This document shows, piece by piece, positions 1-64,000 of a stretch of 64,000 nt of DNA. The DNA is from a phage. Position numbers and translations under genes: made by a program. The stretch lies in sequence record PX068456.1, one strand, 5' to 3'. The notes under the pieces were generated by a model, which worked only from the letters and a program-made list of their open reading frames with translations, was not told the origin of the DNA and did not search any database. Numbering within the stretch: position 1 is the stretch's first letter; every line of letters starts with the position of its first letter.

Positions 1-189
1 CTTCATTAGTCTGGATGGTGTGATCATAAAAACAAAAGCCCAGCCCATCCATTCAGGAATTTCTTTATCAATTCCCAAATAAATAAACATACTGGACATA
101 ACAATCATACCAATAGCATTCCAAACTTTAGTAGAGCTGACTTTATTATCAGGATATGTACAAAACATTCCGATTAAAAACTTTCTCAT
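1..189 (-). CDS. hypothetical membrane protein, partial (runs off window start)
   Basis: Minus-strand ATG at 187-189 overlapping the stop of the upstream ORF (ATGA); frame open to position 1; hydrophobic stretch IGMIVMSSMFIYLGI. Confidence 0.35.
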   Translation of the reverse strand, partial: MRKFLIGMFCTYPDNKVSSTKVWNAIGMIVMSSMFIYLGIDKEIPEWMGWAFVFMITPSRLMK

Positions 190-494
190 AGTGCGTTCTC
201 ATTACTTTTTAAATCACGAGATACAGCTAATTCCCCAAGGTCTACAGAACCCGCTGAATGCACAAGTACAGCAGCACTAAGACTAATGGCAGTAGTACCT
301 GGGGCAATATCAGCAGGTAGGGAATACGCCCTTTGCGTCTCCTTATCATAGATAACCTTATACCCACCCAAATCCACACCAACTGAGAAGTAAATAACCT
401 CATTCTGCTTAACGCCAAAATGCCGAGCAATGGCTTGCTTATTGGTTAATATTCCAGTGGAACCTTTACCGCCTTGGGAGAATAATTCGTTCAT
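186..494 (-). CDS. hypothetical late protein
   Basis: 102-aa ORF co-oriented with and downstream of tail fibre genes. Confidence 0.45.
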   Translation of the reverse strand: MNELFSQGGKGSTGILTNKQAIARHFGVKQNEVIYFSVGVDLGGYKVIYDKETQRAYSLPADIAPGTTAISLSAAVLVHSAGSVDLGELAVSRDLKSNENAL

Positions 495-543
495 AAGTAC
501 CTCTTTGTTTTTCTAGGAAACCCCTCCGAAGAGGGGTTAGTGA

Positions 544-2616
544 TTAAATAACATCAATAAGAGACATCCTTATAGCTTTCTGTGTAAGACCTGTTGTCCA
601 TCCTACTTCTGTTGCGTCTGCCGAGCCTATTTCCCAAACACGCATCTCTGCTATTTCTATGGTATCAGTAGCATTAGTCACTGGGCCTACCGTTATCGTG
701 AACGATGTGGCCGTGTCGTCGATAATAAAGTTTATTATAGAAGTATTCCATCCTGACGCGGTAGACTGGTAAGTCACACTACCGTTTACTTTTACTGTTA
801 TCGGCCCCGCGAAAGTAACGGCGAGAGCAAATCTTGTTCTTGAGTTAGGTTTAGAAAGCGATATTGACGCTTTATCATAATTGCCGCCAGTTGAGCATTT
901 TAAAGACGATCCACTACGCACTGCCGCAGTAGACGTGCTCCATACTCCGTTTATATATGTCCAGCTATAAGGTGCATTTCCCGTGGTATTGAGGGTGTTA
1001 AATGTTCCAGCTAAACCAAGTTTATCTGTATTCTGAAATGCAGAATACATTTTGAAAAGGTCGTCATCATACGCCGTTGTTTTTGCGATAGTGCCTTGGA
1101 ACATGACAGACTCTGTTAGACGACCTGTGGTTGTTGTTCCGAGTTGTGCATCAAGCACCGAGTCACTGCATATAATGCCGGAAATATTCGCTCGCAGTAC
1201 CCTTGCTCTATTTAAGGTGCTGAGCACTGGTGTGTAACCACCTGACCCGGCTTCGTGAGCCTCAAATCCTTTAATATTTAACTTATAAATACTTCCTGTG
1301 AAATTATCTGCGCGGAAGTAAGCGCCACGAATAAGTTCCCCATAAGCATTAGATATGTTCAGTGAGTAAACTTCCGTAGACCCTTCCAAGTGGAACATGC
1401 TGTCCTGCATATTTTCAGCGACAGGGTTCTCGATGATAATATCTCTCCCTGGTCCTACATACATAAAACCTTTATACTGAAACCCGTGTATATTGCGTAA
1501 ACGCATTACAAAAGTCCCCCAGTACGAACTACCTCGCTGGATAGCGTACCCATAACCAGTGTTGGCATTCTTACCAGTTAATCCATAAGCCTCAAAGTCG
1601 TCAACATCTATGAGTACGTTACCGCCTTGCGGTCTAAAACCACCCTGTTTAAATCCAAAGCTACGACACCCTTTCATCCTGAAGTGGGTGGTATTGACAA
1701 CGTTTACCGCAACATCTGATGTATCAGCAGCGGCTGCTGATGCTTCGGTGCTATATGTGCGTCCGAACTGTATATTTTCCAGGGTAATTGAACGGGTAAA
1801 CCCTGTGCTATCAGGGTTGCCGTCGTCCACTCCGATATTGAATACTCTGTCGTCGTCAGTCCAGATAGTCCCTCCAGCATTCTCATCATATACTGCTGGT
1901 CTGTCGCAATATATGCGAATCTTATCGCATGTATTTTTACTCAATTCAGTAGTGGACAGTTTAAAAGTCATCCATGAAGGTAAAAGAATATTTCCAATAT
2001 TATTGGCTTTAGCATATGCCAAAGCCGCGTTAAATTCAGTATCTGCGAGATAATCTTTATTAGCATTTGCCGGTATGAAATCTGCAAGGGATAGCACATC
2101 TCTTAATGAAAATTTACTATTCCTTAATGGTAAAACTGATGAAGTCAGATCTGCTCTTAATGATGCATCACCAACACTAACCCAAGCACCTAGAGCAATC
2201 CCACCAGTAGCGTCTGGTGTTGAGTCAGAAGCAACCGTTTTCGGCAGATCACCACCCCACGTATAGCACTGCCCACCAGCGATATGCCAAACAGCATCAG
2301 TATTATTATTTAATGTAGCACCCTCCTCAAAGCTACCATCAACAAGTGTTAACCCCGCTTCAGCAAGACTACGACACCACTGTTCACGATCATTAAGAAG
2401 ATTGTTATTCAACTCTTCCTGAACAGTATTACCATTTGAGGATTGTATTAAATCTGCTCCATCTGTATCTTTCAACTGGGTGGCTAAAACCACCCCAGTG
2501 TCAGTAAGAAAGTTAGAAACTGTGCTTTTAACAGTTTTATCAGGTTGATCTAAAACCAGGTAATCTGAACCATTAACTTTTGATGTTTCCGGTAAATTAG
2601 TAATTGTAGTTGACAT
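544..2616 (-). CDS. tail fibre / receptor-binding protein (candidate)
   Basis: 690-aa ORF at distal end of tail module; Gly/Ser/Thr/Asn-rich composition typical of fibres; no catalytic motif recognised. Confidence 0.5.
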   Translation of the reverse strand: MSTTITNLPETSKVNGSDYLVLDQPDKTVKSTVSNFLTDTGVVLATQLKDTDGADLIQSSNGNTVQEELNNNLLNDREQWCRSLAEAGLTLVDGSFEEGATLNNNTDAVWHIAGGQCYTWGGDLPKTVASDSTPDATGGIALGAWVSVGDASLRADLTSSVLPLRNSKFSLRDVLSLADFIPANANKDYLADTEFNAALAYAKANNIGNILLPSWMTFKLSTTELSKNTCDKIRIYCDRPAVYDENAGGTIWTDDDRVFNIGVDDGNPDSTGFTRSITLENIQFGRTYSTEASAAAADTSDVAVNVVNTTHFRMKGCRSFGFKQGGFRPQGGNVLIDVDDFEAYGLTGKNANTGYGYAIQRGSSYWGTFVMRLRNIHGFQYKGFMYVGPGRDIIIENPVAENMQDSMFHLEGSTEVYSLNISNAYGELIRGAYFRADNFTGSIYKLNIKGFEAHEAGSGGYTPVLSTLNRARVLRANISGIICSDSVLDAQLGTTTTGRLTESVMFQGTIAKTTAYDDDLFKMYSAFQNTDKLGLAGTFNTLNTTGNAPYSWTYINGVWSTSTAAVRSGSSLKCSTGGNYDKASISLSKPNSRTRFALAVTFAGPITVKVNGSVTYQSTASGWNTSIINFIIDDTATSFTITVGPVTNATDTIEIAEMRVWEIGSADATEVGWTTGLTQKAIRMSLIDVI

Positions 2617-2624
2617 TTTTACTC

Positions 2625-4784
2625 CTATATATAAAATTTTTGTGTTGTTACTAAATCTTCTCCAGATTTAGTGGCTAATGTAATTCCACTTAGGGTGGCA
2701 ATCTCAACATTTACCTGTTTAAGAGTGATATCTTGCAAGTAGCAATTCAAAGGCACATTACCCATATAAAACACTTGGGATTTTGAATTAAGAACAGTTA
2801 TTGAATCATGCATTATTTGTGGGTAAGCCCATATGTATTGATATAAACCAACAAACTTCTGGTCATTCAATACAATATTGCCTATAATCATTTTCCACAA
2901 ATATGTTCTATAGTTTGATTCAGGATCAAAGCCATATAATGGTGCTAGAGTTGCATCTGGAACAAACCCTGCAAGATAATGTATCTTATCGTAACTAAAA
3001 CCTAATTGCTCATTAGGTATTGTGATAGCGTCGAAAGATCTTTCCATCTTACCTTCCAACAACCAATCATAACATTCTGAACAATAAAAGTCAAAGTTTT
3101 CTGGGATATAATAATCTTTAGGGAAGTTAACAAACTCCATCATACCATTACCCAAAATGGATGGCACAAATGGTAACAATGTAACTTTAGCTCCAGGATA
3201 TGCTAATCTGGTATCTGTTGCAAATTTAGCAACACGCAGTCCTAATGTTTTAGAAAGGAATGCATAATATTCATCATATGGCGTACCAGTTTTATAATTT
3301 TTAACTGTACCAACATCTTGTGCATACAATCCAGTTTCATTATTAAATGCAACTTTGGTTGTATAATCATAAATACACGGTAGATTGGTAGCTGTGTTAT
3401 ACCACCACCACGGTTCACCAACCTGAATAATAACCGGAAGATCATTAGCAGCGGATATAGAAGCTATCTTATTTATTACACCTTGTAAATAATTCATCCC
3501 TTCATCAATTGAAGGAGATAAAACATAACTTGGTGGCTCATAACCTGTAGCAGCAAGATCATCATTCCAAGTATGTTGTACCCATTCTACAGGACACACT
3601 GTACTCATAAGTTCAAAACTTAAGGAGTTCATTACTGTGTAGCCCATAGCTTTTGCATTAGCGTGGAAATTATCAAACCAGGCTTCTGTTGCTGGGTTTA
3701 AATATTCTGTTCTATTCAAAGCCCATTTATTAGATCCAGCATCCCAACTAAATTGATAATAGTGTGACATACCATTATAATGGTTAATCATATCTCTATA
3801 ACCTAATCTATAGGTGTTAGAAATAACTCGCTCTGGGGTTAGGTTATACATATCATCATAAGATGTACACATTCTTATGGTGTGTGCTGGAACATTTAAA
3901 TTACCCATATTCATCATACTATAACCCGTATCAGGTTCCAGTATGGTAAACTTAAAGGAAAGATCCTCATTGTCTACAGGAATAATATCTTCAATTTCTT
4001 GATACCTTGTGGAGATCAAGGAGAAGAACATATTATCTATCTGTGTAGTGTCAACAACAATATCATTTTCTGGCCCAGATTTTAAATTTGAGAAATCTAA
4101 TTTTATTGTTGCTGTTTTACCATCCTCTGAAACTTCTTCTGCATAAAAGTTTAGAGATACATAATGGACTGTTTCATCCTTCAGTGTCACTGTTAAGGAT
4201 GGCAGTAATTTTTCTTCTTTTAACCCAGGAACACCTTGACTAAGTTCCATTTTAAACCAAAGTTTTTCTTTACTTAAGTCAGAATGTTCTTGGTAGCCTA
4301 ATCCTTTGTGATCATATTTATCGTAAGTTGACCAAATAATCCCAGCAAGACCAGCCACTGTCCTATTAACCATTCTTGCTGTGAAAGAATCACCATTAGA
4401 GATAATAGAACAACTCTCTGTTGCTTGAGAATCTATTGTCCAAAACTTAGGATCAAACATTCTAGACTTCACAACAGGCCAAGTTAGCGGGGTTGTATTC
4501 GATTGATTAGTCGTAATAACACAACGAATTTCTTCATTGATCATCATGTTATTTTGACTTATGCTAGTAATCTCAAGAGTAAAATAAAGATCTAAAGAGT
4601 TTGCCGGACGTTCATATACATCAACCACTACAGTAGCAGAATCTGCATCAGAAGGGAACGTTACTGTTCCCTGTTTAGCTACATAATCTCTACCAGCGAC
4701 CGCCGTTCCATCGACGGTCTTATAGCTGAATGAACTGGCATTTACTCTCGTATTTCGAGTTACAGTAAAAATAGCCTGTTTCAT
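2625..4784 (-). CDS. tail-associated protein with N-terminal Calx-beta/Ig-like domain
   Basis: 719 aa; N-terminus TVDGTAVAGRDYVAKQGTVTFPSDADSATVVVDV fits Calx-beta-like pattern; Trp/Tyr-rich remainder. Confidence 0.45.
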   Translation of the reverse strand: MKQAIFTVTRNTRVNASSFSYKTVDGTAVAGRDYVAKQGTVTFPSDADSATVVVDVYERPANSLDLYFTLEITSISQNNMMINEEIRCVITTNQSNTTPLTWPVVKSRMFDPKFWTIDSQATESCSIISNGDSFTARMVNRTVAGLAGIIWSTYDKYDHKGLGYQEHSDLSKEKLWFKMELSQGVPGLKEEKLLPSLTVTLKDETVHYVSLNFYAEEVSEDGKTATIKLDFSNLKSGPENDIVVDTTQIDNMFFSLISTRYQEIEDIIPVDNEDLSFKFTILEPDTGYSMMNMGNLNVPAHTIRMCTSYDDMYNLTPERVISNTYRLGYRDMINHYNGMSHYYQFSWDAGSNKWALNRTEYLNPATEAWFDNFHANAKAMGYTVMNSLSFELMSTVCPVEWVQHTWNDDLAATGYEPPSYVLSPSIDEGMNYLQGVINKIASISAANDLPVIIQVGEPWWWYNTATNLPCIYDYTTKVAFNNETGLYAQDVGTVKNYKTGTPYDEYYAFLSKTLGLRVAKFATDTRLAYPGAKVTLLPFVPSILGNGMMEFVNFPKDYYIPENFDFYCSECYDWLLEGKMERSFDAITIPNEQLGFSYDKIHYLAGFVPDATLAPLYGFDPESNYRTYLWKMIIGNIVLNDQKFVGLYQYIWAYPQIMHDSITVLNSKSQVFYMGNVPLNCYLQDITLKQVNVEIATLSGITLATKSGEDLVTTQKFYI

Positions 4785-4792
4785 TATTTTCC

Positions 4793-7669
4793 TTATTTGG
4801 TTACATCAACACTAATATCATTCATAGTTAGAACAGTTAGTGTTGGTATGTTACTATTATCCAAAATTGGTAAAGCGTTTTGAGGGTTTAGTTTACGATA
4901 CAAGGCATATAAACCAAAACCACGTAATAGTTCTCCAGCATGGAAACCAAAGAACATTCCGTTATCTGAATCTGGGCGTGGTGCAACACTCCAGGAACCA
5001 TTCATCGGATGGTTAGGGGAAAGCACAATATAGTTTTGCTGAATCAGATCAAAACATCTGTCTGCTACAATACCAATGTTTGGAATTTGTGAATCATAAC
5101 CTGCCAAGCCCATGATTGAACAACCTGCCATAAACAGTGCAGACATATGACTAGTAAAGTCATCTATAGGTGCAAGAACTGTACCATCTGGATTAAAGAT
5201 AGTTGGTGTTCTTCCATCATTATTGTCTTGGAACCATTTAAGATAGTTGATCCAATTTTTACAAACTGTTACTAGTTTTTCAGGAGGTGTTTCTCCTCTT
5301 TGTACAAGTTCGTATACAGCATGACAAGCACAGTAGAATGCACGAGCTTCATAACCATCCCACGCTTTTTCATTCCAGTGTTTCATTGTGAACGTATTTG
5401 GTTCACCGTATTTTCTTGCATCCCAACGATCCCACACATACGCTTGTGCCATAGGCCCAGGCATCACAGGATCGAATGTGTTATAAAACCACATTTGAGA
5501 ATCATACAAGAAATTGATACTGTTATTTAAACGCGTCCAATCAATATCTCTACCTGCAAAACAGTATAAGGAAGGGTATTGGTATCCTGGGTATGGAATA
5601 CCACGCCAACCATCATACAATGCAGTGTTTGGGTCACTGATATTAGAGAATGGAATTATTCCTGGTGTGTAATTAAGACTATTTAACTTATAGTCAATAA
5701 TAGTACAATCACCTAACTTAGCAGTATGAGGACTTGAAGCCTGTACAGTGATACGGAAGTACATGGTATAATCATCACCAGAAGATGACGAATATCTTTC
5801 AGGTACATCGTTAATACAATAGAAATCTATTGTTCCTGTTAAACCATTGACAGGAGCCGTATCGAGAACTAAATTTACCTGATCTACAGCAGTAAGGTTT
5901 ATTGCTGAAGGTTTAGGATCTGTTTCTGGATGATTAGGCTGGTAAGCACTTAACTTAAAATCAGAAGCTGATAAAGTCTTCGTACTCCATACCCCTTGCG
6001 TTTTAGGAAGCATAGCCCACCATCTCCAACCTTGAGCATCCGTGATAGTCATGTTAAAGTCATCTTCATATGTTCTATATGTAATAGACTTAACATTAGC
6101 TTTTGATGTAGGAGTTAACCAAAAACCAACAGTAACACCACCATCCGTATCCATTGATGCGGTAACAATCTGGTCATTATTAGTTCCAACAATGCCTGTT
6201 ACATACTTAAATTGTACCACAGTATTGCTACCCCAGTCAACAATAATTCGCGGATCTGCGATAATATATGTTCCACCATTCGGAGGGGTGCTTCTCATAA
6301 AGCTGGATAATGGAATATCCATGCTTGTCATATTAGCTGTACCCAGTGGTAAGCCACAGCGGTAAGTTACTGTGTTATTTTCATCTTTGGTTTTACTTAG
6401 TTCCAACTCTGGACGGAAAAGAATACCATGTCCTGCGTCATCTACACCTTGAAACTGAACTCGTAACTTAGAGTTCTGATCAACTTTAAACCAAATGGCT
6501 TGCTGTTCTAATGTTGTTTGAGCAGCAACATCTTGCCTAATAACAATATAACCTAAAGTATCTCTTGAATATTTAGGTATTGCTGTAGATGGATACGAAT
6601 AATCGTAAGAGATGCCATCTGTAAACGGAATAGTTGCATATGTAGACTTACGGAAGAATTTATCAAACATATCAATGTTTGAGTAATCTTGACACACTAG
6701 CAGTGAAGACTGCCAGCATAGCCAATATTTTCTTTCTCCTGTAATTTGGTACATCAAGTAATTAGCATCACACCACCAAGTTTCGGCATCTGACGCATTA
6801 TCCTGAAAGCCCATTTCTACCGGAACGTTAACTGGTCTGTTATGCCACATAGTGTTACGCTCCATTAAATAACCACCGTGTTCAACAGGGTTACAAGTCG
6901 CGTAGTTAAATTTATATGTACCGTTTACAGAAGTATTTTTTAGTTGAACTGTTCCGTATTGAGATGTTGGAAAACCTTCTTCTAAGATATTTCCATCCCA
7001 ATCAACTTTACGTCCTAGACGATCAATGATCCAATCAACATCCCATTGATCTCCATTCTTAGACCAATCTGTTGTTCCATCTGCATTAACAGCATATACT
7101 GTAGCGTTTACAGAGTTCCATCCTAGATTACCATTAAAAGCAAACCATGCTTTATCAAGGTATTCTCCCCAATGTGGAGCACCATGAGGAATAACTGTTC
7201 TACCGTTAGTCCACGTCATTAAGCTACCCTTAAAACCTCCGTGTGTAGGGTAGCCATCATCTGTAAGAGGATAGTGTGCAAGACGTGGTTCTTTACCGTT
7301 AATAATCCAGTTAGGGCGATATTTTGCTGGCGGATCTGGTATAGGTTGACCACCAAAGAAGTAATCTATATAGGCTTGCCAATATTTTTTAGCAGAGTCT
7401 AAATACTTTGTATCGCCGGAAGCCAGGTATGCATAAGCGCAACCAAGAATAAGCACGGATTGACCTTCTGTTGTAGCATCCCCGTTTGGTTGCCCTTCTT
7501 GAGCAGTCCAGTTTATAAAGTGTCTGTTATTAGCTAGAACGTTTTGTGGGTTTAATACATAGTGTTGCACTGTAGGATCTACAGTTAAACCTGTATTACG
7601 ATCTAAGAACTGAATATGTCCATCGATCAGTTGAAAAACATTGTCAATTCTGTGCTTAATTCTTGACAT
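4793..7669 (-). CDS. large tail/baseplate structural protein (possible glycan-binding or depolymerase domain)
   Basis: 958 aa, Trp/Tyr/Asn-rich, between baseplate genes and fibres; function unverified. Confidence 0.45.
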   Translation of the reverse strand: MSRIKHRIDNVFQLIDGHIQFLDRNTGLTVDPTVQHYVLNPQNVLANNRHFINWTAQEGQPNGDATTEGQSVLILGCAYAYLASGDTKYLDSAKKYWQAYIDYFFGGQPIPDPPAKYRPNWIINGKEPRLAHYPLTDDGYPTHGGFKGSLMTWTNGRTVIPHGAPHWGEYLDKAWFAFNGNLGWNSVNATVYAVNADGTTDWSKNGDQWDVDWIIDRLGRKVDWDGNILEEGFPTSQYGTVQLKNTSVNGTYKFNYATCNPVEHGGYLMERNTMWHNRPVNVPVEMGFQDNASDAETWWCDANYLMYQITGERKYWLCWQSSLLVCQDYSNIDMFDKFFRKSTYATIPFTDGISYDYSYPSTAIPKYSRDTLGYIVIRQDVAAQTTLEQQAIWFKVDQNSKLRVQFQGVDDAGHGILFRPELELSKTKDENNTVTYRCGLPLGTANMTSMDIPLSSFMRSTPPNGGTYIIADPRIIVDWGSNTVVQFKYVTGIVGTNNDQIVTASMDTDGGVTVGFWLTPTSKANVKSITYRTYEDDFNMTITDAQGWRWWAMLPKTQGVWSTKTLSASDFKLSAYQPNHPETDPKPSAINLTAVDQVNLVLDTAPVNGLTGTIDFYCINDVPERYSSSSGDDYTMYFRITVQASSPHTAKLGDCTIIDYKLNSLNYTPGIIPFSNISDPNTALYDGWRGIPYPGYQYPSLYCFAGRDIDWTRLNNSINFLYDSQMWFYNTFDPVMPGPMAQAYVWDRWDARKYGEPNTFTMKHWNEKAWDGYEARAFYCACHAVYELVQRGETPPEKLVTVCKNWINYLKWFQDNNDGRTPTIFNPDGTVLAPIDDFTSHMSALFMAGCSIMGLAGYDSQIPNIGIVADRCFDLIQQNYIVLSPNHPMNGSWSVAPRPDSDNGMFFGFHAGELLRGFGLYALYRKLNPQNALPILDNSNIPTLTVLTMNDISVDVTK

Positions 7670-8142
7670 TAAATCACTCCTGCCATCACTAAACTACCTA
7701 TCCAGGTAGCTCCATTATCATAACTAACAAATTCAAAAATATCTGTAGCTCCCTGTTTATAACTCAAAACAGGAGCGCGACCAAAACTCCATTTAACAGA
7801 TTGAGGCCACGTTACTTTATTTGCTCCACTGCCTTGACGTAGGGATAGCGTAAAGTTTTGAACAATGTTAGTTGTAACTGGAACATTACTAAATGAAATA
7901 CTGCAAGTTGGACTAGATAAAGTGGCAGAGAAATACTCTGCCGTGCTAATATCTAAAGCTAGGGTATTTGTGACAGTACCCCTTGCAGAAAGACGATTTC
8001 GTGTAACACCAGCACCCGCAAGAAGAACACGTAATGATGTTTTCTTAGTGATGCCTGATTGATCTGTTACAAAATAATCTGTGTCTGAAACAGATGTTGT
8101 TACAGGTAGATCAGACACCTTGATTGTAGTTAAATCAGCCAT
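7669..8142 (-). CDS. baseplate or fibre-associated protein
   Basis: 157-aa ORF, start/stop overlap with neighbours in tail module. Confidence 0.4.
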   Translation of the reverse strand: MADLTTIKVSDLPVTTSVSDTDYFVTDQSGITKKTSLRVLLAGAGVTRNRLSARGTVTNTLALDISTAEYFSATLSSPTCSISFSNVPVTTNIVQNFTLSLRQGSGANKVTWPQSVKWSFGRAPVLSYKQGATDIFEFVSYDNGATWIGSLVMAGVI

Positions 8143-8770
8143 TATTATTTGTAGCTCCCATTGTTGCTGTTATAGCATAGTTGTAATTGGTTGCAAGACC
8201 TTTATTGGCTTCGTTAACAAGGTATTTTTCAAGCAATGCCTCGTTAGACCACTCATTCCACCAAGTAGAATAAGTATCTTTCGGAAGACCAACAATGTTA
8301 ATAAAGCGATAGAGTCTATTTGCAGATTCAACAATTTCAAATGCTTCACAAGTGATTGCTGCATTATCATCACCAGCTTCTGGATAGATATATTCTTCAG
8401 ACGGCTGCGTACTGAACAGCGCACTAACAACTTGTTCACCAACTGTAACAGTAACGTTCATTGAGTAATACCTATCATCTCTATCATAAGAGGACGTGTA
8501 TGAATTAATATTATCTATATAAACATTACTTGCGATAGTTGATAAGAAAATGCGATCAACAATCTCTTTCTTCTTGGCAACACCAATAATCTCTTGTAGA
8601 TATGGAACCCCAAAATTAGAATTGAGGAACCATTCTCCACGGAAAGTTCTAAGTGTTATTCCAAGCGTCTGTGCTGCAATTTCACTTTTAGTTGTGGTTA
8701 GTGTTAAATCACCATCCACCATTATTAAATCGTTAGAACCATCAAGTTTTAAATCAAATGGTATTCCCAT
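8135..8770 (-). CDS. baseplate component
   Basis: 211-aa ORF immediately downstream of spike-like gene. Confidence 0.4.
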   Translation of the reverse strand: MGIPFDLKLDGSNDLIMVDGDLTLTTTKSEIAAQTLGITLRTFRGEWFLNSNFGVPYLQEIIGVAKKKEIVDRIFLSTIASNVYIDNINSYTSSYDRDDRYYSMNVTVTVGEQVVSALFSTQPSEEYIYPEAGDDNAAITCEAFEIVESANRLYRFINIVGLPKDTYSTWWNEWSNEALLEKYLVNEANKGLATNYNYAITATMGATNNNG

Positions 8771-8773
8771 CTG

Positions 8774-9511
8774 TTAACCTCCATTTGGTTTGTCGGAAGT
8801 AACAGTGCTACCACCAGTTTCAACACCGCGTACAGGGTGTGTATGTGTGTGTAAACCAATGCCACCACTATCTTTCATACGACCGTCAGGTGTGATTGTT
8901 AAACCGTTTAAATTTACAGTACCACCTTTATATGTCATAGTCCCGCCTTGCAGTGTAAGTTTTCCTCCTCCTGCATCAGTAAGAACGATACTGTTTGGTG
9001 TCATATCTATTTTCATACCTTGTGTGTTGTACACAGATATATTACCGTTAGGATCAAACGAAGCGTAAGTTTGCTTATTATTTGAGATAACAACTTTTTC
9101 AGAATCTACTTCTTCAGAAGAATCTGTAGCTGTTGCTATCTTAGGAATAAAACAGGCTGGATACAAACCACAAGGTTGAATTAATGTTCCGCTACTGGCT
9201 GTATCTCCGTCTGTCTGGAAAGCATTCGACGGATCTCTTTCTGAAAAGACAACAACACCAATATCTCCTGCTTTAATTGGAAATGAAATTCTACCTGTAC
9301 CACCACCATTTACCATAAAAGGAACATCGTGGAATGTTGGGTAATCTATTTCATCTTCAGTCGATCTGGTATTTTTTACGATAGATTCTAAAGTTACTGT
9401 CTTAGATCCATAATCTACACCAATTACCCTTACAGGTAAAGATGTATGTACTTCCGCAACTTGCTCGTTGATTAATCCACGGATTGCTGTTACAAAATTT
9501 AAAGCATCCAT
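8774..9511 (-). CDS. baseplate central spike/hub protein (gpV-like candidate)
   Basis: 245 aa; C-terminal Gly-rich beta-helix-like repeats (GGTMTYKGGTVNLNGLTITPDG); position after hub genes. Confidence 0.45.
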   Translation of the reverse strand: MDALNFVTAIRGLINEQVAEVHTSLPVRVIGVDYGSKTVTLESIVKNTRSTEDEIDYPTFHDVPFMVNGGGTGRISFPIKAGDIGVVVFSERDPSNAFQTDGDTASSGTLIQPCGLYPACFIPKIATATDSSEEVDSEKVVISNNKQTYASFDPNGNISVYNTQGMKIDMTPNSIVLTDAGGGKLTLQGGTMTYKGGTVNLNGLTITPDGRMKDSGGIGLHTHTHPVRGVETGGSTVTSDKPNGG

Positions 9512-9513
9512 TT

Positions 9514-10524
9514 CTAGCCCTTCTTAATAATTGCAGATACAGATACAGACTCTACTTCAGTTGTCCAGTCTTTACCTTCCCTATCTCCTGTATGAACAAC
9601 AGATACTACCTTAAAACCACCATCGTAGTTATGGCTCTTGAGCCAAACAGTTTTTTCTGGTAAGATAGCACCGTTCATCTCACATCTGAACTTAACACCA
9701 TCTGTAGGCTTTTTAGCTTTCTTAGAAGATTTAGTTACTTTTTGTGTCGGTTTAATATCGTTGTGGAAAGGTTCTGGACTACCAATTAAACCTGTTTCTG
9801 CACTAATATATGCGCATCTTGCACTAGACATTTGTGATCTTGGTGTTACGTAAACAGATCCGTCTTGTATTGATACATTATGATCAATACCTTTACAGAT
9901 ACTTTCTAAGTAATGTGATGTGTTCCCACACATAGCTGTTGCAGATGATAAAGTTTTCTCTGTGTCTACGTGAATATTACCTTCTGTAGTACCCAAGTCT
10001 TTAACTAAATCTTTAACAACCTTACTTACTTTTGTACCTTTCGGATAACTTCTGCTTGTCCTTGCTTCGGAGATGTTAATACCACCATCCAGACAATGTA
10101 ACACTGTACGTCTGTCTGTATTGTTAAAGGTATCACTCACCCACTGCACCGTTCCCTTAAAGATCATAATTAACTCTTGACCTTCATAACCTACCGCTAA
10201 AGCAACAGCCAAGTTGTTACGAATACCTTTGTTAATATAATTAACAGTATCATCACTTAGGTTATAAATAGTTATCTCGGCTTGATTAGGATCTTTATTA
10301 TTATCTTTTCTTATTGTGAAAGATATTTGGTGCTCCGTAATAACATACAAATTAGGGGTTGATTTTTTAGCATCCCCTAGTTTAGTATCTAAGTCTACTG
10401 TAGATTTGAAAGAGGAATTTTTTGTCCTTTTTTCTTTAGTATTAGTAGCTGTACCTATTAACAGTTTGTATGCTCTGTTTAGATTGGGTGCAGGAGCTTT
10501 TGTGTAATTTCTTTCTTCTGCCAT
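9514..10524 (-). CDS. baseplate hub / tail protein
   Basis: 336-aa ORF in tail module downstream of tape measure. Confidence 0.4.
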   Translation of the reverse strand: MAEERNYTKAPAPNLNRAYKLLIGTATNTKEKRTKNSSFKSTVDLDTKLGDAKKSTPNLYVITEHQISFTIRKDNNKDPNQAEITIYNLSDDTVNYINKGIRNNLAVALAVGYEGQELIMIFKGTVQWVSDTFNNTDRRTVLHCLDGGINISEARTSRSYPKGTKVSKVVKDLVKDLGTTEGNIHVDTEKTLSSATAMCGNTSHYLESICKGIDHNVSIQDGSVYVTPRSQMSSARCAYISAETGLIGSPEPFHNDIKPTQKVTKSSKKAKKPTDGVKFRCEMNGAILPEKTVWLKSHNYDGGFKVVSVVHTGDREGKDWTTEVESVSVSAIIKKG

Positions 10525-10540
10525 TTAAAAACTCCTTTTA

Positions 10541-10960
10541 TCATGCTTGATATGGAAGAGCGTCGATATAAACCAAAGCAAATCTTTTATCTACACCTGT
10601 GTCATAGTAATTAGGTCTACCGTTTATTTTAACAGTATCTACCAAATAGAGTTGACCATCCGGCACAGATTCTATATACTTATATGGTTCTAGAAGATCT
10701 AAACCATTGGTTACTTTAAAAGTTACACTAGGGTTGTCTCCTGATAATCCTAATTGCATTTGCCACGCTTGATCTCTTGTATTCCATCTCAAACGTATAT
10801 CATAATCTACTCCATCGAGAGTTACCGTATATGTTTGGTCTGGGTACTGTTCTGTAGGTAAGTACCAAGAATAATAACCTAAATTTCGATCAATAAATAC
10901 TGCATTGTAGCCACTATTAGATGTGCTTCTACTGATCTTTGAATAAGATGAAATAGCCAA
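10541..10960 (-). CDS. tail protein
   Basis: 139-aa ORF, tail module. Confidence 0.4.
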   Translation of the reverse strand: MAISSYSKISRSTSNSGYNAVFIDRNLGYYSWYLPTEQYPDQTYTVTLDGVDYDIRLRWNTRDQAWQMQLGLSGDNPSVTFKVTNGLDLLEPYKYIESVPDGQLYLVDTVKINGRPNYYDTGVDKRFALVYIDALPYQA

Positions 10961-10971
10961 AAATTTTCTCC

Positions 10972-11682
10972 TTATTTTTTACCATCTGCACTGTGATCAC
11001 TAAGATGTTCTGTACCAGTTGCTTTCCCTGTTCTTGCATCCAAATCAGCATCTGGACTAGTACCTTTCTTGTTTTTAACACCTGTATTCTTATTTGGTTT
11101 TGTCTTAAGTGCAATAGCATTTGTTTCCCCGTAGGAAACTAATCTTACTTGTTCAAATTCCAAGTCAAATTGCATTGCATATTCTGTTTGATATTCATAT
11201 GATATGCCTTTCAAAATAACATTCTCATACACCTTATGTTCTGTTATTAAAATGATAGGCTGTCTTTCATCAAATATTTTATCTAAGTAAGTAATTGCTT
11301 GACTGATACGAGTACCGTTAACACCAGCACTATATAGCATATCTCGCATTAATCTTACAGGTGTCTCTGTAATCATTCCTGATAAAGAGAAAGTATTATT
11401 CTTAACTTGAACGTGATCCGATACATTAGCACCATTTTCTACAGGATAACTAGTTACATCTGCTTGACGTTTTACGCCGATATTTGGAACAGCATCAAAA
11501 ACTATAGCTTGGTAGTTTTGAATATATTGATCACTTGCACTATTGTAAACACTTGCTAAAATACAAAAACCGTTCTCCCCTTTCACAGTAGAGGCAGAGT
11601 TATTTGTGTTTTTTGTAGAATTTATATCTTGTTCCGCTTTATAAACCGCTTGAACGTGTTGTTCTGGAGTGTTTGCTGCCAT
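10972..11682 (-). CDS. tail protein
   Basis: 236-aa ORF directly downstream of tape measure gene and its terminator. Confidence 0.4.
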   Translation of the reverse strand: MAANTPEQHVQAVYKAEQDINSTKNTNNSASTVKGENGFCILASVYNSASDQYIQNYQAIVFDAVPNIGVKRQADVTSYPVENGANVSDHVQVKNNTFSLSGMITETPVRLMRDMLYSAGVNGTRISQAITYLDKIFDERQPIILITEHKVYENVILKGISYEYQTEYAMQFDLEFEQVRLVSYGETNAIALKTKPNKNTGVKNKKGTSPDADLDARTGKATGTEHLSDHSADGKK

Positions 11683-11767
11683 ATAATTTTACCTCTTAAT
11701 GTGATAAGAAACATTCTCCCTTATCACTCATTTTATCACGAAAAACAACTCTTTGTCAAGACAAATA

Positions 11768-11792
11768 AAAAGCCCCGCCGAAGCGAGGCTTT
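11768..11792 (-). terminator. intrinsic terminator-like hairpin after tape measure gene
   Basis: GC stem (AAAGCCCCGC / GCGAGGCTTT, CGAA loop) followed on minus strand by TTTTTATTTGT. Confidence 0.5.
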
Positions 11793-11797
11793 ATGCA

Positions 11798-13777
11798 TTA
11801 ACCACCAGTAGAAGATTGTCCACTGCTTAACTGAAGAGTTAAACCTTGTGAGAAGTTACTAAAACTGGTATTCATTGTCGCATCTAGATAATTACTAAAA
11901 CCATAACCATCTGGAATAACATTAATCTGGAATGCGTTGTCTGGGATAACAACCGTATTCTCTAGACTTAACGGTACTGGAACACCTTGGCGTGGTGTTA
12001 GCATAGATGCTGTTAAATCAGGTCTATTGTAACCAATACTAGAAGCACTTGGATTTAAGGCACTAGTTAAGAAACTACTATCAAAGTCACCTAAAGGTTG
12101 ATTTTCAGGTTTATGTTGATCTCTTCCAATAGGCCAATAAGCCCAAGGATTACCACCAACCTGTGCATCATACCCATACTGCGTACCATTATAATAATCT
12201 CTTACAGCTTCTTTAGTATTGTTTTTTGGCCCAACCTTATTGGAAAAATCAAGGAAATATTTTGCAATTTTTGCAAGGCTACTTACAATACTACCAGACA
12301 TTTCACCAAGACCACGAGCAGCTTCTTGGAAAGTTTTCATATTTTCTGCAAAATCTGGTGCAGATTTTAAACCATCCATAAAACCTACAAGTAAGTTATT
12401 GGTAAAACCTTCTCCTGCTGCACTAATTTCTGCTCTTAGTTTAACAAAATCTTGTGCTGCTTTGATGTTTTCATCGTTAAGAGTTGCTCCTGAATTTTTT
12501 AACATATCCAAGACTTTCATGTACTCTTTACCGTTATCCAAAAACATACGTTGGTAGTGCATTAAGTCATCACCAAGGTTTTCCATCAAACGACCAATTT
12601 GCGCGGAGTTCATTCCTCTTTTTTGACCTTCATTAACAAGTGCTTGAACAAAGTCTAGAGGTCTGTTCTGGAATTTAGCAACATCTTCTTTCGACCAACC
12701 AAATTGGTTCATGATTTCATTAATACCACTATCTCCACCTTTCCATTTACCTGATTTTTCATCAAATTCAGAGTGGAGTACAGTATTACCTAAACGTTCA
12801 CGAACGTCTTTAATATTGTCAATGGCTTTAATAATGCTGGCAGAGTCTACACCGTTCATTTCACCCCAAGTACGCATTGTTAAAATTGCGTTAGGGTTTA
12901 CCTGTACGTTCTGACCACCTTTACTAACCATATTAATACGTTCTGCCGCCGCTGTAATATTTTCAGCTATTTTGCTTATACCTTGATATAAACCAGCACC
13001 TAAAAGAGCAGCACCAAACATAGCAGGGTTAAGAGCAATAGCAGCATTACCTACACCAGATAGCTTACGTTGTCTATCTCGTTGTCTTGCTTCTTTCTCT
13101 CTTCTTTGCTGACGTTCGAAATCCTTTCTTTCTCTTTCTCGGATACGCTGTCTTCTTTTATCTTCTGCTTCTTGCAGACGGGCAATTCTACGTCTAGCTC
13201 TCTCTTCATCAAGAAGTTGTGCATTCTTCTCTTTATGAGATCTGCGTAGTTCTTCTAACTGTCTAGCCAAAGTATTATTCATTTGTTGGCTAGTGATCAC
13301 ACCTTTACGATAAAGTTCAACAGTTTCTTCTACAATCTTTTTAGATTTTTCTAGAATTCTGCTGTCTGCTTTTGTAAAAGGCATAGCTTTAAAACTAAAA
13401 TCGTCTTGCTTCATATTAGCAAGTGCTGCACGTTTAGCGGCGGCTTCTGCGGCTCTTTCCTCTGGTGTTTTACGTCCTCCAGAAGATCCAGAACCACCTC
13501 TACCACTTCCTCCTTTTCCACCACCGCTTGAACCTCCGGTTGGTGGGATTGGTGGAGGATTACCGCCGCCAAGACCTGACATTTGCTGCCTTATTCTTTT
13601 AGCATACTCTTCCATACTTTTAAATTGACGACGCATTTTAGTCATATTTAAAGATGGTTCAATAGATTCTGTAAAAGTTTTAAGGTTTTTAATTGCGTCT
13701 TTAGTATTTTTTAAACTGTCTTTATCTACAGTAAACGTTACTGTATTCTTAATCTTGGAAGTGTTAATTTCTAACAA
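11798..13777 (-). CDS. tail tape measure protein
   Basis: 659 aa; Gly-rich segment (GGGNPPPIPPTGGSSGGGKGGSGRGGSGSSGG), long Arg/Glu/Lys coiled-coil region; located after chaperone pair. Confidence 0.65.
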   Translation of the reverse strand: MLEINTSKIKNTVTFTVDKDSLKNTKDAIKNLKTFTESIEPSLNMTKMRRQFKSMEEYAKRIRQQMSGLGGGNPPPIPPTGGSSGGGKGGSGRGGSGSSGGRKTPEERAAEAAAKRAALANMKQDDFSFKAMPFTKADSRILEKSKKIVEETVELYRKGVITSQQMNNTLARQLEELRRSHKEKNAQLLDEERARRRIARLQEAEDKRRQRIRERERKDFERQQRREKEARQRDRQRKLSGVGNAAIALNPAMFGAALLGAGLYQGISKIAENITAAAERINMVSKGGQNVQVNPNAILTMRTWGEMNGVDSASIIKAIDNIKDVRERLGNTVLHSEFDEKSGKWKGGDSGINEIMNQFGWSKEDVAKFQNRPLDFVQALVNEGQKRGMNSAQIGRLMENLGDDLMHYQRMFLDNGKEYMKVLDMLKNSGATLNDENIKAAQDFVKLRAEISAAGEGFTNNLLVGFMDGLKSAPDFAENMKTFQEAARGLGEMSGSIVSSLAKIAKYFLDFSNKVGPKNNTKEAVRDYYNGTQYGYDAQVGGNPWAYWPIGRDQHKPENQPLGDFDSSFLTSALNPSASSIGYNRPDLTASMLTPRQGVPVPLSLENTVVIPDNAFQINVIPDGYGFSNYLDATMNTSFSNFSQGLTLQLSSGQSSTGG

Positions 13778-13796
13778 GGGTAATCCTCCGTATTAC

Positions 13797-14024
13797 TTAT
13801 GAATCTGGAATTAATTTTTTCATAGCCGTATCCAGTTCTCTTATTGTTCTCTGTTGACCACGTTTAATATCCGCATCTTTAACGTGAAGATCTTGTACAT
13901 AGTCTTCAAATGTTAAATATTCATAAATTTTAAGTAGATAATCTACACCATAATTATCTAACGAGGACAAGGTTTCGGAGGTATTCTTAATTACCTTACA
14001 AAGAATTACTTCATACCATGTCAA
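13797..14024 (-). CDS. tail assembly chaperone (small, candidate)
   Basis: 75-aa ORF between chaperone-like ORF and tape measure gene. Confidence 0.4.
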   Translation of the reverse strand: MTWYEVILCKVIKNTSETLSSLDNYGVDYLLKIYEYLTFEDYVQDLHVKDADIKRGQQRTIRELDTAMKKLIPDS

Positions 14025-14071
14025 GCTAAGGGTTTGTGAGGCAATTTCAATTGCTGATTTAATTGCCGGAC

Positions 14072-14554
14072 TTAACTCTTCGCTAGAGTCTCTATTCCTT
14101 GAAATTGGGTCAACAGTTTTCCGAAACCTCGTTTGAAAAAAGGGGCATAGTTCACCTCAAGAACTTTTGCAGCTAAGTCAACAACTAATTCTGGGTGAGC
14201 AAAAAACAATTCATCAAAATTATCGGAAACACTGTGTCCTGCTTCTGTGTAAACTTCATCTAAAATTTTACGTAAGAATGCAGCTAAGTTTTTTTCTTCC
14301 AGACCACTGAATAATTGGATCAGTGCCATAGCAATACGAGCTTCTAGATCTTCGTCTGCTGACATAAGAGCAGTATTATACATTGTCATAGGAACAGCCA
14401 GTACACTACCTAGTTCTGGAATCCTTTCAAAAACTTTAGTCGGACTCCACTTGAGAACTCTAAATTTTACACTGCGTCCTTCATCCAGATCAATTTCAAC
14501 CATTACTTCTGGACGAGCAAATTTTGCAATAGTATTATCTTTTTGTTGTTCCAT
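14072..14554 (-). CDS. tail assembly chaperone (candidate)
   Basis: 160-aa acidic ORF between tube and tape measure genes. Confidence 0.4.
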   Translation of the reverse strand: MEQQKDNTIAKFARPEVMVEIDLDEGRSVKFRVLKWSPTKVFERIPELGSVLAVPMTMYNTALMSADEDLEARIAMALIQLFSGLEEKNLAAFLRKILDEVYTEAGHSVSDNFDELFFAHPELVVDLAAKVLEVNYAPFFKRGFGKLLTQFQGIETLAKS

Positions 14555-14574
14555 TATTTCCTCTCTTTAAAAAT

Positions 14575-14596
14575 AAAGGGCATTTCTGCCCTTTTT
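14575..14596. terminator. bidirectional intrinsic terminator after tail tube gene
   Basis: Perfect 8-bp stem AAAGGGCA/TGCCCTTT with TTTC loop, A-run upstream and T-run downstream. Confidence 0.6.
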
Positions 14597-14597
14597 A

Positions 14598-15077
14598 TTA
14601 CTGAATAGTTAGAGCACTAATAGAGTTAAGTGCGTTAACACCAACACCTACAGTAGAACGAAGTAGGCTTGCATCTTTAAGACCAATTACCCATTGGTTT
14701 TCTTGAATAGTTTCACCAATAGTATCGTCCGGTTGGCTTTGAATCCAACCAATTGTGCTGATATAATATCCGCGAGGGTCTTCTAGATATACGCTAAATG
14801 CTACTTGACGAGTAGAATACATCGTTTGTGCATAAGCAGCAAGAACTTCGTTTGCTGGGGAAGTACGTTGCAGTGACATTGTTAGCGTACCTAAACGGTT
14901 ACGACTAAGCGCCAAGGAAACGTCACCATCAGTACCTGAATATGGGTTGATGATATCGTTAGTTTTGTTAATAACAATTTTGGTATCTGCGGCGAAACCC
15001 CAAGGTTCCCAACCACCCAAAGACAGGATTACTTGAGAAGGATCATAGGCCATTACGCCAGTAAGCATTTTATCCAA
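14598..15077 (-). CDS. tail tube protein
   Basis: 159 aa, immediately downstream of sheath-sized gene, followed by strong terminator. Confidence 0.55.
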   Translation of the reverse strand: MDKMLTGVMAYDPSQVILSLGGWEPWGFAADTKIVINKTNDIINPYSGTDGDVSLALSRNRLGTLTMSLQRTSPANEVLAAYAQTMYSTRQVAFSVYLEDPRGYYISTIGWIQSQPDDTIGETIQENQWVIGLKDASLLRSTVGVGVNALNSISALTIQ

Positions 15078-15109
15078 AGTGGATCTCCTTTTATACTACT
15101 TTTCATATA

Positions 15110-15133
15110 AGCGGGGTTTCCCCCGCTGCTTTT
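15110..15133. terminator. GC-rich stem-loop between sheath and tube genes
   Basis: AGCGGGG-TTTC-CCCCGCT hairpin; T-tract only on plus side, so may act as RNA stability/attenuator element. Confidence 0.35.
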
Positions 15134-15135
15134 AA

Positions 15136-16542
15136 TTATGAAGATACAGTAGAGCTATTGGAATTCTGGCTATTTGCAGTGCGGTTCGTCAGAACGTTTA
15201 CCTGCACTTTAACATAGTGGAAGAATCCAGCATATACGTATTCAATAACCATACCATCAACCAAACGTGCATTGATTTGAGCATCAGTCATATCTGCACG
15301 AGATGGGATATAGATAGTAGGTTTAAGGCTTACCAGAAGTCCTGTTTCCTCTGAAGTTACTACCTCATTGGCAATAGAACCATTGTTAATACCTACTTGG
15401 ATTGGGTTTGCAGTAACAGCCTGACGAATCAAAGCAAGACCAGCAGAAGTTGCTCTAACACCACTACCAAGCATAGATTGCTGTTTAAATAGAGCGAACA
15501 GAGATTCTTCTACGCGAGCTTTGAACCACAGAGCGTGTACCACATAGTCAACATAGAAACCACTAACCATGAAACCATCACGGTAGAACAGAACACCGTG
15601 TTCTTTACGGTAAATATTACCATTCTGTTGAACGATAAAGTTTTCTGCTGTCTGACCAAGTTTTTCAATCTCGATACCAACAAGGGTTTTACCATGCAGG
15701 GTAGTAGTACCTGGTGTTGCAGAGCAGATAGAACCAACTACAGCAGCTTCTGGGAACACTGTATCAGCGTTAGTCATCCACAATGCCATACAAGTGTTAT
15801 TGTAGCCCATATCACCTAAGCGTTCTAGAATGTTATCTTCTTGTTTAGTTAGAACACCTGGTTGCGAGGTAGAGAAGAAATACACTTTATCGTGCTCTTC
15901 TACATAACCTGCTAGATCGATAATATCTTGTTCTGCGTGAGAATCAGATAGTAACCAGAACCAACTGTTTTCATAATCTGCAATTTTAGCAATATCTTCT
16001 AAGATATCATTTGCATATTCTACTTTAGTTGTGAATCCTGAACTATCCATAGTAGCGTATTTACCTGCAACTGGGGTTACAGTGATAACACTACCATCGT
16101 TTGACACAGTGAAGAATTCTTTATACACCATGTCTGCGTTGATCATTTCTGTTAAACCAACAACAATCTCTTGAGCAGTTGCAGTATCATCGGCAACAAA
16201 CTTGAAGTCCTTGCTTTTTGAATTTGCTTTAATAGTGATAACGTAAGTTGCACTATCTTCAACTACTGGAGTTAGAGTTGTTTTAGAAACATCACGCTTA
16301 CCGACGATAACTTGTTCTGGTGCGAACAGACCGTCAAATAGTAGTTTTGCCATTTTATAAGCTGGATCGGCAGTGCCAAAACCTGCTTGCAGAAGTGCGT
16401 CTGAAGAAGTGAAATAATCTACAAGATTGCCAGTAACGTTATGCCCTGTAAGAATTAGAGGGATATCAAACTGTGTTTCACTAATTGAAGTAGCACCGTA
16501 GGTAAGGGTTACGGAAACTACCTTATCACGAAAAGTTGCCAT
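15136..16542 (-). CDS. tail sheath protein
   Basis: 468 aa, upstream of tube-sized gene; size and order typical of contractile tails. Confidence 0.6.
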   Translation of the reverse strand: MATFRDKVVSVTLTYGATSISETQFDIPLILTGHNVTGNLVDYFTSSDALLQAGFGTADPAYKMAKLLFDGLFAPEQVIVGKRDVSKTTLTPVVEDSATYVITIKANSKSKDFKFVADDTATAQEIVVGLTEMINADMVYKEFFTVSNDGSVITVTPVAGKYATMDSSGFTTKVEYANDILEDIAKIADYENSWFWLLSDSHAEQDIIDLAGYVEEHDKVYFFSTSQPGVLTKQEDNILERLGDMGYNNTCMALWMTNADTVFPEAAVVGSICSATPGTTTLHGKTLVGIEIEKLGQTAENFIVQQNGNIYRKEHGVLFYRDGFMVSGFYVDYVVHALWFKARVEESLFALFKQQSMLGSGVRATSAGLALIRQAVTANPIQVGINNGSIANEVVTSEETGLLVSLKPTIYIPSRADMTDAQINARLVDGMVIEYVYAGFFHYVKVQVNVLTNRTANSQNSNSSTVSS

Positions 16543-16562
16543 TTATGCTCCTGTTAGAAACT

Positions 16563-17264
16563 TTATTCCAATGAATTATCCGTTGGGATATACTTAATTA
16601 ATGATCCATCATCAGTCGTCGTAAAGTAATAAGTTTTACTTCTGTGAGCAACAATGTAAATCTTATCCAAAGGAAGATCTATTGGAGTAGGATCATCGTA
16701 ATCATCTCTGAACGAATGAATGTTCATATTAATTGCTTCAATTTCGGTAGTTACTAAATCCTCAATAACCATCGTAGTATTGAATGTAAGAAATATTCTC
16801 GCTCTTTGTTCAGTTTTATCTCCATCCAGAACAGTGTTAGCCTGTGCAACATTTGTTGCAGACAAGAAGCTAATACCTTTGGAATAAAGATACTGGTATT
16901 TTAATTCATCTGCACCACGAAGTGCCGCAAGAACATAACTTAAAAGTGTCATTGGTCTTCCTCTAAAAGCCATAAGTTCTATTTCATACTTATTGTCCAT
17001 TAGATATGAAAACGCATCTTCACTAAAAGAATATTTTTGTGACCAACCACCTGAATCATCAGATGATACAATACGTAATGTCAGATATGGGGTTGTTGGT
17101 TTAACAAATGGCTTATCCATAACATAAACCGGAAGCCCCACGAGTCTTTGTAAGAACTTAGCGATATTTATTAATATCGTATTTTCATACAATTCAATTT
17201 GTTCGTAGATATTAGCCAAAATTACCACCCTCCTCAGAATAAGAATAGGTGTTATTCTGGTCAT
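16563..17264 (-). CDS. virion structural protein (neck/tail completion candidate)
   Basis: 233-aa ORF; annotated start overlaps upstream gene by 53 nt, true start may be internal. Confidence 0.4.
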   Translation of the reverse strand: MTRITPILILRRVVILANIYEQIELYENTILINIAKFLQRLVGLPVYVMDKPFVKPTTPYLTLRIVSSDDSGGWSQKYSFSEDAFSYLMDNKYEIELMAFRGRPMTLLSYVLAALRGADELKYQYLYSKGISFLSATNVAQANTVLDGDKTEQRARIFLTFNTTMVIEDLVTTEIEAINMNIHSFRDDYDDPTPIDLPLDKIYIVAHRSKTYYFTTTDDGSLIKYIPTDNSLE

Positions 17265-17628
17265 CTAGAATAGCAACACAATGTGTGTGTATTAAGAAAG
17301 ATGTTCTTGTCCAATCTTTCAAAGAATAAATGGAAAACCATTGTCCATCTATTAGTATTTGGTCAGATAATTGGTCTGATCCTTGCTGAATGCCTCTGAT
17401 TTCTGTTTTTGTCCAGAAGCTATATTGTGCCTTAGATCTGTATCCTTCTGGCAGTGCTTGAAGTGTTCTACCTGATATTGGTTGCAAACTTGCAGCCTCT
17501 ATTGTAAAGTCTTCATATGCTACTGTATTACCCATATTGGAAATTGGCGAATCAGGATCTTGAACATAGGTTCTTTTACGACCCTGATACGTTGTAAGAT
17601 CAAGGAGAGTAAATTGGTCTAATAGCAT
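17212..17628 (-). CDS. virion structural protein
   Basis: 138-aa ORF in head-tail joining region. Confidence 0.4.
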   Translation of the reverse strand: MLLDQFTLLDLTTYQGRKRTYVQDPDSPISNMGNTVAYEDFTIEAASLQPISGRTLQALPEGYRSKAQYSFWTKTEIRGIQQGSDQLSDQILIDGQWFSIYSLKDWTRTSFLIHTHCVAILDDQNNTYSYSEEGGNFG

Positions 17629-17672
17629 TGTATCTCCTTTTTAGTATACATCAAAAACAGACTTATTGCAAG

Positions 17673-18161
17673 TTATTTTTTAGAACGACCCTTCTTGATT
17701 TCTGATTCAATACTGTTAATTAAGTGTCCAGTATCAATAAGAATATGAGAAGAGTAGTTACCTTTATCTCTACGGATTTTAATAGTCACAGGAGATAGTG
17801 GTCTATAACGTTGCAGAGCAATCGCTTTAGCAATAGATTCTCGTGAAACTTTTGCAATAGGTTCAAAGGCAGCTAAACCCCTTCCACGAAGTAAATAATT
17901 TCTAAACACTTCATCAAAATGTTTAGGTATTTCTTTGCTGGCGTGGACTGCACCATCCGTTAAAAACGGACGTGCAGGAGTATTGTTTGTTTCATTACCA
18001 AACTGTTGTATGGCAGCAATTGCAGGGATAGTGAGATCTGATTCTGGATGGCGAACAGCAGTAAGAAAACCAGCATCTATTTCTATATTATCCAGAGCCA
18101 GCATTTTACTAAAATATTCATCTAACGACATATCATCGCCACGTTTGATCTCACATTTCAT
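17673..18161 (-). CDS. head-tail connector/completion protein (candidate)
   Basis: 162-aa ORF, ATGA overlap with upstream gene. Confidence 0.4.
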   Translation of the reverse strand: MKCEIKRGDDMSLDEYFSKMLALDNIEIDAGFLTAVRHPESDLTIPAIAAIQQFGNETNNTPARPFLTDGAVHASKEIPKHFDEVFRNYLLRGRGLAAFEPIAKVSRESIAKAIALQRYRPLSPVTIKIRRDKGNYSSHILIDTGHLINSIESEIKKGRSKK

Positions 18162-18709
18162 TATTTATCCCTTCTGTAGTAACCAATGGGGCCATAGTTT
18201 CTGGCATACTTGATATTTCTCGTATGTCGATCTACACTGCCAACACCACCTAAACCATTTACTGAATTAGGATCACTGTTGACACGATCAATTTCACGAG
18301 CATCAACACCACCAACTAATACTTTACTCGTTACACCTCTACCAGAAGTACAACCAGGTATCATCATATCACCATCAAGATATCCTTTATAGATATTTTC
18401 CCAAGGTGAGATGTATTCTGTCTGTCCAGTACCAAAGGTTACTTCAACCTGTACTTCGCCAACTTTCTCTTTTCTAGAAAGAGCACCACCTGTCTGTGTA
18501 TTATGATTTAGTACGTCTGTATTCCACAAGTATTCAAGTACAGAGATCAGACTGTTCCACAGTACGGCACATTTATTGGCATCATCATTCCCTAGCACAT
18601 CTATCCACGTTTGAATGATCTGTTCAATCATTGCATCAGGAAGTGTTTCTTGTGAAGGATTAAACACCAATATACGGATCATAGGTACAAGGTCACTAGC
18701 TACAAGCAT
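18161..18709 (-). CDS. head completion protein (candidate)
   Basis: 182-aa ORF downstream of capsid gene. Confidence 0.4.
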   Translation of the reverse strand: MLVASDLVPMIRILVFNPSQETLPDAMIEQIIQTWIDVLGNDDANKCAVLWNSLISVLEYLWNTDVLNHNTQTGGALSRKEKVGEVQVEVTFGTGQTEYISPWENIYKGYLDGDMMIPGCTSGRGVTSKVLVGGVDAREIDRVNSDPNSVNGLGGVGSVDRHTRNIKYARNYGPIGYYRRDK

Positions 18710-18721
18710 GTAAACCTCCTA

Positions 18722-19090
18722 TTACTTTTTAGTGCGCTGTGCACGTTTCTTTGCTGGTGTGTCTACTGTTTTAACTTCAATTTTATCTTGCTTTTTTAAT
18801 TCTACAGGTGCATAATCTTCATAGCTAACGAGATAGTAGCCAGGATGTTCTTCACTTCCGAAAGGATGAACCTGAATTCCTGTCTCTTCACGTAGACGAA
18901 CTAAGAAGTGAATGAAGTTACCGCCAAGGGCTACTCTACCATCTGTAGTATAGAATGACATAGGTGGAGCAACACTAAGTGTCTTACCTGCATCTAATGC
19001 AGGAGATAGTGAAGCAAAATCCATAATCATTTCATGGTAGCTAAAATATGTTTTCAGTACAGCGTTACCCATAATCGTGTTTCCTCTCAT
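18722..19090 (-). CDS. hypothetical structural protein
   Basis: 122-aa ORF following capsid terminator. Confidence 0.4.
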   Translation of the reverse strand: MRGNTIMGNAVLKTYFSYHEMIMDFASLSPALDAGKTLSVAPPMSFYTTDGRVALGGNFIHFLVRLREETGIQVHPFGSEEHPGYYLVSYEDYAPVELKKQDKIEVKTVDTPAKKRAQRTKK

Positions 19091-19110
19091 TGTTAGTGGG
19101 ACACATAATA

Positions 19111-19141
19111 AAAAAGCCCACCCGCAAGGGGCAGGCTTTTT
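19111..19141. terminator. bidirectional intrinsic terminator after major capsid gene
   Basis: AAAAA-GCCCACCCGCAAGGGGCAGGC-TTTTT hairpin flanked by A and T runs. Confidence 0.6.
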
Positions 19142-19157
19142 AGAATCCCGTTAAGGA

Positions 19158-20159
19158 TTAAGCAGTAGTCAGTTTAACTACCAGTTCTGGACGGGTATTA
19201 ACCGCCAGCAGGGAGAATTCAGACTGTAGCTGTACAGTGCGGTGTTCAGATACCATAAAGGTATACAGATCACGAGCAACAGTGTTAGCCAGTTCTGGAG
19301 TATCCGCTGGAGCATAGTGCGCCTGGAACATATCTGGAATACCCATTGGCAGAACAAACGCTTCACCAGCAGGAATGTTACCGTGGATATCTTCGATGTA
19401 GGTTACACCATTCCATTCGAATACTTGAACGTCCATATTACCGCTTAGGCGGTCACGCAGAAGGTTCGGAGTACCTTGGAAGTATTGATAAGCCTGGCGA
19501 ACAAACGGAGAGTTAACCAGAGAAGCAAAGAACTCACGAGAGCACAGAGCAACGATACGAGTAGCGGTAGAACCGTCTTGTTTCTGATCGATGATGTATG
19601 CGCGAGCTTCTTTCTCAATGGTAGCAGCCGGAGAAACAGTAGTAGAAGCGAAGTCTACAGATACTGATTTCTGGGTAGCACCCCATTCGGTGTACCAGTT
19701 GTATGCAGAGTTAGCTGCACCACCAACACCATTGTATGCACGACCCATTACTGCTTCTGCAAAGATTTTTTCTTTAGTTTTTGCAACATCACGCAGGATT
19801 TGAGTCATATAGCGGTTAACAACTTCCGCTTCGGTACGCAGGTTATCATTAATGCCACCCATAGCGAAGCTACGGAAGGATTGAATATCCTGTGCCTTAA
19901 TGTTCTTATCCAGAGGGAAGAACGGAATACGGAAGACTTTAACGCTTGGAGCGTCCATAGTCAGGAAGTTACGCTCACCACCACGTTCACGTGCTGGGAT
20001 CAGACCATCTGCATTTTTCTGTCTGCCAATTTCGATAGCAGTGGTAGCATGATACTGAACATCAAACAGGTTCAGACTTGCGATAAGTGTATCAGGAGTT
20101 TCTTGTAGCTCAATCATTGGGCTAAAGTCAACAACCTGATCTAAGATAATAGCTGGCAT
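19158..20159 (-). CDS. major capsid protein
   Basis: 333 aa; position after scaffold gene; strong terminator immediately downstream. Confidence 0.6.
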   Translation of the reverse strand: MPAIILDQVVDFSPMIELQETPDTLIASLNLFDVQYHATTAIEIGRQKNADGLIPARERGGERNFLTMDAPSVKVFRIPFFPLDKNIKAQDIQSFRSFAMGGINDNLRTEAEVVNRYMTQILRDVAKTKEKIFAEAVMGRAYNGVGGAANSAYNWYTEWGATQKSVSVDFASTTVSPAATIEKEARAYIIDQKQDGSTATRIVALCSREFFASLVNSPFVRQAYQYFQGTPNLLRDRLSGNMDVQVFEWNGVTYIEDIHGNIPAGEAFVLPMGIPDMFQAHYAPADTPELANTVARDLYTFMVSEHRTVQLQSEFSLLAVNTRPELVVKLTTA

Positions 20160-20180
20160 GTATAAATCTCCTATTAAAAA

Positions 20181-20573
20181 TTAAGAAGTGAAAACAACTT
20201 TTTCAGTCAGTTTCAGATCGTGAGTTTCCAGTGCTGCAACGCCAGCGTCATCAATCAGATCACCACTCTTGTAGTAAACTGCATAACGGTTGAGAGTCAG
20301 GTCACGTACACCAACAACTGCGGTGAAAGTGTCACCTACTGCAACATCATCGATCCCGAACAGTGCGTCAGTCCACAGCAGAACTTTAACAGCTTCACCA
20401 GCAGAAGCAGCTTCTGTGTTGTCAGCTTTCAGTACAGAACCAATTTTCATGGTTGCAGTTTTAACCAGGTTCACTTCACGAACACAGTGACCTAGGTCAG
20501 AACTAAATACTCCACCCAGAACAAGGTGTCCAAATTCCTGGCGGTAGTTTGATAAAGAAATTCCAGTTGCCAT
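20181..20573 (-). CDS. head decoration/stabilisation protein (candidate)
   Basis: 130-aa ORF between scaffold and capsid genes. Confidence 0.4.
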   Translation of the reverse strand: MATGISLSNYRQEFGHLVLGGVFSSDLGHCVREVNLVKTATMKIGSVLKADNTEAASAGEAVKVLLWTDALFGIDDVAVGDTFTAVVGVRDLTLNRYAVYYKSGDLIDDAGVAALETHDLKLTEKVVFTS

Positions 20574-20591
20574 TAATTAAATCTCCTTAGA

Positions 20592-21707
20592 TTATTTCTG
20601 GGCTTTTTTAAGTTCAGCAGCTTTTTGACGAATCAGTTCAGAAGCAGATTTAGCAACAGGTTCTTTGTTTTCAACATCAACACCTACTTCTTTGCCAAAT
20701 TCTTTCTTAACTGTTTCAACTTCTTCGCGAGCTTTTTCAAATGCAGTAACAACAGTTTCAGCAATTTCTTTGTTATCTACTAGGTATTTAACAAGTGCTT
20801 CAACTTTGTCTTCTTCAACATAGCCATAAGACTTAATTACATTGGTATAGTCTTCTTCGATACGAGCAATTTCTGCTTTACGAAGTTCTTCGGCTTCTGC
20901 CTTAGCTTTGTTGATTTCTTCCTGTGCTTTAGCTTCTGCCTCTGCACGAGCTTCAGCAGCAGCTTTTTCTACCGCTTCTGCAATCTGTGCTTTAATAAGG
21001 TCTTGCACCTCAGCAGATTTCAGGAATTCTTCTTTGTTAATATTTTCCAAAGGGGTATCTCCTTTATTTATATCGGTTGTGTTTGCAGATTCAAGATCTG
21101 CTGGATTATCCTCTGCAATCACAGAGTCTTTATTAGTACGAGCTTCGTGAGCTTTTACTAAATAATCTTTTACGTGATCAAACTTAATTGCGCTCTTAAC
21201 TAGATCACCTAGAGCGTCATCAATCAAGTTATCAAAGAAATCCAGGGAAACTAAAACATCACCGTCTACTACTTCATAGTCCGTTGTTTGTACCACTGGT
21301 TTTGCAACATCACCAACTTCAACAAGAAGTCCGTTAATGGTAAAATCAGTAGAGAACATTCCATAGTCAGAACAGAAAATAACAATGCCATTATCAAAAT
21401 CGGCATCGACTACATAAACCCAATCCCAACCAGATTCGTATTTTTCACGAACGGCATCAGATAATGATCCCATAAGTTGGTTCATATATGATTTACGTAA
21501 TTCAGTAACGTCTTCACCCATTTTTTCTAGAGCTTCTAATTTAGTGAAGCTAATGTCTGGGTTGTCGCCAGATTTAAAAAGTAGAGGGGTATTAAAGCCA
21601 GAAGCAGCACCACCTTGAAATTCGAAGGTGTAAGCAATGTGTGCTCCGCAAGAATCTTCCGTAGCTTTACCCGAAAAGTCTACGTCAGCTAGATATGTAT
21701 GTGCCAC
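20592..21707 (-). CDS. scaffolding protein (N-terminal domain of unknown function)
   Basis: 371 aa; C-terminal half is Ala/Glu/Lys-rich coiled coil (AEARAEAEAKAQEEINKAKAEAEELRKAEIARIEE). Confidence 0.55.
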   Translation of the reverse strand: MAHTYLADVDFSGKATEDSCGAHIAYTFEFQGGAASGFNTPLLFKSGDNPDISFTKLEALEKMGEDVTELRKSYMNQLMGSLSDAVREKYESGWDWVYVVDADFDNGIVIFCSDYGMFSTDFTINGLLVEVGDVAKPVVQTTDYEVVDGDVLVSLDFFDNLIDDALGDLVKSAIKFDHVKDYLVKAHEARTNKDSVIAEDNPADLESANTTDINKGDTPLENINKEEFLKSAEVQDLIKAQIAEAVEKAAAEARAEAEAKAQEEINKAKAEAEELRKAEIARIEEDYTNVIKSYGYVEEDKVEALVKYLVDNKEIAETVVTAFEKAREEVETVKKEFGKEVGVDVENKEPVAKSASELIRQKAAELKKAQK

Positions 21708-29705: not shown

Positions 29706-29839
29706 ATAAATTATCTTTAAAATAGCCAGTGTTTGCGGCACTTGACTATGAAGTATTAGGGTATCGGTAAGATGGTGGAGGCCATCTGCCGAAAGTTTAC
29801 TCTATTAAAGTAAGATTACAAGCTACATTAAAGATAACT

Positions 29840-29925
29840 TGGCGGTAGATGTAGGACTTGAACCTACACGCCGTTTCCGACGACAGTTTAGCAAACTGTT
29901 GTGGCTACCATTTCACCAATCTACC
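29840..29925 (-). tRNA. tRNA-Ser (anticodon GCT), type II
   Basis: Perfect acceptor GGTAGAT/ATCTACC, anticodon arm ACAGT-TTGCTAA-ACTGT, long variable arm. Confidence 0.7.
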
Positions 29926-29933
29926 GTTCTTAA

Positions 29934-30086
29934 TTATTCAAAACAACCGGAATCTTTTTGTTCTGCTTTTACCATACGAATATTTTTACCATCTTCAGAT
30001 TGTTGAAGATTAGAATACTCATAAACAACTTTATTATCTACAATCTTAACTCCGGTAACAACCTGTCCAATAGTTTTATAATTCAT
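29934..30086 (-). CDS. small hypothetical protein
   Basis: ORF-track start at 30134 would overlap tRNA-Ser(TGA); internal ATG at 30084-30086 has AGGAG upstream, so start trimmed. Confidence 0.3.
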   Translation of the reverse strand: MNYKTIGQVVTGVKIVDNKVVYEYSNLQQSEDGKNIRMVKAEQKDSGCFE

Positions 30087-30104
30087 AAAGCTCCTAGTTG
30101 AATT

Positions 30105-30194
30105 TGGAGGAAGATAATGGAGTCGAACCATCACCGTATCGCTACAATGGGCCAGGGTTCAAACCTGGTTGCGCACCGCTGCGCCCTACCTTCC
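30105..30194 (-). tRNA. tRNA-Ser (anticodon TGA), type II
   Basis: Acceptor GGAAGGT/ATCTTCC, anticodon arm CCAGG-TTTGAAC-CCTGG, long variable arm, T-arm GATGG-TTCGACT-CCATT. Confidence 0.6.
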
Positions 30195-30257
30195 CGTTAT
30201 CATACTTTAAATCTAACATAAAACTATCTTGCTTGTCAAGTAGTTTTTAAAACTTTT

Positions 30258-30339
30258 TGGTCGGGGTGACAGGATTCGAACCTGCATACTCCAATTACTC
30301 GGTTAACGCCTGATTAGAAGTCAGGTGAGATACACCCCG
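30258..30339 (-). tRNA. atypical tRNA-like gene (TCT anticodon-like hairpin, no canonical D-arm)
   Basis: Perfect 7-bp acceptor CGGGGTG/CACCCCG with CCA and good T-arm, but only hairpin CCTGA-CTTCTAA-TCAGG lies 9 nt from acceptor; fold unresolved by hand. Confidence 0.35.
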
Positions 30340-30411
30340 TTTTCACAGTAACTATAACAAAAAACTAAGTGAATGTCAAGATATTTTTACTAAAATTATT
30401 ATTTAAATTGA

Positions 30412-30517
30412 AGCCTAGTTATGGAATCGAACCATATTTCGTATTTAGTTAGACAAAGCGGTCTAACATATTTTTCAGGCTTTGATGGCCTCGGAATTAC
30501 CAAATACCCTACTAGGC
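30412..30517 (-). tRNA. atypical long tRNA-like gene (106 nt; possible TCA or CTT anticodon)
   Basis: Perfect acceptor GCCTAGT/ACTAGGC, canonical T-arm TATGG-TTCGATT-CCATA and D-arm with GG, but 74 nt between acceptor and T-stem. Confidence 0.35.
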
Positions 30518-30519
30518 GT

Positions 30520-30605
30520 TGGTGCAAGTGGAGGGATTCGAACCCTCAATCATTTAAGCGTTGCGTTTTAAGCACAATGTGTATCACCAATTCCACCACA
30601 CTTGC
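30520..30605 (-). tRNA. tRNA-Leu (anticodon TAA), type II
   Basis: Perfect acceptor GCAAGTG/CACTTGC, anticodon arm TTGTG-CTTAAAA-CGCAA, long variable arm, T-arm GAGGG-TTCGAAT-CCCTC. Confidence 0.7.
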
Positions 30606-30634
30606 ATATAGGAGATGCATAGCACCTCCTTTTA

Positions 30635-30712
30635 AATGGTGGTTCCCCAGGGTTACAATCCCTGCCCTCGACACTTATGAGGTGTGCGCTCTCGTCAGTG
30701 AGCTATGGAACC
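30635..30712 (-). tRNA. tRNA with CAT anticodon, copy 3 (unusual T-loop)
   Basis: Anticodon loop CTCATAA, D-arm GCTC-ACTGACGA-GAGC, T-loop ATTGTAA atypical, A7-G66 mismatch. Confidence 0.55.
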
Positions 30713-30719
30713 TTGAATA

Positions 30720-30986
30720 TTAAGCATACTGGGTCATTTCGCCAGCTTCGCGTTTCTCCAGAAGAACTGTAATCAAAGCAATAGCTGCTTCTTCTTCGTG
30801 AGGCAGCCCCATTTCATCCAGAAGAGCAAGGAAGTCAATTACCAAACTTTCTGTTTTAAGGCTCACGCTACCATTTTCGTTTTCAGTAAGAACTGATTCA
30901 GGTTCAAAAATAAAGATTGCTCCACCTTTATTATCAATCAATACGTGCTTCTCAATCAGTTCTTTACCATAAGTACGTTCTGTCAT
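30720..30986 (-). CDS. hypothetical protein
   Basis: 88-aa acidic ORF flanking tRNA array. Confidence 0.45.
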   Translation of the reverse strand: MTERTYGKELIEKHVLIDNKGGAIFIFEPESVLTENENGSVSLKTESLVIDFLALLDEMGLPHEEEAAIALITVLLEKREAGEMTQYA

Positions 30987-31166
30987 AGTTTTCTCCTTTT
31001 TGTTTAACTTGTGCTTATCTTAGCAAATAACTAGCTATGTTGTCAACTAGTTTTTACAATATTTTTTCTTGATCTGTAACCTAGTGTATAACCGCATACA
31101 AAAGATACAATAGCAATAAAAACAGATAAGCCAAAAATAATTTCTGTAGACATACTGTTTCCTTAA

Positions 31167-31388
31167 TTATGTGAAATCTAATTCCTCCTCTGGTGCTGTG
31201 TAATTTAGAAGAAGATCAGTTACACTTTGATGTTGATAAACCCTTTCGGGACTGTCATCGAATGCCAAACTTGTACAAATCGAGCATAGATCCGACTCTT
31301 GAATATTACCATTCCTGTCTCTACGGGAATGATTAGTCAAGTGTCTGTTACAGGCTCGGCAACGAAAATAAAAATTATGTTGTTTCAT
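31167..31388 (-). CDS. small zinc-finger protein (candidate)
   Basis: 73 aa with CRACNRH ... CSICTS cysteine pairs. Confidence 0.4.
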   Translation of the reverse strand: MKQHNFYFRCRACNRHLTNHSRRDRNGNIQESDLCSICTSLAFDDSPERVYQHQSVTDLLLNYTAPEEELDFT

Positions 31389-31459
31389 AAATCCTTCGTG
31401 AAGCCCATCCAGGGCAGTTGTAGGCTCTCCTTACCTTAATCTTATCACGAAGTTTTTAT

Positions 31460-33193
31460 TTAGTCAACCTGGATGGTTCCCATAGTACGAAGAACCTCTA
31501 CGTCAACACGGTTGCGGATATCAGTAAATGTTTCATCACGTCCTTCTACTTGTGGTGTAATAACCTTACCATTCTTGAAGATAACTTGTAACTCATTGTC
31601 TTCATCCTGGATATCTTTAAAAGAAAGATTATCTACAAGAGAAAGATTACCATTGGTATCCTTAACAACCTTAATAAAACCTTTTGCAGAGCGTTTACCA
31701 GGATCAGTTTTAGGCTCCTTACTTACCAAAATTTCGTGTTCACCGATGATGCTACCTGTTGCTTTAACAGCAAAACCAAAAGTATCTCGTGTATTGAACT
31801 GATAAGTATAACTACCAACACCAAATACAATATTGGAAGCTGCAAAACCTTTCTTCTTCAGTCGGCGTAAGATCTCGTGTTCTCGTTCAACAGTAATAGA
31901 ATCACCATAAATCATACCGATATGCTGATCAAGAACCTTGTAGCCTTTTCGGTTGATAGTACCACCAAACACTTCCCAAAGGATTTGAATAGAACCTACT
32001 GCTTCACAATAAGGAATCTCATAAGTTTCATCAATGCAATCAGCAACACTGCAATCCTGAAGAACATTGTAATACTTATTAACATCAGCCAAATGAACTA
32101 CTTCAGTGGCTGTCGCAATACCATTATTTAAGAGGTCTTCATAGTTATCAAAAGATTCAACATTGTATCCTGCAACAACTTTAACCGGATCTCCTGAATC
32201 TGGACGAATAACAAGACGACCATTTCGTGACATAATGGAATCTTTCAATTCTACCAGAATGCGAGTCAATACAGCCCAATAGTCATAAGAGTCTGCTACA
32301 TATGAACAAAAACCTTCTGGAACAATTTCTTCGATATAACGACGAAGAAACTCTTTTTCTGCTACATAACGAAGCCCATCTACATCATCTTTAAGATGTG
32401 GGAAATGTTTCTTCAGATCTTCAACAATAGCTCCAATGTTAGTCGTTGCTACTGAATGTTCTGTTGCCGGAATCGAACCTGCAACAAACTGATCATAATC
32501 AATACCATAATAATCATGCACAGTTTCAATAGCCAGAATATTATCTGTTCCTGTGAACGATGCCAAGTGAGCGATACCACTCTTATAACCATCTTCGATA
32601 TTACTTAAACCACGTAGGCTAAAATCATGACACTGGAAGTTAACGTGATCAATATTATCACACGTTGCCATCGCATATGCCATAGCGATACGCTTATACT
32701 GAAAAGCTGCTGTGGCATTAGTCATTGTCTTCCAAGTTTCATCTGACAACAGTGTTTCCACATAGTTAGTTAACCAAAAGAATTTTTCTAAAGTATTATG
32801 CACAGTAAATACAGGAACACCAATAGGACACAAAACACCCTCTGGCAGAGATCGAACTTCCAGCGGAAGATAACCTAAGTCGTGCAATTCTCCCCAACAT
32901 TCAGCAGAAGGAGCAGAAGCACCTAATGCATTTTTAGACATACGATAAAATTTATTTACTGCTGCACTACGAGACATTTTAAAGAAGCTATCCCACATAG
33001 TTACAAGAGCATCAGTGACTGCTCGACGAATACCTAAAACAATCACACCACGTGCTTCACGATCTGCATAGTGTGCAAAGTTTTTATCATTACGAGGAGT
33101 TAAATTAGAGAAAATAAGTTTTGTATTTTGGTTGTACATCTGCTTGTGACCAGGTTTGTACCAATCAGTAGCAAAAGGTGCAAAAATATTCAT
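31460..33193 (-). CDS. nadV: nicotinamide phosphoribosyltransferase family protein (Nampt/NadV-like)
   Basis: 577 aa; N-terminus MNIFAPFATDWYKPGHKQMY and overall length typical of Nampt/NadV. Confidence 0.75.
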   Translation of the reverse strand: MNIFAPFATDWYKPGHKQMYNQNTKLIFSNLTPRNDKNFAHYADREARGVIVLGIRRAVTDALVTMWDSFFKMSRSAAVNKFYRMSKNALGASAPSAECWGELHDLGYLPLEVRSLPEGVLCPIGVPVFTVHNTLEKFFWLTNYVETLLSDETWKTMTNATAAFQYKRIAMAYAMATCDNIDHVNFQCHDFSLRGLSNIEDGYKSGIAHLASFTGTDNILAIETVHDYYGIDYDQFVAGSIPATEHSVATTNIGAIVEDLKKHFPHLKDDVDGLRYVAEKEFLRRYIEEIVPEGFCSYVADSYDYWAVLTRILVELKDSIMSRNGRLVIRPDSGDPVKVVAGYNVESFDNYEDLLNNGIATATEVVHLADVNKYYNVLQDCSVADCIDETYEIPYCEAVGSIQILWEVFGGTINRKGYKVLDQHIGMIYGDSITVEREHEILRRLKKKGFAASNIVFGVGSYTYQFNTRDTFGFAVKATGSIIGEHEILVSKEPKTDPGKRSAKGFIKVVKDTNGNLSLVDNLSFKDIQDEDNELQVIFKNGKVITPQVEGRDETFTDIRNRVDVEVLRTMGTIQVD

Positions 33194-33264
33194 AGTTATG
33201 TCTCCTTGTTTGTTAATGTGGGAGTATCTTACTAAGCATACTCCCTATTGTCAACACTTATTAT

Positions 33265-34158
33265 TTAAAAATTCCACACGTATGGAGATACAATTTGTTG
33301 TTGCAAATCTGACTGATTCTTAACAAGAACACCAGAATCTTCTTGGATGTTATCTTCCCACACATTAAGAGAATGAATGCAGTCAAAGTGCTCACTTAAC
33401 TCTTTAAGACCTTTAGAAAAGATACCGTGCGTAACATATAGCTCAATCTTACCTGCGTTACGAGCACGTAGCACTTTAGCCAATTCGATAAAAGTTCTAC
33501 CACCATCACAGATATCATCTACGATCATCAGGTTACGCTTATTGAAATCCTGTACAGAAATGTCTGTACGAACAATAGCACCTGTTGCGGTATCTCTAAC
33601 CTTCTCTGCACAGAACACATCTAAAGACATTTTCTTAGATAATTTAAATATTTTCTTAAGAGCACCACCATCAGGGCTAACAAGAGCAAAATTCTCCATA
33701 CGTAACTTCCACTTTAAAGTTTCGTAAGCAATCTCTTCTTGAGGTATTACACAGAGTCTGTCAAACACTGCTGGAGTAACATCACTATGCGGATCAGCAA
33801 CGATAACACGTGAGAAATTTAATGAATTAATTATAGAAGCAAATGCTTTAACTCCGAATGCTTCCCCAGGCTCACACACTCTGTCTTGTCGTGCATACGG
33901 CACATACAACATGAGTAAATCAACACAATATGGTTTATGATATAGCATATTGTCCAATGCATTCTTAGTCATAACCAAAGTCATCAAGTCTTTAGCAGAT
34001 CTTACTTCTAAAGTGAGTAAGATTCTGTCTGTAGTATGATTGAAACCTGATAGATTCGTATCTAACTGAACATGTTGTTCTCCACCAGAGAATGTAAACA
34101 CTTTAACGTCTACATCAGTAACATAACAGTCAACACCATGCAGAATACTAACTTTCAT
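33265..34158 (-). CDS. prs: ribose-phosphate pyrophosphokinase family protein (Prs-like; possible ADP-ribose pyrophosphokinase)
   Basis: 297 aa; PRPP-binding loop IVDDICDGGRTF and Prs-like fold signature; adjacent to Nampt-like gene. Confidence 0.75.
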   Translation of the reverse strand: MKVSILHGVDCYVTDVDVKVFTFSGGEQHVQLDTNLSGFNHTTDRILLTLEVRSAKDLMTLVMTKNALDNMLYHKPYCVDLLMLYVPYARQDRVCEPGEAFGVKAFASIINSLNFSRVIVADPHSDVTPAVFDRLCVIPQEEIAYETLKWKLRMENFALVSPDGGALKKIFKLSKKMSLDVFCAEKVRDTATGAIVRTDISVQDFNKRNLMIVDDICDGGRTFIELAKVLRARNAGKIELYVTHGIFSKGLKELSEHFDCIHSLNVWEDNIQEDSGVLVKNQSDLQQQIVSPYVWNF

Positions 34159-34567
34159 TCTTTATCTCCTTAGTTGAGTTAGGACTTTATGTTCTCTACT
34201 CTACATACAGATAGATCTAAAGTCAATAGATATTTATTATTTAATTAATAATAAAATTAATAAATAATCTATTGTTAGTATAGAGCATGTATGTTAGTAT
34301 TATAGACATAACATAGTGTTATATGTAGACTACTCAGTTGTCTGTTAGATCATGTATCACAAGATTAGATAACACCCCCTCGCTGCGCTCGGCGTTTTTC
34401 GGGGGTTAGGGTAGCATACTTTTTTGCGTTTGTCAACACCTTTTTAGATTATTTTTAAGTACAACCTGAACCTCCTAAAAACGATTGTAACGAGTTTTAC
34501 TGTGAGGTAAGGTGATTGCATATCTTAGGTGCTATTAGCTCGTTACAGAGCCATACAGGAGGGAATA

Positions 34568-34936
34568 ATGAGGGTCACACGTTACGTTAGAAGTGAAACA
34601 ATAGATGGAGGCATAATGTATGCTTTCTACGATGATAAAACTTTTTGTTCTGCATTCTATGAAGAAGACTTGTCTACGGAATGGCAACAAATCATCTTCT
34701 TACTTGACATTTTGAAAAGAAGAGATAACTTTGAAGGTATTGAGTGGACAGTGGGAAGCAAAGTTATCGTTGCAGGTTTAAGCAAACATGAGTTGCTTGA
34801 CTTAGACTGTAAACTTTGTAATTATCAATTCTCAAAACGTTTACCATTAGAAAGACAGTTAGGAGTTGAGATTCATGTTGACTTGGGCGATGGAGTATCC
34901 TATACTCTCAACAATCATAGTGCTGACGTTAATTAG
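34568..34936 (+). CDS. hypothetical early protein
   Basis: Start re-chosen at ATG with AGGAGGG upstream (MRVTRYV...); first plus-strand gene after divergent intergenic region. Confidence 0.45.
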   Translation: MRVTRYVRSETIDGGIMYAFYDDKTFCSAFYEEDLSTEWQQIIFLLDILKRRDNFEGIEWTVGSKVIVAGLSKHELLDLDCKLCNYQFSKRLPLERQLGVEIHVDLGDGVSYTLNNHSADVN

Positions 34937-35002
34937 TGGGATCACAAAGTGCGTCACAAGCATTTGCGATTGTTTAACACATTTTAAACAAAGGAAAAAT
35001 AA

Positions 35003-35200
35003 ATGAATCAAACTATGCAAACAATCTATAGAGTAATCCTTGGTGAGTTCCATGTTGTTAAGTCAACATTGAATTATGAAGAAGCTAAAGAGAATTTCTT
35101 GCTATGGGTTGAAGCATTCTCTGAAGTTGAAAAGGTAAGTTACAATTGTGTAACTTTAACTGCCGATCACGTACCTGTATTGGAGTTTATTAAGAAATGA
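35003..35200 (+). CDS. hypothetical early protein
   Basis: 65-aa ORF with AAGGA upstream. Confidence 0.45.
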   Translation: MNQTMQTIYRVILGEFHVVKSTLNYEEAKENFLLWVEAFSEVEKVSYNCVTLTADHVPVLEFIKK

Positions 35201-35436
35201 AAAAAGAAATTTTAACTGATGTAACATATTCTTGTATTAGCAAAGGCGGTTTATATCGTGTAGTTGGCTTTCCTAAACCAGCGGGTGTATCTAAAGTATT
35301 TGATCCTGTTGTGATCTACGAAGATGTAAGGACTGGTCAACAGTATTGGCGATTCCAGCAAGATTTCTTACACCGCATGGAGGTTGTTGATGGCGAAAAC
35401 ACCGAAGAAGCGATCCGTAACAAAGCGCGCATCTAA
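35197..35436 (+). CDS. DUF1653-like protein
   Basis: KGGLYRVVG...VVIYEDV pattern recalls DUF1653 family (from memory). Confidence 0.4.
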   Translation: MKKEILTDVTYSCISKGGLYRVVGFPKPAGVSKVFDPVVIYEDVRTGQQYWRFQQDFLHRMEVVDGENTEEAIRNKARI

Positions 35437-35725
35437 AGATGGGGCGGCAAAAGCCGCTCCTAAGAAACAAAAATTTGACACAGAGGCTTTTGTCTTTGAT
35501 ACTCCAATAGAAAAGATAGAAGAAGCTCTTGCTAAATTTGAAGCACGTGATGCAGATCCTATGGCAGATCCTTTCACAGAAGATGAATTGTACTGGTTTG
35601 GCTGGTGGGTTTTGAATCTACCAGAAGCTAAAAAACGAGGAATGAAGTCAGTTCCTATTTGTGCAAAAGAATCGGCTGTGTTAGGTTTATACGAGAAACC
35701 TAAAAGAAGGAGCAAAAAGAAATGA
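35390..35725 (+). CDS. hypothetical basic protein
   Basis: Start re-chosen at MAKTPKK with GGAGG upstream; Lys-rich termini. Confidence 0.4.
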   Translation: MAKTPKKRSVTKRASKDGAAKAAPKKQKFDTEAFVFDTPIEKIEEALAKFEARDADPMADPFTEDELYWFGWWVLNLPEAKKRGMKSVPICAKESAVLGLYEKPKRRSKKK

Positions 35726-36000
35726 GAAAAACTTATCTGAAGTGTTTGTCTGTTGTGCAAAATGAATGGTATTCAGGTTTGCTGACAGCAGGTAAGAAAT
35801 ATGAAGTGCTCAATAAACCAGGGGCAAGATTTTCATTAATTAAGAACGACAAAGGCACTGAAATGCTTATTTCAGTTGCAGATTCTATGTATGGTACTTT
35901 TGAGTTGGTCTATGAATATGTACCAATTATTCTTGAATACAGCGGTACAAACAAACCTTACACAGCTTTAGATGTGATCAACAACAAAAGGAATAAGTAA
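35722..36000 (+). CDS. hypothetical protein
   Basis: 92-aa ORF, ATGA overlap with upstream gene. Confidence 0.45.
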   Translation: MRKTYLKCLSVVQNEWYSGLLTAGKKYEVLNKPGARFSLIKNDKGTEMLISVADSMYGTFELVYEYVPIILEYSGTNKPYTALDVINNKRNK

Positions 36001-36191
36001 TGTTCCTTATTTATTCAGGTAAAGCCAAATACATGCAAGGTGTGAAGCGTGTAGAAGTAGTAGATACTGTAACTATAGGAAAATCCTTTATTCTTTATTT
36101 GTTTTATATCAATGGAGAAAGATTTGCTGTTTCTAAGAAGTTGGTAGATAATGGTAAAACTTGGAAAGAAGAGAAACAGGAAGGGGGTTGA
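36000..36191 (+). CDS. hypothetical protein
   Basis: 63-aa ORF. Confidence 0.4.
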   Translation: MFLIYSGKAKYMQGVKRVEVVDTVTIGKSFILYLFYINGERFAVSKKLVDNGKTWKEEKQEGG

Positions 36192-36193
36192 TA

Positions 36194-36535
36194 GTGGCTA
36201 AAATTCTTTGGTTAGACGATTTAAGAGATCCTAAAGATTATGGTTATGAGGATGCCATTTGGTTAAAATCTTTTGAGGATTGGTCATCTTTTGTTTCAGA
36301 TGAAGATAATTTCAATAATATCTCAGAGATACACTTCGATAATGATCTTGGAGAAGATCAGGAAGGATATCATGCATTCTTAGACGTAGAATGTATGTTG
36401 TATGCGGGTGAATGGGATGCTCTTAAAACTATCTATGTCCATACATCAAACCCTTCTGCTGCTGGTAAATATATGTTAGCTAAGGAAAATTTTATTTCAT
36501 CCTATGGTGTTGAAATTAAACGTGTTAACTATTAA
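36194..36535 (+). CDS. hypothetical protein
   Basis: GTG start with AGGAAGGGGG upstream preferred over overlapping TTG at 36161. Confidence 0.4.
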   Translation: MAKILWLDDLRDPKDYGYEDAIWLKSFEDWSSFVSDEDNFNNISEIHFDNDLGEDQEGYHAFLDVECMLYAGEWDALKTIYVHTSNPSAAGKYMLAKENFISSYGVEIKRVNY

Positions 36536-36544
36536 GGAGGTGTT

Positions 36545-36691
36545 ATGCTTTATGTTATTTGGGTAGATGAAGGGGATGGGTTTTATATATACAAACACAC
36601 TAACCATTGGCCCGATGTAGAAAAAGCACTTGCAACTTTTGAAGATTGCTTTTACGATATACATACAGACGAAGAGTATGAAGAAAATTGA
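36545..36691 (+). CDS. small hypothetical protein (48 aa)
   Basis: ATG 9 nt after TAAGGAGG; below ORF-track size cutoff. Confidence 0.4.
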   Translation: MLYVIWVDEGDGFYIYKHTNHWPDVEKALATFEDCFYDIHTDEEYEEN

Positions 36692-37050
36692 TGTGCACTA
36701 CTAATCAACATGATATTTGTTACCAACCTCTTACTTGGATTGGTGAGGATCACTATGCTCAACGTGTTATAGTCTGCGCTGCGAATAAGTATATTCTCAA
36801 CAATGGCGAAGAGTTAATTATTCCTTGTGTTAGGCATGCAAATCCTGTACTATCTGCACAACTTAATGTTTTAAAAGATGCAGGATTGATTGGTAAACTG
36901 TTTTGCTTACCTGATAATCAAGGGTTTATTGATCAGTATTATAACTGGTGGAGTCGCAAAGATGCTTATATCATTGCAGATAACGCCAAACAAATTAACT
37001 ACGAAAGAAATGGTCACGACAGTGAACTATTCAGCGAGGGATTATACTAA
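36688..37050 (+). CDS. hypothetical protein
   Basis: 120-aa ORF directly upstream of phosphoesterase gene. Confidence 0.45.
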   Translation: MMCTTNQHDICYQPLTWIGEDHYAQRVIVCAANKYILNNGEELIIPCVRHANPVLSAQLNVLKDAGLIGKLFCLPDNQGFIDQYYNWWSRKDAYIIADNAKQINYERNGHDSELFSEGLY

Positions 37051-37601
37051 TGTTTATTACAAGTGATTTGCATTTTATGCACAAACGTATCCGAGAGTTT
37101 GCTCCTGAATATCGCCCGTGGGAAGATATGGAGCATATGACAGAAGCACTGATCGAAGCATGGAATAAATGTGCCACAACACCAGGAGTAAAGATGTACC
37201 ATCTTGGGGACTTCTGTTTCGGGACTGAAGAAGATACCCGTAAGATTGCTTCCCGTCTCCAAGGGGATATTACTTACTGTGTTGGGAACCATGATTACAG
37301 TAAACACCGAGAAGTGCTTGCAGAATATGGCGAGGTGGTGTATTATGATGAAGTGAAATATCAGAAACTGTTCTTCGTCTTAAGCCATTACCCTATGGCT
37401 TCCTGGAATAAACAAGGGCATGGATCAATCATGCTACACGGGCACTCTCACGGATCATTCCCTGATCATTTGTATGGGAGAATGTTGGATGTTGGTTGGG
37501 ACGCACACGGAAAAATCTTGCATTTTGACGAAATCATCTCTATTATGGATAAGCGTGATATTGTTGTTGTAGACCATCATAAGATAATCAAAGGAGATTA
37601 A
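37050..37601 (+). CDS. calcineurin-like metallophosphoesterase (RNA-end-healing phosphatase candidate)
   Basis: Motifs SDLHF, GDFCFG, GNHD, GHSHG. Confidence 0.7.
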   Translation: MFITSDLHFMHKRIREFAPEYRPWEDMEHMTEALIEAWNKCATTPGVKMYHLGDFCFGTEEDTRKIASRLQGDITYCVGNHDYSKHREVLAEYGEVVYYDEVKYQKLFFVLSHYPMASWNKQGHGSIMLHGHSHGSFPDHLYGRMLDVGWDAHGKILHFDEIISIMDKRDIVVVDHHKIIKGD

Positions 37602-37602
37602 G

Positions 37603-38535
37603 GTGGCTAAGTTCAATTGTGATGACCTGATTGCAAAAGGTTTAGTGCATAAAAAAGAAGTTAAATCTGGAGAGTATGCTGGTCTTGCTGTACTTAAATA
37701 CAAAAACAATGTATTCTGGGACAACTTGTGGGACGTAGACAAACGCCTTCTAGATTGTCGTGGGTTGGTTGTTGACTCAGAAGACAATGTTGTTATTTGG
37801 CCTTTTACTAAAATCTTTAATCGTTTTGAGAATGGTACAGATCTTCCAGCAGACCATCTTGTAGATGCTGTCCGTAAAGTAAACGGTTTTATGGCATCTG
37901 TAGGTGTGTACAAAGGGCAACTTATTGTATCAACAACAGGGAGCCTAGAGTCAGATTTTGCAATTCTTGCCAAGAACCATATTGTTTCCGAGTGTGATGA
38001 CATAGAATATTTCATTAAGTGGACAGAAAGTGCAAAAGCAACTTTCCTTTTTGAAATCTGTGATCCTTCTGATCCACATATTGTTGAAGAAGAACCAGGC
38101 GCATACTTAATTGGAGCAAGGATTCAAAATCCTGATGGGACAAGTTTCATGCTACCCGAAGGTGTGCTTGATGGGATTGCATCTATTACAAAATTTAAAC
38201 GTCCTGAAGTTTATCCGATGATTAAATTTTCAGATGTTGTTGAAATGTCTAAACATTGTAAGCACGAAGGGTTTGTTATTCGTGAAACAAACTATCCGTT
38301 TAACTTGCTGTTAAAGATTAAGTCACCATATTATCTTGCTAAGAAATTCCTTATGCGTGGTGGCAATAAGAAGTGGGATATGATTTGGGACAACCCAAAA
38401 AATGCTAAACAAATTGTTGACGAAGAATATTATACTTTGCTAGAATGGCTTCGAAACAACTTTACTAAGACTCAATGGGCTGCTTTAGATCCACAAGAGC
38501 GACGTAAAGAAATAGAAAACTTCTTTGGAGGCTAA
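37603..38535 (+). CDS. RNA ligase-like nucleotidyltransferase
   Basis: Ligase motif I KVNGF, motif IV EGFVIRE, motif V LLKIK; 310 aa; flanked by phosphatase and kinase genes. Confidence 0.6.
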   Translation: MAKFNCDDLIAKGLVHKKEVKSGEYAGLAVLKYKNNVFWDNLWDVDKRLLDCRGLVVDSEDNVVIWPFTKIFNRFENGTDLPADHLVDAVRKVNGFMASVGVYKGQLIVSTTGSLESDFAILAKNHIVSECDDIEYFIKWTESAKATFLFEICDPSDPHIVEEEPGAYLIGARIQNPDGTSFMLPEGVLDGIASITKFKRPEVYPMIKFSDVVEMSKHCKHEGFVIRETNYPFNLLLKIKSPYYLAKKFLMRGGNKKWDMIWDNPKNAKQIVDEEYYTLLEWLRNNFTKTQWAALDPQERRKEIENFFGG

Positions 38536-38940
38536 ATGAAACAACTTATCATTTTACGTGGTGTTTCAGGTGCAGGTAAATCTACAGTAGCAGAAATTAT
38601 TTCTGAAGGTTATTGGCCTATCTGTGAGGCAGATCAATATCATTACACAGAAAGTGGTGTTTACGATTGGAAGCCAGAGAATGTAGGTAAAGCACACGCA
38701 TGGTGTCAGAGTATTGTTCGTGATGCTATGGCATCTAATATTAAAAAGATTATTGTCTCTAACACTTCAACCACAGAGAAAGAACTTAAACCTTATTTAA
38801 CTCTTGCTGAAGAGTTTGGTTATCAAGTTATCTCCTTAGTTGTTGAAAATAGGCACGGTAACGACTCAATTCATGAGGTTCCACAACATATTCGTGATCA
38901 GCAAGAGAAACGTCTTCGCAGTTCACTTAAGCTACAATAA
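38536..38940 (+). CDS. polynucleotide kinase-like P-loop kinase
   Basis: Walker A GVSGAGKST near N-terminus; 134 aa. Confidence 0.6.
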   Translation: MKQLIILRGVSGAGKSTVAEIISEGYWPICEADQYHYTESGVYDWKPENVGKAHAWCQSIVRDAMASNIKKIIVSNTSTTEKELKPYLTLAEEFGYQVISLVVENRHGNDSIHEVPQHIRDQQEKRLRSSLKLQ

Positions 38941-38949
38941 GGAGAGTGT

Positions 38950-39270
38950 ATGGAAATTTATTCTGGTGAAGGTAAGTATTTTACAGTAGTCGATAATGGT
39001 GAAATTATTATTTATCGCTACGGAAGTGAGTGGAGGAACGAGACAGGAGACGGCTATATCTTATCTTTGCTCCGTTTGATTAATGATCTTACGGAAGAAC
39101 TTGAAGAAACAAAACGTTCATATGATGATCAAGTCGATTCATTAGAAAACATTATTTCAGATCTAAATGAAGAAGTTTGTTATTTGAGTGGACAAGTTTC
39201 AGAGTTAACACTGGAATGTGAAGATTTAGGTGATGTTATTGCAGATTTAAATGAACGTCTTAAGGATTAA
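38950..39270 (+). CDS. hypothetical protein (coiled-coil C-terminus)
   Basis: 106-aa ORF. Confidence 0.45.
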   Translation: MEIYSGEGKYFTVVDNGEIIIYRYGSEWRNETGDGYILSLLRLINDLTEELEETKRSYDDQVDSLENIISDLNEEVCYLSGQVSELTLECEDLGDVIADLNERLKD

Positions 39271-39273
39271 TAT

Positions 39274-39498
39274 ATGAGTACAGCTATCTATGTTAAAGGT
39301 GTAAGCGAAGATCAACAAATGTTATTCTCATTTGGTGAGAATACTGAAATGGAAGATATGTTTAATGATATCCTTGATGCCCTTTCTTCGGAAGGGTTCA
39401 CAATGATTACATACTTTATGGCAACATCTTCTGAATACGTTGATACAGATCTTGAAGACTTGATGGAAGAGATTCAAACTCTTGTGTATAATTGGTAA
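39274..39498 (+). CDS. hypothetical acidic protein
   Basis: 74-aa ORF. Confidence 0.45.
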   Translation: MSTAIYVKGVSEDQQMLFSFGENTEMEDMFNDILDALSSEGFTMITYFMATSSEYVDTDLEDLMEEIQTLVYNW

Positions 39499-39506
39499 GG
39501 GTAACT

Positions 39507-39695
39507 ATGACATTTATTGAAGAACTAACGAGAATTGCAAACGCACCTAACAGTAGCGAAGATCCTTACTTTATGGTAGATGATTACACTGGTGGTAATA
39601 TTGATGATGCCTATGAACTAGGCAGACTACACGGTGAAATTGAAATGGCTAAATGGGTTCTTTCGCAACTGGAGGTTAAAGATGAAACAAACTAA
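39507..39695 (+). CDS. hypothetical protein
   Basis: Start re-chosen at ATG (MTFIEEL...). Confidence 0.4.
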   Translation: MTFIEELTRIANAPNSSEDPYFMVDDYTGGNIDDAYELGRLHGEIEMAKWVLSQLEVKDETN

Positions 39696-40797
39696 TCCTA
39701 CACTATATGGTAAAACTTCTACAGGTAAAATTAAACAGTGGTCAGTCTATACCGAAGGTAGTGTTGTAACTGTTGCTCATGGTCAATTAGGTGGAAAGAT
39801 TACTAGCAAATCTTATACAGCAGAACCTAAAAATATTGGTCGCTCAAATGAAACAACAGCAGAAGAACAAGCTGAAATCGAAGCTCTTGCCAAATGGACA
39901 AAGCAACTTAAGAATGGGTATTATAAAACAAAAGAGGAAGCTGAAAACCATGTTCCTTCCACACCCATGAAATGTCAGGATTATAAAGATTATGCTGATC
40001 GTGTTTTGTTCCCAGGTTATGCACAGTATAAATTGAATGGTCTACGTTCAATGATTAACATGCAAGGTGAATGCTTATCTAAAGCTGGGGAAGTATATAA
40101 ACTTCCACCTCACTGGAAAGAAATTCCAACCTTCATTAAAGAAGTAGTTGGTCATCCTCTTGACGGTGAAGTTTTTGCTGGTTTGGGTGTCCTTAGCCTT
40201 CAACAAATTAATAGTGCGTGGAAAAAGCATAATACTAACACTCCGCTTCTTAAATACTATGTATATGATGTTCCTGTGCCATCTGTACCATTTGAGAAGA
40301 GGGTTGAAGTTTTGGCTGCTCTAAAAGAAGTTGTTGAAGATAAAGGTTTAGATGAACTTATTTGTGTAGTACATACAGAGTACATTGAAAACCAAGAGCA
40401 GTTTGATGCGTTCTATGCAAAAGCTCTACGTGAGAAAGCTGAAGGTGTTGTGTATCGTAATGCACAAGGTGTTTACGAGTTTGATAAACGTTCTTATGAT
40501 GTTATTAAACGTAAACCACGTCAGACACTTGAAGTTAAGGTGGTAAGTGCAAAACGTGATAAAAATGGTGACGGGGTATTGACAGGCGAGATGGAAAATG
40601 GTAAAGTAGTCGAATTCCTGATGCGTAAGGATTCAGATGAAACCATTAACTATCGTAAAGAAGAAAATGCTTTGACACTTATTGGTCAATTTGTTGAAAT
40701 TGAGTACGAAGAATTTTCAGACGAAGGTATTCCTACCAAGCCTGTTGGGGTACGTGTACGTAAGATGATTCCAGGTACTTGGGAACCAGCAGAGTAA
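39682..40797 (+). CDS. ATP-dependent DNA ligase
   Basis: Motif I KLNGLRS (KxNG), about 370 aa; start re-chosen at MKQTNPTLYGK with GGAGG upstream. Confidence 0.65.
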   Translation: MKQTNPTLYGKTSTGKIKQWSVYTEGSVVTVAHGQLGGKITSKSYTAEPKNIGRSNETTAEEQAEIEALAKWTKQLKNGYYKTKEEAENHVPSTPMKCQDYKDYADRVLFPGYAQYKLNGLRSMINMQGECLSKAGEVYKLPPHWKEIPTFIKEVVGHPLDGEVFAGLGVLSLQQINSAWKKHNTNTPLLKYYVYDVPVPSVPFEKRVEVLAALKEVVEDKGLDELICVVHTEYIENQEQFDAFYAKALREKAEGVVYRNAQGVYEFDKRSYDVIKRKPRQTLEVKVVSAKRDKNGDGVLTGEMENGKVVEFLMRKDSDETINYRKEENALTLIGQFVEIEYEEFSDEGIPTKPVGVRVRKMIPGTWEPAE

Positions 40798-40806
40798 GAG
40801 GTAAAT

Positions 40807-40986
40807 ATGGTATTAGTAACATTTCTTATGATGTTAATTGCTATTGCAATTATAATGTTAGCCTCGTTTCCAGTGAACAAATGGTACTGCAATTTTTGTA
40901 GATTTGTTGTTTTCCTCTGTGCTGGGGCGTATATGGGCGAATCGGTAGTTCGCATTAGTGTTTTGTTAGAACAATATTTTAAATAA
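40807..40986 (+). CDS. small membrane protein (59 aa)
   Basis: ATG after AAGAGG; hydrophobic FLMMLIAIAIIMLASF segment. Confidence 0.4.
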   Translation: MVLVTFLMMLIAIAIIMLASFPVNKWYCNFCRFVVFLCAGAYMGESVVRISVLLEQYFK

Positions 40987-40995
40987 GGAGAAACA

Positions 40996-41718
40996 ATGAT
41001 CGAGAATTTTTTCAAACAAGTAAAAGTGGACAATAGCTTCTTTATCAAGGCTGCCGATCAAATTGTTGCTTGGAATGCTAAGGCACGTGGTGGCGTAACC
41101 CCAGAATTTACTCAAGAGATGTTTGAAGCTCAACTTTCTTTTGTACGAGAAGAACTAAAAGAGTTCCAAGCAGCAGCACAGGAAAATGATCACGTTGAAT
41201 TACTTGATGCAGCAGCAGATATTTTTGTGGTAGCATCCTATCTGGCGTTTATGTTTTTTGGTAAAGAAGGTGTTGATAAAGCTCTGGAAATGCCGACAGG
41301 AGATGTTCTGGCAGAAAACATCTACGATGTTATCATTGAATTTGATAAAATGGTAGAAAATGACTTGCAATTTGCCCTAATGTCTCTTACACTTACACGT
41401 ATGGCACGAGATACTTTGGTGCGTTCTGTTTATAACGAGAAGAAGGTTATGCGTGAAGTGTTGAATAGCAATGAGTCCAAGTATCCTACCAAGAAGCAAC
41501 TCCTGGCTATTTGGGAAACTAAGGATATTGTTGAAGCTCTTGAAAAAGAGTGTGATGCTATCGAGATGCGAAGCAAAGATCGTGCAGAAGGTTCTTATAC
41601 TGGAATACATGCTGTATATAACGAAGTTCAAAAGGTATACGTATTCTTTGATGACAAAGGTAAAATTATGAAGCCATCTACCTTTGTTAAACCTAATATC
41701 GCAGCAATCATTGCTTAA
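40996..41718 (+). CDS. MazG-like nucleotide pyrophosphohydrolase (candidate)
   Basis: Acidic helix pattern REELKEF ... DHVELLDAAADIFVV consistent with MazG-type metal-binding motif. Confidence 0.4.
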   Translation: MIENFFKQVKVDNSFFIKAADQIVAWNAKARGGVTPEFTQEMFEAQLSFVREELKEFQAAAQENDHVELLDAAADIFVVASYLAFMFFGKEGVDKALEMPTGDVLAENIYDVIIEFDKMVENDLQFALMSLTLTRMARDTLVRSVYNEKKVMREVLNSNESKYPTKKQLLAIWETKDIVEALEKECDAIEMRSKDRAEGSYTGIHAVYNEVQKVYVFFDDKGKIMKPSTFVKPNIAAIIA

Positions 41719-41724
41719 GAAATA

Positions 41725-41742
41725 AAGCCCCTTCGGGGGCTT
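41725..41742 (+). terminator. stem-loop (terminator-like) preceding RBS
   Basis: AAGCCCC-TTCG-GGGGCTT hairpin, short T-tract. Confidence 0.4.
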
Positions 41743-41754
41743 ATTGGAGGTATT

Positions 41755-42033
41755 ATGTTAACAGCAGAAGATATCTTTAAACACGGTTTGCGTCAGGTAA
41801 TCAAATCCTTGAAGAATGCAGGTATTGAAGATATCACACAGGAAATTGTTGGTTTAGAAAAAGAAGGTAAGAGAACAGAATTTAAGTTTTACACAGAAGA
41901 ACAGTGGTTGAGTAATCCGCAAAACAAAGCTAATGAGGCTGTTAGTCTGTTTGGTAAATCTTATAAAGGATTTAAATATCCTGATCATATTGTCGAATAT
42001 GATGGTGTAAAATATTTTGTAGTTGTTATTTGA
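41755..42033 (+). CDS. hypothetical protein
   Basis: 92-aa ORF. Confidence 0.45.
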   Translation: MLTAEDIFKHGLRQVIKSLKNAGIEDITQEIVGLEKEGKRTEFKFYTEEQWLSNPQNKANEAVSLFGKSYKGFKYPDHIVEYDGVKYFVVVI

Positions 42034-42043
42034 GGAGAAAACT

Positions 42044-42928
42044 ATGTTTGCTAAAAATTTCAAATCTTGCGTAACCCTGATTTCTGGTGATGGTCTGTCT
42101 ATTTCAGCACTGAACACAGTAACAGACAAACCGCTTGATTTTGTTGTGGCACAGGGGCAACAAGCACATACCATTGGTCTTGTTCGTTTTGAAGATGATG
42201 GTTCCTATGTAAAAGTGTTCTCTGGTTTAGAGGTTATTAAAGTAGGGCAATCTGTTAAGAAAGTTAACAAGAAGAAAGTTAAACGCATTCTTAATGAAAA
42301 ACTCCAGGAGATGGAACAAGAGTTTATTGCTGCAAATCCTACTAAAGAGTTCTTCTTGGACAAAGAAAGCAAAAAAGCAATTGAGGCTGATATTGTGTTT
42401 TCTTTGCTCCCAGAAACAGAGGCAGATGATTTCTATAACTATGTTGTTGTAGACACTGAAAACAGTATTACCTATGTTCTTAATGGTACTAAGAAAATTA
42501 GTGAAGATATTGCTGTATTTCTTCGTGAGGTGTTGGGTACTTTCCCAGTTCTGCCGTTTAGTGTACACGAAGAAGCCATTATTAAAGGTTTTGATACCAT
42601 CTTAGAAGAACATGAAGCTGAACGACTGACCCTGGGTAATTATATTAAACTTGAAGATTCGGAAGGTGTGGTTGTATGGAGTAAAGAGTCCCTTTATGAA
42701 TCTCGTGCAGTAGAACTTATGGAAGATGGTAAGCACGTTGTTGCCATTGGCCTGGAATATGACGGCTTCGTTAACTTTATTGTTGATAAAGAATTTAAGT
42801 TGAGTGGTATTAAATTCCCTAAATACTTTAATGATGAAGAAGGATCTTTTGAAGCATCTGTCCTTCTGTGCTTTAACGAAATCCGTGGTATTATGCAAGA
42901 CCTTATCAAGTCAACTATTCAAAAATAA
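42044..42928 (+). CDS. rdgC: RdgC-like recombination-associated protein
   Basis: Segment IVFSLLPE...VVVDTENSITYVLNG...LREVLGTFPVLPFS parallels E. coli RdgC VLHSLLPR...WIDTVNGLIMV...LRKSLGSLPVVPLS (from memory). Confidence 0.5.
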   Translation: MFAKNFKSCVTLISGDGLSISALNTVTDKPLDFVVAQGQQAHTIGLVRFEDDGSYVKVFSGLEVIKVGQSVKKVNKKKVKRILNEKLQEMEQEFIAANPTKEFFLDKESKKAIEADIVFSLLPETEADDFYNYVVVDTENSITYVLNGTKKISEDIAVFLREVLGTFPVLPFSVHEEAIIKGFDTILEEHEAERLTLGNYIKLEDSEGVVVWSKESLYESRAVELMEDGKHVVAIGLEYDGFVNFIVDKEFKLSGIKFPKYFNDEEGSFEASVLLCFNEIRGIMQDLIKSTIQK

Positions 42929-42931
42929 TAC

Positions 42932-42962
42932 TTGACTTACTAATTTAATATGTGTTAATATG
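42932..42962 (+). promoter_or_regulatory. sigma70-like promoter candidate
   Basis: TTGACT then AT-rich spacer then TTAATAT; followed by hairpin and RBS. Confidence 0.35.
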
Positions 42963-43002
42963 CCTACCTACTTAGTTAGGTGGGCTTTTAAGGAGACACA
43001 CC

Positions 43003-43215
43003 ATGAAAAAACTTCTTGTCTGTTTACTTCTAGTAATCAGTTCTTATTCTTATGCTGGTCAAATAACTTTAATTAATTCTGGAGAACAAGTTTCTGGAAG
43101 TACAAAATACTGTTTTTACTCTAATGGTATGTACGACAAGGTTATAGAGGTTTCTGCAAGTCGTCAGTGTCCCTACACACGAACATTCTCAACAGAGAGT
43201 TCAGATGATGAATAG
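43003..43215 (+). CDS. small secreted protein (signal peptide)
   Basis: N-terminal MKKLLVCLLLVISSYSYA signal-like sequence; 70 aa. Confidence 0.45.
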   Translation: MKKLLVCLLLVISSYSYAGQITLINSGEQVSGSTKYCFYSNGMYDKVIEVSASRQCPYTRTFSTESSDDE

Positions 43216-43223
43216 GAGGTAAT

Positions 43224-44342
43224 ATTAGCGGTTACATTTTAATCCAACCGGAAGACCTGCACAAATATGTTGACGAGAATACAATTCTTGCAATAGACTA
43301 CGATCAAGTGGCGTTCCAAGCGTCTTCAGCTTTAGAACAAAGAAAAATCCACGCTGTACACAAGTCTTCCGGTAATGTAAAAGAGTTTGAAACAAGAACA
43401 GATTTTTGGGGTAAATCTTCAAAAAATATTGGAGGATGGTTAGGAGCACTTAACGCGCAACGCGAAGCTGCTGGTAAGAAGTTGTTCTCTAGAGAAGATT
43501 TTGAAATAAAAGACGTTCAAATAGTCCCAGATAATATTTCTTTTACGTTTCAAGCTGCAAAGACAAAAATAACCCAGATGATGGATCACCTAAAACTTCA
43601 AAAGTATTGCGGTGTCATCGGGGTAGGAAAAACCTTCCGGCATTCTTTCAAAATGCCAAAAGAATATAAATCAGAACGATCAGATTTAAGACCAATCCAT
43701 TTATCAGATACTAAAGATTATCTAGTTGAAAAACATAACGGTGACGTTGTTACTGGTATTGAGGCAGATGATGCTTTAGAAATCTATGGATATGCAGGGT
43801 ATAAAGCCTACAAGGAAACTGGTAAGTTTTCTCATATTGTAGCATCTATCGACAAAGATAGCTTGCACACACCAAGTTTACTCTTTAACTTTTATAAAGA
43901 GGATGGTGTTTATAAAAATCCTTGTATTATTCTGATTGATGAATCTATTGGTGATATCTGGATCGTAGAAAAAGGTAAGAAAAAAGAAATTAAGGGTTGG
44001 GGTAGTTACTGGTTAGCTTATCAAATGCTAATGGGTGATAAGACAGATAGTATTCGACCTTACCAAGATTTCGATGTTAAGTTTGGAGATATTACTTGCT
44101 TTAATCTTATTTCCAAATGTAAAACACAGGCTGAACTTTTTCAGACAGTTAAAGATCAGTATTATGAATGGTTCCCAGATGGCGTTAAATTTACTTCTTG
44201 GGATGGTGAAGAAGTAGAGATGACAACTGACGAATGGATAGAGACAATTTTTCAGTTGGTATATATGAAACGTTGGGCGAATGATGAAACAACTTTTGAA
44301 AGTATGCTACAAGCATATATTTCAGAGCAGGAGGAACATTGA
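43224..44342 (+). CDS. 5'-3' exonuclease / flap endonuclease (T4 RNase H-like); start codon uncertain
   Basis: Motifs GIEADDALE, SIDKDS, LMGDKTDSI; N-terminal ILAIDYDQVAF lies upstream of first canonical start (GTG 43308). Confidence 0.6.
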   Translation: MSGYILIQPEDLHKYVDENTILAIDYDQVAFQASSALEQRKIHAVHKSSGNVKEFETRTDFWGKSSKNIGGWLGALNAQREAAGKKLFSREDFEIKDVQIVPDNISFTFQAAKTKITQMMDHLKLQKYCGVIGVGKTFRHSFKMPKEYKSERSDLRPIHLSDTKDYLVEKHNGDVVTGIEADDALEIYGYAGYKAYKETGKFSHIVASIDKDSLHTPSLLFNFYKEDGVYKNPCIILIDESIGDIWIVEKGKKKEIKGWGSYWLAYQMLMGDKTDSIRPYQDFDVKFGDITCFNLISKCKTQAELFQTVKDQYYEWFPDGVKFTSWDGEEVEMTTDEWIETIFQLVYMKRWANDETTFESMLQAYISEQEEH

Positions 44343-45301
44343 GTAAATTAACAGACGAACAGAAAGCCTTGATTGTATCTATGAAAGCACAAGGTTATTC
44401 TTCGCGTAAGATTGCACAAGAGGTGTTGGGAAGTTCTACTAAGAAGAGCACAGTAAATGATTACTTAGCTCGTGTAAATTCACCACATCGCGGTGCTCCG
44501 CAAGATAAAGGTGGGCCAGTAATTAAAATTATTGACGTAGAGACAGCACCGGAGATTGTGTATAGCTTCTCACGTTTCAAAGCCTTTATTGCACCTGAAC
44601 AAGTTATTCGTCGAGGTTACTTGCTTTCCTATTCATCTGCTGATTTAGAAACAGGAGAAGTAGAAGGTAAGAACCTTAGCAATTACCCTCTGTTTGACAT
44701 AGATCATACAGATGATTGGGAATTATGTCAAGATCTGTGGCACTTGCTTGACGATGCAGATATTGTGATCGCGCACAACGGTATTAAGTTTGATAAGGCT
44801 TATATTAACCAACGTTTTGCTTTTCACGGTATGGAGCCACCATCACACTATGTTGTAATTGATACACTCAAGGCAGCTAAGAAGCAGTTTGCACTACCTT
44901 CTAATGCGCTTAAAGAAATGTGTTTGTATTTTGATACAGAAAACTTTAAACTTGATAATGAAGGTTTTCCTTTGTGGAAAGCATGTTGTGAAGGAGACAG
45001 ACACGCCTTCTTCCGTATGCAAACATACAACGATGGTGATGTTGTTTCTCTTAGAGATCTTTACATCAAACTTCGTGCGTGGATTCCACAACATCCTAAC
45101 GTATCTGCATTCTATGACGATGAAAAACTTCGTTGTCCTCGTTGCGGTAAAGAGCACCTTGAAGTTGTTCCTGGTAAGGTTTACACAACAGCGGTTAGTA
45201 CATTCCAAGTGCTAAGATGCACATCATGTAATAGCCTGTCTCGTGGACGTGTTAATTTGCGTAGCAAAGAGAAGCGTGTAAACACTGTTATTGGAATTTA
45301 A
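44339..45301 (+). CDS. DnaQ-like 3'-5' exonuclease with N-terminal HTH and C-terminal zinc ribbon
   Basis: Exo motifs IIDVETA, HNGIKFD, YNDGDV; HTH-like QGYSSRKIAQEV; CPRCG...CTSCN. Confidence 0.55.
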   Translation: MSKLTDEQKALIVSMKAQGYSSRKIAQEVLGSSTKKSTVNDYLARVNSPHRGAPQDKGGPVIKIIDVETAPEIVYSFSRFKAFIAPEQVIRRGYLLSYSSADLETGEVEGKNLSNYPLFDIDHTDDWELCQDLWHLLDDADIVIAHNGIKFDKAYINQRFAFHGMEPPSHYVVIDTLKAAKKQFALPSNALKEMCLYFDTENFKLDNEGFPLWKACCEGDRHAFFRMQTYNDGDVVSLRDLYIKLRAWIPQHPNVSAFYDDEKLRCPRCGKEHLEVVPGKVYTTAVSTFQVLRCTSCNSLSRGRVNLRSKEKRVNTVIGI

Positions 45302-45304
45302 TAA

Positions 45305-45330
45305 AAAGGGGCGAAAGCCCCTTTATTTTT
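45305..45330 (+). terminator. intrinsic terminator
   Basis: AAAGGGGC-GAAA-GCCCCTTT hairpin followed by ATTTTT. Confidence 0.55.
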
Positions 45331-45339
45331 GGAGGATTT

Positions 45340-45741
45340 ATGACTACAGCACTGGATATTCAAATTGATGGTGATCACTACAAACGTATGCGTATGCAAC
45401 CTTTGGAACTTGCATATCTAATTGGTGCAACTCCTTGTTTCACTAAGTTAGCTAAGTATGCTTGTCGAAACAAAGGTGATCGTGTGATCAACCTAAACAA
45501 AGCGATTCACGTTATTCATATTGAAAAAGAATTGAGTGATAAATATTACAATATGTTGTATGAAGCCTACCCTAACTTAAAAAATCCTGTAAAAATTGAG
45601 TTAGCTAATCAGCTAATTGATTTATACACAGACGATGATCTTGTTCGTAAGGCTTTAAAAGCAATGTATAAAGGTAAGTATATTGAAGCAGCAGATGCTA
45701 TTGAACAATTGAAGGAGAGTGTGGATGGCTTCTCACGGTAA
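45340..45741 (+). CDS. hypothetical protein
   Basis: 133-aa ORF with AGGA upstream. Confidence 0.45.
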   Translation: MTTALDIQIDGDHYKRMRMQPLELAYLIGATPCFTKLAKYACRNKGDRVINLNKAIHVIHIEKELSDKYYNMLYEAYPNLKNPVKIELANQLIDLYTDDDLVRKALKAMYKGKYIEAADAIEQLKESVDGFSR

Positions 45742-45919
45742 ACAATACGGAGAGGGTGAAGTATATAAAATATACAATAAACGTGGAGATAAACTCCTAT
45801 ATACAATCACAATCCCAGAAAACATGTGTAAGGCGGGTTTAGACCGTATGCTTTTCTTTAAATATAACATTCCACCTGGAGATTATGTAGCTAAAAAGGT
45901 GAGCACTATTGGAAAATAA
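45725..45919 (+). CDS. hypothetical protein
   Basis: Start re-chosen at ATG (MASHGKQ) with GAAGGAG upstream. Confidence 0.4.
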   Translation: MASHGKQYGEGEVYKIYNKRGDKLLYTITIPENMCKAGLDRMLFFKYNIPPGDYVAKKVSTIGK

Positions 45920-46484
45920 AGAACCTAAAGTTATTTGGGGAGATGGAACACCTTGGAAAACTCAAGCAGCCTTTTATACATATTTAAGGGGTTGCTTAAG
46001 GAAAGCATGGGTGAGACACCCGAATAAGATAAAAAAGATCCAATCTGTACGATTTAAAGCCGATAGGTTGGATAAAGATGGCAATGTAGTTTTAGATAAG
46101 AAAACAGGCAAACCGAAACAGGTTTGGAATTGTCAATGTGAATTGTGTGGACATACAGGAGGTATGAAAGACTTTCAAGTAGACCATATTAATGCAGCAG
46201 GTACATTAACCTGTTATGAAGATATCCCAAGTTTTGTTTTACGCCTATTGTATGTAACAGAAGACGACCTGCGTGTAGTTTGTAAGCAGTGTAACGCTAT
46301 CCTAGCTTATGCTGACAAGCACGATATGACATTCAGGGAAGCAAAAGCGGAGAAGGAAGCGATAGCTTTATGCCAGTCTAAAAAGGATAAAAATTGGCTA
46401 ACGAAGCGCGGAATTTCACCAGAAAGTACAGTAAGTAAGCGAAGAAAACAAATAGTAAAAATTCTTCTTGACGAAGAGAAATAA
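45909..46484 (+). CDS. HNH endonuclease family protein
   Basis: CQCELCGHTG...QVDHI...CKQCN arrangement typical of HNH/zinc-finger nucleases. Confidence 0.5.
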   Translation: MENKEPKVIWGDGTPWKTQAAFYTYLRGCLRKAWVRHPNKIKKIQSVRFKADRLDKDGNVVLDKKTGKPKQVWNCQCELCGHTGGMKDFQVDHINAAGTLTCYEDIPSFVLRLLYVTEDDLRVVCKQCNAILAYADKHDMTFREAKAEKEAIALCQSKKDKNWLTKRGISPESTVSKRRKQIVKILLDEEK

Positions 46485-46529
46485 TAAAGTATTATCGCTC
46501 CCACAAACGGGAGCGTTAGAGGAGAAAAT

Positions 46530-47093
46530 ATGGCTAAACTTTATTTCCGATATAGTCCGATGAACAGTGGTAAAAGCACACATCTTCTACAAACAGCTTG
46601 GAACTATAAAGAAAGAAATATGAAAGTTCTTCTTTTAACTTCAGCTTTAGATACCAGATCTGGTGGTGCTATTGCTTCTAGGATAGGTATTAAAGAGGAA
46701 GCAAAACCAGTTAAAACAAAAGAAGATATGCTGGAAATTTATACACAACTTAAAGAGAATCCAGTAGATGCAGTATTTGTGGACGAATCACAATTCCTAA
46801 CTAAAGATATGGTTGACATTCTTGGAGATGTGGTAGATAATTACGATATTCCTGTATTCTGTTATGGACTTAAAACAGATTTTGCTACAGAATTGTTTGA
46901 AGGTTCTGAACGGTTATTAGCCATAGCAGATTCCATTACAGAATTGAAAAGCATTTGTAAATGTGGAAGAAAAGCTATTTTCAATGCTAGACTTATCGAC
47001 TCTAAAGAACAGATTGTTATTGGAGGAGAAGACATTTACGAAACAATGTGTAGAAAATGTTATAACAGGAGAAATAATGCGTCTAGTATGTGA
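46530..47093 (+). CDS. tdk: thymidine kinase
   Basis: P-loop SPMNSGKST, C-terminal zinc-binding cysteines (CKCG...CRKC), 187 aa. Confidence 0.8.
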   Translation: MAKLYFRYSPMNSGKSTHLLQTAWNYKERNMKVLLLTSALDTRSGGAIASRIGIKEEAKPVKTKEDMLEIYTQLKENPVDAVFVDESQFLTKDMVDILGDVVDNYDIPVFCYGLKTDFATELFEGSERLLAIADSITELKSICKCGRKAIFNARLIDSKEQIVIGGEDIYETMCRKCYNRRNNASSM

Positions 47094-47667
47094 TTGGGAT
47101 TTAGTAATAGCTCCAGCGGATATAGAATGGTTAAATTGGTTAAATGCGGTAAGTAGATCTAATATCAAATTTGATAAGACACATAAAACTGTGCACTATG
47201 ATATTACGAAATATTTCCCTGATTTTAAAAAGCAATTTGGTGTAGATCCTTACTCTTTTTGGGATAACCAACATCTATATGATACTATGGGAGTAGTACC
47301 TAATAGTACAGATGTTGTTCATCGTATAATTGCAAATGGAGCTAATATATCTATAGCGAGCCACACTAAGGGTGGACACCTTAGTTCTAAATATAGACAC
47401 GTAACACGATCTTTAGATAAAGTGGATTTTAGTAGAACATCTGGTAATGGCTTTTTCGCAACAAAAGAAAAATACTTATTACCTTGCGATGTAACTATTG
47501 ACGATAGGGCTGAAAATCTTGTCCTGTTTCCAGATGAAACGTTGAAAATATATTTCAACACTATTTACGAAGATCCATATTTGGAAGAGTTAAAGAAACT
47601 TCCTAATGTAATTATCACTGGTTTAGATAATCAGTGGGAAGAAATTGAAAGTATTTTACTACCTTAA
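47077..47667 (+). CDS. HAD-family 5'(3')-deoxyribonucleotidase (candidate)
   Basis: HAD motif I CDWDLV near N-terminus; start re-chosen at ATG with AGGAG upstream (overlaps tdk end by 17 nt). Confidence 0.5.
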   Translation: MRLVCDWDLVIAPADIEWLNWLNAVSRSNIKFDKTHKTVHYDITKYFPDFKKQFGVDPYSFWDNQHLYDTMGVVPNSTDVVHRIIANGANISIASHTKGGHLSSKYRHVTRSLDKVDFSRTSGNGFFATKEKYLLPCDVTIDDRAENLVLFPDETLKIYFNTIYEDPYLEELKKLPNVIITGLDNQWEEIESILLP

Positions 47668-47676
47668 GGAGAAATA

Positions 47677-48648
47677 ATGACAAATTCTATTTCAGCAAAA
47701 ATTATTGCACACTCTCAAACATCCGAAGGTAAGGATATTGTTACCTTTGAACTTGAATATCCTCGAATCATTCACTCTGAATTGATGACGCATCGTTTGT
47801 TTTCTCGTAATGCCGCATCAAGTCGAGCTATCCCTGTTAAAACTCTGATTGAAATGGTACGGCAATCTCCAGCACGTCCTTATCGTTTTGGTGCTAACCA
47901 ACCAGGTATGCAAGATAAAGGCACAGATCACGATGCCCTGATTGATGCAGGTTACACTGCAAAAGAATGGTGGGACTTGGCTGCGCTAAGTGCTGCACGT
48001 TTTGCAGAAGAGTTTGCCCTTGCTGGGTATCATAAACAGGTTGCAAACCGCCTACTAGAACCATTTCAGCGTATGAAGACTGTAGTAACCACTACAGAGC
48101 TAGAAAACTTCTTGTGGTTGCGCGTAGATGCTGATGCAGATCCTACTATTGAGGCTCTTGCTAAAGAAATTAAAAAACTGTATGAATCTTCTGAACCATA
48201 TCTTCTTTTCCCAGGGGAATGGCATACACCTTACGTTAATCGTGATCGAGATCCAGAAACTGGTATGATCCGTTATTTCTTAGGTGAAACCTTCTCCAAC
48301 GAGAAAATGTTGACAGAAGATGAAGCAAAAGCTATTTCAGCTTCTTGTTGCGCTCAGGTAAGTTATCGTAAGTTGAATGATACTAAAGATAAAGCATTGG
48401 ATATCTATTCTCGTTTGCTGTCTGGACAAAAGGTACATGCATCTCCGTTTGAACACCAGGCAACGCCAATGAAAGAAATGGATTTGTCAGGATTAAAACA
48501 ACAGAAAGGTGGTATTAATATTCCTCCGTTCCCTTCCTCTTGGGAAGAAGGTATTACACATATGGATCGTAAACATCGTTTGTGGAGTGGAAACTTCTGT
48601 GGTTGGATTCAACATCGTCAACTTTTGACGAACCATACAAAATGGTGA
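47677..48648 (+). CDS. thyX: FAD-dependent thymidylate synthase (ThyX-like)
   Basis: THRLFSRNAASSR matches ThyX signature RHRxxSxNxxSxR pattern. Confidence 0.6.
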   Translation: MTNSISAKIIAHSQTSEGKDIVTFELEYPRIIHSELMTHRLFSRNAASSRAIPVKTLIEMVRQSPARPYRFGANQPGMQDKGTDHDALIDAGYTAKEWWDLAALSAARFAEEFALAGYHKQVANRLLEPFQRMKTVVTTTELENFLWLRVDADADPTIEALAKEIKKLYESSEPYLLFPGEWHTPYVNRDRDPETGMIRYFLGETFSNEKMLTEDEAKAISASCCAQVSYRKLNDTKDKALDIYSRLLSGQKVHASPFEHQATPMKEMDLSGLKQQKGGINIPPFPSSWEEGITHMDRKHRLWSGNFCGWIQHRQLLTNHTKW

Positions 48649-48665
48649 TCAACTTAAAATTATAG

Positions 48666-48694
48666 TTGACTTTTAATTGAGATTCGTGTAGTAT
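48666..48694 (+). promoter_or_regulatory. sigma70-like promoter candidate
   Basis: TTGACT, 17-nt spacer, TAGTAT; followed by inverted repeat GGAGAGC-TAT-GCTCTCC and RBS. Confidence 0.45.
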
Positions 48695-48745
48695 AGGCTA
48701 ACGTTAGGAGAGCTATGCTCTCCTTAAAAGAGAGAAGGAGAATTT

Positions 48746-49156
48746 ATGTCACTAATTAATACAACCATTTGGGCGACCGTAAGTATGTCTACCATTAAGG
48801 CTACACCGATCTGGAAAGAAATGACTAAAAAGCACGGAGGAAAAATTCCTCACGAGTATCATAACACTACATTGCGAGCAGCATTAGTAATGCTTGGTAT
48901 GTCTACCGATGGACATTATACAGTAGAACGTGGTGTTAATATTCGTAGTAACAACAATCGACGTGTGGTGTTTGCAAATACTACATTGTATACTTTCCCA
49001 GTTCGACAAGACTATAAATATAAGCGAATCTATCAAGGTGTAGATATTTTGCACTTTGGAGAAGAAGATTTTACAGGTTGGGGTAGCTCTCATATCAAAA
49101 TGGAAGACTTCGGAAATGAACATGATCCATCACGAGATGATGATTCTGAATTCTAA
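48746..49156 (+). CDS. hypothetical protein
   Basis: 136-aa ORF with GAAGGAG upstream. Confidence 0.5.
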   Translation: MSLINTTIWATVSMSTIKATPIWKEMTKKHGGKIPHEYHNTTLRAALVMLGMSTDGHYTVERGVNIRSNNNRRVVFANTTLYTFPVRQDYKYKRIYQGVDILHFGEEDFTGWGSSHIKMEDFGNEHDPSRDDDSEF

Positions 49157-49417
49157 TTGAGAGGCCAAATGACAGAAAGTAATAAATATGAAGGCTGTGA
49201 AATTGAAGTCTATTTTGATGAAACATTAGGTTGCAATGTAACAGTTATCCTTGATACATCTAAAAGATTATCCCCAAAAAGACAAGAAGCAGACCGCAAA
49301 GCAAAGGCAAAAGGTTTTGAAGGTATAGATCATTTTGAAGGTTTTCTATACGCAAATGGCTTATATAATGAGATGCGTGGCGGTTATGATGTAGATGTTC
49401 TAAACATGCACAATTAA
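49157..49417 (+). CDS. hypothetical protein
   Basis: 86-aa ORF. Confidence 0.45.
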   Translation: MRGQMTESNKYEGCEIEVYFDETLGCNVTVILDTSKRLSPKRQEADRKAKAKGFEGIDHFEGFLYANGLYNEMRGGYDVDVLNMHN

Positions 49418-49428
49418 TAGGAGAGGAA

Positions 49429-51690
49429 GTGACTCAGTATCTAAGCAAATCTATCCGTTATGTAACAAAAACAAACGGCAAGAAAGAAGAATTTAATCCA
49501 GAAAAACTTCGTAAATGGTCAGAGTTTGCTGCTGGTAAATTAAATTGGTCTGAAATTGAACTTGAAGCTGTTAAACGTTGTTACGACGGTGTGCCTACTC
49601 GTGATTTACATAAAGCTATGATAGCAGCATGTATTGATAAGAAAGATCAGGCATATAGTGATATGGCAGGTCGGTTACTTCTTGGTATGATTTATAAACA
49701 GGCTCATGGGGGATATCACAATATCCCCTCCCTCCTGGATTTCTACAATATGTCTGTAAGTAAAGGCTATTGGGGAAAAATGGATTATACAGAAGAAGAA
49801 ATTATTGAGATTGGTAAAATTGTCAATCACGATAAAAACCTAACTTATGGTTATTCCGTACTGCGCCAGATGGTTGATAAGTATCTTGTGAAAGATGCGA
49901 TCAATGATGTTGTTTTTGAATCACCACAGTTTTTATTCATTGGTGTAGCAATGAAGGTAATGGAAATCCAACCAAAAGATCGCAGAGTAGAAGACATTAA
50001 ACGTCTATATACCTACGTAAGTGATCTTAAGATTAATTTACCATCGCCTTATTTAACAACTTTGCGTACTAAGATTAAAGGTAGTGCTTCTTGTTGTCTG
50101 TTTAGAGCAGATGATACAGCAGAATCTTTAGCAATTGCTAACTATCTTGCGCATGAATATACATTGAATAATGCAGGTATTGGTGTTAACCTCCAAACCC
50201 GTGCTACAGGACAAGGTGTTAAGAACAACCGTATCGTTCACGGTGGTCTTTTACCATATCTGAAATGGATGGAAACAAGTGTTGGAGCATCAAAACAAGC
50301 AAGTCGTGGTGGAAGTGCAACAGTAACGTTCACAATATTAGAACCTGATTTTGAAGATCTGGTACGTTTGAAAAACCCAACTACTGTTAGTGAAAAACGA
50401 GTAGATAAACTTGATTACTCTATCGTAGTAAACAATGCTTTCCTGCGCCGTGCAGCAAAAGGTAAAGATTGGATGCTAGTTAGTTATGACGAAGCACCAG
50501 AACTCTATGAGGCGCTTTATAAAAGCGAGGAAGAGTTTGAAGAAGTATATGAAAAAGTTAGTCGCAAACGAATTAAGAAAAAGTTTGTAAAAGCACGAGA
50601 TCTTCTGGCAGAAATTATTACACAAAGAGCAGAGACAGGACGTATTTATATGTTCTTTGCGGATAATGCTAATAAGCATACTCCGTTTAAGGATGTTATT
50701 TATCAGTCAAACTTGTGCCAAGAAATTTTCTTACCTACGAAAGCATTTCACAATATGACTGATCTTTTCACAGGTGAGAATACAGAAGATCAAGAATTGG
50801 CATTATGCTTCCTGTCTTCTATTGTAGCTGGTCGTGTTACACCAGAAGAATATGAAGATGTTGCATATTATACAGTTCTAACTATTGATAATGTTATTGA
50901 AACAATGCAGTATCCGTTTAAACATAACGAAATAACTGCTAAAGCACGTAGGTCTATCGGTGTAGGTATTACAAACCTTGCACATTATCTGGCAAGTAAT
51001 TTTGTTACTTATTCAGATCCTTACGGCAAAAAACTAATTCACGAATTAGCAGAAAGGCATTATTACTGGTTAGCAAGAGCTTCTCTTCGTTTGGCAAAAG
51101 AGAAGGGTAATGCAGAATGGATGCATAAAACCAAATGGCCTGAAGGATGGTTGCCTATTGACACCTACGCTAAAGCTGTAGACGATATTGGCAATTTTAA
51201 ACTTAAAATGGATTGGGAAGGTTTACGACAAGATATCATTGCACAAGGCGGTATCCGAAATAGTGTATTAGCAGCTATTGCTCCGAATGAGTCCAGTAGT
51301 CTTGTAAGTAATACGACTAACTCTGTGTATCCTGTACGTGATACTATAGTTTATAAACAAAGCCAAAAAGGTAATGTCCTGTTTATTGTGCCAGACTATG
51401 ATAAACTAAAAGATATTTACCAATCGGCTTGGGATACGCCAGATAAAGATATGGCTGAAGCATATGGATTATTGACTAAATTCTTAGATCAAGGTGCATC
51501 ATGTGATAAGTGGATTGACTATTCTAAGATGGAAGGTGGTCGTTTATCCATTAAATCAGAAATGCAATATATCCTTCAGTTTGCAAAACTTGGTGGTAAA
51601 TCTTTGTACTATCTAAATAGTAGAACAAAATCGGCAACCTCACTCGCTCAAGAAGATGAAGAATCTGGTTGTGAGGCTTGTAAGATGTAA
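49429..51690 (+). CDS. nrdA: ribonucleoside-diphosphate reductase alpha subunit (class I)
   Basis: N-terminal ATP-cone-like segment, 753 aa, C-terminal Cys pair CEAC; GTG start after TAGGAGAGG. Confidence 0.8.
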   Translation: MTQYLSKSIRYVTKTNGKKEEFNPEKLRKWSEFAAGKLNWSEIELEAVKRCYDGVPTRDLHKAMIAACIDKKDQAYSDMAGRLLLGMIYKQAHGGYHNIPSLLDFYNMSVSKGYWGKMDYTEEEIIEIGKIVNHDKNLTYGYSVLRQMVDKYLVKDAINDVVFESPQFLFIGVAMKVMEIQPKDRRVEDIKRLYTYVSDLKINLPSPYLTTLRTKIKGSASCCLFRADDTAESLAIANYLAHEYTLNNAGIGVNLQTRATGQGVKNNRIVHGGLLPYLKWMETSVGASKQASRGGSATVTFTILEPDFEDLVRLKNPTTVSEKRVDKLDYSIVVNNAFLRRAAKGKDWMLVSYDEAPELYEALYKSEEEFEEVYEKVSRKRIKKKFVKARDLLAEIITQRAETGRIYMFFADNANKHTPFKDVIYQSNLCQEIFLPTKAFHNMTDLFTGENTEDQELALCFLSSIVAGRVTPEEYEDVAYYTVLTIDNVIETMQYPFKHNEITAKARRSIGVGITNLAHYLASNFVTYSDPYGKKLIHELAERHYYWLARASLRLAKEKGNAEWMHKTKWPEGWLPIDTYAKAVDDIGNFKLKMDWEGLRQDIIAQGGIRNSVLAAIAPNESSSLVSNTTNSVYPVRDTIVYKQSQKGNVLFIVPDYDKLKDIYQSAWDTPDKDMAEAYGLLTKFLDQGASCDKWIDYSKMEGGRLSIKSEMQYILQFAKLGGKSLYYLNSRTKSATSLAQEDEESGCEACKM

Positions 51691-51698
51691 TGAAACTA

Positions 51699-51720
51699 GG
51701 GGGCTTTGTCCCCCTTTCTT
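51699..51720 (+). terminator. stem-loop/terminator between nrdA and downstream genes
   Basis: GGGGGC-TTTG-TCCCCC followed by TTTCTT. Confidence 0.45.
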
Positions 51721-51730
51721 AAGGAGGAAT

Positions 51731-52066
51731 ATGCCTACATTAGTTGTATTACCTGGGGCAACACCACAAAGACGTTGGGGAAATTATACACTGGTAGATA
51801 GTAAAGATTTTACATTCGATTGGTGTTGCCATTATATTGCAGGTTTTCAATTTTCCAGTGTTGAAATATGGGCTTCCAATGATCCAGAAGCTACCTGGTA
51901 TGCTTTAACCAGGGCAAGATATGATGGAGAGGTTACTGTACTACTCACAAAGAGTGTATGGAACGCATTAGAGAAGGCTTACATAGAGAATGGTATGGAG
52001 AGAAAACACATTGATACAATAAAAGCAATGTGTGATATTGTGGAGGATTTAAATGGCAGCAATTAA
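51731..52066 (+). CDS. hypothetical protein between nrdA and nrdB
   Basis: Start re-chosen at ATG with AAGGAGG upstream (MPTLVVLPG...). Confidence 0.45.
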   Translation: MPTLVVLPGATPQRRWGNYTLVDSKDFTFDWCCHYIAGFQFSSVEIWASNDPEATWYALTRARYDGEVTVLLTKSVWNALEKAYIENGMERKHIDTIKAMCDIVEDLNGSN

Positions 52067-53138
52067 TTTATACAACGACACTTACAAAGAAGGTTTCTAT
52101 CCTGTATTTTTGGGAGAACAGTTAGGTATTTTTGATTCTATTAATGTAACATACCCAGAAATGCATCGTCTGTATAAACTACAAAAACAGCAAGATTGGG
52201 ATGAAAACGAAGTAGACTTAGATCAGACACGAAAAGATTTCGTAGCTTGTTCTAAAAGCAACTACGATGTTATGATCAAAAACCTATCTTTCCAATGGGA
52301 AAATGATTCACTTGCTAAATCAATTATCACTTTGTTTGCACCATTTTTAAGCAACAACGAAGCATGTGCAATGATGATGAAGCAATCAGAAATGGAAGTT
52401 TTACACGCTTTGACATATTCTGAAATTATTCGTCAGTGTATCCCTAATCCAAATGAAGTTATCGATCAGATTATGGAGAACGAAAGAATCTTCCAGAGGA
52501 TGGGTATAGTTGAAGAGGTAATGAGTGATCTGGCAGAGGCAGGACATAAATATGCTCTAGGTCTGATCGAGAAGGATGATAACCTTCGTCTACTGATCCT
52601 GAAAGGAATGATTGCACTTATCGGTCTGGAAGGCATTCAATTCATATCCTCTTTTGCTGCAACATTTGCCTTAGCAGAGCAGCAACTGTTTGTAGGTGCA
52701 GCTAAACTCATTCAAAAAATTATGTTGGATGAACTATTGCACGTTAAAATGGATTATGCTATTATTGATGCACTGCTGAAAGATCCTGTTTGGAGAAAAG
52801 TATACGAAGATAATATCGACGTTCTGACAGAAATTCTTGACACGGTAGTTGGACAAGAGGAAGATTGGTGTGACTATCTGTTTAGTGAAGGAAGGGTTAT
52901 CGTTGGTGGTAACGCAGAGTTGTTCAAACTTTGGGTTTACTTTAATGCTGCACCTATCTATCGCAGACTGAAAATGAAACACAAATTCCGTGCACCGAAG
53001 AAAAGTCCACTGCCTTGGATGGATGTTTGGTTAAATCCAGATCAAATTCAAGCAGCAGCACAGGAGATCCAAATTACAGCTTACAAACTGAATTCAGCAA
53101 ATAAAGATGTAAGTGATGACGAGGAGTTAGACTTTTAA
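52053..53138 (+). CDS. nrdB: ribonucleoside-diphosphate reductase beta subunit
   Basis: 361 aa directly downstream of nrdA; acidic C-terminal tail typical of R2. Confidence 0.7.
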   Translation: MAAINLYNDTYKEGFYPVFLGEQLGIFDSINVTYPEMHRLYKLQKQQDWDENEVDLDQTRKDFVACSKSNYDVMIKNLSFQWENDSLAKSIITLFAPFLSNNEACAMMMKQSEMEVLHALTYSEIIRQCIPNPNEVIDQIMENERIFQRMGIVEEVMSDLAEAGHKYALGLIEKDDNLRLLILKGMIALIGLEGIQFISSFAATFALAEQQLFVGAAKLIQKIMLDELLHVKMDYAIIDALLKDPVWRKVYEDNIDVLTEILDTVVGQEEDWCDYLFSEGRVIVGGNAELFKLWVYFNAAPIYRRLKMKHKFRAPKKSPLPWMDVWLNPDQIQAAAQEIQITAYKLNSANKDVSDDEELDF

Positions 53139-53356
53139 TGAAACTACTTTGTGTTGGATTAATTTCTGACTTCAAAGACGTTTTCGAAAAGGGAGCCTCT
53201 TACGAGGCTTCCGAATTACAGAATGGTTTCTGTGATGTTTACGGGAAACGTTTAAAAAAGAATGGTGATCATTGGCTAGGAGTTATGTCTTGCGGTCATA
53301 TTATAGTTAATGGTGTAGCCAAGTTTGAAATTATCAAAGGAGAAAAAGATGATTGA
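53138..53356 (+). CDS. hypothetical protein
   Basis: 72-aa ORF, ATGA overlap with nrdB. Confidence 0.4.
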   Translation: MKLLCVGLISDFKDVFEKGASYEASELQNGFCDVYGKRLKKNGDHWLGVMSCGHIIVNGVAKFEIIKGEKDD

Positions 53357-53531
53357 TTTTGCTGATGTAGATATTAATTCTGACTTAACAGAAGATGAAG
53401 GTGGCGCTTTTGTGTGTTCAGATGGAGAAAAATGTTTTACTCTGATGGTAGAAACTTATGATGGTATCACAGAAATTCTGTTAACAGAGAATGAGTTAAA
53501 ACAGATGTTAGAAAAGATTGAGGAGCTTTAA
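53349..53531 (+). CDS. hypothetical acidic protein
   Basis: Start re-chosen at ATG after AAAGGAG. Confidence 0.4.
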   Translation: MIDFADVDINSDLTEDEGGAFVCSDGEKCFTLMVETYDGITEILLTENELKQMLEKIEEL

Positions 53532-53533
53532 TA

Positions 53534-53680
53534 ATGGATGATGTAAGTATTTGTCCTGTCTGTGGTGGCACTGGGAATTTTATTGTTAGTATGGAACAAT
53601 TTATTCCTTGTTGGAATTGTAACGGTTTAGGTTTCGTTCATACGGAAGAAAAAGAAGAGGAGGAAGATAATGGGAACTAA
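53534..53680 (+). CDS. small zinc-ribbon protein (48 aa)
   Basis: CPVCGG...CWNCNG, acidic tail; below ORF-track cutoff. Confidence 0.4.
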   Translation: MDDVSICPVCGGTGNFIVSMEQFIPCWNCNGLGFVHTEEKEEEEDNGN

Positions 53681-53996
53681 TATTGAATGGCGTATGTTAC
53701 AGGGTGCGCCTTTTAATAAATGGGAAGAGGCTGTAGGAGAAGATCCTAGAATTGAAGAAGAATTTGATGGAGATTTTAACTGGTTCTTACAAGAAGGTCT
53801 TGATTTAAGTCGTATCTCTCCTTTCTATGACGCTGATGCATCTTATTGCATATATGGGATTTATTTAAAAGGTGGCGAAGGAAGTGTAGCTGTAGATCTT
53901 GAGCAACTAAATAAGAATGCAAAAGAAGTCTATGCACAACTTCTTGAAAAATATAACATTGAAACGGAAACTATTATTTCTCAACACGTTTGGTAA
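53670..53996 (+). CDS. hypothetical protein
   Basis: 108-aa ORF. Confidence 0.45.
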   Translation: MGTNIEWRMLQGAPFNKWEEAVGEDPRIEEEFDGDFNWFLQEGLDLSRISPFYDADASYCIYGIYLKGGEGSVAVDLEQLNKNAKEVYAQLLEKYNIETETIISQHVW

Positions 53997-54009
53997 GGAG
54001 GATAGTAGA

Positions 54010-54207
54010 ATGATGCTAGATCAACTGATCAATGCTCCTCGCGTAACAGTAAGTCCAAAAACATTTGCATCACTTTTAGAAGATGCTAAAGAGGTTTATA
54101 ACTTTACTGAAGAAGAGCTTCCTGTTCCTGTTGAAAAAGGTTCCAGATGGTTGTTTTATGAAGGTATTATTTTTACCGAAGGGAATAATTGGAAGGAGAC
54201 TAAATGA
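54010..54207 (+). CDS. hypothetical protein
   Basis: Start re-chosen at ATG after AAGGAGG. Confidence 0.4.
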   Translation: MMLDQLINAPRVTVSPKTFASLLEDAKEVYNFTEEELPVPVEKGSRWLFYEGIIFTEGNNWKETK

Positions 54208-55193
54208 AATACTTAGTAACAGGTGGTTTAGGCTTTATTGGAAGTGCGGTAGTTCGTTTCCTGGCTAAAAATACTAAGAATGATATTTACGTTATAGATA
54301 AATGGGGTTACGCTTCAGATCCTAGAAATTTATCAGAAACACCCAATGTAAAGTTTTGTCGTGTTGACTTGACAAATGCGCAGTTAACTGCTAAGATTGT
54401 GGCAGATGTTAATCCAGATTATATAATGCATCTTGCAGCAGAAAGTCACGTAGATAATTCAATAGCATCACCGAGTGTTTTTATAAATTCAAATATTGTT
54501 GGGACATTTAATCTCCTAGAAGCTGTTCGTTTAATGGGAGATAAATCAAATCTTAAAATGTTCCATCATATTTCAACAGATGAAGTATATGGTGATATGG
54601 AAGAAGGGGATTATCCGTTTACAGAACAGAATCCTTATAAGCCAAGTAGTCCATATGCTGCATCTAAGGCAGCAAGCGATCATTTGGTAAGAGCGTGGCA
54701 TCGTACTTATGGTATTCCGACAGTTATAACAAATTGTTCAAATAATTTTGGAGCATATCATCATCCAGAAAAACTAATACCTAAAACGATAACAAATATC
54801 TTGATGCATAAACCAATCCCTGTTTATGGTAATGGTCTTCAAGTAAGAGACTGGTTATACGTTGACGATCACGCAGAAGCATTACACCTAGTAGTAACTA
54901 AAGGCAAATCTGGAGAAACATATAATATTGGGAGCAGAAACCCTAGAACTAATATTGATGTAATCTATATGATTTGTGATTATATGGATGCGGTGTATCC
55001 ATCTGAAACAGATGCTTGTAGCCTCATTGAGATGGTTACAGATAGACCTGGGCATGATTTAAGATACGAAGTGAATCCTTATAAGATTGAAAAGGAATTA
55101 GGGTGGAAAGCTAAAGGCACATTTGAAGAAAAACTTTATTCAACCATTGATTGGTATGTAGATAACAAAGAGTGGTGGGAAAATAAAGTTTAA
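54204..55193 (+). CDS. rmlB: dTDP-glucose 4,6-dehydratase
   Basis: N-terminal Rossmann [10 protein letters not shown], catalytic YxxxK (YAASKAA), 329 aa. Confidence 0.8.
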
Positions 55194-55201
55194 GGAGGAG
55201 T

Positions 55202-56071
55202 ATGAAAGGTATTATCTTAGCAGGTGGTAGTGGAACAAGACTTTACCCAGTTACTAAAGGGGTTAGTAAACAACTATTACCAATTTACGATAAACCTATG
55301 ATTTATTATCCACTCTCTGTCCTAATGCTTTCTGGAATTAGGGAAATACTAATAATTACAACACCAGAAGATCAAATTAATTTTGTAAATCTTCTAGGTG
55401 ATGGTTCTTCTTTTGGTATTTCCCTACAGTATGCAATACAAGAAAGCCCGAAAGGTTTAGCAGAAGCGTTTATTATTGGTGAGAGCTTTATTGGCGAAGA
55501 TTCTGTAGCACTTGTGCTAGGTGATAATTTATTCTTTGGTCAGAGTTTTGGTAGCATTTTAGATTCTGCTAAAGAACATATTGAAAAGAATGGTGGAGCT
55601 AATATTTTTGGGTATCACGTAAATGATCCTGAAAGATTTGGTGTTGTTGAGTTTGATTCTGAAGGTACAGTGGTGAGTATTGAAGAAAAACCAAAAACAC
55701 CAAAAAGCAACTATGCAGTTACAGGCTTGTACTTTTACGATAATTCTGTTATACAGAAAGCTAAGAGCGTTAAACCTTCTGCTAGAGGGGAGTTAGAGAT
55801 TACAGATATAAATGAGATGTACTGGAAAGAAAAGACTTTACGTGTCTGTAAACTAGGAAGAGGTTTCACTTGGCTGGATACAGGAACACATGAAAGTCTT
55901 ATGGAAGCATCTCAATTTGTTCATGCAATAGAAAAGCAACAAGGTATGAAGGTTGCATGCCTAGAAGAGATTGCTTTTAAAAATGAATGGATTACTTTAG
56001 ACTCTGTAAAAAGTTCTGGAGAGGTTTTAAGTAAAACAGACTACGGTAAGTATTTACTTAAATTAAAATAA
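55202..56071 (+). CDS. rmlA: glucose-1-phosphate thymidylyltransferase
   Basis: [18 protein letters not shown] signature N-terminus, 289 aa. Confidence 0.85.
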
Positions 56072-56083
56072 AGGGGGAATTAA

Positions 56084-56638
56084 ATGATTCAAGCAACAAA
56101 AATCGAAGATTTGTTGATCATTCAACCTGACGTTTACGGAGATGAACGTGGCTTTTTCTTAGAAAGTTTTAATCAGGCTTTATATGATCAATACATAGGT
56201 AAACAAAACTTTGTCCAGGATAACCACTCACGTTCTATTCGAGGAGTTCTACGTGGGCTTCATTTTCAAAAGAAAAACCCACAAGGGAAGTTAGTACGTT
56301 GTGTTCGTGGTGAAGTTTATGATGTTGCTGTAGATATTAGGGTTGGTAGTCCAACATTTGGAGAATGGGTAGGTGTTCTCTTATCTGAAAAGAATAAAAC
56401 ACAATTTTGGATTCCTCCTGGTTTCGCTCATGGCTTTGTTGTGATTAGCGACATTGCTGATTTTGAATATAAATGTACAGAATATTACGATCCGACTTCA
56501 GAGTGTAGTCTTGCGTGGAATGATCCAGATATCAATATAGATTGGGGTTTTGATTTAATCTTTAATGATATTAATTTTAAACCTATCTTGTCACAAAAAG
56601 ATCAGCAAGCCAAAACACTAAAGGAGATCATATTTTGA
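56084..56638 (+). CDS. rmlC: dTDP-4-dehydrorhamnose 3,5-epimerase
   Basis: Cupin-type RGLHFQ ... PPGFAHGF motifs, 184 aa. Confidence 0.8.
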   Translation: MIQATKIEDLLIIQPDVYGDERGFFLESFNQALYDQYIGKQNFVQDNHSRSIRGVLRGLHFQKKNPQGKLVRCVRGEVYDVAVDIRVGSPTFGEWVGVLLSEKNKTQFWIPPGFAHGFVVISDIADFEYKCTEYYDPTSECSLAWNDPDINIDWGFDLIFNDINFKPILSQKDQQAKTLKEIIF

Positions 56639-57465
56639 CAAAATTTTTAATCTTTGGTTCAAAAGGTCAATTAGGACAGTCTTTGGCAAAAGTTGCGCCC
56701 GAAGATGTTATTTTGATTGAAGCAAGTGATGTAGACATTACCAACTTTAAAGATGTTATGAATAGTCTTGTACAGCATGTGCCTGATGTTGTTGTGAATT
56801 GTGCGGCTTACACGGCAGTAGATAAAGCTGAAGAAGATGTTAACACCTGTATAAATGTTAATGCATACGGTGCAACAAACATTGCCAAAGCATGTAATGA
56901 TTTACTGATACAGTTTGTACATATTTCAACAGACTATGTTTTTGATGGGCATGTTGCTGGCACAGAAGAGAGTAAAACAAACCCCTTGAACACCTACGGT
57001 TACAGTAAACAATTAGGTGAAACTTTAGTACAAACAGTTTGTCCTACAGCACTTATTATCAGAACAGCTTCTGTTTATAGTGAGTTTGGACATAACTTTT
57101 TGAAAACTATGTTGGAACGCTACAACGGTGGTCAAAAAGAATTTAATGTAGTATGTGATCATTTATCATGTCCTACTTATGCACCTGATCTTGCAGAAAC
57201 AATTTTTAAACTTGTAAAAGATGGTGTAAATAGTAAAATTGTACACTATGCAGGTGCAGATTATATTTCTTGGTATGATTTTGCACGAAAGATATTTCTT
57301 GTTATAGATTTATCTGTTACAGTTAATCCTGTATCTGCTTCAACCTATAATTCCAAAGCAGTCAGACCAGCAACATCTTATTTAAAAACAGATCCTACTT
57401 TAAATCCGCGAAGTGTTGATAGCGGTATTGTAAGAACTTTAACTATACTTTTAAACAAGGAGTGA
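56635..57465 (+). CDS. rmlD: dTDP-4-dehydrorhamnose reductase
   Basis: 276 aa; Rossmann N-terminus IFGSKGQLG; completes rml gene set; TTG start. Confidence 0.7.
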   Translation: MTKFLIFGSKGQLGQSLAKVAPEDVILIEASDVDITNFKDVMNSLVQHVPDVVVNCAAYTAVDKAEEDVNTCINVNAYGATNIAKACNDLLIQFVHISTDYVFDGHVAGTEESKTNPLNTYGYSKQLGETLVQTVCPTALIIRTASVYSEFGHNFLKTMLERYNGGQKEFNVVCDHLSCPTYAPDLAETIFKLVKDGVNSKIVHYAGADYISWYDFARKIFLVIDLSVTVNPVSASTYNSKAVRPATSYLKTDPTLNPRSVDSGIVRTLTILLNKE

Positions 57466-57728
57466 AAATGAATTTTATTATCTACGGTAAACCAAATTGT
57501 CCTTTCTGCACTAACGCTAAGACTCTACTGGAACAGCGTGAACAGGATTTTAAATATCTTACCTTAGATGAAGACTATTCTTTAGATCAGATTCAGAATC
57601 TGGTTTTAGAGAAAACAGGTGTTCTGCCACGTACCTTTCCTCAAATTTTTGTGGAAGATGGTGAACATCTAACCCACGTAGGAGGTTTTTCTGAACTACG
57701 TGAATTCATGGCTCAGATTGCGGAGTAA
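57462..57728 (+). CDS. glutaredoxin-like protein
   Basis: 88 aa with CPFC active-site motif near N-terminus. Confidence 0.65.
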   Translation: MKMNFIIYGKPNCPFCTNAKTLLEQREQDFKYLTLDEDYSLDQIQNLVLEKTGVLPRTFPQIFVEDGEHLTHVGGFSELREFMAQIAE

Positions 57729-57732
57729 CAAT

Positions 57733-57876
57733 ATGAAAGGTAAACAGAAACGTAAGATCTTTTCTCGTGCTTTGGCAACAGAGCTTAAGTCCCAAACTAA
57801 AAAGACGAAGCCTAAACGTGAAATGTCTCCTGAACACCTACTGTTTCAAGAGCTAGATCATGGGGAGGGCGACTAA
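57733..57876 (+). CDS. small basic protein (47 aa)
   Basis: ATG after GGAG; Lys/Arg-rich; below ORF-track cutoff. Confidence 0.35.
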   Translation: MKGKQKRKIFSRALATELKSQTKKTKPKREMSPEHLLFQELDHGEGD

Positions 57877-57888
57877 TATAAGGAAAAC

Positions 57889-58389
57889 ATGGCTAAAGTA
57901 GTTGATGTGTTTGATATGTTACGTTTTGATGAAGGACTAAAGCTAACTGTATACACTGATACCGAAGGGTATTGGACGGTTGGTATTGGACACCTTCTGA
58001 CAAAACTTAAAGATAAATCAGAAGCTATACGCATTCTTGATAACTTAGTAGGTAGAAAAACTAATGGGGTTATTACTGAAGCGGAAGCTAGAAAAATCTT
58101 TGAGGGTGACGTAAAGAAAGCGATACAACAAATCCATTCAAGTACCATATTATCTCCTATTTACGATAAAGTAAGTCCTAATCGTAAAATGGCTATTATC
58201 AATATGGTATTTCAAATGGGGTTGAAAGGTGCAGAATCTTTCAAAAATAGCTTGACTTTAGTGAGTAATTCATATTATACTCAAGCCTCTATAAATTTAC
58301 GTAAAAGTAAATGGTATCGCCAAACGCCTAATCGCGCAGAGCGTGTAATTCAGGTGCTTAAAACTGGAACATTAGACGCTTATAACTAA
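57889..58389 (+). CDS. T4-type lysozyme (endolysin)
   Basis: DEGLKLTVYTDTEGYWTVGIGHLLTK ... INMVFQMG ... WYRQTPNRAERV closely parallels T4 gene e lysozyme. Confidence 0.85.
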   Translation: MAKVVDVFDMLRFDEGLKLTVYTDTEGYWTVGIGHLLTKLKDKSEAIRILDNLVGRKTNGVITEAEARKIFEGDVKKAIQQIHSSTILSPIYDKVSPNRKMAIINMVFQMGLKGAESFKNSLTLVSNSYYTQASINLRKSKWYRQTPNRAERVIQVLKTGTLDAYN

Positions 58390-58391
58390 AC

Positions 58392-58412
58392 AAAGGGGCG
58401 AAAGCCCCTTTT
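58392..58412 (+). terminator. intrinsic terminator (same hairpin as at 45305)
   Basis: AAAGGGGC-GAAA-GCCCCTTT then TATAAGGAG. Confidence 0.5.
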
Positions 58413-58427
58413 ATAAGGAGTGCAAAC

Positions 58428-59180
58428 ATGGGAAATAAAACCGCAAAGGCTCGTCGTCAATCAGCAGCCAATGATGACAAACGTGCCAGTCGTTATGCGG
58501 CTAAAGCAGTAGGAAATGATGATTACCGTCTTGATGAATTTACCCCTGTTGGGAATCAAGAAGCTATTGTAAGAAGCATGGTTTGGAATGATTTAACCAT
58601 TGTTAATGCCCCAGCAGGAACAGGAAAAACGACAACAGCACTATGGAAAGCATTGCAAATGCTTAAAGCTGGTGACTTCAGAAAGTTGATTTTCCTTAAA
58701 AACCCGACAGAAGTAGGTGATGACCAAATCGGTTTCTTATCTGGAGATAAGACTGATAAACTAGCAGCACACTACGAGTCAACTAAAAGAATTTTCCAAC
58801 AGTTTATGACTGCAAATAAATTGGAAAACGATATTGCAAGTGGCAAAATTGAACTTAATATTCCAAACTATGCACTAGGTGCTACGTGGGATAACAGCAT
58901 TATTCTTATTGATGAAGTTCAACTTATGTCACCAAACACAGTAAAACTTCTCCTTGAGCGAGCAGGTCTTAATACACGAATTGTCATTATGGGTGATGTT
59001 AATCAAACATATGCAATTAAACGAAGAGCTAACGGGTTAGGTGATTTGTTAGATCGTGTTGTTCCTATTAACGAAGAAGGAGAAAGGGAAGCTATTGTAG
59101 ATTTTATTGGTTATGTTGAAATGACAACTGCTGATAACCAACGTTCCCGTTTGTCTCAGTTCATCACGGAAGTATATTAA
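58428..59180 (+). CDS. phoH: PhoH-like ATPase
   Basis: Walker A NAPAGTGKTT; 250 aa. Confidence 0.7.
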   Translation: MGNKTAKARRQSAANDDKRASRYAAKAVGNDDYRLDEFTPVGNQEAIVRSMVWNDLTIVNAPAGTGKTTTALWKALQMLKAGDFRKLIFLKNPTEVGDDQIGFLSGDKTDKLAAHYESTKRIFQQFMTANKLENDIASGKIELNIPNYALGATWDNSIILIDEVQLMSPNTVKLLLERAGLNTRIVIMGDVNQTYAIKRRANGLGDLLDRVVPINEEGEREAIVDFIGYVEMTTADNQRSRLSQFITEVY

Positions 59181-59216
59181 TAATTACAAGGCAAGGATGC
59201 CTGTTATGGAGGTTAA

Positions 59217-59711
59217 ATGACGCTAATTGAGATTGATCGCAATGGTATTGATGAATGCTATCAAGCTGGCTTAGTTAAGCCGAATGAGTTTAGACAGATT
59301 TATATTGACAAGATTGAAAAAGAAATATCTCTTCGTTTAGAGAACATGACAACTTTGCAAAAAGTTCAGATGTTTTTTAGTTGGTTAAAAGGAGAGGATT
59401 GGCTAACTAAATATTACCAGGAATTATCTGATAGTCAAGAAGGCTTGTTTGAGTGTATAATAAATGTAGCCGGATCTAATTCAGAATTACTCCTGATTGA
59501 TGAAGAAGATTCTAAACTTCTTTTTCTTAGCAGTATCTTTCACAAGAAGTCTATGTTAGTAAGAAATTGCAGTGATTTACTAAATCATCCACTAACAAGA
59601 ACTAATAAAATTCTTGTGGATAAAGAAACACTAAGAGCTATTGATTACCTACGTAAGTATGTAAGCGGTGGTAAAGCAGTCCTTAAAACACTACAGGAGG
59701 AAGTACAATGA
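59217..59711 (+). CDS. hypothetical protein
   Basis: 164-aa ORF, translationally coupled (ATGA) to HslV-like gene. Confidence 0.45.
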   Translation: MTLIEIDRNGIDECYQAGLVKPNEFRQIYIDKIEKEISLRLENMTTLQKVQMFFSWLKGEDWLTKYYQELSDSQEGLFECIINVAGSNSELLLIDEEDSKLLFLSSIFHKKSMLVRNCSDLLNHPLTRTNKILVDKETLRAIDYLRKYVSGGKAVLKTLQEEVQ

Positions 59712-60361
59712 CAACAATTATTGCAACACATAACAAAATTCTATCTGACGGTAAAGTAACAGTAGGTAATCGAGTAGACACTTTAAATTTCAAGAAAGTG
59801 CGTAAAATTGGGGATTACCTTGTTGGTGGTGCAGGACGTCTGTCTTCTATCCTGACTTTCTTTTCTTGGTTTGAACAAAACTTACAGTGCCAGGCAGCAC
59901 AAGAGACAATCCCAGGTTTGGTGATCCAATCAGATCCTGATAAAGAAGATGAAGAGTTTGTGGCATTGGTTGTTCACCCAGACGGTAAAATTTATATGCA
60001 CGAGGGTAATAATCCAACGCGAGCATATCCTTTAACTGAAGATTACTATGCTGTTGGTAGTGGGGCAGATTTTGCTTTAGCAGCTTTAGACGCTGGGGCA
60101 ACCCCAGAAGAAGCGATGGAAGTTGCAAAACTACGAGATGCTTTTTCAGGCGGTGAAACTTTTGTTGAAGAGATCGAAGAACAACTGGAGCTAACAGCGG
60201 AAGATATTCTGAACTTCAGCAAGGAGCAACTAATTAGTATGCTGTTGACTGGTGATCCTGATAGTGATGAAGCTGAAAGTATTTTAGCAGAAATGAAAGA
60301 ATCACAAGAAAAAGTGTTGACAGTCTCTGAAAAACTTGATAAAGTGTCCTCTGATAATTAA
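59708..60361 (+). CDS. HslV-like N-terminal nucleophile peptidase with acidic C-terminal extension
   Basis: MTTIIAT start (Thr2 nucleophile position), DGKVTVGN, FKKVRK, GGAG, YAVGSGADFALAALDAG parallel E. coli HslV blocks (from memory). Confidence 0.55.
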   Translation: MTTIIATHNKILSDGKVTVGNRVDTLNFKKVRKIGDYLVGGAGRLSSILTFFSWFEQNLQCQAAQETIPGLVIQSDPDKEDEEFVALVVHPDGKIYMHEGNNPTRAYPLTEDYYAVGSGADFALAALDAGATPEEAMEVAKLRDAFSGGETFVEEIEEQLELTAEDILNFSKEQLISMLLTGDPDSDEAESILAEMKESQEKVLTVSEKLDKVSSDN

Positions 60362-60370
60362 TCTAACATA

Positions 60371-60390
60371 AACCCCCTCACGGGGGTTAT
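60371..60390 (+). terminator. stem-loop preceding RBS
   Basis: AACCCCC-TCAC-GGGGGTT. Confidence 0.4.
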
Positions 60391-60401
60391 TAGGAGGAGA
60401 T

Positions 60402-60830
60402 ATGTTACCAGTACCTGTAATCTTTGTAGAAAAAGCCTATTACTCTTTAGAACAAAACTGTAAAAGGGCTAAAAATTTTATTGAAAGTTTAGCAGAACAG
60501 CGTTATACTGTATCTAAAAAGGGATGGTTCAGAACTTCACAATATCTAGTCAACCCTTTCGGAGAAGTTCGTGTGTTGTACGGCAACACAGAAAATATCT
60601 TAGAAAGAATGTTAGAACTAGATAGGATCTCCTCCTGTGATTATCAACTGTTGAAATTTTACGATGTGTCAGAAAACGTTAAAAACTTTCTTGACGACTT
60701 ATGTAAACGAAAAACAGAAGAAGATACAATACCAGTATCTATGGAAGAATTAACGTTCTTAAGAGATATTATGGTTTTTGAAGAAAACCCTGAAATCACA
60801 AAAGAGGAGATTTTAAGTAGTGGCAAATAA
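60402..60830 (+). CDS. hypothetical protein
   Basis: 142-aa ORF. Confidence 0.45.
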   Translation: MLPVPVIFVEKAYYSLEQNCKRAKNFIESLAEQRYTVSKKGWFRTSQYLVNPFGEVRVLYGNTENILERMLELDRISSCDYQLLKFYDVSENVKNFLDDLCKRKTEEDTIPVSMEELTFLRDIMVFEENPEITKEEILSSGK

Positions 60831-61329
60831 GTATGATCGTCCACCAACTGATTACTATCCTACTCCACAAAAATGTATAAATGCATTATTTAGTGTAATA
60901 GATTTTAATAACCTTAAAGAAGAAGGTTTTATTTTTGCAGAACCGTGTAAAGGTGCTGCTGCTGCAATTTATCAACATTTTCCAGAAGGATCAGAATATT
61001 GTGAGTTAGAAGAAGGGAAGGATTATTTTAACCACGAATGGCATACTAAGCCGGATATTATAATCACAAATCCACCATTCAGACTTGCACTTGAGTTCTT
61101 GCAAAAGAGCTTAAAAGAAGCAGACGTTTGCATATACTTGTTGCGTCTTGGGTTCCTAGAGTCTATTAAACGAAGGGAATTCCATAAACAGAACCCACCA
61201 ACAAATTTGATTGTTCTTTCTGAACGACCATCTTTTGTTGCAGGTGGTACTGACAAGACAGCATATGCTTGGTACGTCTACGACCCAAAAAACAGGCTGG
61301 GTTTAACTCAACCTTTCTATTTTGTTTAA
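60820..61329 (+). CDS. DNA N6-adenine methyltransferase (phage Dam-like)
   Basis: DYYPTP near N-terminus, catalytic NPPF motif (IITNPPF); 169 aa. Confidence 0.6.
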   Translation: MANKYDRPPTDYYPTPQKCINALFSVIDFNNLKEEGFIFAEPCKGAAAAIYQHFPEGSEYCELEEGKDYFNHEWHTKPDIIITNPPFRLALEFLQKSLKEADVCIYLLRLGFLESIKRREFHKQNPPTNLIVLSERPSFVAGGTDKTAYAWYVYDPKNRLGLTQPFYFV

Positions 61330-61573
61330 GAGGAGCATTTTTATGACCGAGAAATTTATTGTTACTATGGAACTCACCTTTGATGAAGAAGATTTTGATC
61401 TTCATGTATCAACTAAAGCAGATAACATTCACACAACACAGAGTGTTGCAATCGCTATGTTCTTTAAGCAAGCAATTGCAAAACAAGCTGAAGTGTGTGC
61501 TGGTTTAGCTGTAGAGTACGCAGAAGTTGTCAAGGTTCTTGAAAGTGCTCGCAACAACGATTGGGATGAATAA
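61322..61573 (+). CDS. hypothetical protein
   Basis: 83-aa ORF. Confidence 0.45.
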   Translation: MFKRSIFMTEKFIVTMELTFDEEDFDLHVSTKADNIHTTQSVAIAMFFKQAIAKQAEVCAGLAVEYAEVVKVLESARNNDWDE

Positions 61574-61776
61574 TGGCATACAATTACTATCTGGTATATT
61601 TTAACGAAACTAAGAAAAAAGACACAGGAACTAATGTTTATGCGGAATCCGAAGAACACGCAAAAGCTATTGGTTCAGTGCTTCTTTCTAGAATAGCAGG
61701 TGAAGAAATTCCTGTAGAGGCTATCTTTGCAGAAGTTGACCCTGGTATTCAAGAAGATGATATTACCACTACTTAA
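61573..61776 (+). CDS. hypothetical protein
   Basis: 67-aa ORF. Confidence 0.4.
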   Translation: MAYNYYLVYFNETKKKDTGTNVYAESEEHAKAIGSVLLSRIAGEEIPVEAIFAEVDPGIQEDDITTT

Positions 61777-61779
61777 CTG

Positions 61780-61808
61780 TTGACTTTAACATTGAGGTAG
61801 TGCATACT
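61780..61808 (+). promoter_or_regulatory. sigma70-like promoter candidate
   Basis: TTGACTTTAACATTGAG shares extended motif with promoter at 48666; -10-like CATACT. Confidence 0.35.
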
Positions 61809-61833
61809 TCCTGCAACAGAACAGGAGGGTATT

Positions 61834-62496
61834 ATGAAGTTTGTACTGTATCATCGACTTTCTAAGAAGAAACAACAAGGCAACCAGTATGGTATAGAAT
61901 CACAGGAAGCAGATATCCAACGCTTCCTGGATTCACAAGAAAATTATACTATTGTAGGTAGCTTTGCAGAGTTTTATTCTGGTAAAGGCGATTGGAAGCA
62001 ACGTAGAGAGCTTGTAAAAGCTGTTAATCTTTGCAAAGAAACAGGTGCTACACTTGTTGTTGCTAAGGTTGACCGTCTTGGACGTAACACAGCTTCTGTT
62101 GCAACCTTGTTAGAGATGATTAATGTACGGATAGCAACTATGCCCTCCGCTGAAAATATGATAATAAATATTTTAGCAGTTCTGGCAGAAGAAGAGGCTC
62201 GTGCAATATCTGATCGTGTTAAGAAGAGCCTTAAGGTAGCAAAAGCGAAGGGAACGCTTCTTGGTGCAGCAAACCCTAAATACAAAAGAACAGATTATAC
62301 GAAAACGGAAGAAGCAAAACGCTCAAAAGAGTTTGCACTTTCTTTAAAAGATTCTTTAGTTGCATACAGAGCTTGTAAAACGCCATATATGACGATTGCA
62401 AAGCATCTGAATGAATCAGGAAAGAGAACTATTCGTGGGAGTTTGTTCGATGCCAAAGCGGTACAACGTCTTTGTGCAAAATTGAATATTAAATAA
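61834..62496 (+). CDS. serine recombinase (resolvase/invertase catalytic domain)
   Basis: YHRLS (Ser nucleophile position), VVAKVDRLGRN, ILAVLAEEEARAISDR parallel resolvase motifs. Confidence 0.6.
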   Translation: MKFVLYHRLSKKKQQGNQYGIESQEADIQRFLDSQENYTIVGSFAEFYSGKGDWKQRRELVKAVNLCKETGATLVVAKVDRLGRNTASVATLLEMINVRIATMPSAENMIINILAVLAEEEARAISDRVKKSLKVAKAKGTLLGAANPKYKRTDYTKTEEAKRSKEFALSLKDSLVAYRACKTPYMTIAKHLNESGKRTIRGSLFDAKAVQRLCAKLNIK

Positions 62497-62505
62497 GGAG
62501 GAAAC

Positions 62506-62709
62506 ATGGCAGTTCAATCTTTTGAGGAGACTGTTAAAAAACAATTCCTATCGAAGCGAGCGATGGTTGAATTTTTGCATTTTCTCGAAGTAGATAGGGT
62601 ACTTATTGAGACTACACCAGATGGTAACTGGCAAGTCTCGTATATTGCCACCAGGCATATCGTAGACAGTACGAAAGAAGAAAGTTCGGAAGTTACGGTT
62701 GCTAGTTAA
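62506..62709 (+). CDS. hypothetical protein
   Basis: 67-aa ORF after AAGGAGG. Confidence 0.45.
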   Translation: MAVQSFEETVKKQFLSKRAMVEFLHFLEVDRVLIETTPDGNWQVSYIATRHIVDSTKEESSEVTVAS

Positions 62710-62720
62710 AGGAGTTAAAT

Positions 62721-63293
62721 ATGCGTTTAGCTTTTAACGGGAAGATAAGCACAGCAAACATATTGTCAGCAGTAGGATTATTAGGTAAAAAATTTACACC
62801 TTTCAGTTTACCAGTTTGTGTAGATTTTGATCATGTGTTTGATATTAATAATCCTTCACGTTGTATTGCCAGAAGTAATATTGATAACCCAAGTGAAAAT
62901 CTGTTTTACATTACTAAACCATCCCAGGCAATTTTGAATCAATGGGAAGCAGGTCTGATTAAACCAGGTAAATATTTTGCATTACTACCTTGTAAATCAT
63001 TGGCTATAGAGGACAGTCTAAACTATGCAAACAATCTTGTTGTTACAGCATTCATTGTCTCAGAAAAAGAAGAAACTGCGGCACTTGCAAATACTGTTAA
63101 ATCTTTGTATGATGCTTTGGGTGTTACTTACACTACATTCGTTTGTGAAGATATTCCACATTGCGTTGAATTTGTAGTAAATGGTGTAACTGTATGTCGT
63201 GTAGAAACAACGCAAGATGAGGACGTTTTTATTACTGTAGCCGATGTAATATCTGAACCTGTGTTTAGTTACGCAGTTTCATTAACACATTAA
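62721..63293 (+). CDS. hypothetical protein
   Basis: 190-aa ORF after AAGGAG. Confidence 0.5.
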   Translation: MRLAFNGKISTANILSAVGLLGKKFTPFSLPVCVDFDHVFDINNPSRCIARSNIDNPSENLFYITKPSQAILNQWEAGLIKPGKYFALLPCKSLAIEDSLNYANNLVVTAFIVSEKEETAALANTVKSLYDALGVTYTTFVCEDIPHCVEFVVNGVTVCRVETTQDEDVFITVADVISEPVFSYAVSLTH

Positions 63294-63303
63294 GGAGAAG
63301 GGG

Positions 63304-63630
63304 ATGAAAATAACGACAGAACAGGCTTTAATAGACAAAGGAAGGGAAATCTTAGAAAGTCATTTGGAGGATATTCAAAGGACTCCAGGGTATCTCGGCT
63401 GGCGTATACAAGAAGCCGTCGATTTTCTACCCCGTAAAAATAAAGAGATTGAGGTAAGATCTCTATTCCTCCTTGTTAAAGTAGATGGTGACGCTATATA
63501 TAAAGATGTAGCGTCTCACATTGAACAAATAGAAGAAAAAGCCTACAAAGAATTTGCAGATCTTGTTGTAGAACATAATATAGAAGGTAAAGTTAATATC
63601 TTTATACTTATGGATTTTGAGGAGAGTTGA
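63304..63630 (+). CDS. hypothetical protein
   Basis: 108-aa ORF. Confidence 0.45.
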   Translation: MKITTEQALIDKGREILESHLEDIQRTPGYLGWRIQEAVDFLPRKNKEIEVRSLFLLVKVDGDAIYKDVASHIEQIEEKAYKEFADLVVEHNIEGKVNIFILMDFEES

Positions 63631-64000
63631 TGCTAGTATATCAAGAAATTAGTGTAAAAGATGATCAAGACCTGTTTATTATTGGTGATTTACATGGTTG
63701 CTTTGATTTATACCAGAAAGGTGTTAATACTTTAGGTATCCGAGATCAAGATGTTGTTGTATCTTTAGGAGATCTTACAGATCGAGGCAAGCAGAATTTT
63801 CGTTGTACCGTTGAATTCACCAGAAAGCTAAATCGCTATGCTATTCGTGGAAATCACGAAGATATGATGATTAAAGGGTTGCTAGAAGGTGATAGACGAT
63901 ATTACGAATGTTGGTTTCAGAACGGAGGCCATACAGTTCTAAATGAGTGTGGAGAAGAAGGTGCAACTGCTCTTGCTTTGATGCTAGAAGATTTACCTGT
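63630..64000 (+). CDS. Ser/Thr metallophosphatase (lambda PPase-like), 3' partial
   Basis: ATGA-coupled ATG at 63630; motifs GDLHG, GDLTDRG, GNHE; frame open to window end. Confidence 0.6.
   Translation, partial: MLVYQEISVKDDQDLFIIGDLHGCFDLYQKGVNTLGIRDQDVVVSLGDLTDRGKQNFRCTVEFTRKLNRYAIRGNHEDMMIKGLLEGDRRYYECWFQNGGHTVLNECGEEGATALALMLEDLP

What the first reader, a model, noticed from the sequence alone, without database searches (positions are those of the whole stretch)
54204..57465. Complete dTDP-L-rhamnose biosynthesis operon (rmlB-rmlA-rmlC-rmlD) inside the phage nucleotide-metabolism block
Four tightly coupled genes with clear signatures (Rml[19 protein letters not shown]; Rml[11 protein letters not shown]/YxxxK; RmlC cupin RGLHFQ; RmlD Rossmann) lie between nrdAB/thyX/tdk and glutaredoxin/lysozyme. 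A lytic phage making an activated deoxysugar from dTTP is unusual because it drains the same dTTP pool that the neighbouring genes build. Plausible roles: donor for glycosylating phage DNA (a hypermodified base), glycosylating virion proteins, or remodelling host surface polysaccharide. No glycosyltransferase is recognisable in this window, so the acceptor is unknown.
Basis: partly seen in the sequence, partly recalled or inferred. Interest (0 to 1): 0.75.

Follow-up and report, generated by a model that had tools for sequence, protein, structure and literature searches.

The report
Phage-encoded dTDP-rhamnose pathway, already known
This phi92-like coliphage really does carry a complete, intact four-gene pathway for making the activated sugar dTDP-L-rhamnose; this has been published before, and the evidence suggests it feeds a set of phage sugar-transferases elsewhere in the genome and probably does not decorate the phage DNA.

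Summary
Four co-directional, near-abutting ORFs (54204-57465, +) pass NCBI's curated equivalog cut-offs for RmlB, RmlA, RmlC and RmlD and keep the motifs that carry their catalytic residues.

The window is a phi92-like myophage (Justusliebigvirus), 99.5% identical to Salmonella phage UAB_1. The operon is annotated in more than 50 GenBank records. Olsen et al. 2020 called it "peculiar" and proposed the same DNA-glycosylation idea, so the feature itself is already known.

New here:
- The genome has four soluble glycosyltransferases about 70 kb away, outside the window, beside primase and DNA polymerase.
- rml and this GT cassette are co-inherited across Stephanstirmvirinae. Both are reduced in parallel in a Klebsiella-phage clade (rmlC-rmlD only; two GTs).
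- In phiTE-like relatives an RmlB-like dehydratase sits inside the cassette.
- No hydroxymethylase or TET/JBP enzyme was found. The literature shows phi92-likes are highly sensitive to RM and BREX and are not among the BrxU-sensitive phages.
- In small phages the core GT family sits in GT plus methyltransferase cassettes inside the head-morphogenesis module.

Best reading: a self-supplied rhamnose-glycan system, with virion proteins the favoured acceptor, host envelope glycans second and DNA unlikely. The acceptor remains untested.

The parts
54204..55193 (+). rmlB, dTDP-glucose 4,6-dehydratase (329 aa)
   Evidence: TIGR01181 441.7 bits against a cut-off of 365.1. Aligns end to end with S. enterica RmlB 1g1a at E 1e-116, with the STDE triad and the YAASK (YxxxK) motif conserved. 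62-63% aa identity to Phapecoctavirus orthologues.
55202..56071 (+). rmlA, glucose-1-phosphate thymidylyltransferase (289 aa)
   Evidence: TIGR01207 473.6 bits against a cut-off of 360.65. E 4e-125 to S. enterica RmlA 1iim, with the GGSGTRLYP loop conserved. 71-72% aa identity to Phapecoctavirus orthologues.
56084..56638 (+). rmlC, dTDP-4-dehydrorhamnose 3,5-epimerase (184 aa)
   Evidence: TIGR01221 260.4 bits against a cut-off of 155.75. E 6e-64 to S. enterica RmlC 1dzr. The motifs that carry the catalytic His (RGLHFQ), Lys (QGKLVRC) and Tyr (YKCTEYY) are conserved in the alignment. 100% aa identity in many Justusliebigviruses despite synonymous change.
56635..57465 (+). rmlD, dTDP-4-dehydrorhamnose reductase (276 aa; TTG start overlapping the rmlC stop by 4 nt)
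   Evidence: TIGR01214 253.9 bits against a cut-off of 224.05, the smallest margin of the four. Best solved relatives are B. anthracis 3sc6 and C. acetobutylicum 1vl0 RmlD. GxxGxxG, STDYVF and YGYSK (YxxxK) are conserved.
54010..54207 (+). conserved small ORF (65 aa as annotated in UAB_1 and alia) whose stop overlaps the rmlB start; membership uncertain
   Evidence: Annotated as a hypothetical protein in UAB_1 (gp067) and alia (gp193). No Pfam hit for the longer 96-aa reading. It keeps its position directly upstream of rmlB.
57462..57728 (+). glutaredoxin, immediately downstream and overlapping the rmlD stop; a neighbour that probably serves the ribonucleotide reductase, not the rhamnose pathway
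   Evidence: Pfam Glutaredoxin, E 6e-13. A small ORF annotated glutaredoxin or thioredoxin-domain follows rmlD in Phapecoctavirus, and a same-sized ORF does so in the Klebsiella relatives.

Best explanation
The four genes are a genuine, selected dTDP-L-rhamnose pathway: Glc-1-P + dTTP -> dTDP-Glc -> dTDP-4-keto-6-deoxy-Glc -> dTDP-4-keto-rhamnose -> dTDP-L-rhamnose. It has been resident in Stephanstirmvirinae phages since before the phi92-like, phAPEC8-like and Klebsiella-phage lineages split.

It is the donor-supply half of a two-part, host-independent glycosylation system. The transferase half is a cassette of soluble cytoplasmic glycosyltransferases lying about 70 kb away beside the primase/helicase and DNA polymerase genes, outside this window. 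In phage alia these are gp047 (small, D-x-D), gp046 (GT-A, DxD), and gp045 and gp044 (GT4-like GT-B paralogues).

Together they would build a rhamnose-containing glycan in the infected cell. Carrying its own pathway makes this broad-host-range phage independent of whether a given host makes dTDP-rhamnose.

Shown: enzyme identity and intactness, purifying selection, vertical retention, co-distribution and parallel reduction with the GT cassette, and physical linkage of a related dehydratase to the cassette in distant relatives.

Inferred: that the GTs use dTDP-rhamnose, and what the acceptor is. I favour phage virion proteins (a glycan coat, as in mycobacteriophages and giant viruses). Lipid-linked host envelope glycans come second. 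DNA is unlikely.
For: Enzymes:
- All four pass the curated equivalog cut-offs, and the motifs that carry their catalytic residues are conserved against solved structures.

Selection and age:
- Same syntenic slot (nrdB - small ORFs - rml - grx - lysozyme - phoH - hslV) in Justusliebigvirus, Phapecoctavirus and the Klebsiella relatives.
- Between genera, pN is 0.17-0.33 against saturated pS of 0.64-0.88. Within the genus there are 26 synonymous and 12 non-synonymous differences, with dN/dS 0-0.24.
- GC3 is 0.20-0.25, the same as neighbouring phage genes.

GT cassette:
- Annotated in alia, with PHROG GT families at E 1e-79 to 1e-149.
- The model of a gp046 orthologue (77% identical) is a GT-A fold, pLDDT 89.6. 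The model of a protein 99% identical to gp044 is a GT4-like GT-B, pLDDT 94.1.
- None has a TM-grade hydrophobic segment.

Coupling of rml with the cassette:
- Near-identical phyletic distributions. RmlC: 55 records at >=95% identity plus 77 at 60-80%. gp046: 56 plus 71. gp044: 54 plus 74.
- Klebsiella phages KP2025, KP13-26, FKP3 and phi1_175008 keep only rmlC-rmlD. RmlA has at most 2 Klebsiella records against 8 for RmlC.
- KP2025's cassette is cut down to gp047-like plus gp045-like.
- In two phiTE-like contigs an RmlB-like 4,6-dehydratase (STDE and YxxxK kept, 27% identical to RmlB) lies inside the cassette between the gp047-like and gp046-like genes. In a third short contig it lies directly upstream of the gp046-like gene.

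Against DNA as acceptor:
- Literature on RM, BREX and BrxU sensitivity.
- No hydroxylating enzyme in the batch Pfam scan.
- No T-even DNA GT among the top 50 structural matches of either model.

For virion proteins as acceptor:
- Distant gp047-family members sit in GT + Methyltransf_24 (+/- deacetylase) cassettes between terminase and portal/capsid genes in 3 of 3 small-phage contigs sampled.
- That is the architecture of Corndog's cassette, whose gp38 is reported essential for capsid glycosylation.
- gp046 is distantly homologous to Hades gp98, E 5e-13. That GT occupies the cluster-F genome position corresponding to Che8 gene 108 in Che8's GT cassette.
Against: - No experiment links these GTs to dTDP-rhamnose or to any acceptor.
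- Co-distribution within one viral subfamily is phylogenetically non-independent.
- In phi92-like genomes the cassette sits in the replication module, not the structural module. That position would also suit a DNA-modifying role.
- gp046 gives weak hits to two DNA-GT families: Pfam TAGT at 24.1 bits (cut-off 27.5) and PHROG 842 at E 4e-5.
- There is no sequence homology to the proven Che8 or Corndog GTs.
- The S/T-rich sheath C-terminal tail that might have marked a glycosylation site is absent in Phapecoctavirus, which has the full system.
- RmlD clears its cut-off by only 30 bits, so a related 4-reductase giving 6-deoxy-L-talose cannot be formally excluded.
Confidence: 0.55

Rival explanations
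1. Host surface remodelling. The soluble phage GTs use phage-made dTDP-rhamnose to extend a lipid-linked host glycan at the cytoplasmic face of the inner membrane, for example Und-PP-GlcNAc made by WecA, or the LPS core. Host flippase and ligase then export it. This would mask the LPS-core or ECA receptors these phages use, which would protect progeny from adsorbing to infected cells and debris, or exclude competitor phages.
For: - phi92-like phages depend on the LPS core and appear to target ECA.
- GT4-like GT-B and GT2-like GT-A enzymes are the classes that build O-antigen and ECA units. Structural neighbours include PglA, PimA/B and TarM.
- The rmlC-rmlD-only Klebsiella variants would draw on dTDP-4-keto-6-deoxyglucose, the host's ECA precursor made by RffH/RffG (established enterobacterial biochemistry).
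- T4-like cyanophages carry comparable 6-deoxysugar gene islands.
Against: - No initiating transferase, flippase, polymerase, ligase or Gtr-type membrane protein was found.
- The phage is virulent, so the benefit window is short.
- Distant cassette homologues sit in head-morphogenesis modules, not beside lysis or adsorption genes.
Confidence: 0.2
2. DNA hypermodification. As first proposed by Olsen et al. 2020, rhamnose is transferred to a hydroxymethylated or otherwise activated base in phage DNA, by analogy with T4 glucosyl-hmC.
For: - The operon lies in the nucleotide-metabolism block, and the GT cassette lies next to primase and DNA polymerase.
- gp046 has sub-threshold similarity to TET-associated and T-even DNA GT families.
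- The phage encodes a C5-cytosine methyltransferase and other DNA MTases.
- Proposed in print.
Against: - phi92-likes are 'exceptionally susceptible' to type I, II and III RM.
- phiPau and phiPATM are BREX-sensitive by about 7 logs and are not among the phages sensitive to the modification-dependent BrxU.
- No ThyA-type hydroxymethylase and no TET/JBP or 2OG oxygenase among 53 unassigned proteins; the full 24-family list is.
- The only thymidylate-synthase-like gene is a ThyX type.
- No DNA GT appears among the top structural matches.
- A rare, motif-restricted modification is not excluded.
Confidence: 0.12
3. Metabolic interference without a phage glycan product. The enzymes divert host dTDP-4-keto-6-deoxyglucose or Glc-1-P away from ECA, O-antigen or glycogen pools, or they buffer thymidine nucleotides. 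The GT cassette is functionally unrelated.
For: - The RmlC/D-only variants act exactly at the branch point shared with ECA synthesis (established pathway knowledge).
- The operon is co-located with dTTP-building genes.
Against: - Diversion alone does not explain retention of all four steps under purifying selection in two genera.
- It does not explain the parallel reduction of rml and the GTs.
- It does not explain a dehydratase embedded in the GT cassette in distant relatives.
Confidence: 0.08
4. Decaying or neutral cargo. A recently captured bacterial rfb fragment with no role in the phage.
For: RmlA is about 66% identical to an enterobacterial chromosomal RmlA, so the ultimate origin is bacterial.
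Against: - All four ORFs are intact with conserved catalytic motifs.
- The syntenic position is fixed across genera at 52-76% aa identity with saturated synonymous sites.
- Codon composition is fully phage-like.
- The operon is present in 130 or more phage genomes.
Confidence: 0.02

Closest known systems
Bacterial rml (rfb) dTDP-L-rhamnose operons (RmlA/B/C/D of Salmonella, E. coli, Pseudomonas)
   Same: The same four enzymes, with the same catalytic motifs. All score above the NCBIfam equivalog cut-offs. Best solved relatives are the S. enterica enzymes for RmlA, RmlB and RmlC. The genes form one tightly packed operon.
   Different: - Encoded by a virulent phage, inside its nrd/tdk/thyX block, and not in an O-antigen or capsule locus.
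- No adjacent glycosyltransferase, flippase or polymerase.
- The gene order is B-A-C-D.
- RmlB is about 30 aa shorter than the enteric enzyme (329 against 361 aa).
- RmlD's nearest solved relatives are Firmicute enzymes.
The same operon as already described in phi92-like and phAPEC8-like phages (Olsen et al. 2020, Viruses 12:986; Maffei et al. 2021, PLoS Biol 19:e3001424)
   Same: It is the identical feature, at 98-99.5% nucleotide identity to 54 GenBank phage records. [quoted passage not shown]
   Different: Nothing differs in the feature itself. This analysis adds the link to the distant GT cassette, the rmlC/D-only natural variants and the context of distant homologues. None of the papers I could read mentions any of these.
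Mycobacteriophage virion glycosylation cassettes (Che8 gp108-110; Corndog gp35-38; Freeman et al. 2023 as cited in PMC12363180 and PMC11256854)
   Same: - Phage-encoded multi-GT cassettes that work in the cytoplasm.
- Corndog's cassette (O-methyltransferase plus three GTs inside the head module) has the same architecture as the gp047-family cassettes in contigs L019, L021 and L022.
- gp046 is distantly homologous to the cluster-F GT Hades gp98.
   Different: - No detectable sequence homology to the Che8 or Corndog proteins themselves.
- I did not check whether those phages encode a sugar-nucleotide pathway.
- In phi92-likes the cassette is in the replication module.
- Virion glycans have not been demonstrated for any phi92-like phage.
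Giant-virus autonomous glycosylation (Mimivirus and chlorovirus nucleotide-sugar pathways plus GTs; review PMC4691112, appeared in the search but was not read)
   Same: A virus that encodes both the activated-sugar pathway and the transferases, so glycosylation is independent of the host. From my own knowledge, this includes L-rhamnose in Mimivirus. A Bandra megavirus GT is among the best structural matches of the gp046-family model.
   Different: From my own knowledge, the giant viruses make UDP-L-rhamnose with a two-enzyme eukaryote-type route. Here the route is the bacterial four-enzyme dTDP pathway. The hosts are eukaryotic, and there is no demonstrated relationship by descent.
T-even DNA glucosylation and TET/TAGT phage DNA glycosylation systems
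   Same: Virulent phages with early-region GTs. gp046 gives weak hits to TAGT and to the beta-glucosyl-HMC alpha-glucosyltransferase family.
   Different: - No hydroxymethylase or TET partner.
- The TAGT score is below the gathering threshold.
- The gp044-type GT-B resembles GT4 enzymes and not T4 AGT or BGT.
- The phages are RM- and BREX-sensitive.
- T-even systems use host UDP-glucose and do not encode a sugar-nucleotide pathway.
Cyanophage 6-deoxysugar / 'LPS' gene islands (e.g. Synechococcus phage S-H68)
   Same: Virulent myophages carrying rmlB-, rmlC- and rmlD-like genes as auxiliary genes.
   Different: - Only 46% identity for RmlC.
- The genes are embedded with other sugar-tailoring genes (galE, a CDP-sugar dehydratase, a cytidylyltransferase) next to tail-fibre genes.
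- No rmlA was annotated in that island.
- An independent acquisition.

Membership tests
[quoted passage not shown] | Each of the four enzymes scores above the curated equivalog cut-off of its NCBIfam/TIGRFAM model | tested here: met
   TIGR01207 473.6 bits (cut-off 360.65); TIGR01181 441.7 (365.1); TIGR01221 260.4 (155.75); TIGR01214 253.9 (224.05).
[quoted passage not shown] | The motifs that carry the catalytic residues are conserved: RmlB T-D-E and YxxxK; RmlA GGxGTRL loop; RmlC His/Lys/Tyr; RmlD T and YxxxK with GxxGxxG | tested here: met
   Alignments to 1g1a, 1iim, 1dzr and 3sc6 show ISTDEVYG and YAASK; GGSGTRLYP; RGLHFQ, QGKLVRC and YKCTEYY; STDYVF, YGYSK and GSKGQLG. The assignment of catalytic roles to these motifs is from my knowledge of the enzyme families.
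[quoted passage not shown] | The product is dTDP-L-rhamnose, i.e. the reductase has RmlD and not Tll-type stereochemistry, and enzymatic activity is shown | not testable with these tools
   Sequence cannot fix the stereochemistry of the 4-reduction. RmlD clears its cut-off by only about 30 bits. This needs an enzyme assay or NMR/MS of the sugar nucleotide.
T-even-type DNA glucosylation system | A dCMP or dUMP hydroxymethylase (ThyA homologue) that creates the acceptor base | tested here: not met
   No such family appears among the 24 Pfam families found in 53 unassigned alia proteins, nor in the annotation. The only TS-like gene is a weak ThyX-type match.
T-even-type DNA glucosylation system | Phage DNA is protected from classical restriction | tested here: not met
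   Literature, not my experiment. phi92-likes are 'exceptionally susceptible' to RM systems. phiPau and phiPATM are BREX-sensitive by about 7 logs and are not BrxU-sensitive.
TET/JBP-associated DNA glycosylation (C5-MTase + TET + TAGT) | A TET/JBP (5mYOX) dioxygenase encoded together with a C5-MTase and a TAGT-family GT | tested here: not met
   A C5 DNA methylase is present, but there is no Tet_JBP or 2OG-oxygenase hit. The TAGT hit of gp046 is 24.1 bits, below the 27.5 gathering score, and covers only residues 16-79.
Mycobacteriophage-type virion glycosylation cassette | Phage-encoded cytoplasmic GT cassette | tested here: met
   Four GT genes. GT-A and GT-B folds were modelled at pLDDT 89.6 and 94.1. 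No TM segments.
Mycobacteriophage-type virion glycosylation cassette | Homology to the GTs shown to glycosylate virions (Che8 gp108-110, Corndog gp36-38) | tested here: not met
   BLASTP and phmmer give no hit at E<=0.01. Only gp046 matches Hades gp98, E 5e-13.
Mycobacteriophage-type virion glycosylation cassette | Glycans covalently attached to capsid or tail proteins | not testable with these tools
   Needs glycoproteomics of purified virions. A sequence proxy (S/T-rich sheath tail) did not track with the system.
Seroconverting Gtr-type O-antigen modification | Membrane-embedded GtrA flippase, GtrB bactoprenol glucosyltransferase and GtrC transferase | tested here: not met
   No such Pfam families were found. 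All GTs lack TM-grade hydrophobic segments: maximum 19-aa Kyte-Doolittle value <=1.21.

The most novel reading that the evidence does not exclude
phi92-like, phAPEC8-like and related Klebsiella phages run a fully autonomous protein-glycosylation system: their own dTDP-L-rhamnose supply plus two to four soluble GTs. It coats virion proteins with a rhamnose-containing glycan. This would be the first such system in phages of Gram-negative bacteria and a bacterial-virus counterpart of giant-virus self-glycosylation. The Klebsiella clade would be a streamlined version that taps the host's ECA precursor through RmlC/D alone.
Probability: 0.35. Interest if true: 0.7.

Novelty: already known. Interest (0 to 1): 0.4.

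Why it matters
The operon itself is textbook enzymology in a known place. What remains open is what a virulent, unusually broad-host-range coliphage family does with its own activated rhamnose.

If the product is a virion glycan, it bears directly on phage therapy. Justusliebigvirus and Phapecoctavirus isolates are repeatedly proposed as therapeutics, and in mycobacteriophages glycan coats reduce antibody recognition.

If instead it remodels LPS or ECA, it would be a lytic-cycle receptor-masking mechanism.

Either way, the natural four-gene and two-gene variants and the defined GT cassette give clean genetic handles. The common statement that these phages carry 'rhamnose-modified DNA' should be treated as unsupported.

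Tried and rejected
1. DNA-modification reading. I looked for hydroxymethylase or TET/JBP enzymes by a batch Pfam scan of 53 unassigned alia proteins and found none. The TAGT hit of gp046 is sub-threshold. Fold searches of the gp046-family and gp044-family models returned no DNA GT in the top 50.
2. Direct nucleoside data. The 2026 Durham-collection DNA-modification paper analysed no Justusliebigvirus. The phi92 genome paper, Freeman 2023 and Kelly 2023 are not held.
3. Homology to proven virion-glycosylation GTs of Che8 and Corndog: none.
4. Sequence-level PDB relatives of the GTs: none. The profile comparison of the gp047 family against the gp046 family was not significant.
5. The S/T-rich sheath C-terminal tail as a possible glycosylation site. 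It is absent in Phapecoctavirus DE16, which has the full system, so it does not track. tblastn coverage was uninformative because the low-complexity filter masked the tail.
6. The promoter and terminator scan around the operon gave no more sites than shuffled controls, so I claim no transcription-unit boundaries.
7. 'Acinetobacter phage MD-2021a' as an independent phage rml example was rejected. The record is a bacterial chromosome contig.
8. The literature search for glycan density or glycoproteins in phi92 virions found nothing relevant.

Full report
**1. Observation.**

The ORF listing shows four co-directional ORFs at exactly the reported coordinates: 54204-55193, 55202-56071, 56084-56638 and 56635-57465. 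The gaps are 8 nt, 12 nt and a 4-nt overlap. The array is also translationally contiguous with a small upstream ORF and with the downstream glutaredoxin.

Each protein exceeds the curated NCBIfam equivalog cut-off for RmlB, RmlA, RmlC and RmlD respectively, and Pfam agrees.

Alignments to solved structures show the motifs that carry the catalytic residues are conserved:
- RmlB: STDE and YxxxK.
- RmlA: GGSGTRLYP.
- RmlC: the His, Lys and Tyr motifs.
- RmlD: GxxGxxG, STDY and YxxxK.

**2. What genome this is, and what is already known.**

Megablast places the window in Justusliebigvirus (phi92-like myophages, Stephanstirmvirinae). It is 99.5% identical to Salmonella phage UAB_1. Fifty-four phage records cover at least 80% of the locus at 95% identity or better, and most already annotate the four enzymes.

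- Olsen et al. [quoted passage not shown] They called its presence in the DNA-metabolism region 'peculiar' and proposed rhamnosylation of hydroxymethylated nucleotides.
- Maffei et al. 2021 refer to a 'putative dTDP glycosylation machinery'.
- A 2024 paper speaks of 'rhamnose modification in Stephanstirmvirinae'.

In the literature I could search, the function is unresolved.

**3. The missing glycosyltransferases.**

The window corresponds to phage alia positions 21111-1 and 147009-106989. In alia, four consecutive genes annotated as glycosyltransferases (gp044-047, 43.5-46.7 kb) lie next to the primase/helicase and DNA polymerase. That is about 20 kb beyond the window's left end. tblastn of these four proteins against the window finds nothing.

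- All four hit PHROG glycosyltransferase families at E 1e-79 to 1e-149. Pfam support is weak.
- An AlphaFold model of a protein 99% identical to gp044 (pLDDT 94.1) is a GT-B fold. It is closest to GT4-type enzymes: GlgM, BshA, MshA, PglA, GtfC, SdgB and TarM. T4 AGT and BGT are not in the top 50.
- A model of a gp046 orthologue (77% identical, pLDDT 89.6) is a minimal GT-A with an invariant DDD motif. It is closest to the viral GT-A A197 of STIV and to generic GT-A enzymes. Among viral structures it is closest to unnamed viral proteins, a megavirus GT and GT2-like proteins of uncultured phages.
- gp047 has no Pfam or PDB match, but it has an invariant D-x-D and a GT2-like motif.
- None of the four has a transmembrane-grade hydrophobic segment.

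**4. Are rml and the GT cassette one system?**

Three lines of evidence say yes.

(a) Co-distribution. RmlC, gp046 and gp044 are found in nearly the same sets of phage records: about 55 Justusliebigvirus, about 71-77 Phapecoctavirus-like, and a handful of Klebsiella relatives.

(b) Parallel reduction.
- Klebsiella phages KP2025, KP13-26, FKP3 and phi1_175008 have a contiguous nrdB - small ORFs - rmlC - rmlD - grx arrangement with no rmlB or rmlA.
- RmlA has at most 2 Klebsiella-phage records against 8 for RmlC.
- KP2025's GT cassette is reduced to a gp047-like and a gp045-like gene.
- By established enterobacterial biochemistry, the host's ECA enzymes RffH and RffG supply dTDP-4-keto-6-deoxyglucose. 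RmlC and RmlD alone then suffice to make dTDP-rhamnose. This implies that rhamnose itself is the selected product.

(c) Physical linkage in distant relatives.
- Two phiTE-like contigs have GT proteins only 43-50% identical to the alia ones. In both, an RmlB-like 4,6-dehydratase (27% identical to RmlB, STDE and YxxxK kept) sits inside the cassette, between the gp047-like and gp046-like genes.
- A third, short contig (gp046-like 35% identical) has an orthologous dehydratase directly upstream of its gp046-like gene.

Evidence (a) is phylogenetically non-independent. Evidence (b) and (c) are less so.

**5. Selection and age.**

- The operon occupies the same slot in Justusliebigvirus, Phapecoctavirus and the Klebsiella clade.
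- Between genera the proteins are 52-76% identical, with pN 0.17-0.33 against saturated pS 0.64-0.88.
- Against alia there are 26 synonymous and 12 non-synonymous differences, with dN/dS 0-0.24.
- GC3 (0.20-0.25) matches the neighbouring phage genes.

This is an old, vertically inherited, purifying-selected module and not recent cargo.

**6. What is the acceptor?**

DNA looks unlikely.
- phi92-likes are 'exceptionally susceptible' to RM systems.
- The Durham phages phiPau and phiPATM name-match the Justusliebigvirus records Paula and PATM in my hit lists. They are BREX-sensitive by about seven orders of magnitude and are not among the phages hit by BrxU, the modification-dependent type IV enzyme.
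- A batch Pfam scan of 53 unassigned non-structural alia proteins returned only 24 families. None was a hydroxymethylase, a TET/JBP or 2OG oxygenase, a further GT, a sugar-tailoring enzyme, or a flippase, polymerase or ligase.
- In favour of DNA there remain the cassette's position beside replication genes and gp046's sub-threshold hits to two DNA-GT families. A rare motif-specific modification is not excluded, and no direct nucleoside analysis of a phi92-like phage was found.

Virion proteins are my favoured acceptor.
- I sampled five distant gp047-family contexts. In three small-phage contigs the gene heads a cassette of GT2 or TOD1-type GTs, Methyltransf_24 enzymes and, in one, a polysaccharide deacetylase. 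Each cassette is placed between the terminase and the portal/capsid genes.
- In a fourth, the gene sits with GT-D-like and TOD1-type GTs, a DegT aminotransferase and an NDP-sugar dehydratase/reductase.
- The fifth repeats the phiTE-like layout, with the dehydratase inside the cassette beside primase and DNA polymerase.
- The head-module architecture matches mycobacteriophage Corndog: an O-methyltransferase plus three GTs between portal and protease. Corndog gp38 is reported as essential for capsid glycosylation.
- gp046 is distantly homologous (E 5e-13) to Hades gp98. That GT occupies the cluster-F genome position corresponding to Che8 gene 108 in Che8's GT cassette.

Against the virion reading:
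- There is no sequence homology to the Che8 or Corndog proteins themselves.
- An S/T-rich sheath tail does not track with the system.

Host envelope remodelling (rival 1) fits the GT classes and the ECA-precursor logic. It lacks any export or ligation component, and nothing in the gene context points to it.

**7. On the 'dTTP drain' argument.**

By established biochemistry, RmlA consumes dTTP, but glycosyl transfer releases dTDP, which nucleoside-diphosphate kinase recycles. The nucleotide is a carrier, not a consumed substrate. Placing rml beside tdk, thyX and nrd is better read as co-expression with its cofactor supply than as a paradox. This is inference.

**8. Verdict.**

- The feature is already known.
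- The functional question is open and now sharper: a two-part, self-supplied rhamnose-glycan system with natural four-gene and two-gene variants, probably not acting on DNA.

Interest is moderate at 0.4. The existence of the operon would not surprise a specialist, but its role is directly testable and relevant to phages used therapeutically.

Noticed in passing
outside the window: phage alia NC_052655 43544-46720 (L002); UAB_1 OL656106 ~103.5-104.2 kb: A four-gene glycosyltransferase cassette (gp047 small D-x-D GT, gp046 GT-A, gp045 and gp044 GT4-like GT-B paralogues) sits beside the primase/helicase and DNA polymerase. It is conserved across Stephanstirmvirinae.
   Followed up: yes
L013 (Klebsiella phage KP2025) 5983-7391; also KP13-26, FKP3, phi1_175008: A clade of Klebsiella-infecting relatives carries only rmlC-rmlD at the syntenic site, and a reduced two-GT cassette. 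This is a natural minimal version that would rely on the host for dTDP-4-keto-6-deoxyglucose.
   Followed up: yes
L007 2103-5316 and L023 9001-12209 (metagenomic phiTE-like contigs); L009 3-2483: An RmlB-like NDP-hexose 4,6-dehydratase (below the dTDP-glucose dehydratase cut-off, 27% identical to the window RmlB) is embedded inside, or directly beside, the homologous GT cassette.
   Followed up: partly
L019 8001-12823, L021 2060-5502, L022 6045-7590: Distant gp047-family GTs head cassettes of GT2 or TOD1-type GTs, Methyltransf_24 enzymes and, in L019, a polysaccharide deacetylase. The cassettes lie between terminase and portal/capsid genes of small phages. They look like uncharacterised virion-glycosylation cassettes.
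   Followed up: partly
window 47677-48648 (+): The 'thyX' is 323 aa and gives only a weak, partial Pfam Thy1 match (37 bits, model positions 59-186 of 191). It is a divergent ThyX-like protein whose activity should not be taken for granted.
   Followed up: no
window 51656-52066 (+), between nrdA and nrdB: The ORF in this gap varies in length among near-identical phages: 136 aa here, 218 aa in UAB_1 and 111 aa in alia. A GC-rich hairpin lies at 51699-51713 just after nrdA. This may be a decaying mobile or homing element.
   Followed up: no
window 31460-33193 (-) and 33265-34158 (-): By alia's annotation (gp232, gp231) these are a nicotinamide phosphoribosyltransferase and a ribose-phosphate pyrophosphokinase. 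They form an NAD+ salvage pair of the kind linked, as I recall it, to countering NAD-depleting defences.
   Followed up: no
window 15136-16542 (-), tail sheath C-terminus: The sheath ends in an S/N-rich extension (NSQNSNSSTVSS). Klebsiella phage KP13-26 has an S/T-rich one, and Phapecoctavirus DE16 has none. It is lineage-variable and does not correlate with the rml/GT system.
   Followed up: yes
phage collection records MG065639, MG065645, MG065656, MG065689, MG065650: Unannotated 'Campylobacter phage' records are 99.2% identical to this coliphage locus, or are Phapecoctavirus-like (MG065650). The host label is probably wrong, through contamination or mis-assignment.
   Followed up: no
phage collection records CAKLQH020000002.1 and AGRM01000003.1: 'Acinetobacter phage MD-2021a' and a Salmonella houtenae contig in the phage collection are bacterial chromosome sequence (glnE, ilvE and aspS flank the rml genes). 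They are not independent phage rml examples.
   Followed up: partly
phage alia genome (L002-L004), partly within the window's equivalent region: The batch Pfam scan found NADAR, Macro, ComF-like PRTase, CapR-homology and DUF4326 domain proteins, plus a C5-cytosine and an N6/N4 DNA methyltransferase, among the 'hypothetical' genes. Several are candidate anti-defence functions.
   Followed up: no

Follow-up and report, generated by a model that had tools for sequence, protein, structure and literature searches.

Homologues of the proteasome in phages were described by Fuchs et al. (2021; PMC8665760). In that study, the PPH proteins of Caudovirales are compact (about 140 residues), propeptide-free and devoid of helix H2, while the RPC proteins, which also lack H2, join a PPH-related core to a C-terminal extension or domain and were reported exclusively from Proteobacteria genomes; the unfoldase-independent BPH carries a long acidic pore loop (Fuchs et al., 2021; PMC8665760). 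Isolated proteasome subunits require ring assembly for activity (PMC8665760). The criteria for an orthologue of HslV (ClpQ) include the flanking helices H1–H4, an HslU partner and a dodecamer of two hexameric rings, with H1 and H2 making up the HslU-facing surface; the pocket that receives the HslU C-terminal tail consists of F54, F57, Ala79/Lys80 and Q114, Ala79/Lys80 lying on H2 (PMC6429459).

The window analyzed here is a 64,000-nucleotide stretch (PX068456.1) of a phi92-like myovirus (Justusliebigvirus) infecting E. coli, and it carries a gene for a proteasome-like peptidase (Table 1) that corresponds to Phi92_gp058 and to JR317_gp052 of phage PHB05. The reading frame opens with ATG and its product begins MTTIIAT, exactly as a sequence-only reading of this DNA had proposed, and the HslV blocks which that reading quoted (DGKVTVGN, FKKVRK, GGAG and YAVGSGADFALAALDAG) are all found in the protein. 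The ATG overlaps the TGA stop of the upstream reading frame as ATGA (59,708–59,711); this coupling, together with a strong Shine-Dalgarno sequence and a stretch from 57.4 to 61.9 kb in which no plus-strand terminator was found, indicates a real gene that looks expressed (in the promoter/terminator scan itself, counts were no higher than the shuffled expectation). The gene belongs to a long operon whose members all point the same way and have auxiliary or metabolic roles, dTDP-sugar and nucleotide metabolism among them, and the phrog_15078 gene downstream is co-conserved in most loci whose peptidase is closely related (at least 58% identical; tblastn). Neither the peptidase nor its two small neighbors matched any PADLOC anti-phage-defence family.

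Table 1. Features of the peptidase gene, its product and its surroundings (positions in the window; aa, residues of the peptidase unless a length is given).
Feature	Position	Strand	Basis
Prohead (head maturation) protease gene, between portal and capsid genes	21710..22201	-	Pfam Peptidase_S78_2, E=2.6e-11; PHROG head maturation protease families
PhoH-like P-loop ATPase gene	58428..59180	+	Pfam PhoH, E=1.4e-35
Upstream gene, 164 aa, phrog_14834 = Phi92_gp059, translationally coupled	59217..59711	+	
Shine-Dalgarno sequence AGGAGG of the peptidase gene	59695..59700	+	Read from sequence; 7 nt ahead of ATG
Peptidase gene, 217 aa, proteasome-like HslV/PPH-type N-terminal-threonine peptidase	59708..60361	+	ORF and translation
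Catalytic core, aa 1-157	59708..60178	+	Alignments of 18-53 sequences; model secondary structure
Catalytic positions T2 (Thr1), D14 (Asp17), K30 (Lys33), G40/G43 (oxyanion Gly region)			
Further catalytic positions G117-S118-G119 (Ser124/129), R143-D144-x-x-S147-G148-G149			
Core helices in model: H1 45-67, H3 120-128, H4 133-143			
Proximal tail, aa 158-186, acidic linker and helix-turn-helix motif	60179..60265	+	Conservation, model, dN
Distal acidic tail, aa 187-217	60266..60358	+	Modelled as a single long low-confidence helix, pLDDT 54-77
Downstream hypothetical gene, 142 aa, phrog_15078	60402..60830	+	PHROG match; tblastn co-occurrence

The protein is already known, in that databases list it under the right family name and its class has been published. 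Proteins 100% identical to it occur in PHB05, alia, W22, PaulScherrer and other phages under the annotation “peptidase HslV family,” and GenBank/RefSeq names for the identical protein are either this or “putative 20S proteasome”; with phage proteasome homologues on record since 2021 (PMC8665760), it is not the unusual protein for which it had been taken. The existing GenBank/RefSeq and PHROG annotation rests purely on homology. Judged from sequence profiles, that homology to the HslV/proteasome family is far above chance: the protein matches PHROG 1040 (“peptidase HslV family”) at E=1.5e-62 over residues 1–212, reaches 24.4 bits against Pfam Proteasome (PF00227; cut-off 22.4) in an alignment spanning residues 11–63 only, and finds solved HslV at E=2.4e-7 with phmmer, while the family profile does so at E=7.5e-12 and aligns from the mature Thr1 of the HslV chains. 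Relatives were found in 167 phage records, with none among phages of Gram-positive hosts, and the close relatives are all on phage or viral contigs. The clade that shares the C-terminal tail is essentially phage-only: a pattern-based scan of 185,579 species genomes, which distant cellular relatives may escape, gave a single contig of 425 bp. In an exhaustive profile search, the next-best matches after this tailed clade were hundreds of M-T-T proteins of 137–160 aa, the size of PPH, and these are its nearest non-tailed relatives (E=1e-18 to 1e-28). Aeromonas phage 4L372D has two proteasome-like genes side by side.

The structure check that the sequence-only reading had called for came out clearly in favor of the proteasome-beta/HslV Ntn fold: the AlphaFold (AF2) model of the monomer has a pLDDT of 87 and the alpha-beta-beta-alpha sandwich of proteasome beta subunits, and Foldseek gave a probability of 1.0 to its matches with HslV, BPH and 20S beta, with E values down to 5e-10 and target-normalized TM of 0.54–0.68. 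The conservation of the catalytic Thr1, Lys33 and Ser-Gly positions, also put forward for checking, was upheld by proper alignments and extends to Asp17. Across 37–53 sequences or clusters at no more than 50% identity, aligned as a family together with E. coli HslV, there is no variation at M1-T2-T3, D14, K30, G43 and G117-S118-G119; G40 and the S147-G148-G149 of the RDxxSGG block are invariant or at least 90% conserved. Nearly all of 145 relatives begin M-T-T with no propeptide. The core is under strong purifying selection (dN 0.11–0.26, omega about 0.05–0.13), and, with dS saturated between genera, only the relative dN gradient was used, which rises from the core through the tail motif to the distal tail. 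From these residues, the peptidase looks like a catalytically competent N-terminal-threonine enzyme.

Among solved proteins, HslV is the best match in both sequence and structure, and the two share an N-terminal Thr nucleophile that is bared by Met removal as well as aligned and conserved Asp17, Lys33 and Gly-Ser124-Gly. Nevertheless, the phage peptidase is not an HslV orthologue. It is 22–29% identical to HslV and scores 34.5 and 32.2 bits against the NCBIfam HslV equivalogs NF003964 and TIGR03692, whose cut-offs are 137 and 157.75. HslV has H2, whereas in the phage model an acidic loop (residues 68–83) stands in its place, with no helix between H1 and H3 by DSSP, and H3 is 9 residues shorter; because of these two changes, ring assembly of the phage peptidase is only putative. 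The phage protein has no equivalents of HslV A79/K80, its A106 falls at the position of Q114, and an RDxxSGG block stands where E. coli HslV has GDICIYTN. Unlike HslV, the phage protein also has an acidic tail of 60 aa and no hslU partner gene, none being present in the window or in the annotation of the 99%-identical PHB05 genome.

Judged from the published descriptions, the peptidase fits best with the phage homologues without H2 that Fuchs et al. (2021) named PPH/RPC. With these it shares a phage-borne gene, the M-T-T start without propeptide, the beta-sandwich core with Thr1/Asp17/Lys33/Gly, the missing H2 and the compactness of a core that lacks S12/H5. It is, however, longer than a PPH of about 140 aa, its 217 aa being made up of a 157-aa core and the 60-aa tail; such a C-terminal extension is a feature of RPC, but RPC comes from Proteobacteria genomes and the tailed clade is essentially restricted to phages, and the conserved tail motif is not described in Fuchs et al. 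(2021). BPH of Thiobacillus denitrificans (PDB 5ovs/5ovt) is likewise matched by Foldseek at probability 1.0, is without a known unfoldase partner and is acidic in the pore loop that follows H1/H2 (PMC8665760), but it retains H2, forms a tetradecameric double ring and is 19–20% identical to the phage peptidase.

The C-terminal extension had been put at about 40 acidic residues; its acidic character holds, but past the last core strand it measures 60 residues (158–217), with a net charge of -11 and 27% D/E, on a core that is itself acidic (net charge -12). The proximal part contains the motif L-T-x-E-x4-5-[ML/F]-[ST]-K-E-[EQ]-[LI]-[LI]-x2-[LI]-[FLY]-[GP] (here LTAEDILNFSKEQLISMLLTG), which nearly every one of 53 clusters (at no more than 50% identity) retains, modelled as helices 164–169 and 172–181 (pLDDT about 78–83) and evolving at an intermediate dN of 0.35–0.55. 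In the distal part, composition is conserved but the sequence is unconstrained (dN 0.6–3.1, omega about 0.6–2.7), and in relatives its place is taken by differing modules that reach about 190 aa; tail length among relatives ranges from 11 to 193 aa, with a median net charge of -15. No Pfam domain was significant in the tails, Rho_N being sub-threshold (E=0.054) in one long-tailed relative. We rejected the motif as a mimic of EDLSRFIL, the activating C-terminal peptide of HslU (PMC4106860), since the motif is internal and the critical position of the antepenultimate aromatic is variable; the two are alike only as acidic amphipathic helices in general are.

Two neighboring genes are linked to that of the peptidase. 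In all of the tailed-clade loci examined (L002–L005, L010–L029 and L057), a PhoH gene is found no more than 3.5 kb from the peptidase gene, and this linkage persists where gene order has changed (L029, L057) and where a TnpB insertion has occurred (L002). In Stephanstirmvirinae-type loci, the gene directly 5' of that of the peptidase is always gp059; its product is an orphan all-alpha protein (AF2 pLDDT 93.5) and a possible partner or regulator of the peptidase. The idea that gp059 might be a degenerate HslV-like paralogue arose from its MTLIEIDRNG start, an FFSW motif and collinear weak BLAST matches; it was discarded on an hhalign probability of 0.15%, an N-terminus that is unconserved in the family and the all-alpha AF2 model.

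If the enzyme does depend on an ATPase, then AAA ATPases elsewhere in the genome, the host HslU/ClpX or the linked PhoH could be its partner. The host route, in which the phage peptidase docks on HslU, or on ClpX or a further AAA+ unfoldase of the host, and thereby turns ATP-dependent degradation toward substrates of the phage's choosing, draws on the homology to HslV, on the presence of HslU in E. coli and on an H1 pocket face that is partly hydrophobic and conserved (HslV F54 and F57 correspond to L49 and F52, F52 being at least 90% conserved). We consider it doubtful and without positive support: the missing H2 with its pocket residues Ala79/Lys80 and the HslV equivalog scores far under their cut-offs disfavor the hijack of HslU that had been suggested, as does the shortened H3; relatives from phages of many hosts have the same architecture, and the tail, whose packing is read from pLDDT and conservation only, projects from the region where a partner would dock. 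That the protein is instead without activity and serves as a scaffold or decoy, for instance by poisoning the HslV rings of the host as a subunit or by titrating HslU, is very unlikely. Homology to HslV, an acidic tail that could serve as an interaction surface and the dispensability of the gene in one isolate (see below) would suit such a role, but a pure scaffold would not need catalytic positions that are invariant or at least 90% conserved across such divergent clusters, nor the M-T-T N-terminus of nearly all relatives; the purifying selection on the core also speaks against it, and without H2 and with a short H3 co-assembly with host HslV is improbable. Turning to ATPases of the phage itself, the suggestion that no AAA+ protein is nearby is true of the window, and no unfoldase gene was found among 111 neighboring ORFs of 22 divergent related loci, but it does not extend to the whole genome, as PHB05 has two PF00004 AAA ATPases (phrog_2376, not HslU) whose genes lie beyond the window, one of which is annotated “FtsH-like protease” in phage PaulScherrer. 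It is unlikely that the peptidase acts with either of these or with PhoH, gp059 then being an adaptor, even though PhoH is so consistently linked and the helical gp059 is translationally coupled to the peptidase. The phrog_2376 genes are about 95–110 kb away from the peptidase gene, their family was never found within 10 kb of such genes, and it occurs in 373 phage records as against 167, with a differing host range that includes many Gram-positive hosts, where HslV-like matches are absent; we therefore rejected them as specific partners. As for PhoH, members of its family are P-loop ATPases tied to RNA helicase and RNase activities and not protein unfoldases. The synteny may be mere inheritance among related large myoviruses, PhoH is missing beside about 30 short PPH-like genes, and its C-terminus, considered as a docking peptide, turned out to be just the conserved helix with which the PhoH domain ends, and divergent linked loci have no aromatic residue in common there. 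A stronger version, in which peptidase, gp059 and PhoH form one module, with a (non-AAA+) PhoH ring replacing HslU or the tail motif as a built-in activator, seems to us decidedly unlikely; if true, it would be a new ATP-linked or self-activated phage degradation machine directed against host factors.

A role as prohead or virion maturation protease had already been thought improbable from gene position, and this judgement stands: the head module holds a dedicated S78/XkdF-type protease, so the HslV-like protein is unnecessary for head maturation. Although 4 of the 22 loci, with distant, short PPH-like genes, adjoin terminase or portal genes, the peptidase gene of the window lies about 37 kb from the head protease gene, on the other strand and among metabolic genes, and one deposited genome of phage VEcB is without the catalytic N-terminus of the peptidase, a 1,130-bp deletion having taken out aa 1–64. 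Such a role is thus extremely improbable, and gene context effectively refutes it. Because of the VEcB deletion, the gene appears to be dispensable; in a second VEcB record it is intact, and the deletion could stem from a mixed or laboratory-adapted stock. It is also quite unlikely that the Ntn enzyme catalyzes a non-proteolytic or highly specific reaction, for example as a connectase-like ligase/transpeptidase or as an amidohydrolase whose substrate is a small molecule or modified protein. The proteasome-like superfamily does include the ligase connectase and many members of unassigned activity (PMC8665760), and the gene sits among those for dTDP-sugar and nucleotide metabolism, but the connectase signature (an S3/S4 helical insertion and loss of H1/H2) is missing, the nearest matches in sequence and structure are the proteases HslV, BPH and 20S beta, and the full protease-type residue set is kept.

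We therefore favor, with a probability of roughly 0.6, an active, accessory and unfoldase-independent peptidase of the phage H2-less, propeptide-free PPH/RPC lineage. With its gene in an auxiliary/metabolic operon, translationally coupled to that of the small helical gp059 and near that of the PhoH-like ATPase, the enzyme would be an accessory cytoplasmic factor rather than one of virion maturation. Met1 would be cut off by the host methionine aminopeptidase, a removal ahead of Thr that has been shown in E. coli for recombinant HslV (PMC6429459), so that Thr2 would become the nucleophile and act with Asp14, Lys30, Gly40 and Ser118, as in HslV and the 20S beta subunits. The enzyme most likely has no dedicated AAA+ unfoldase and would cut peptides, unfolded proteins or proteins that are specifically recruited. 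The conserved proximal tail motif probably has a structural or regulatory part, while the distal acidic tail, which evolves fast and is swapped for other modules in relatives, is probably a variable appendage for recruitment or gating.

Experiments can build on several features of the locus: the catalytic residues are defined, the conserved tail motif can be separated from an acidic tail that is disposable, two linked genes offer candidate partners, and a deletion variant occurs naturally. Proteasome-like threonine peptidases are carried by phages of several lineages, and learning what they cut, whether host defence or regulatory factors, phage proteins or simply peptides, would extend the few known cytoplasmic proteases encoded by phages by a new class and could reveal how, in the absence of an unfoldase, an active site of the proteasome type is kept under control.

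The open reading frame that the sequence-only reading had described as an HslV-like peptidase was present as claimed (ATG start, N-terminus MTTIIAT, all quoted sequence blocks found in the translation), and public databases already list it by its proper family, as “peptidase HslV family,” “HslV family peptidase,” “putative 20S proteasome” or “putative proteasome component,” and its class is described in the literature, proteasome homologues having been surveyed by Fuchs, Alva, Lupas and colleagues (2021; PMC8665760). A literature search turned up no experimental work on this gene, nor on any other protein of the PPH class of that survey. The protein matched PHROG 1040 (“peptidase HslV family,” E = 1.5e-62), exceeded the Pfam Proteasome gathering threshold, and matched solved HslV chains both by phmmer (E = 2.4e-7) and with a family profile (E = 7.5e-12, the alignment beginning at the mature N-terminal Thr); such matches to the proteasome/HslV superfamily are far stronger than chance would give.

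Across the 3-kb neighborhood, 56 phage records from Justusliebigvirus, a genus of the subfamily Stephanstirmvirinae (phi92, PHB05, alia, PaulScherrer and others), show 98–99.5% identity, and several of them carry a 100% identical peptidase; the counterpart is Phi92_gp058. Homologues occur in 167 phage records in total, at ~70–78% identity in Phapecoctavirus and Klebsiella phages and ~33–37% in Vibrio, Aeromonas and Shewanella phages; comparison loci came from pattern-based scans, which miss distant relatives. The tailed clade (phage peptidases at least 35% identical to ours, with a C-terminal extension) appears to be essentially phage-only, since a scan covering 185,579 species of bacteria and archaea, one genome apiece, yielded a single 425-bp contig. 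Four unannotated “Campylobacter phage” records (MG065639, MG065645, MG065656, MG065689; host C. jejuni) are 98.4% identical over 3 kb to the E. coli phi92-like lineage, which suggests that the host was mislabeled or the material contaminated.

Features of the window and of the peptidase (nucleotides in window coordinates; residues from the AlphaFold2 model)
Feature	Position	Strand	Remark
Prohead protease, S78/XkdF-type	21710-22201	-	Pfam Peptidase_S78_2 (XkdF) E=2.6e-11; PHROG head-maturation-protease families
tRNA cluster	27836-30712	-	16 genes incl. three tRNA-Met(cat); few annotated CDS in stretch
dTDP-rhamnose biosynthesis set	54204-57728	+	epimerase/dehydratase, glucose-1-phosphate thymidylyltransferase, 3,5-epimerase, reductase; then glutaredoxin
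T4-type lysozyme	57889-58389	+	upstream of PhoH gene
PhoH-like ATPase	58428-59180	+	
164-aa ORF	59217-59711	+	directly before peptidase gene
Shine-Dalgarno AGGAGG	59695-59700	+	strong; 7 nt before peptidase ATG
Peptidase gene	59708-60361	+	217 residues
142-aa ORF	60402-60830	+	after peptidase gene
DNA methyltransferase		+	downstream of 142-aa ORF
“DNA invertase”	61834-62496	+	serine-recombinase type
Strands	residues 3-43		
Helix H1	residues 45-67		
Loop at HslV H2 position	residues 68-83		
Strands	residues 84-117		
Helix H3	residues 120-128		
Helix H4	residues 133-143		
Last core strand	residues 152-155		
Proximal tail	residues 158-186		acidic linker, then helix-turn-helix motif; pLDDT ~80
Tail helices	residues 164-169, 172-181, 188-213		
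Distal tail	residues 187-217		acidic composition alone retained; dN 0.6-3.1, omega ~1

The proposed identity held for fold and catalytic positions alike. An AlphaFold2 monomer model built from 37 family sequences (mean pLDDT 87, pTM 0.71) matched HslV, BPH (another class of proteasome homologue), and archaeal and eukaryotic 20S beta subunits in a Foldseek search of the PDB (probability 1.0, E down to 5e-10), and 48 phage proteins among predicted viral structures share the fold. When aligned with E. coli HslV and with 37–53 sequences or clusters at ≤50% identity, M1-T2-T3 (T2 being Thr1 of the mature protein), D14 (HslV Asp17), K30 (HslV Lys33), G43, G117-S118-G119 (Ser124 in HslV, Ser129 in 20S) and D144 were invariant, while G40, which with G43 makes up the oxyanion Gly region, and S147-G148-G149 of a D144-x-x-S147-G148-G149 block were invariant or at least 90% conserved. 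We take this block to resemble the Asp166/Ser169/Gly170 motif of 20S beta subunits, consistent with the match of profile positions 109–170 to beta5 residues 121–194. Nearly all of 145 more distant relatives also start M-T-T and therefore have no propeptide; in recombinant HslV made in E. coli, the Met before Thr is removed (PMC6429459). Between genera, core dN of 0.11–0.26 and omega of ~0.05–0.13, from comparisons in which dS is saturated, point to a core under strong constraint.

The C-terminal extension is acidic, as first described, but runs 60 residues past the last core strand rather than about 40; its net charge is -11, that of the core -12. Its proximal part carries a motif (L-T-x-E-x4-5-[ML]-[ST]-K-E-[EQ]-[LI]-[LI]-x2-[LI]-[FLY]-[GP]) that can be recognized in nearly every one of the 53 clusters (≤50% identity), presumably a structural or regulatory element that may pack on the H1 face left bare by loss of H2. 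The distal part, replaced in relatives by extensions of up to ~190 residues, would then serve as a variable appendage for recruitment, gating or solubility. Tails of relatives have a median length of 104 aa and a median charge of -15, and contain no significant Pfam domain (one sub-threshold Rho_N match, E = 0.054). The long-tailed relatives P0117, P0069 and P0061, and P0118, P0120, P0128, P0143, P0153 and P0158, bear additional modules at the C-terminus. These are of two types: a Cys-rich, zinc-ribbon-like module whose end is rich in Trp, and a module with a terminal HeH/Rho_N-like motif (L..L....L.I.Y....K..L...I). The HslU C-terminal octapeptide EDLSRFIL, which the tail motif superficially resembles, activates HslV, its antepenultimate aromatic residue being critical (PMC4106860); we rejected the tail motif as a mimic, as it has no conserved counterpart of that residue.

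The start codon of the peptidase gene shares an ATGA with the TGA stop of the ORF before it, and the plus strand has no terminator-like site from 57.4 to 61.9 kb; together with the Shine-Dalgarno sequence, this suggests that the gene belongs to a long transcription unit of co-directional genes and is coupled in translation to the ORF before it. That 164-aa ORF directly precedes the peptidase gene in every Stephanstirmvirinae-type locus; its model is a confident all-alpha orphan fold, and it is no paralogue of the peptidase. PhoH lies within 3.5 kb of the peptidase in every locus of the tailed clade and survives changes of order (downstream in locus L029, immediately upstream in L057) and even, in Vibrio phage 1.193.O (L002), separation by an IS605-type TnpB; it is absent near ~30 short (~140-aa) PPH-like genes. 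The linkage may have been passed down as synteny within a set of related large myoviruses, or it may be functional. The TnpB-type gene (L002:3767-4867; Pfam OrfB_IS605, Cas12f1-like TNB) is annotated merely as “coil containing protein.” Aeromonas phage 4L372D carries two adjacent proteasome-like genes, the first (L003:4432-4983; 183 aa, TTG start, xTCIIAL..., VGCG replacing GSG, PHROG 1040 E = 9.6e-26) followed by a 294-aa tailed homologue (L003:5001-5885); the pair might form a hetero-oligomer. Also near the peptidase module is the “DNA invertase,” in a strictly lytic-looking myovirus genome, and the dTDP-rhamnose set looks complete, an unusual auxiliary metabolism for a phage, with four glycosyltransferase genes elsewhere in the genome.

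One record carries a natural deletion. In the phage VEcB record MT932211.1 (a complete-genome deposit; L066, 18500-24500), a 267-aa fusion protein (P0043) joins PhoH residues 1–114 in frame to peptidase residues 65–217, through a 1,130-bp deletion equivalent to window 58772-59901 between two copies of the 8-bp repeat GCAGCACA (58764-58771 and 59894-59901). Lost are the C-terminal half of PhoH, the entire 164-aa ORF, and peptidase Thr1, Asp14, Lys30 and Gly43; OZ035773.1, also from VEcB, is intact. Unless the deposited consensus reflects a mixed stock, all three genes would be dispensable for growth on a laboratory host, which fits an accessory or host-interaction role.

We therefore favor, with a probability of roughly 0.6, a cytoplasmic N-terminal-threonine peptidase that is active, plays an accessory part and belongs to the phage proteasome homologues lacking H2; it probably works without a dedicated unfoldase, and its tail would supply regulation or recruitment. 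Fold, invariant catalytic residues, lack of a propeptide and core constraint argue for activity and against an inactive decoy or scaffold, an option raised earlier that the conserved catalytic positions make very improbable. Non-proteolytic Ntn chemistry is improbable too, the nearest matches being proteases. That the protein is the prohead protease is hardly credible, being contradicted by genome context: the head module, ~37 kb away on the opposite strand, has its own S78/XkdF-type protease gene between portal and capsid, which supports the initial view that the peptidase is not the maturation protease. (RefSeq PHB05 names the counterpart of that gene “DNA methyltransferase,” through phrog_1530, probably a mis-named prohead protease.) Four of the 22 loci with distant short PPH-like genes adjoin terminase or portal genes (L032, L036, L042, L050 and similar viral contigs), and such homologues might serve head morphogenesis in some phages.

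Use of host HslU or another host unfoldase, also suggested at first, is unlikely, as pocket elements are missing. The peptidase scores 34.5 and 32.2 bits against NCBIfam HslV equivalog cut-offs of 137 and 158; unlike HslV, its model has no H2, and H3 of HslV is 9 residues longer. By profile and model, then, it is not HslV proper. The pocket for the HslU C-terminal tail comprises HslV Phe54, Phe57, Gln114 and Ala79/Lys80 (PMC6429459); of these, residues 79/80 belong to the absent H2, and the peptidase has Ala106 at the Gln114 position. The canonical docking surface is thus predicted to be incomplete, making hijacking of host HslU less likely. The loop replacing H2 is acidic (DPDKEDEE). According to Fuchs et al. 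(PMC8665760), the pore loop at the corresponding position is long and acidic in BPH, which has no unfoldase, but very short in HslV, where HslU does the gating. Partnership with a phage ATPase, PhoH or AAA, seems doubtful as well, its evidence being genomic linkage. As noted from the outset, no AAA+ unfoldase is nearby, and the window as a whole has none; no Clp/HslU/Lon/FtsH-type neighbor recurs among the 111 ORFs surveyed around the peptidase gene at 22 divergent loci. Outside the window, the PHB05 genome (99% identical) has two paralogous PF00004 AAA ATPases of phrog_2376 (gp184 and gp214; NC_052652.1 118223-119383 and 134148-135275), yet in 60 loci such a gene never lies within 10 kb of the peptidase, and the family spans 373 phage records, many with Gram-positive hosts, a host group from which HslV-like matches are absent. 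One phrog_2376 copy, in phage PaulScherrer, is annotated “FtsH-like protease.”

To a specialist the gene would be no surprise, and the role of phage proteasome homologues becomes little more testable through this gene than before; what is added are leads: a conserved tail motif, linkage to PhoH and a helical protein, a family-wide lack of unfoldase neighbors, and a natural deletion.

Follow-up and report, generated by a model that had tools for sequence, protein, structure and literature searches.

The window, by which we mean the whole 64-kb stretch of phage DNA analysed here, carries a gene for a predicted small serine recombinase (Table 1). The open reading frame that had been singled out in an earlier, sequence-only reading of this DNA is real, and its (+) strand, its length of 220 aa and its ATG start could be confirmed. 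The window is 98-99.7% identical to the phi92-like coliphages (Justusliebigvirus, Stephanstirmvirinae), which are virulent myoviruses of ~148 kb; the gene does lie, as had been supposed, in an otherwise lytic genome. The window follows the reverse strand of the phi92 record, from the tailspike genes (~82.8 kb) down to the gene of the Ser/Thr phosphatase (~18.0 kb).

The recombinase has the same sequence as phi92 gp053 (100% identity), whose name we use in the following, and 99-100% identical proteins are found in 56 phage records. The gene is present at the same locus in all of the Justusliebigvirus records (56/56). Furthermore, public assemblies contain the exact protein in 829 blocks, with an identical gene order in the 10 metagenomic places displayed. 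gp053 is already known: it has been annotated since the publication of the phi92 genome, and in the phi92 record it bears the label 'putative recombinase, resolvase family protein / DNA invertase'. One of the published papers speculates about a 'resolvase keeping concatemers single' (PMC10282059), and another overlooks the recombinase gene (PMC5374246).

The gene sits in a long co-directional block. Upstream we find an HslV-like peptidase, a Dam-like methyltransferase and small ORFs, and downstream there are further small ORFs, the phosphatase and a DprA-like gene. The small ORFs in the neighbourhood all belong to PHROGs of unknown function (for example, gp054 is phrog_15892). Neither the gene nor its neighbours matched defence or anti-defence families, except for a weak methyltransferase match of the Dam-like neighbour. 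In the examined parts of the phi92 record gp053 is the only site-specific recombinase that is named, and the record has no transposase annotated within 12 kb on either side of the gene. The G+C content of the gene is 0.39, like that of the surrounding DNA.

The gap upstream of the recombinase gene is 57 bp long and contains both the promoter-like element and the ribosome binding site. It had been noted that a promoter-like TTGACT precedes the gene, and this hexamer is indeed present at 61780-61785, followed by a 17-nt spacer and by CATACT at 61803-61808. Taken alone, the element is a 9/12 match which is not commoner in the window than in shuffled sequence (30 found vs 25.5 expected), but its position is kept across lineages. 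A TTGACA-N17-TAnnnT element lies 25-60 nt before the start codon of the recombinase homologue in every diverged lineage examined (L005, L007, L085, which is phAPEC8, L083, L084, L008/L009, L010, L011 and L086). This conserved position suggests an early promoter for the host RNA polymerase, and the recombinase gene is probably transcribed from such a promoter of its own. An imperfect palindrome over the -35 box was considered as a binding or crossover site and rejected, as it shows no conservation in the 87% and 79% relatives (L005 and L007).

Table 1. Positions in the window of the recombinase gene, of the parts of its product and of the signals before it.
Feature	Position	Strand	Basis
Recombinase CDS, phi92 gp053 (YP_009012384.1)	61834..62496	+	ORF of 220 aa, ATG start
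Catalytic domain, residues 4-141 (Y6, R8, S10 as putative nucleophile, E46, D80, R81, R84)	61843..62256	+	Pfam extent, alignment
Long helix E, residues 108-138, which in serine recombinases forms the dimer/tetramer interface	62155..62247	+	AF2 model, alignment
C-terminal four-helix putative DNA-binding domain, residues 159-216, truncated 'Recombinase'-type HTH	62308..62481	+	Model, motif, PF07508
Sigma-70-type promoter-like element TTGACT-N17-CATACT, 26 nt upstream of the ATG	61780..61808	+	Sequence; function inferred
Ribosome binding site AGGAGG, 5 nt before the ATG	61823..61828	+	Sequence; annotated as RBS in the phi92 record
67-aa ORF (phi92 gp054), accompanies the recombinase gene	61573..61776	+	Homologous ORF in related loci
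Imperfect palindrome over the -35 box, 15-nt arms, 12/15 complementary, 6-nt spacer	61767..61802	.	Probably chance

The two domains of gp053

The assignment to the small serine recombinases stands. In Pfam the only family found in gp053 is PF00239 (Resolvase), with E = 8.4e-22 and 78.3 bits against a cut-off of 23.3, which is far beyond chance. The resolvase/invertase blocks that had been quoted from the translation are all present, with YHRLS at residues 6-10, VVAKVDRLGRN at residues 75-85 and ILAVLAEEEARAISDR at residues 113-128. Among the PHROGs, gp053 matches PHROG 125 'DNA invertase' (1.3e-31) and PHROG 95 'integrase' (1.5e-25). The solved structures that are closest by sequence are those of Sin, Tn3 resolvase, gamma-delta resolvase and Gin, with values of 1e-5 to 1e-3 for the single sequence and of 7e-17 to 1e-14 for the family profile (Sin 7e-17, Tn3 2e-16, Gin 5e-15).

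For the analysis of conservation we aligned 41 homologues of 31-88% identity, each 200-290 aa long, all of which match PF00239. Residues E46, D80, R81, R84, E121 and R128 are invariant in this alignment, and Y6, R8 and S10 are each conserved in at least 90% of the homologues. In our own reading of the alignments, Y6, R8, S10, E46, D80, R81 and R84 would correspond to Y6, R8, S10, D36, D67, R68 and R71 of Tn3 resolvase; a glutamate is also found at the D36-equivalent position of Sin. Mutagenesis of Tn3 resolvase has shown that Y6, R8, S10, D36, R68 and R71 are crucial (PMC2794168). An AF2 model built on the alignment has a pLDDT of 89. Its helix at residues 108-138 (pLDDT >90) aligns with helix E of the gamma-delta and Tn3 resolvases.

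The dN/dS of the recombinase gene lies between 0.09 and 0.18 between lineages, with synonymous sites near saturation. Because the catalytic residues are conserved and dN/dS is around 0.1, the gene is, judged from its sequence, functional and under purifying selection, and no decaying remnant; gp053 is predicted to be a catalytically competent small serine site-specific recombinase. It resembles the Sin, Tn3 and gamma-delta resolvases in the catalytic domain, the catalytic residues, helix E and the size of ~200 aa. On the other hand, these resolvases have another type of C-terminal DNA-binding domain, and the gp053 gene has no adjacent res with accessory subsites. They reside on plasmids and transposons, whereas gp053 is accompanied by neither a transposase nor a plasmid backbone, and its replicon is a virulent phage.

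The sequence-only reading had seen no obvious C-terminal HTH in the protein, and in this point it has to be corrected. The model places four helices (159-170, 172-180, 185-194 and 207-216) between residues ~159 and 216, with a pLDDT of ~90, and this part of the 41-homologue alignment holds the conserved motif IAxxLNxxGxxTxxG...V.R. The window protein itself has no second Pfam family besides PF00239 at E-values up to 1, whereas PF07508 'Recombinase', which in large serine integrases comes after the catalytic domain, is found in 28 of the 41 family members (best E = 3e-7), and a few members match HTH_38 or HTH_62. The NCBIfam model of CcrB aligns through residue 212, where it has reached position 225 of its 542 positions, with 35.8 bits where 900 are required. 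In the fold search the whole model comes closest to the Bxb1 integrase (4.6e-7 over 257 columns), and Bxb1 again comes out on top for the C-terminal domain alone, at 2.9-3.5 A over ~60 columns, a match that is not significant (E = 1.3).

These matches suggest that the C-terminal domain is related to the start of the 'Recombinase' domain in the large serine integrases, and by the model gp053 is a resolvase-sized protein with a truncated integrase-type HTH as its putative DNA-binding domain. Compared with the large serine recombinases (Bxb1, phiC31 and TP901-1, CcrA and CcrB), the C-terminal helices of gp053 would make up the first part of the 'Recombinase' domain. The model stops after the four helices, and gp053 lacks the zinc ribbon and the coiled coil that true integrases have, together with the rest of the recombinase domain; nor does it come with attP/attB sites or lysogeny. 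None of the curated NCBIfam cut-offs is reached (CcrB 36 vs 900 bits, Mpi 33.5 vs 272, YneB 29.8 vs 175). The Mpi master invertase of Bacteroides (203 aa) and YneB of Bacillus (211 aa) are of similar length and align with gp053 over nearly the full length, but at scores so far below the cut-offs this is a resemblance and not a membership.

Homologues in phages, plasmids and bacteria

Outside Justusliebigvirus, we find diverged phage homologues with 33-78% identity in genomes of 127-155 kb. The closest one is encoded by the Klebsiella phage KP13-26 (78%), followed by the homologues in Phapecoctavirus, including phAPEC8 gp216 (57%), in Pseudomonas phage PsgM04F (55%) and in Citrobacter phage Tr1 (50%). 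The homologue of Shewanella phage 1/40 is 49% identical over the catalytic domain, with a closely similar one on the contig L008, and the homologues of Vibrio phages of 127-135 kb are 33-38% identical. We presume, by analogy with their better-studied members, that these 127-155-kb phages are virulent.

In every lineage examined the recombinase gene is co-directional with an array of small early-type ORFs in which it lies, and its neighbours differ between genera. Three lineages (that of the window, L005 and L007, then L010, and L084) have a wider block in common, in varying order, which consists of the Dam-like methyltransferase, a gp054-like ORF and the recombinase and lies close to the phosphatase; the DprA-like gene is also part of the block in the lineage of the window and in L010. 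The gp054-like ORF, of 64-71 aa, is found directly upstream of the recombinase gene in three lineages, with recombinases that are 39-50% identical to the window protein. In L084 it stays in this place even though a tailspike gene is inserted before the pair, and no repeats were found around this inserted gene. One may conjecture a functional link between the gp054-like protein and the recombinase.

Full-length relatives at 32-40% identity are common on other viral contigs, on plasmids and on bacterial chromosomes. Among the plasmids, 106 records contain a homologue with at least 80% coverage. For example, on the mini-plasmids pMaD11 (5.8 kb) and pP18_i (7.3 kb) a homologue with 34-36% identity is the sole recombinase and lies beside rep and parA. 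A sole recombinase next to rep/par on a mini-plasmid is the classic setting of multimer resolution. We also looked at 52 bacterial loci. In three of them perfect inverted repeats of 28-33 bp, spaced 200-275 bp apart, are situated directly upstream of the gene, and 38 have background only. By their sequence, the three repeat pairs look like an invertible promoter. Since both resolvase-like and invertase-like enzymes occur in the family, membership in it does not decide the function of a given protein.

Inversion and lysogeny

The first role that had been proposed for the protein is an inversion switch like those of Gin and Cin, for example for host-range variation, with inverted repeats expected around an invertible segment near the tail-fibre genes. 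We did not find such repeats. The best inverted-repeat pairs in the 64-kb window are at chance level or are terminator-like hairpins, and its families of direct repeats consist of tRNA genes and chance matches. In 10 lineages, the inverted repeats flanking the recombinase gene were no better than those at control positions in the same loci. Two candidates, in phAPEC8 (38 nt, 74%) and in Vibrio phage 277E43-1 (30 nt, 77%), turned out to be background when a pseudo-gene was slid along the locus as a control.

We then asked whether any part of the genome differs in orientation between related phages. Stretches of 18-25 kb were used as megablast queries against the phage collection: positions 1-25000, 20001-45000 and 39001-64000 of the window and, for the remainder of the genome, 80-105 kb, 105-130 kb, 130-148.6 kb and 1-18.5 kb of phi92. 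Across the whole genome of ~148 kb there was no inversion: about 56 Justusliebigvirus genomes are collinear on one strand, and this includes the tail-fibre/tailspike module. The comparison is one of consensus assemblies, in which a minority orientation within one lysate would escape detection. The multi-place matches that we examined all trace to the end of a record, to the direct terminal repeat (DTR) or to repeated promoter cassettes. In particular, those in the mosaic region at 130-148.6 kb of phi92 were considered as inversions and dismissed, as a local blastn comparison with phage BME3 gave all segments on one strand and in order. This region varies by gain and loss of cassettes between repeated promoter/stem-loop units, and the tail-fibre/tailspike module varies by replacement of cassettes and not by inversion.

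We therefore consider it very improbable that gp053 acts as a DNA invertase on a segment of the phage genome, be it adjacent, as for Gin and Cin, or distant, as for Mpi. Several observations do favour an invertase, namely the name 'DNA invertase' in the public records and in PHROG 125, the profile match to Gin, the weak and sub-threshold match to the Mpi model and the repeat pairs upstream of the gene in 3 of the 52 bacterial relatives. They are opposed by the collinearity of about 56 independent isolates over the whole genome, by the mode of tail-fibre variation and by the background level of inverted repeats in the window and around the gene in 10 lineages. Furthermore, Resolvase is the only family found in the protein, and in 28 of the 41 members the C-terminal domain is of the PF07508 type and not of the Hin/Gin type. 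With Gin, Cin, Hin and Pin (of the temperate phages Mu, P1 and e14, and of Salmonella) gp053 shares the catalytic domain, the small size and the fact of being encoded by a phage. It differs from them in its C-terminal domain, it lacks an invertible segment and 26-bp inverted sites on its flanks, and the ~56 genomes show no polymorphism of orientation; its match to them is no better than that to the resolvases, and its phage is virulent. The sequence-only reading was to be given up if recombination sites and sequence heterogeneity were missing and if the catalytic Ser and Arg residues were not conserved as well. The former were indeed not found, whereas the catalytic residues are conserved.

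An integrase for a hidden lysogenic or carrier state would be another possibility, and the match to PHROG 95 'integrase' and the kinship of the C-terminal domain with that of the large serine integrases could be taken in its favour. However, the 3 kb of DNA around the gene are not found in any of 5,426 complete E. coli genomes, and a search of 185,579 genomes, one for each bacterial or archaeal species, gave no close relative of the protein. The protein also has 220 aa, compared with more than 400 in the integrases whose zinc-ribbon and coiled-coil domains it is missing. No integrase or repressor is annotated in the examined parts of the phi92 record and no att-like repeats were found, which agrees with what had been noted for the window. 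One assembled scaffold with the gene, scaffold_9 of ERZ28586390, has a length of 232 kb and may be an assembly of concatemers, a chimera or a copy that is integrated. On the strength of the two genome searches, an integrase appears close to refuted.

Possible roles in a virulent phage

Our tentative reading, to which we assign a probability of about 0.35, is that gp053 is a resolvase-type enzyme with one putative site per genome, and neither an inversion switch nor an integrase. Of the roles offered in the sequence-only reading, the resolution of concatemers comes closest to it. A dimer of gp053 would recognise a single cognate site in the genome of the phage. In replicative multimers, in concatemers or at the two ends of a genome this site would be present twice, in direct repeat, and a tetramer would synapse both copies. 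By the chemistry that is standard for serine recombinases, Ser10 would then cut all four strands, half of the tetramer would rotate by 180 degrees and the ends would be rejoined, so that the product would be a monomeric or circular unit of the genome. A mechanism with a single site fits the absence of a repeated site and of inversions in the ~56 genomes. There is a functional analogy in the Cre-loxP system of P1, which needs one site per genome and can cyclise terminally redundant DNA and resolve multimers. It is an analogy only, since Cre belongs to the tyrosine recombinases and comes from a temperate phage, whereas gp053 is a serine recombinase of a virulent phage.

Several observations bear on the resolvase-type reading. 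In its favour, the enzyme is intact by its sequence and under selection, its gene is fixed in the genus and has homologues in related phages, and the promoter-like element before the gene keeps its position across lineages. The Sin and Tn3 resolvases are the nearest solved relatives by sequence, and homologues with ~35% identity are the sole recombinases on rep/parA plasmids of 5.8-7.3 kb; both speak for a resolvase. On the other hand, the plasmid homologues are only ~35% identical, some bacterial members of the family adjoin short segments that look invertible, and the neighbours of the gene vary between the phage genera, which is compatible with either an accessory or a core gene.

As for the site itself, no candidate was found in the phage, and the local palindrome is not conserved. 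A three-part res of the Tn3 type is unlikely to lie upstream of the gene, because the gap of 57 bp is too short for it. We also compared the upstream region of the gene with the termini and the DTR of phi92, which is annotated with direct terminal repeats of 343 bp, and found no common motif (best score 9.5 vs a null mean of 10.9). Phages with direct terminal repeats are generally thought to package their DNA from concatemers. The resolution of concatemers would therefore not be of obvious use to such a phage, and it could even harm it late in infection.

The main rival of a resolvase-type enzyme is a recombinase that is aimed at foreign DNA, be it of the host chromosome, of a prophage or plasmid residing in the cell or of another phage that infects it at the same time, and that serves early takeover, anti-defence or competition. 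We consider this rather unlikely. It would go well with the probable host-type promoter and the array of small early genes of unknown function that surround the gene in every lineage, with the lack of a detectable cognate site or repeat in the phage genome and with the position of the gene among its neighbours, which varies by genus as for accessory early genes. However, there is no match to known defence-related families. In addition, the hosts span Escherichia, Klebsiella, Vibrio, Shewanella and Pseudomonas, so that the target site would have to be widely conserved or to co-evolve, and we know of no precedent for a virulent phage that uses a serine recombinase on foreign DNA. Less probable is that gp053 belongs to a selfish or left-over mobile element which is of no benefit to the phage and persists by hitch-hiking or by a mobility of its own. 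The wider family is common on plasmids, bacterial chromosomes and other viral contigs, and the neighbourhood differs between phage genera, as one would expect of such a gene. Yet dN/dS is ~0.1 with synonymous sites saturated between lineages, the catalytic residues are conserved, and the gene occupies the same locus in 56 of 56 genomes. It is not surrounded by terminal repeats or a transposase, it does not stand out in its base composition, and close relatives were found only in phages. The idea of a remnant of a mobile cassette, which had been put forward from the sequence, is contradicted by the purifying selection, the intact catalytic residues, the presence in 56/56 genomes and the homologues in other virulent phages. 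Finally, gp053 could be a regulator with the fold of a recombinase that controls early transcription, including its own, without recombination. Resolvases are known autoregulators, and the imperfect palindrome that covers the -35 box in front of the gene would suit such a role, but this palindrome is not conserved in close relatives, and one would not expect a conserved nucleophile together with the arginine set in a pure binding protein. We regard a pure regulator as quite improbable.

gp053 is a member of a very common enzyme superfamily and not a new kind of system. What we add here is a corrected domain architecture of the protein, a genome-wide negative result for inversion in ~56 genomes, a negative result for lysogeny, and the finding of diverged homologues, each with a putative promoter of its own, in several groups of large virulent phages. 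The public label 'DNA invertase' should be corrected, because no invertible DNA was found in the ~56 genomes. There is also a practical side to this. Phage therapy and biocontrol are candidate uses of the phi92-like and phAPEC8-like phages, and in automated safety screens any recombinase or integrase raises the flag of a temperate phage. We argue that, as far as lysogeny is concerned, such a flag raised by gp053 is a false alarm, because there are no prophage copies, the architecture is not that of an integrase and the gene is fixed in a lytic genome.

The question that follows is what role a conserved site-specific recombinase, catalytically intact by its sequence, plays in a virulent phage. 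A speculative answer, which we hold to be doubtful, is that in virulent myoviruses of 127-155 kb this conserved early recombinase performs a lytic genome-processing step which the current models do not contain. If this were true, the candidate steps would be the site-specific cyclisation of the incoming genome with its DTR ends or the interconversion of multimers and monomers, and the gp054-like protein might cooperate with the recombinase in it.

Neighbours of the recombinase gene

Next, we looked at the genes that accompany the small serine recombinase. Three lineages, the recombinases of which show 39-50% identity to the window protein, carry a gp054-like ORF (see the table). These ORFs share the conserved motif VYA...QAK.IGAVLLSR, and every copy has Thr-Thr-Thr directly before the stop codon. 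The gp054-like ORF could encode a partner protein of the recombinase, or the synteny may merely have been kept.

In L084, a 135-kb metagenomic relative, we also see a 665-aa tailspike gene amid early genes (L084:3676-5673). Its product has Tail_spike_N and a pectate-lyase fold, and the gene is inserted with a Dam-like methyltransferase on one side and the gp054-like/recombinase pair on the other. We were not able to find flanking repeats around this tailspike gene.

Coordinates of features near recombinase genes and in phi92
Feature	Location	Remark
Recombinase homologue, phAPEC8 gp216	NC_020079.1 16627-17298	
gp054-like ORF, 64-71 aa	window 61573-61776 (phi92 gp054); L010:9691-9906; L084:5705-5899	directly 5' of recombinase gene
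32-nt hairpin-forming element	L008:9952-9985; L009:9950-9983	5'UTR of recombinase gene
Perfect inverted repeats	L131:5258-5598; L114:3840-4106; L119:5334-5595	bacterial recombinase relatives
Small-ORF array	L087:8000-16500	phi92 138.0-146.5 kb
Fur-box-like sequence clusters	L087:6990-7100 and 17400-18570	phi92 ~137.0 kb and right end with the 343-bp terminal repeat

Database records and long scaffolds

Several records are named "Campylobacter phage" or "Serratia phage KKP_3264" (MG065639, MG065645, MG065656, MG065689, MG065650, OK210077). With one exception, they show 98-99% identity to phi92-like coliphages; the exception has a recombinase with 57% identity, as seen in phAPEC8-like phages. 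The host names in these records look doubtful. According to the genome announcement of ESCO5/ESCO13, there is no recombinase (PMC5374246). Contrary to this, ESCO5 does contain a 57%-identical homologue (NC_047776.2 10023-10685), which bears the annotation "hypothetical protein". Elsewhere, some records wrongly name this homologue "methionine ABC transporter ATP-binding protein".

In two assemblies, the exact recombinase protein lies on contigs of >200 kb, that is, beyond the length of one phage genome. For one of them, L094 (ENA ERZ28586390 scaffold_9, 232,351 bp), the gene order is normal within 8.6 kb around the recombinase gene; this scaffold may be a concatemeric or a chimeric assembly.

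Repeats in phi92 and in the window

The small-ORF array of phi92, which lies outside the window, varies by gain and loss of cassettes; no other part of the genome is strongly mosaic within the genus. Many of its ORFs are preceded by a repeat of ~70 nt, which combines a strong TTGACA-N17-TAnnAT promoter with a GGCGGG-AAATGG-TTTCCCGCC stem-loop. These repeats are reminiscent of the promoter/stem-loop cassettes of T4-type phages. Furthermore, GATAATCATTATC and its variants, which closely resemble the Fur box of E. coli, are clustered in two non-coding regions of phi92, and two of these lie within the annotated terminal repeat. In the window, the repeat scan picked up a cluster of tRNA genes (28801-30287) as a family of direct repeats.

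Hairpins and inverted repeats upstream of recombinase genes

Between Shewanella phage 1/40 (L009) and a closely similar contig (L008), the 32-nt element is an exact reverse complement, while its flanks are collinear on both sides. The difference is a flip of both the hairpin loop and the mismatched stem position. In the more distant lineages L011 and L086, the ribosome-binding site is paired with hairpins of the 5'UTR.

Directly 5' of the gene, three bacterial relatives (~36% identity) have perfect inverted repeats of 28-33 bp around 200-275 bp, with short tandem repeats inside the arms. These upstream segments are candidate invertible promoter switches.
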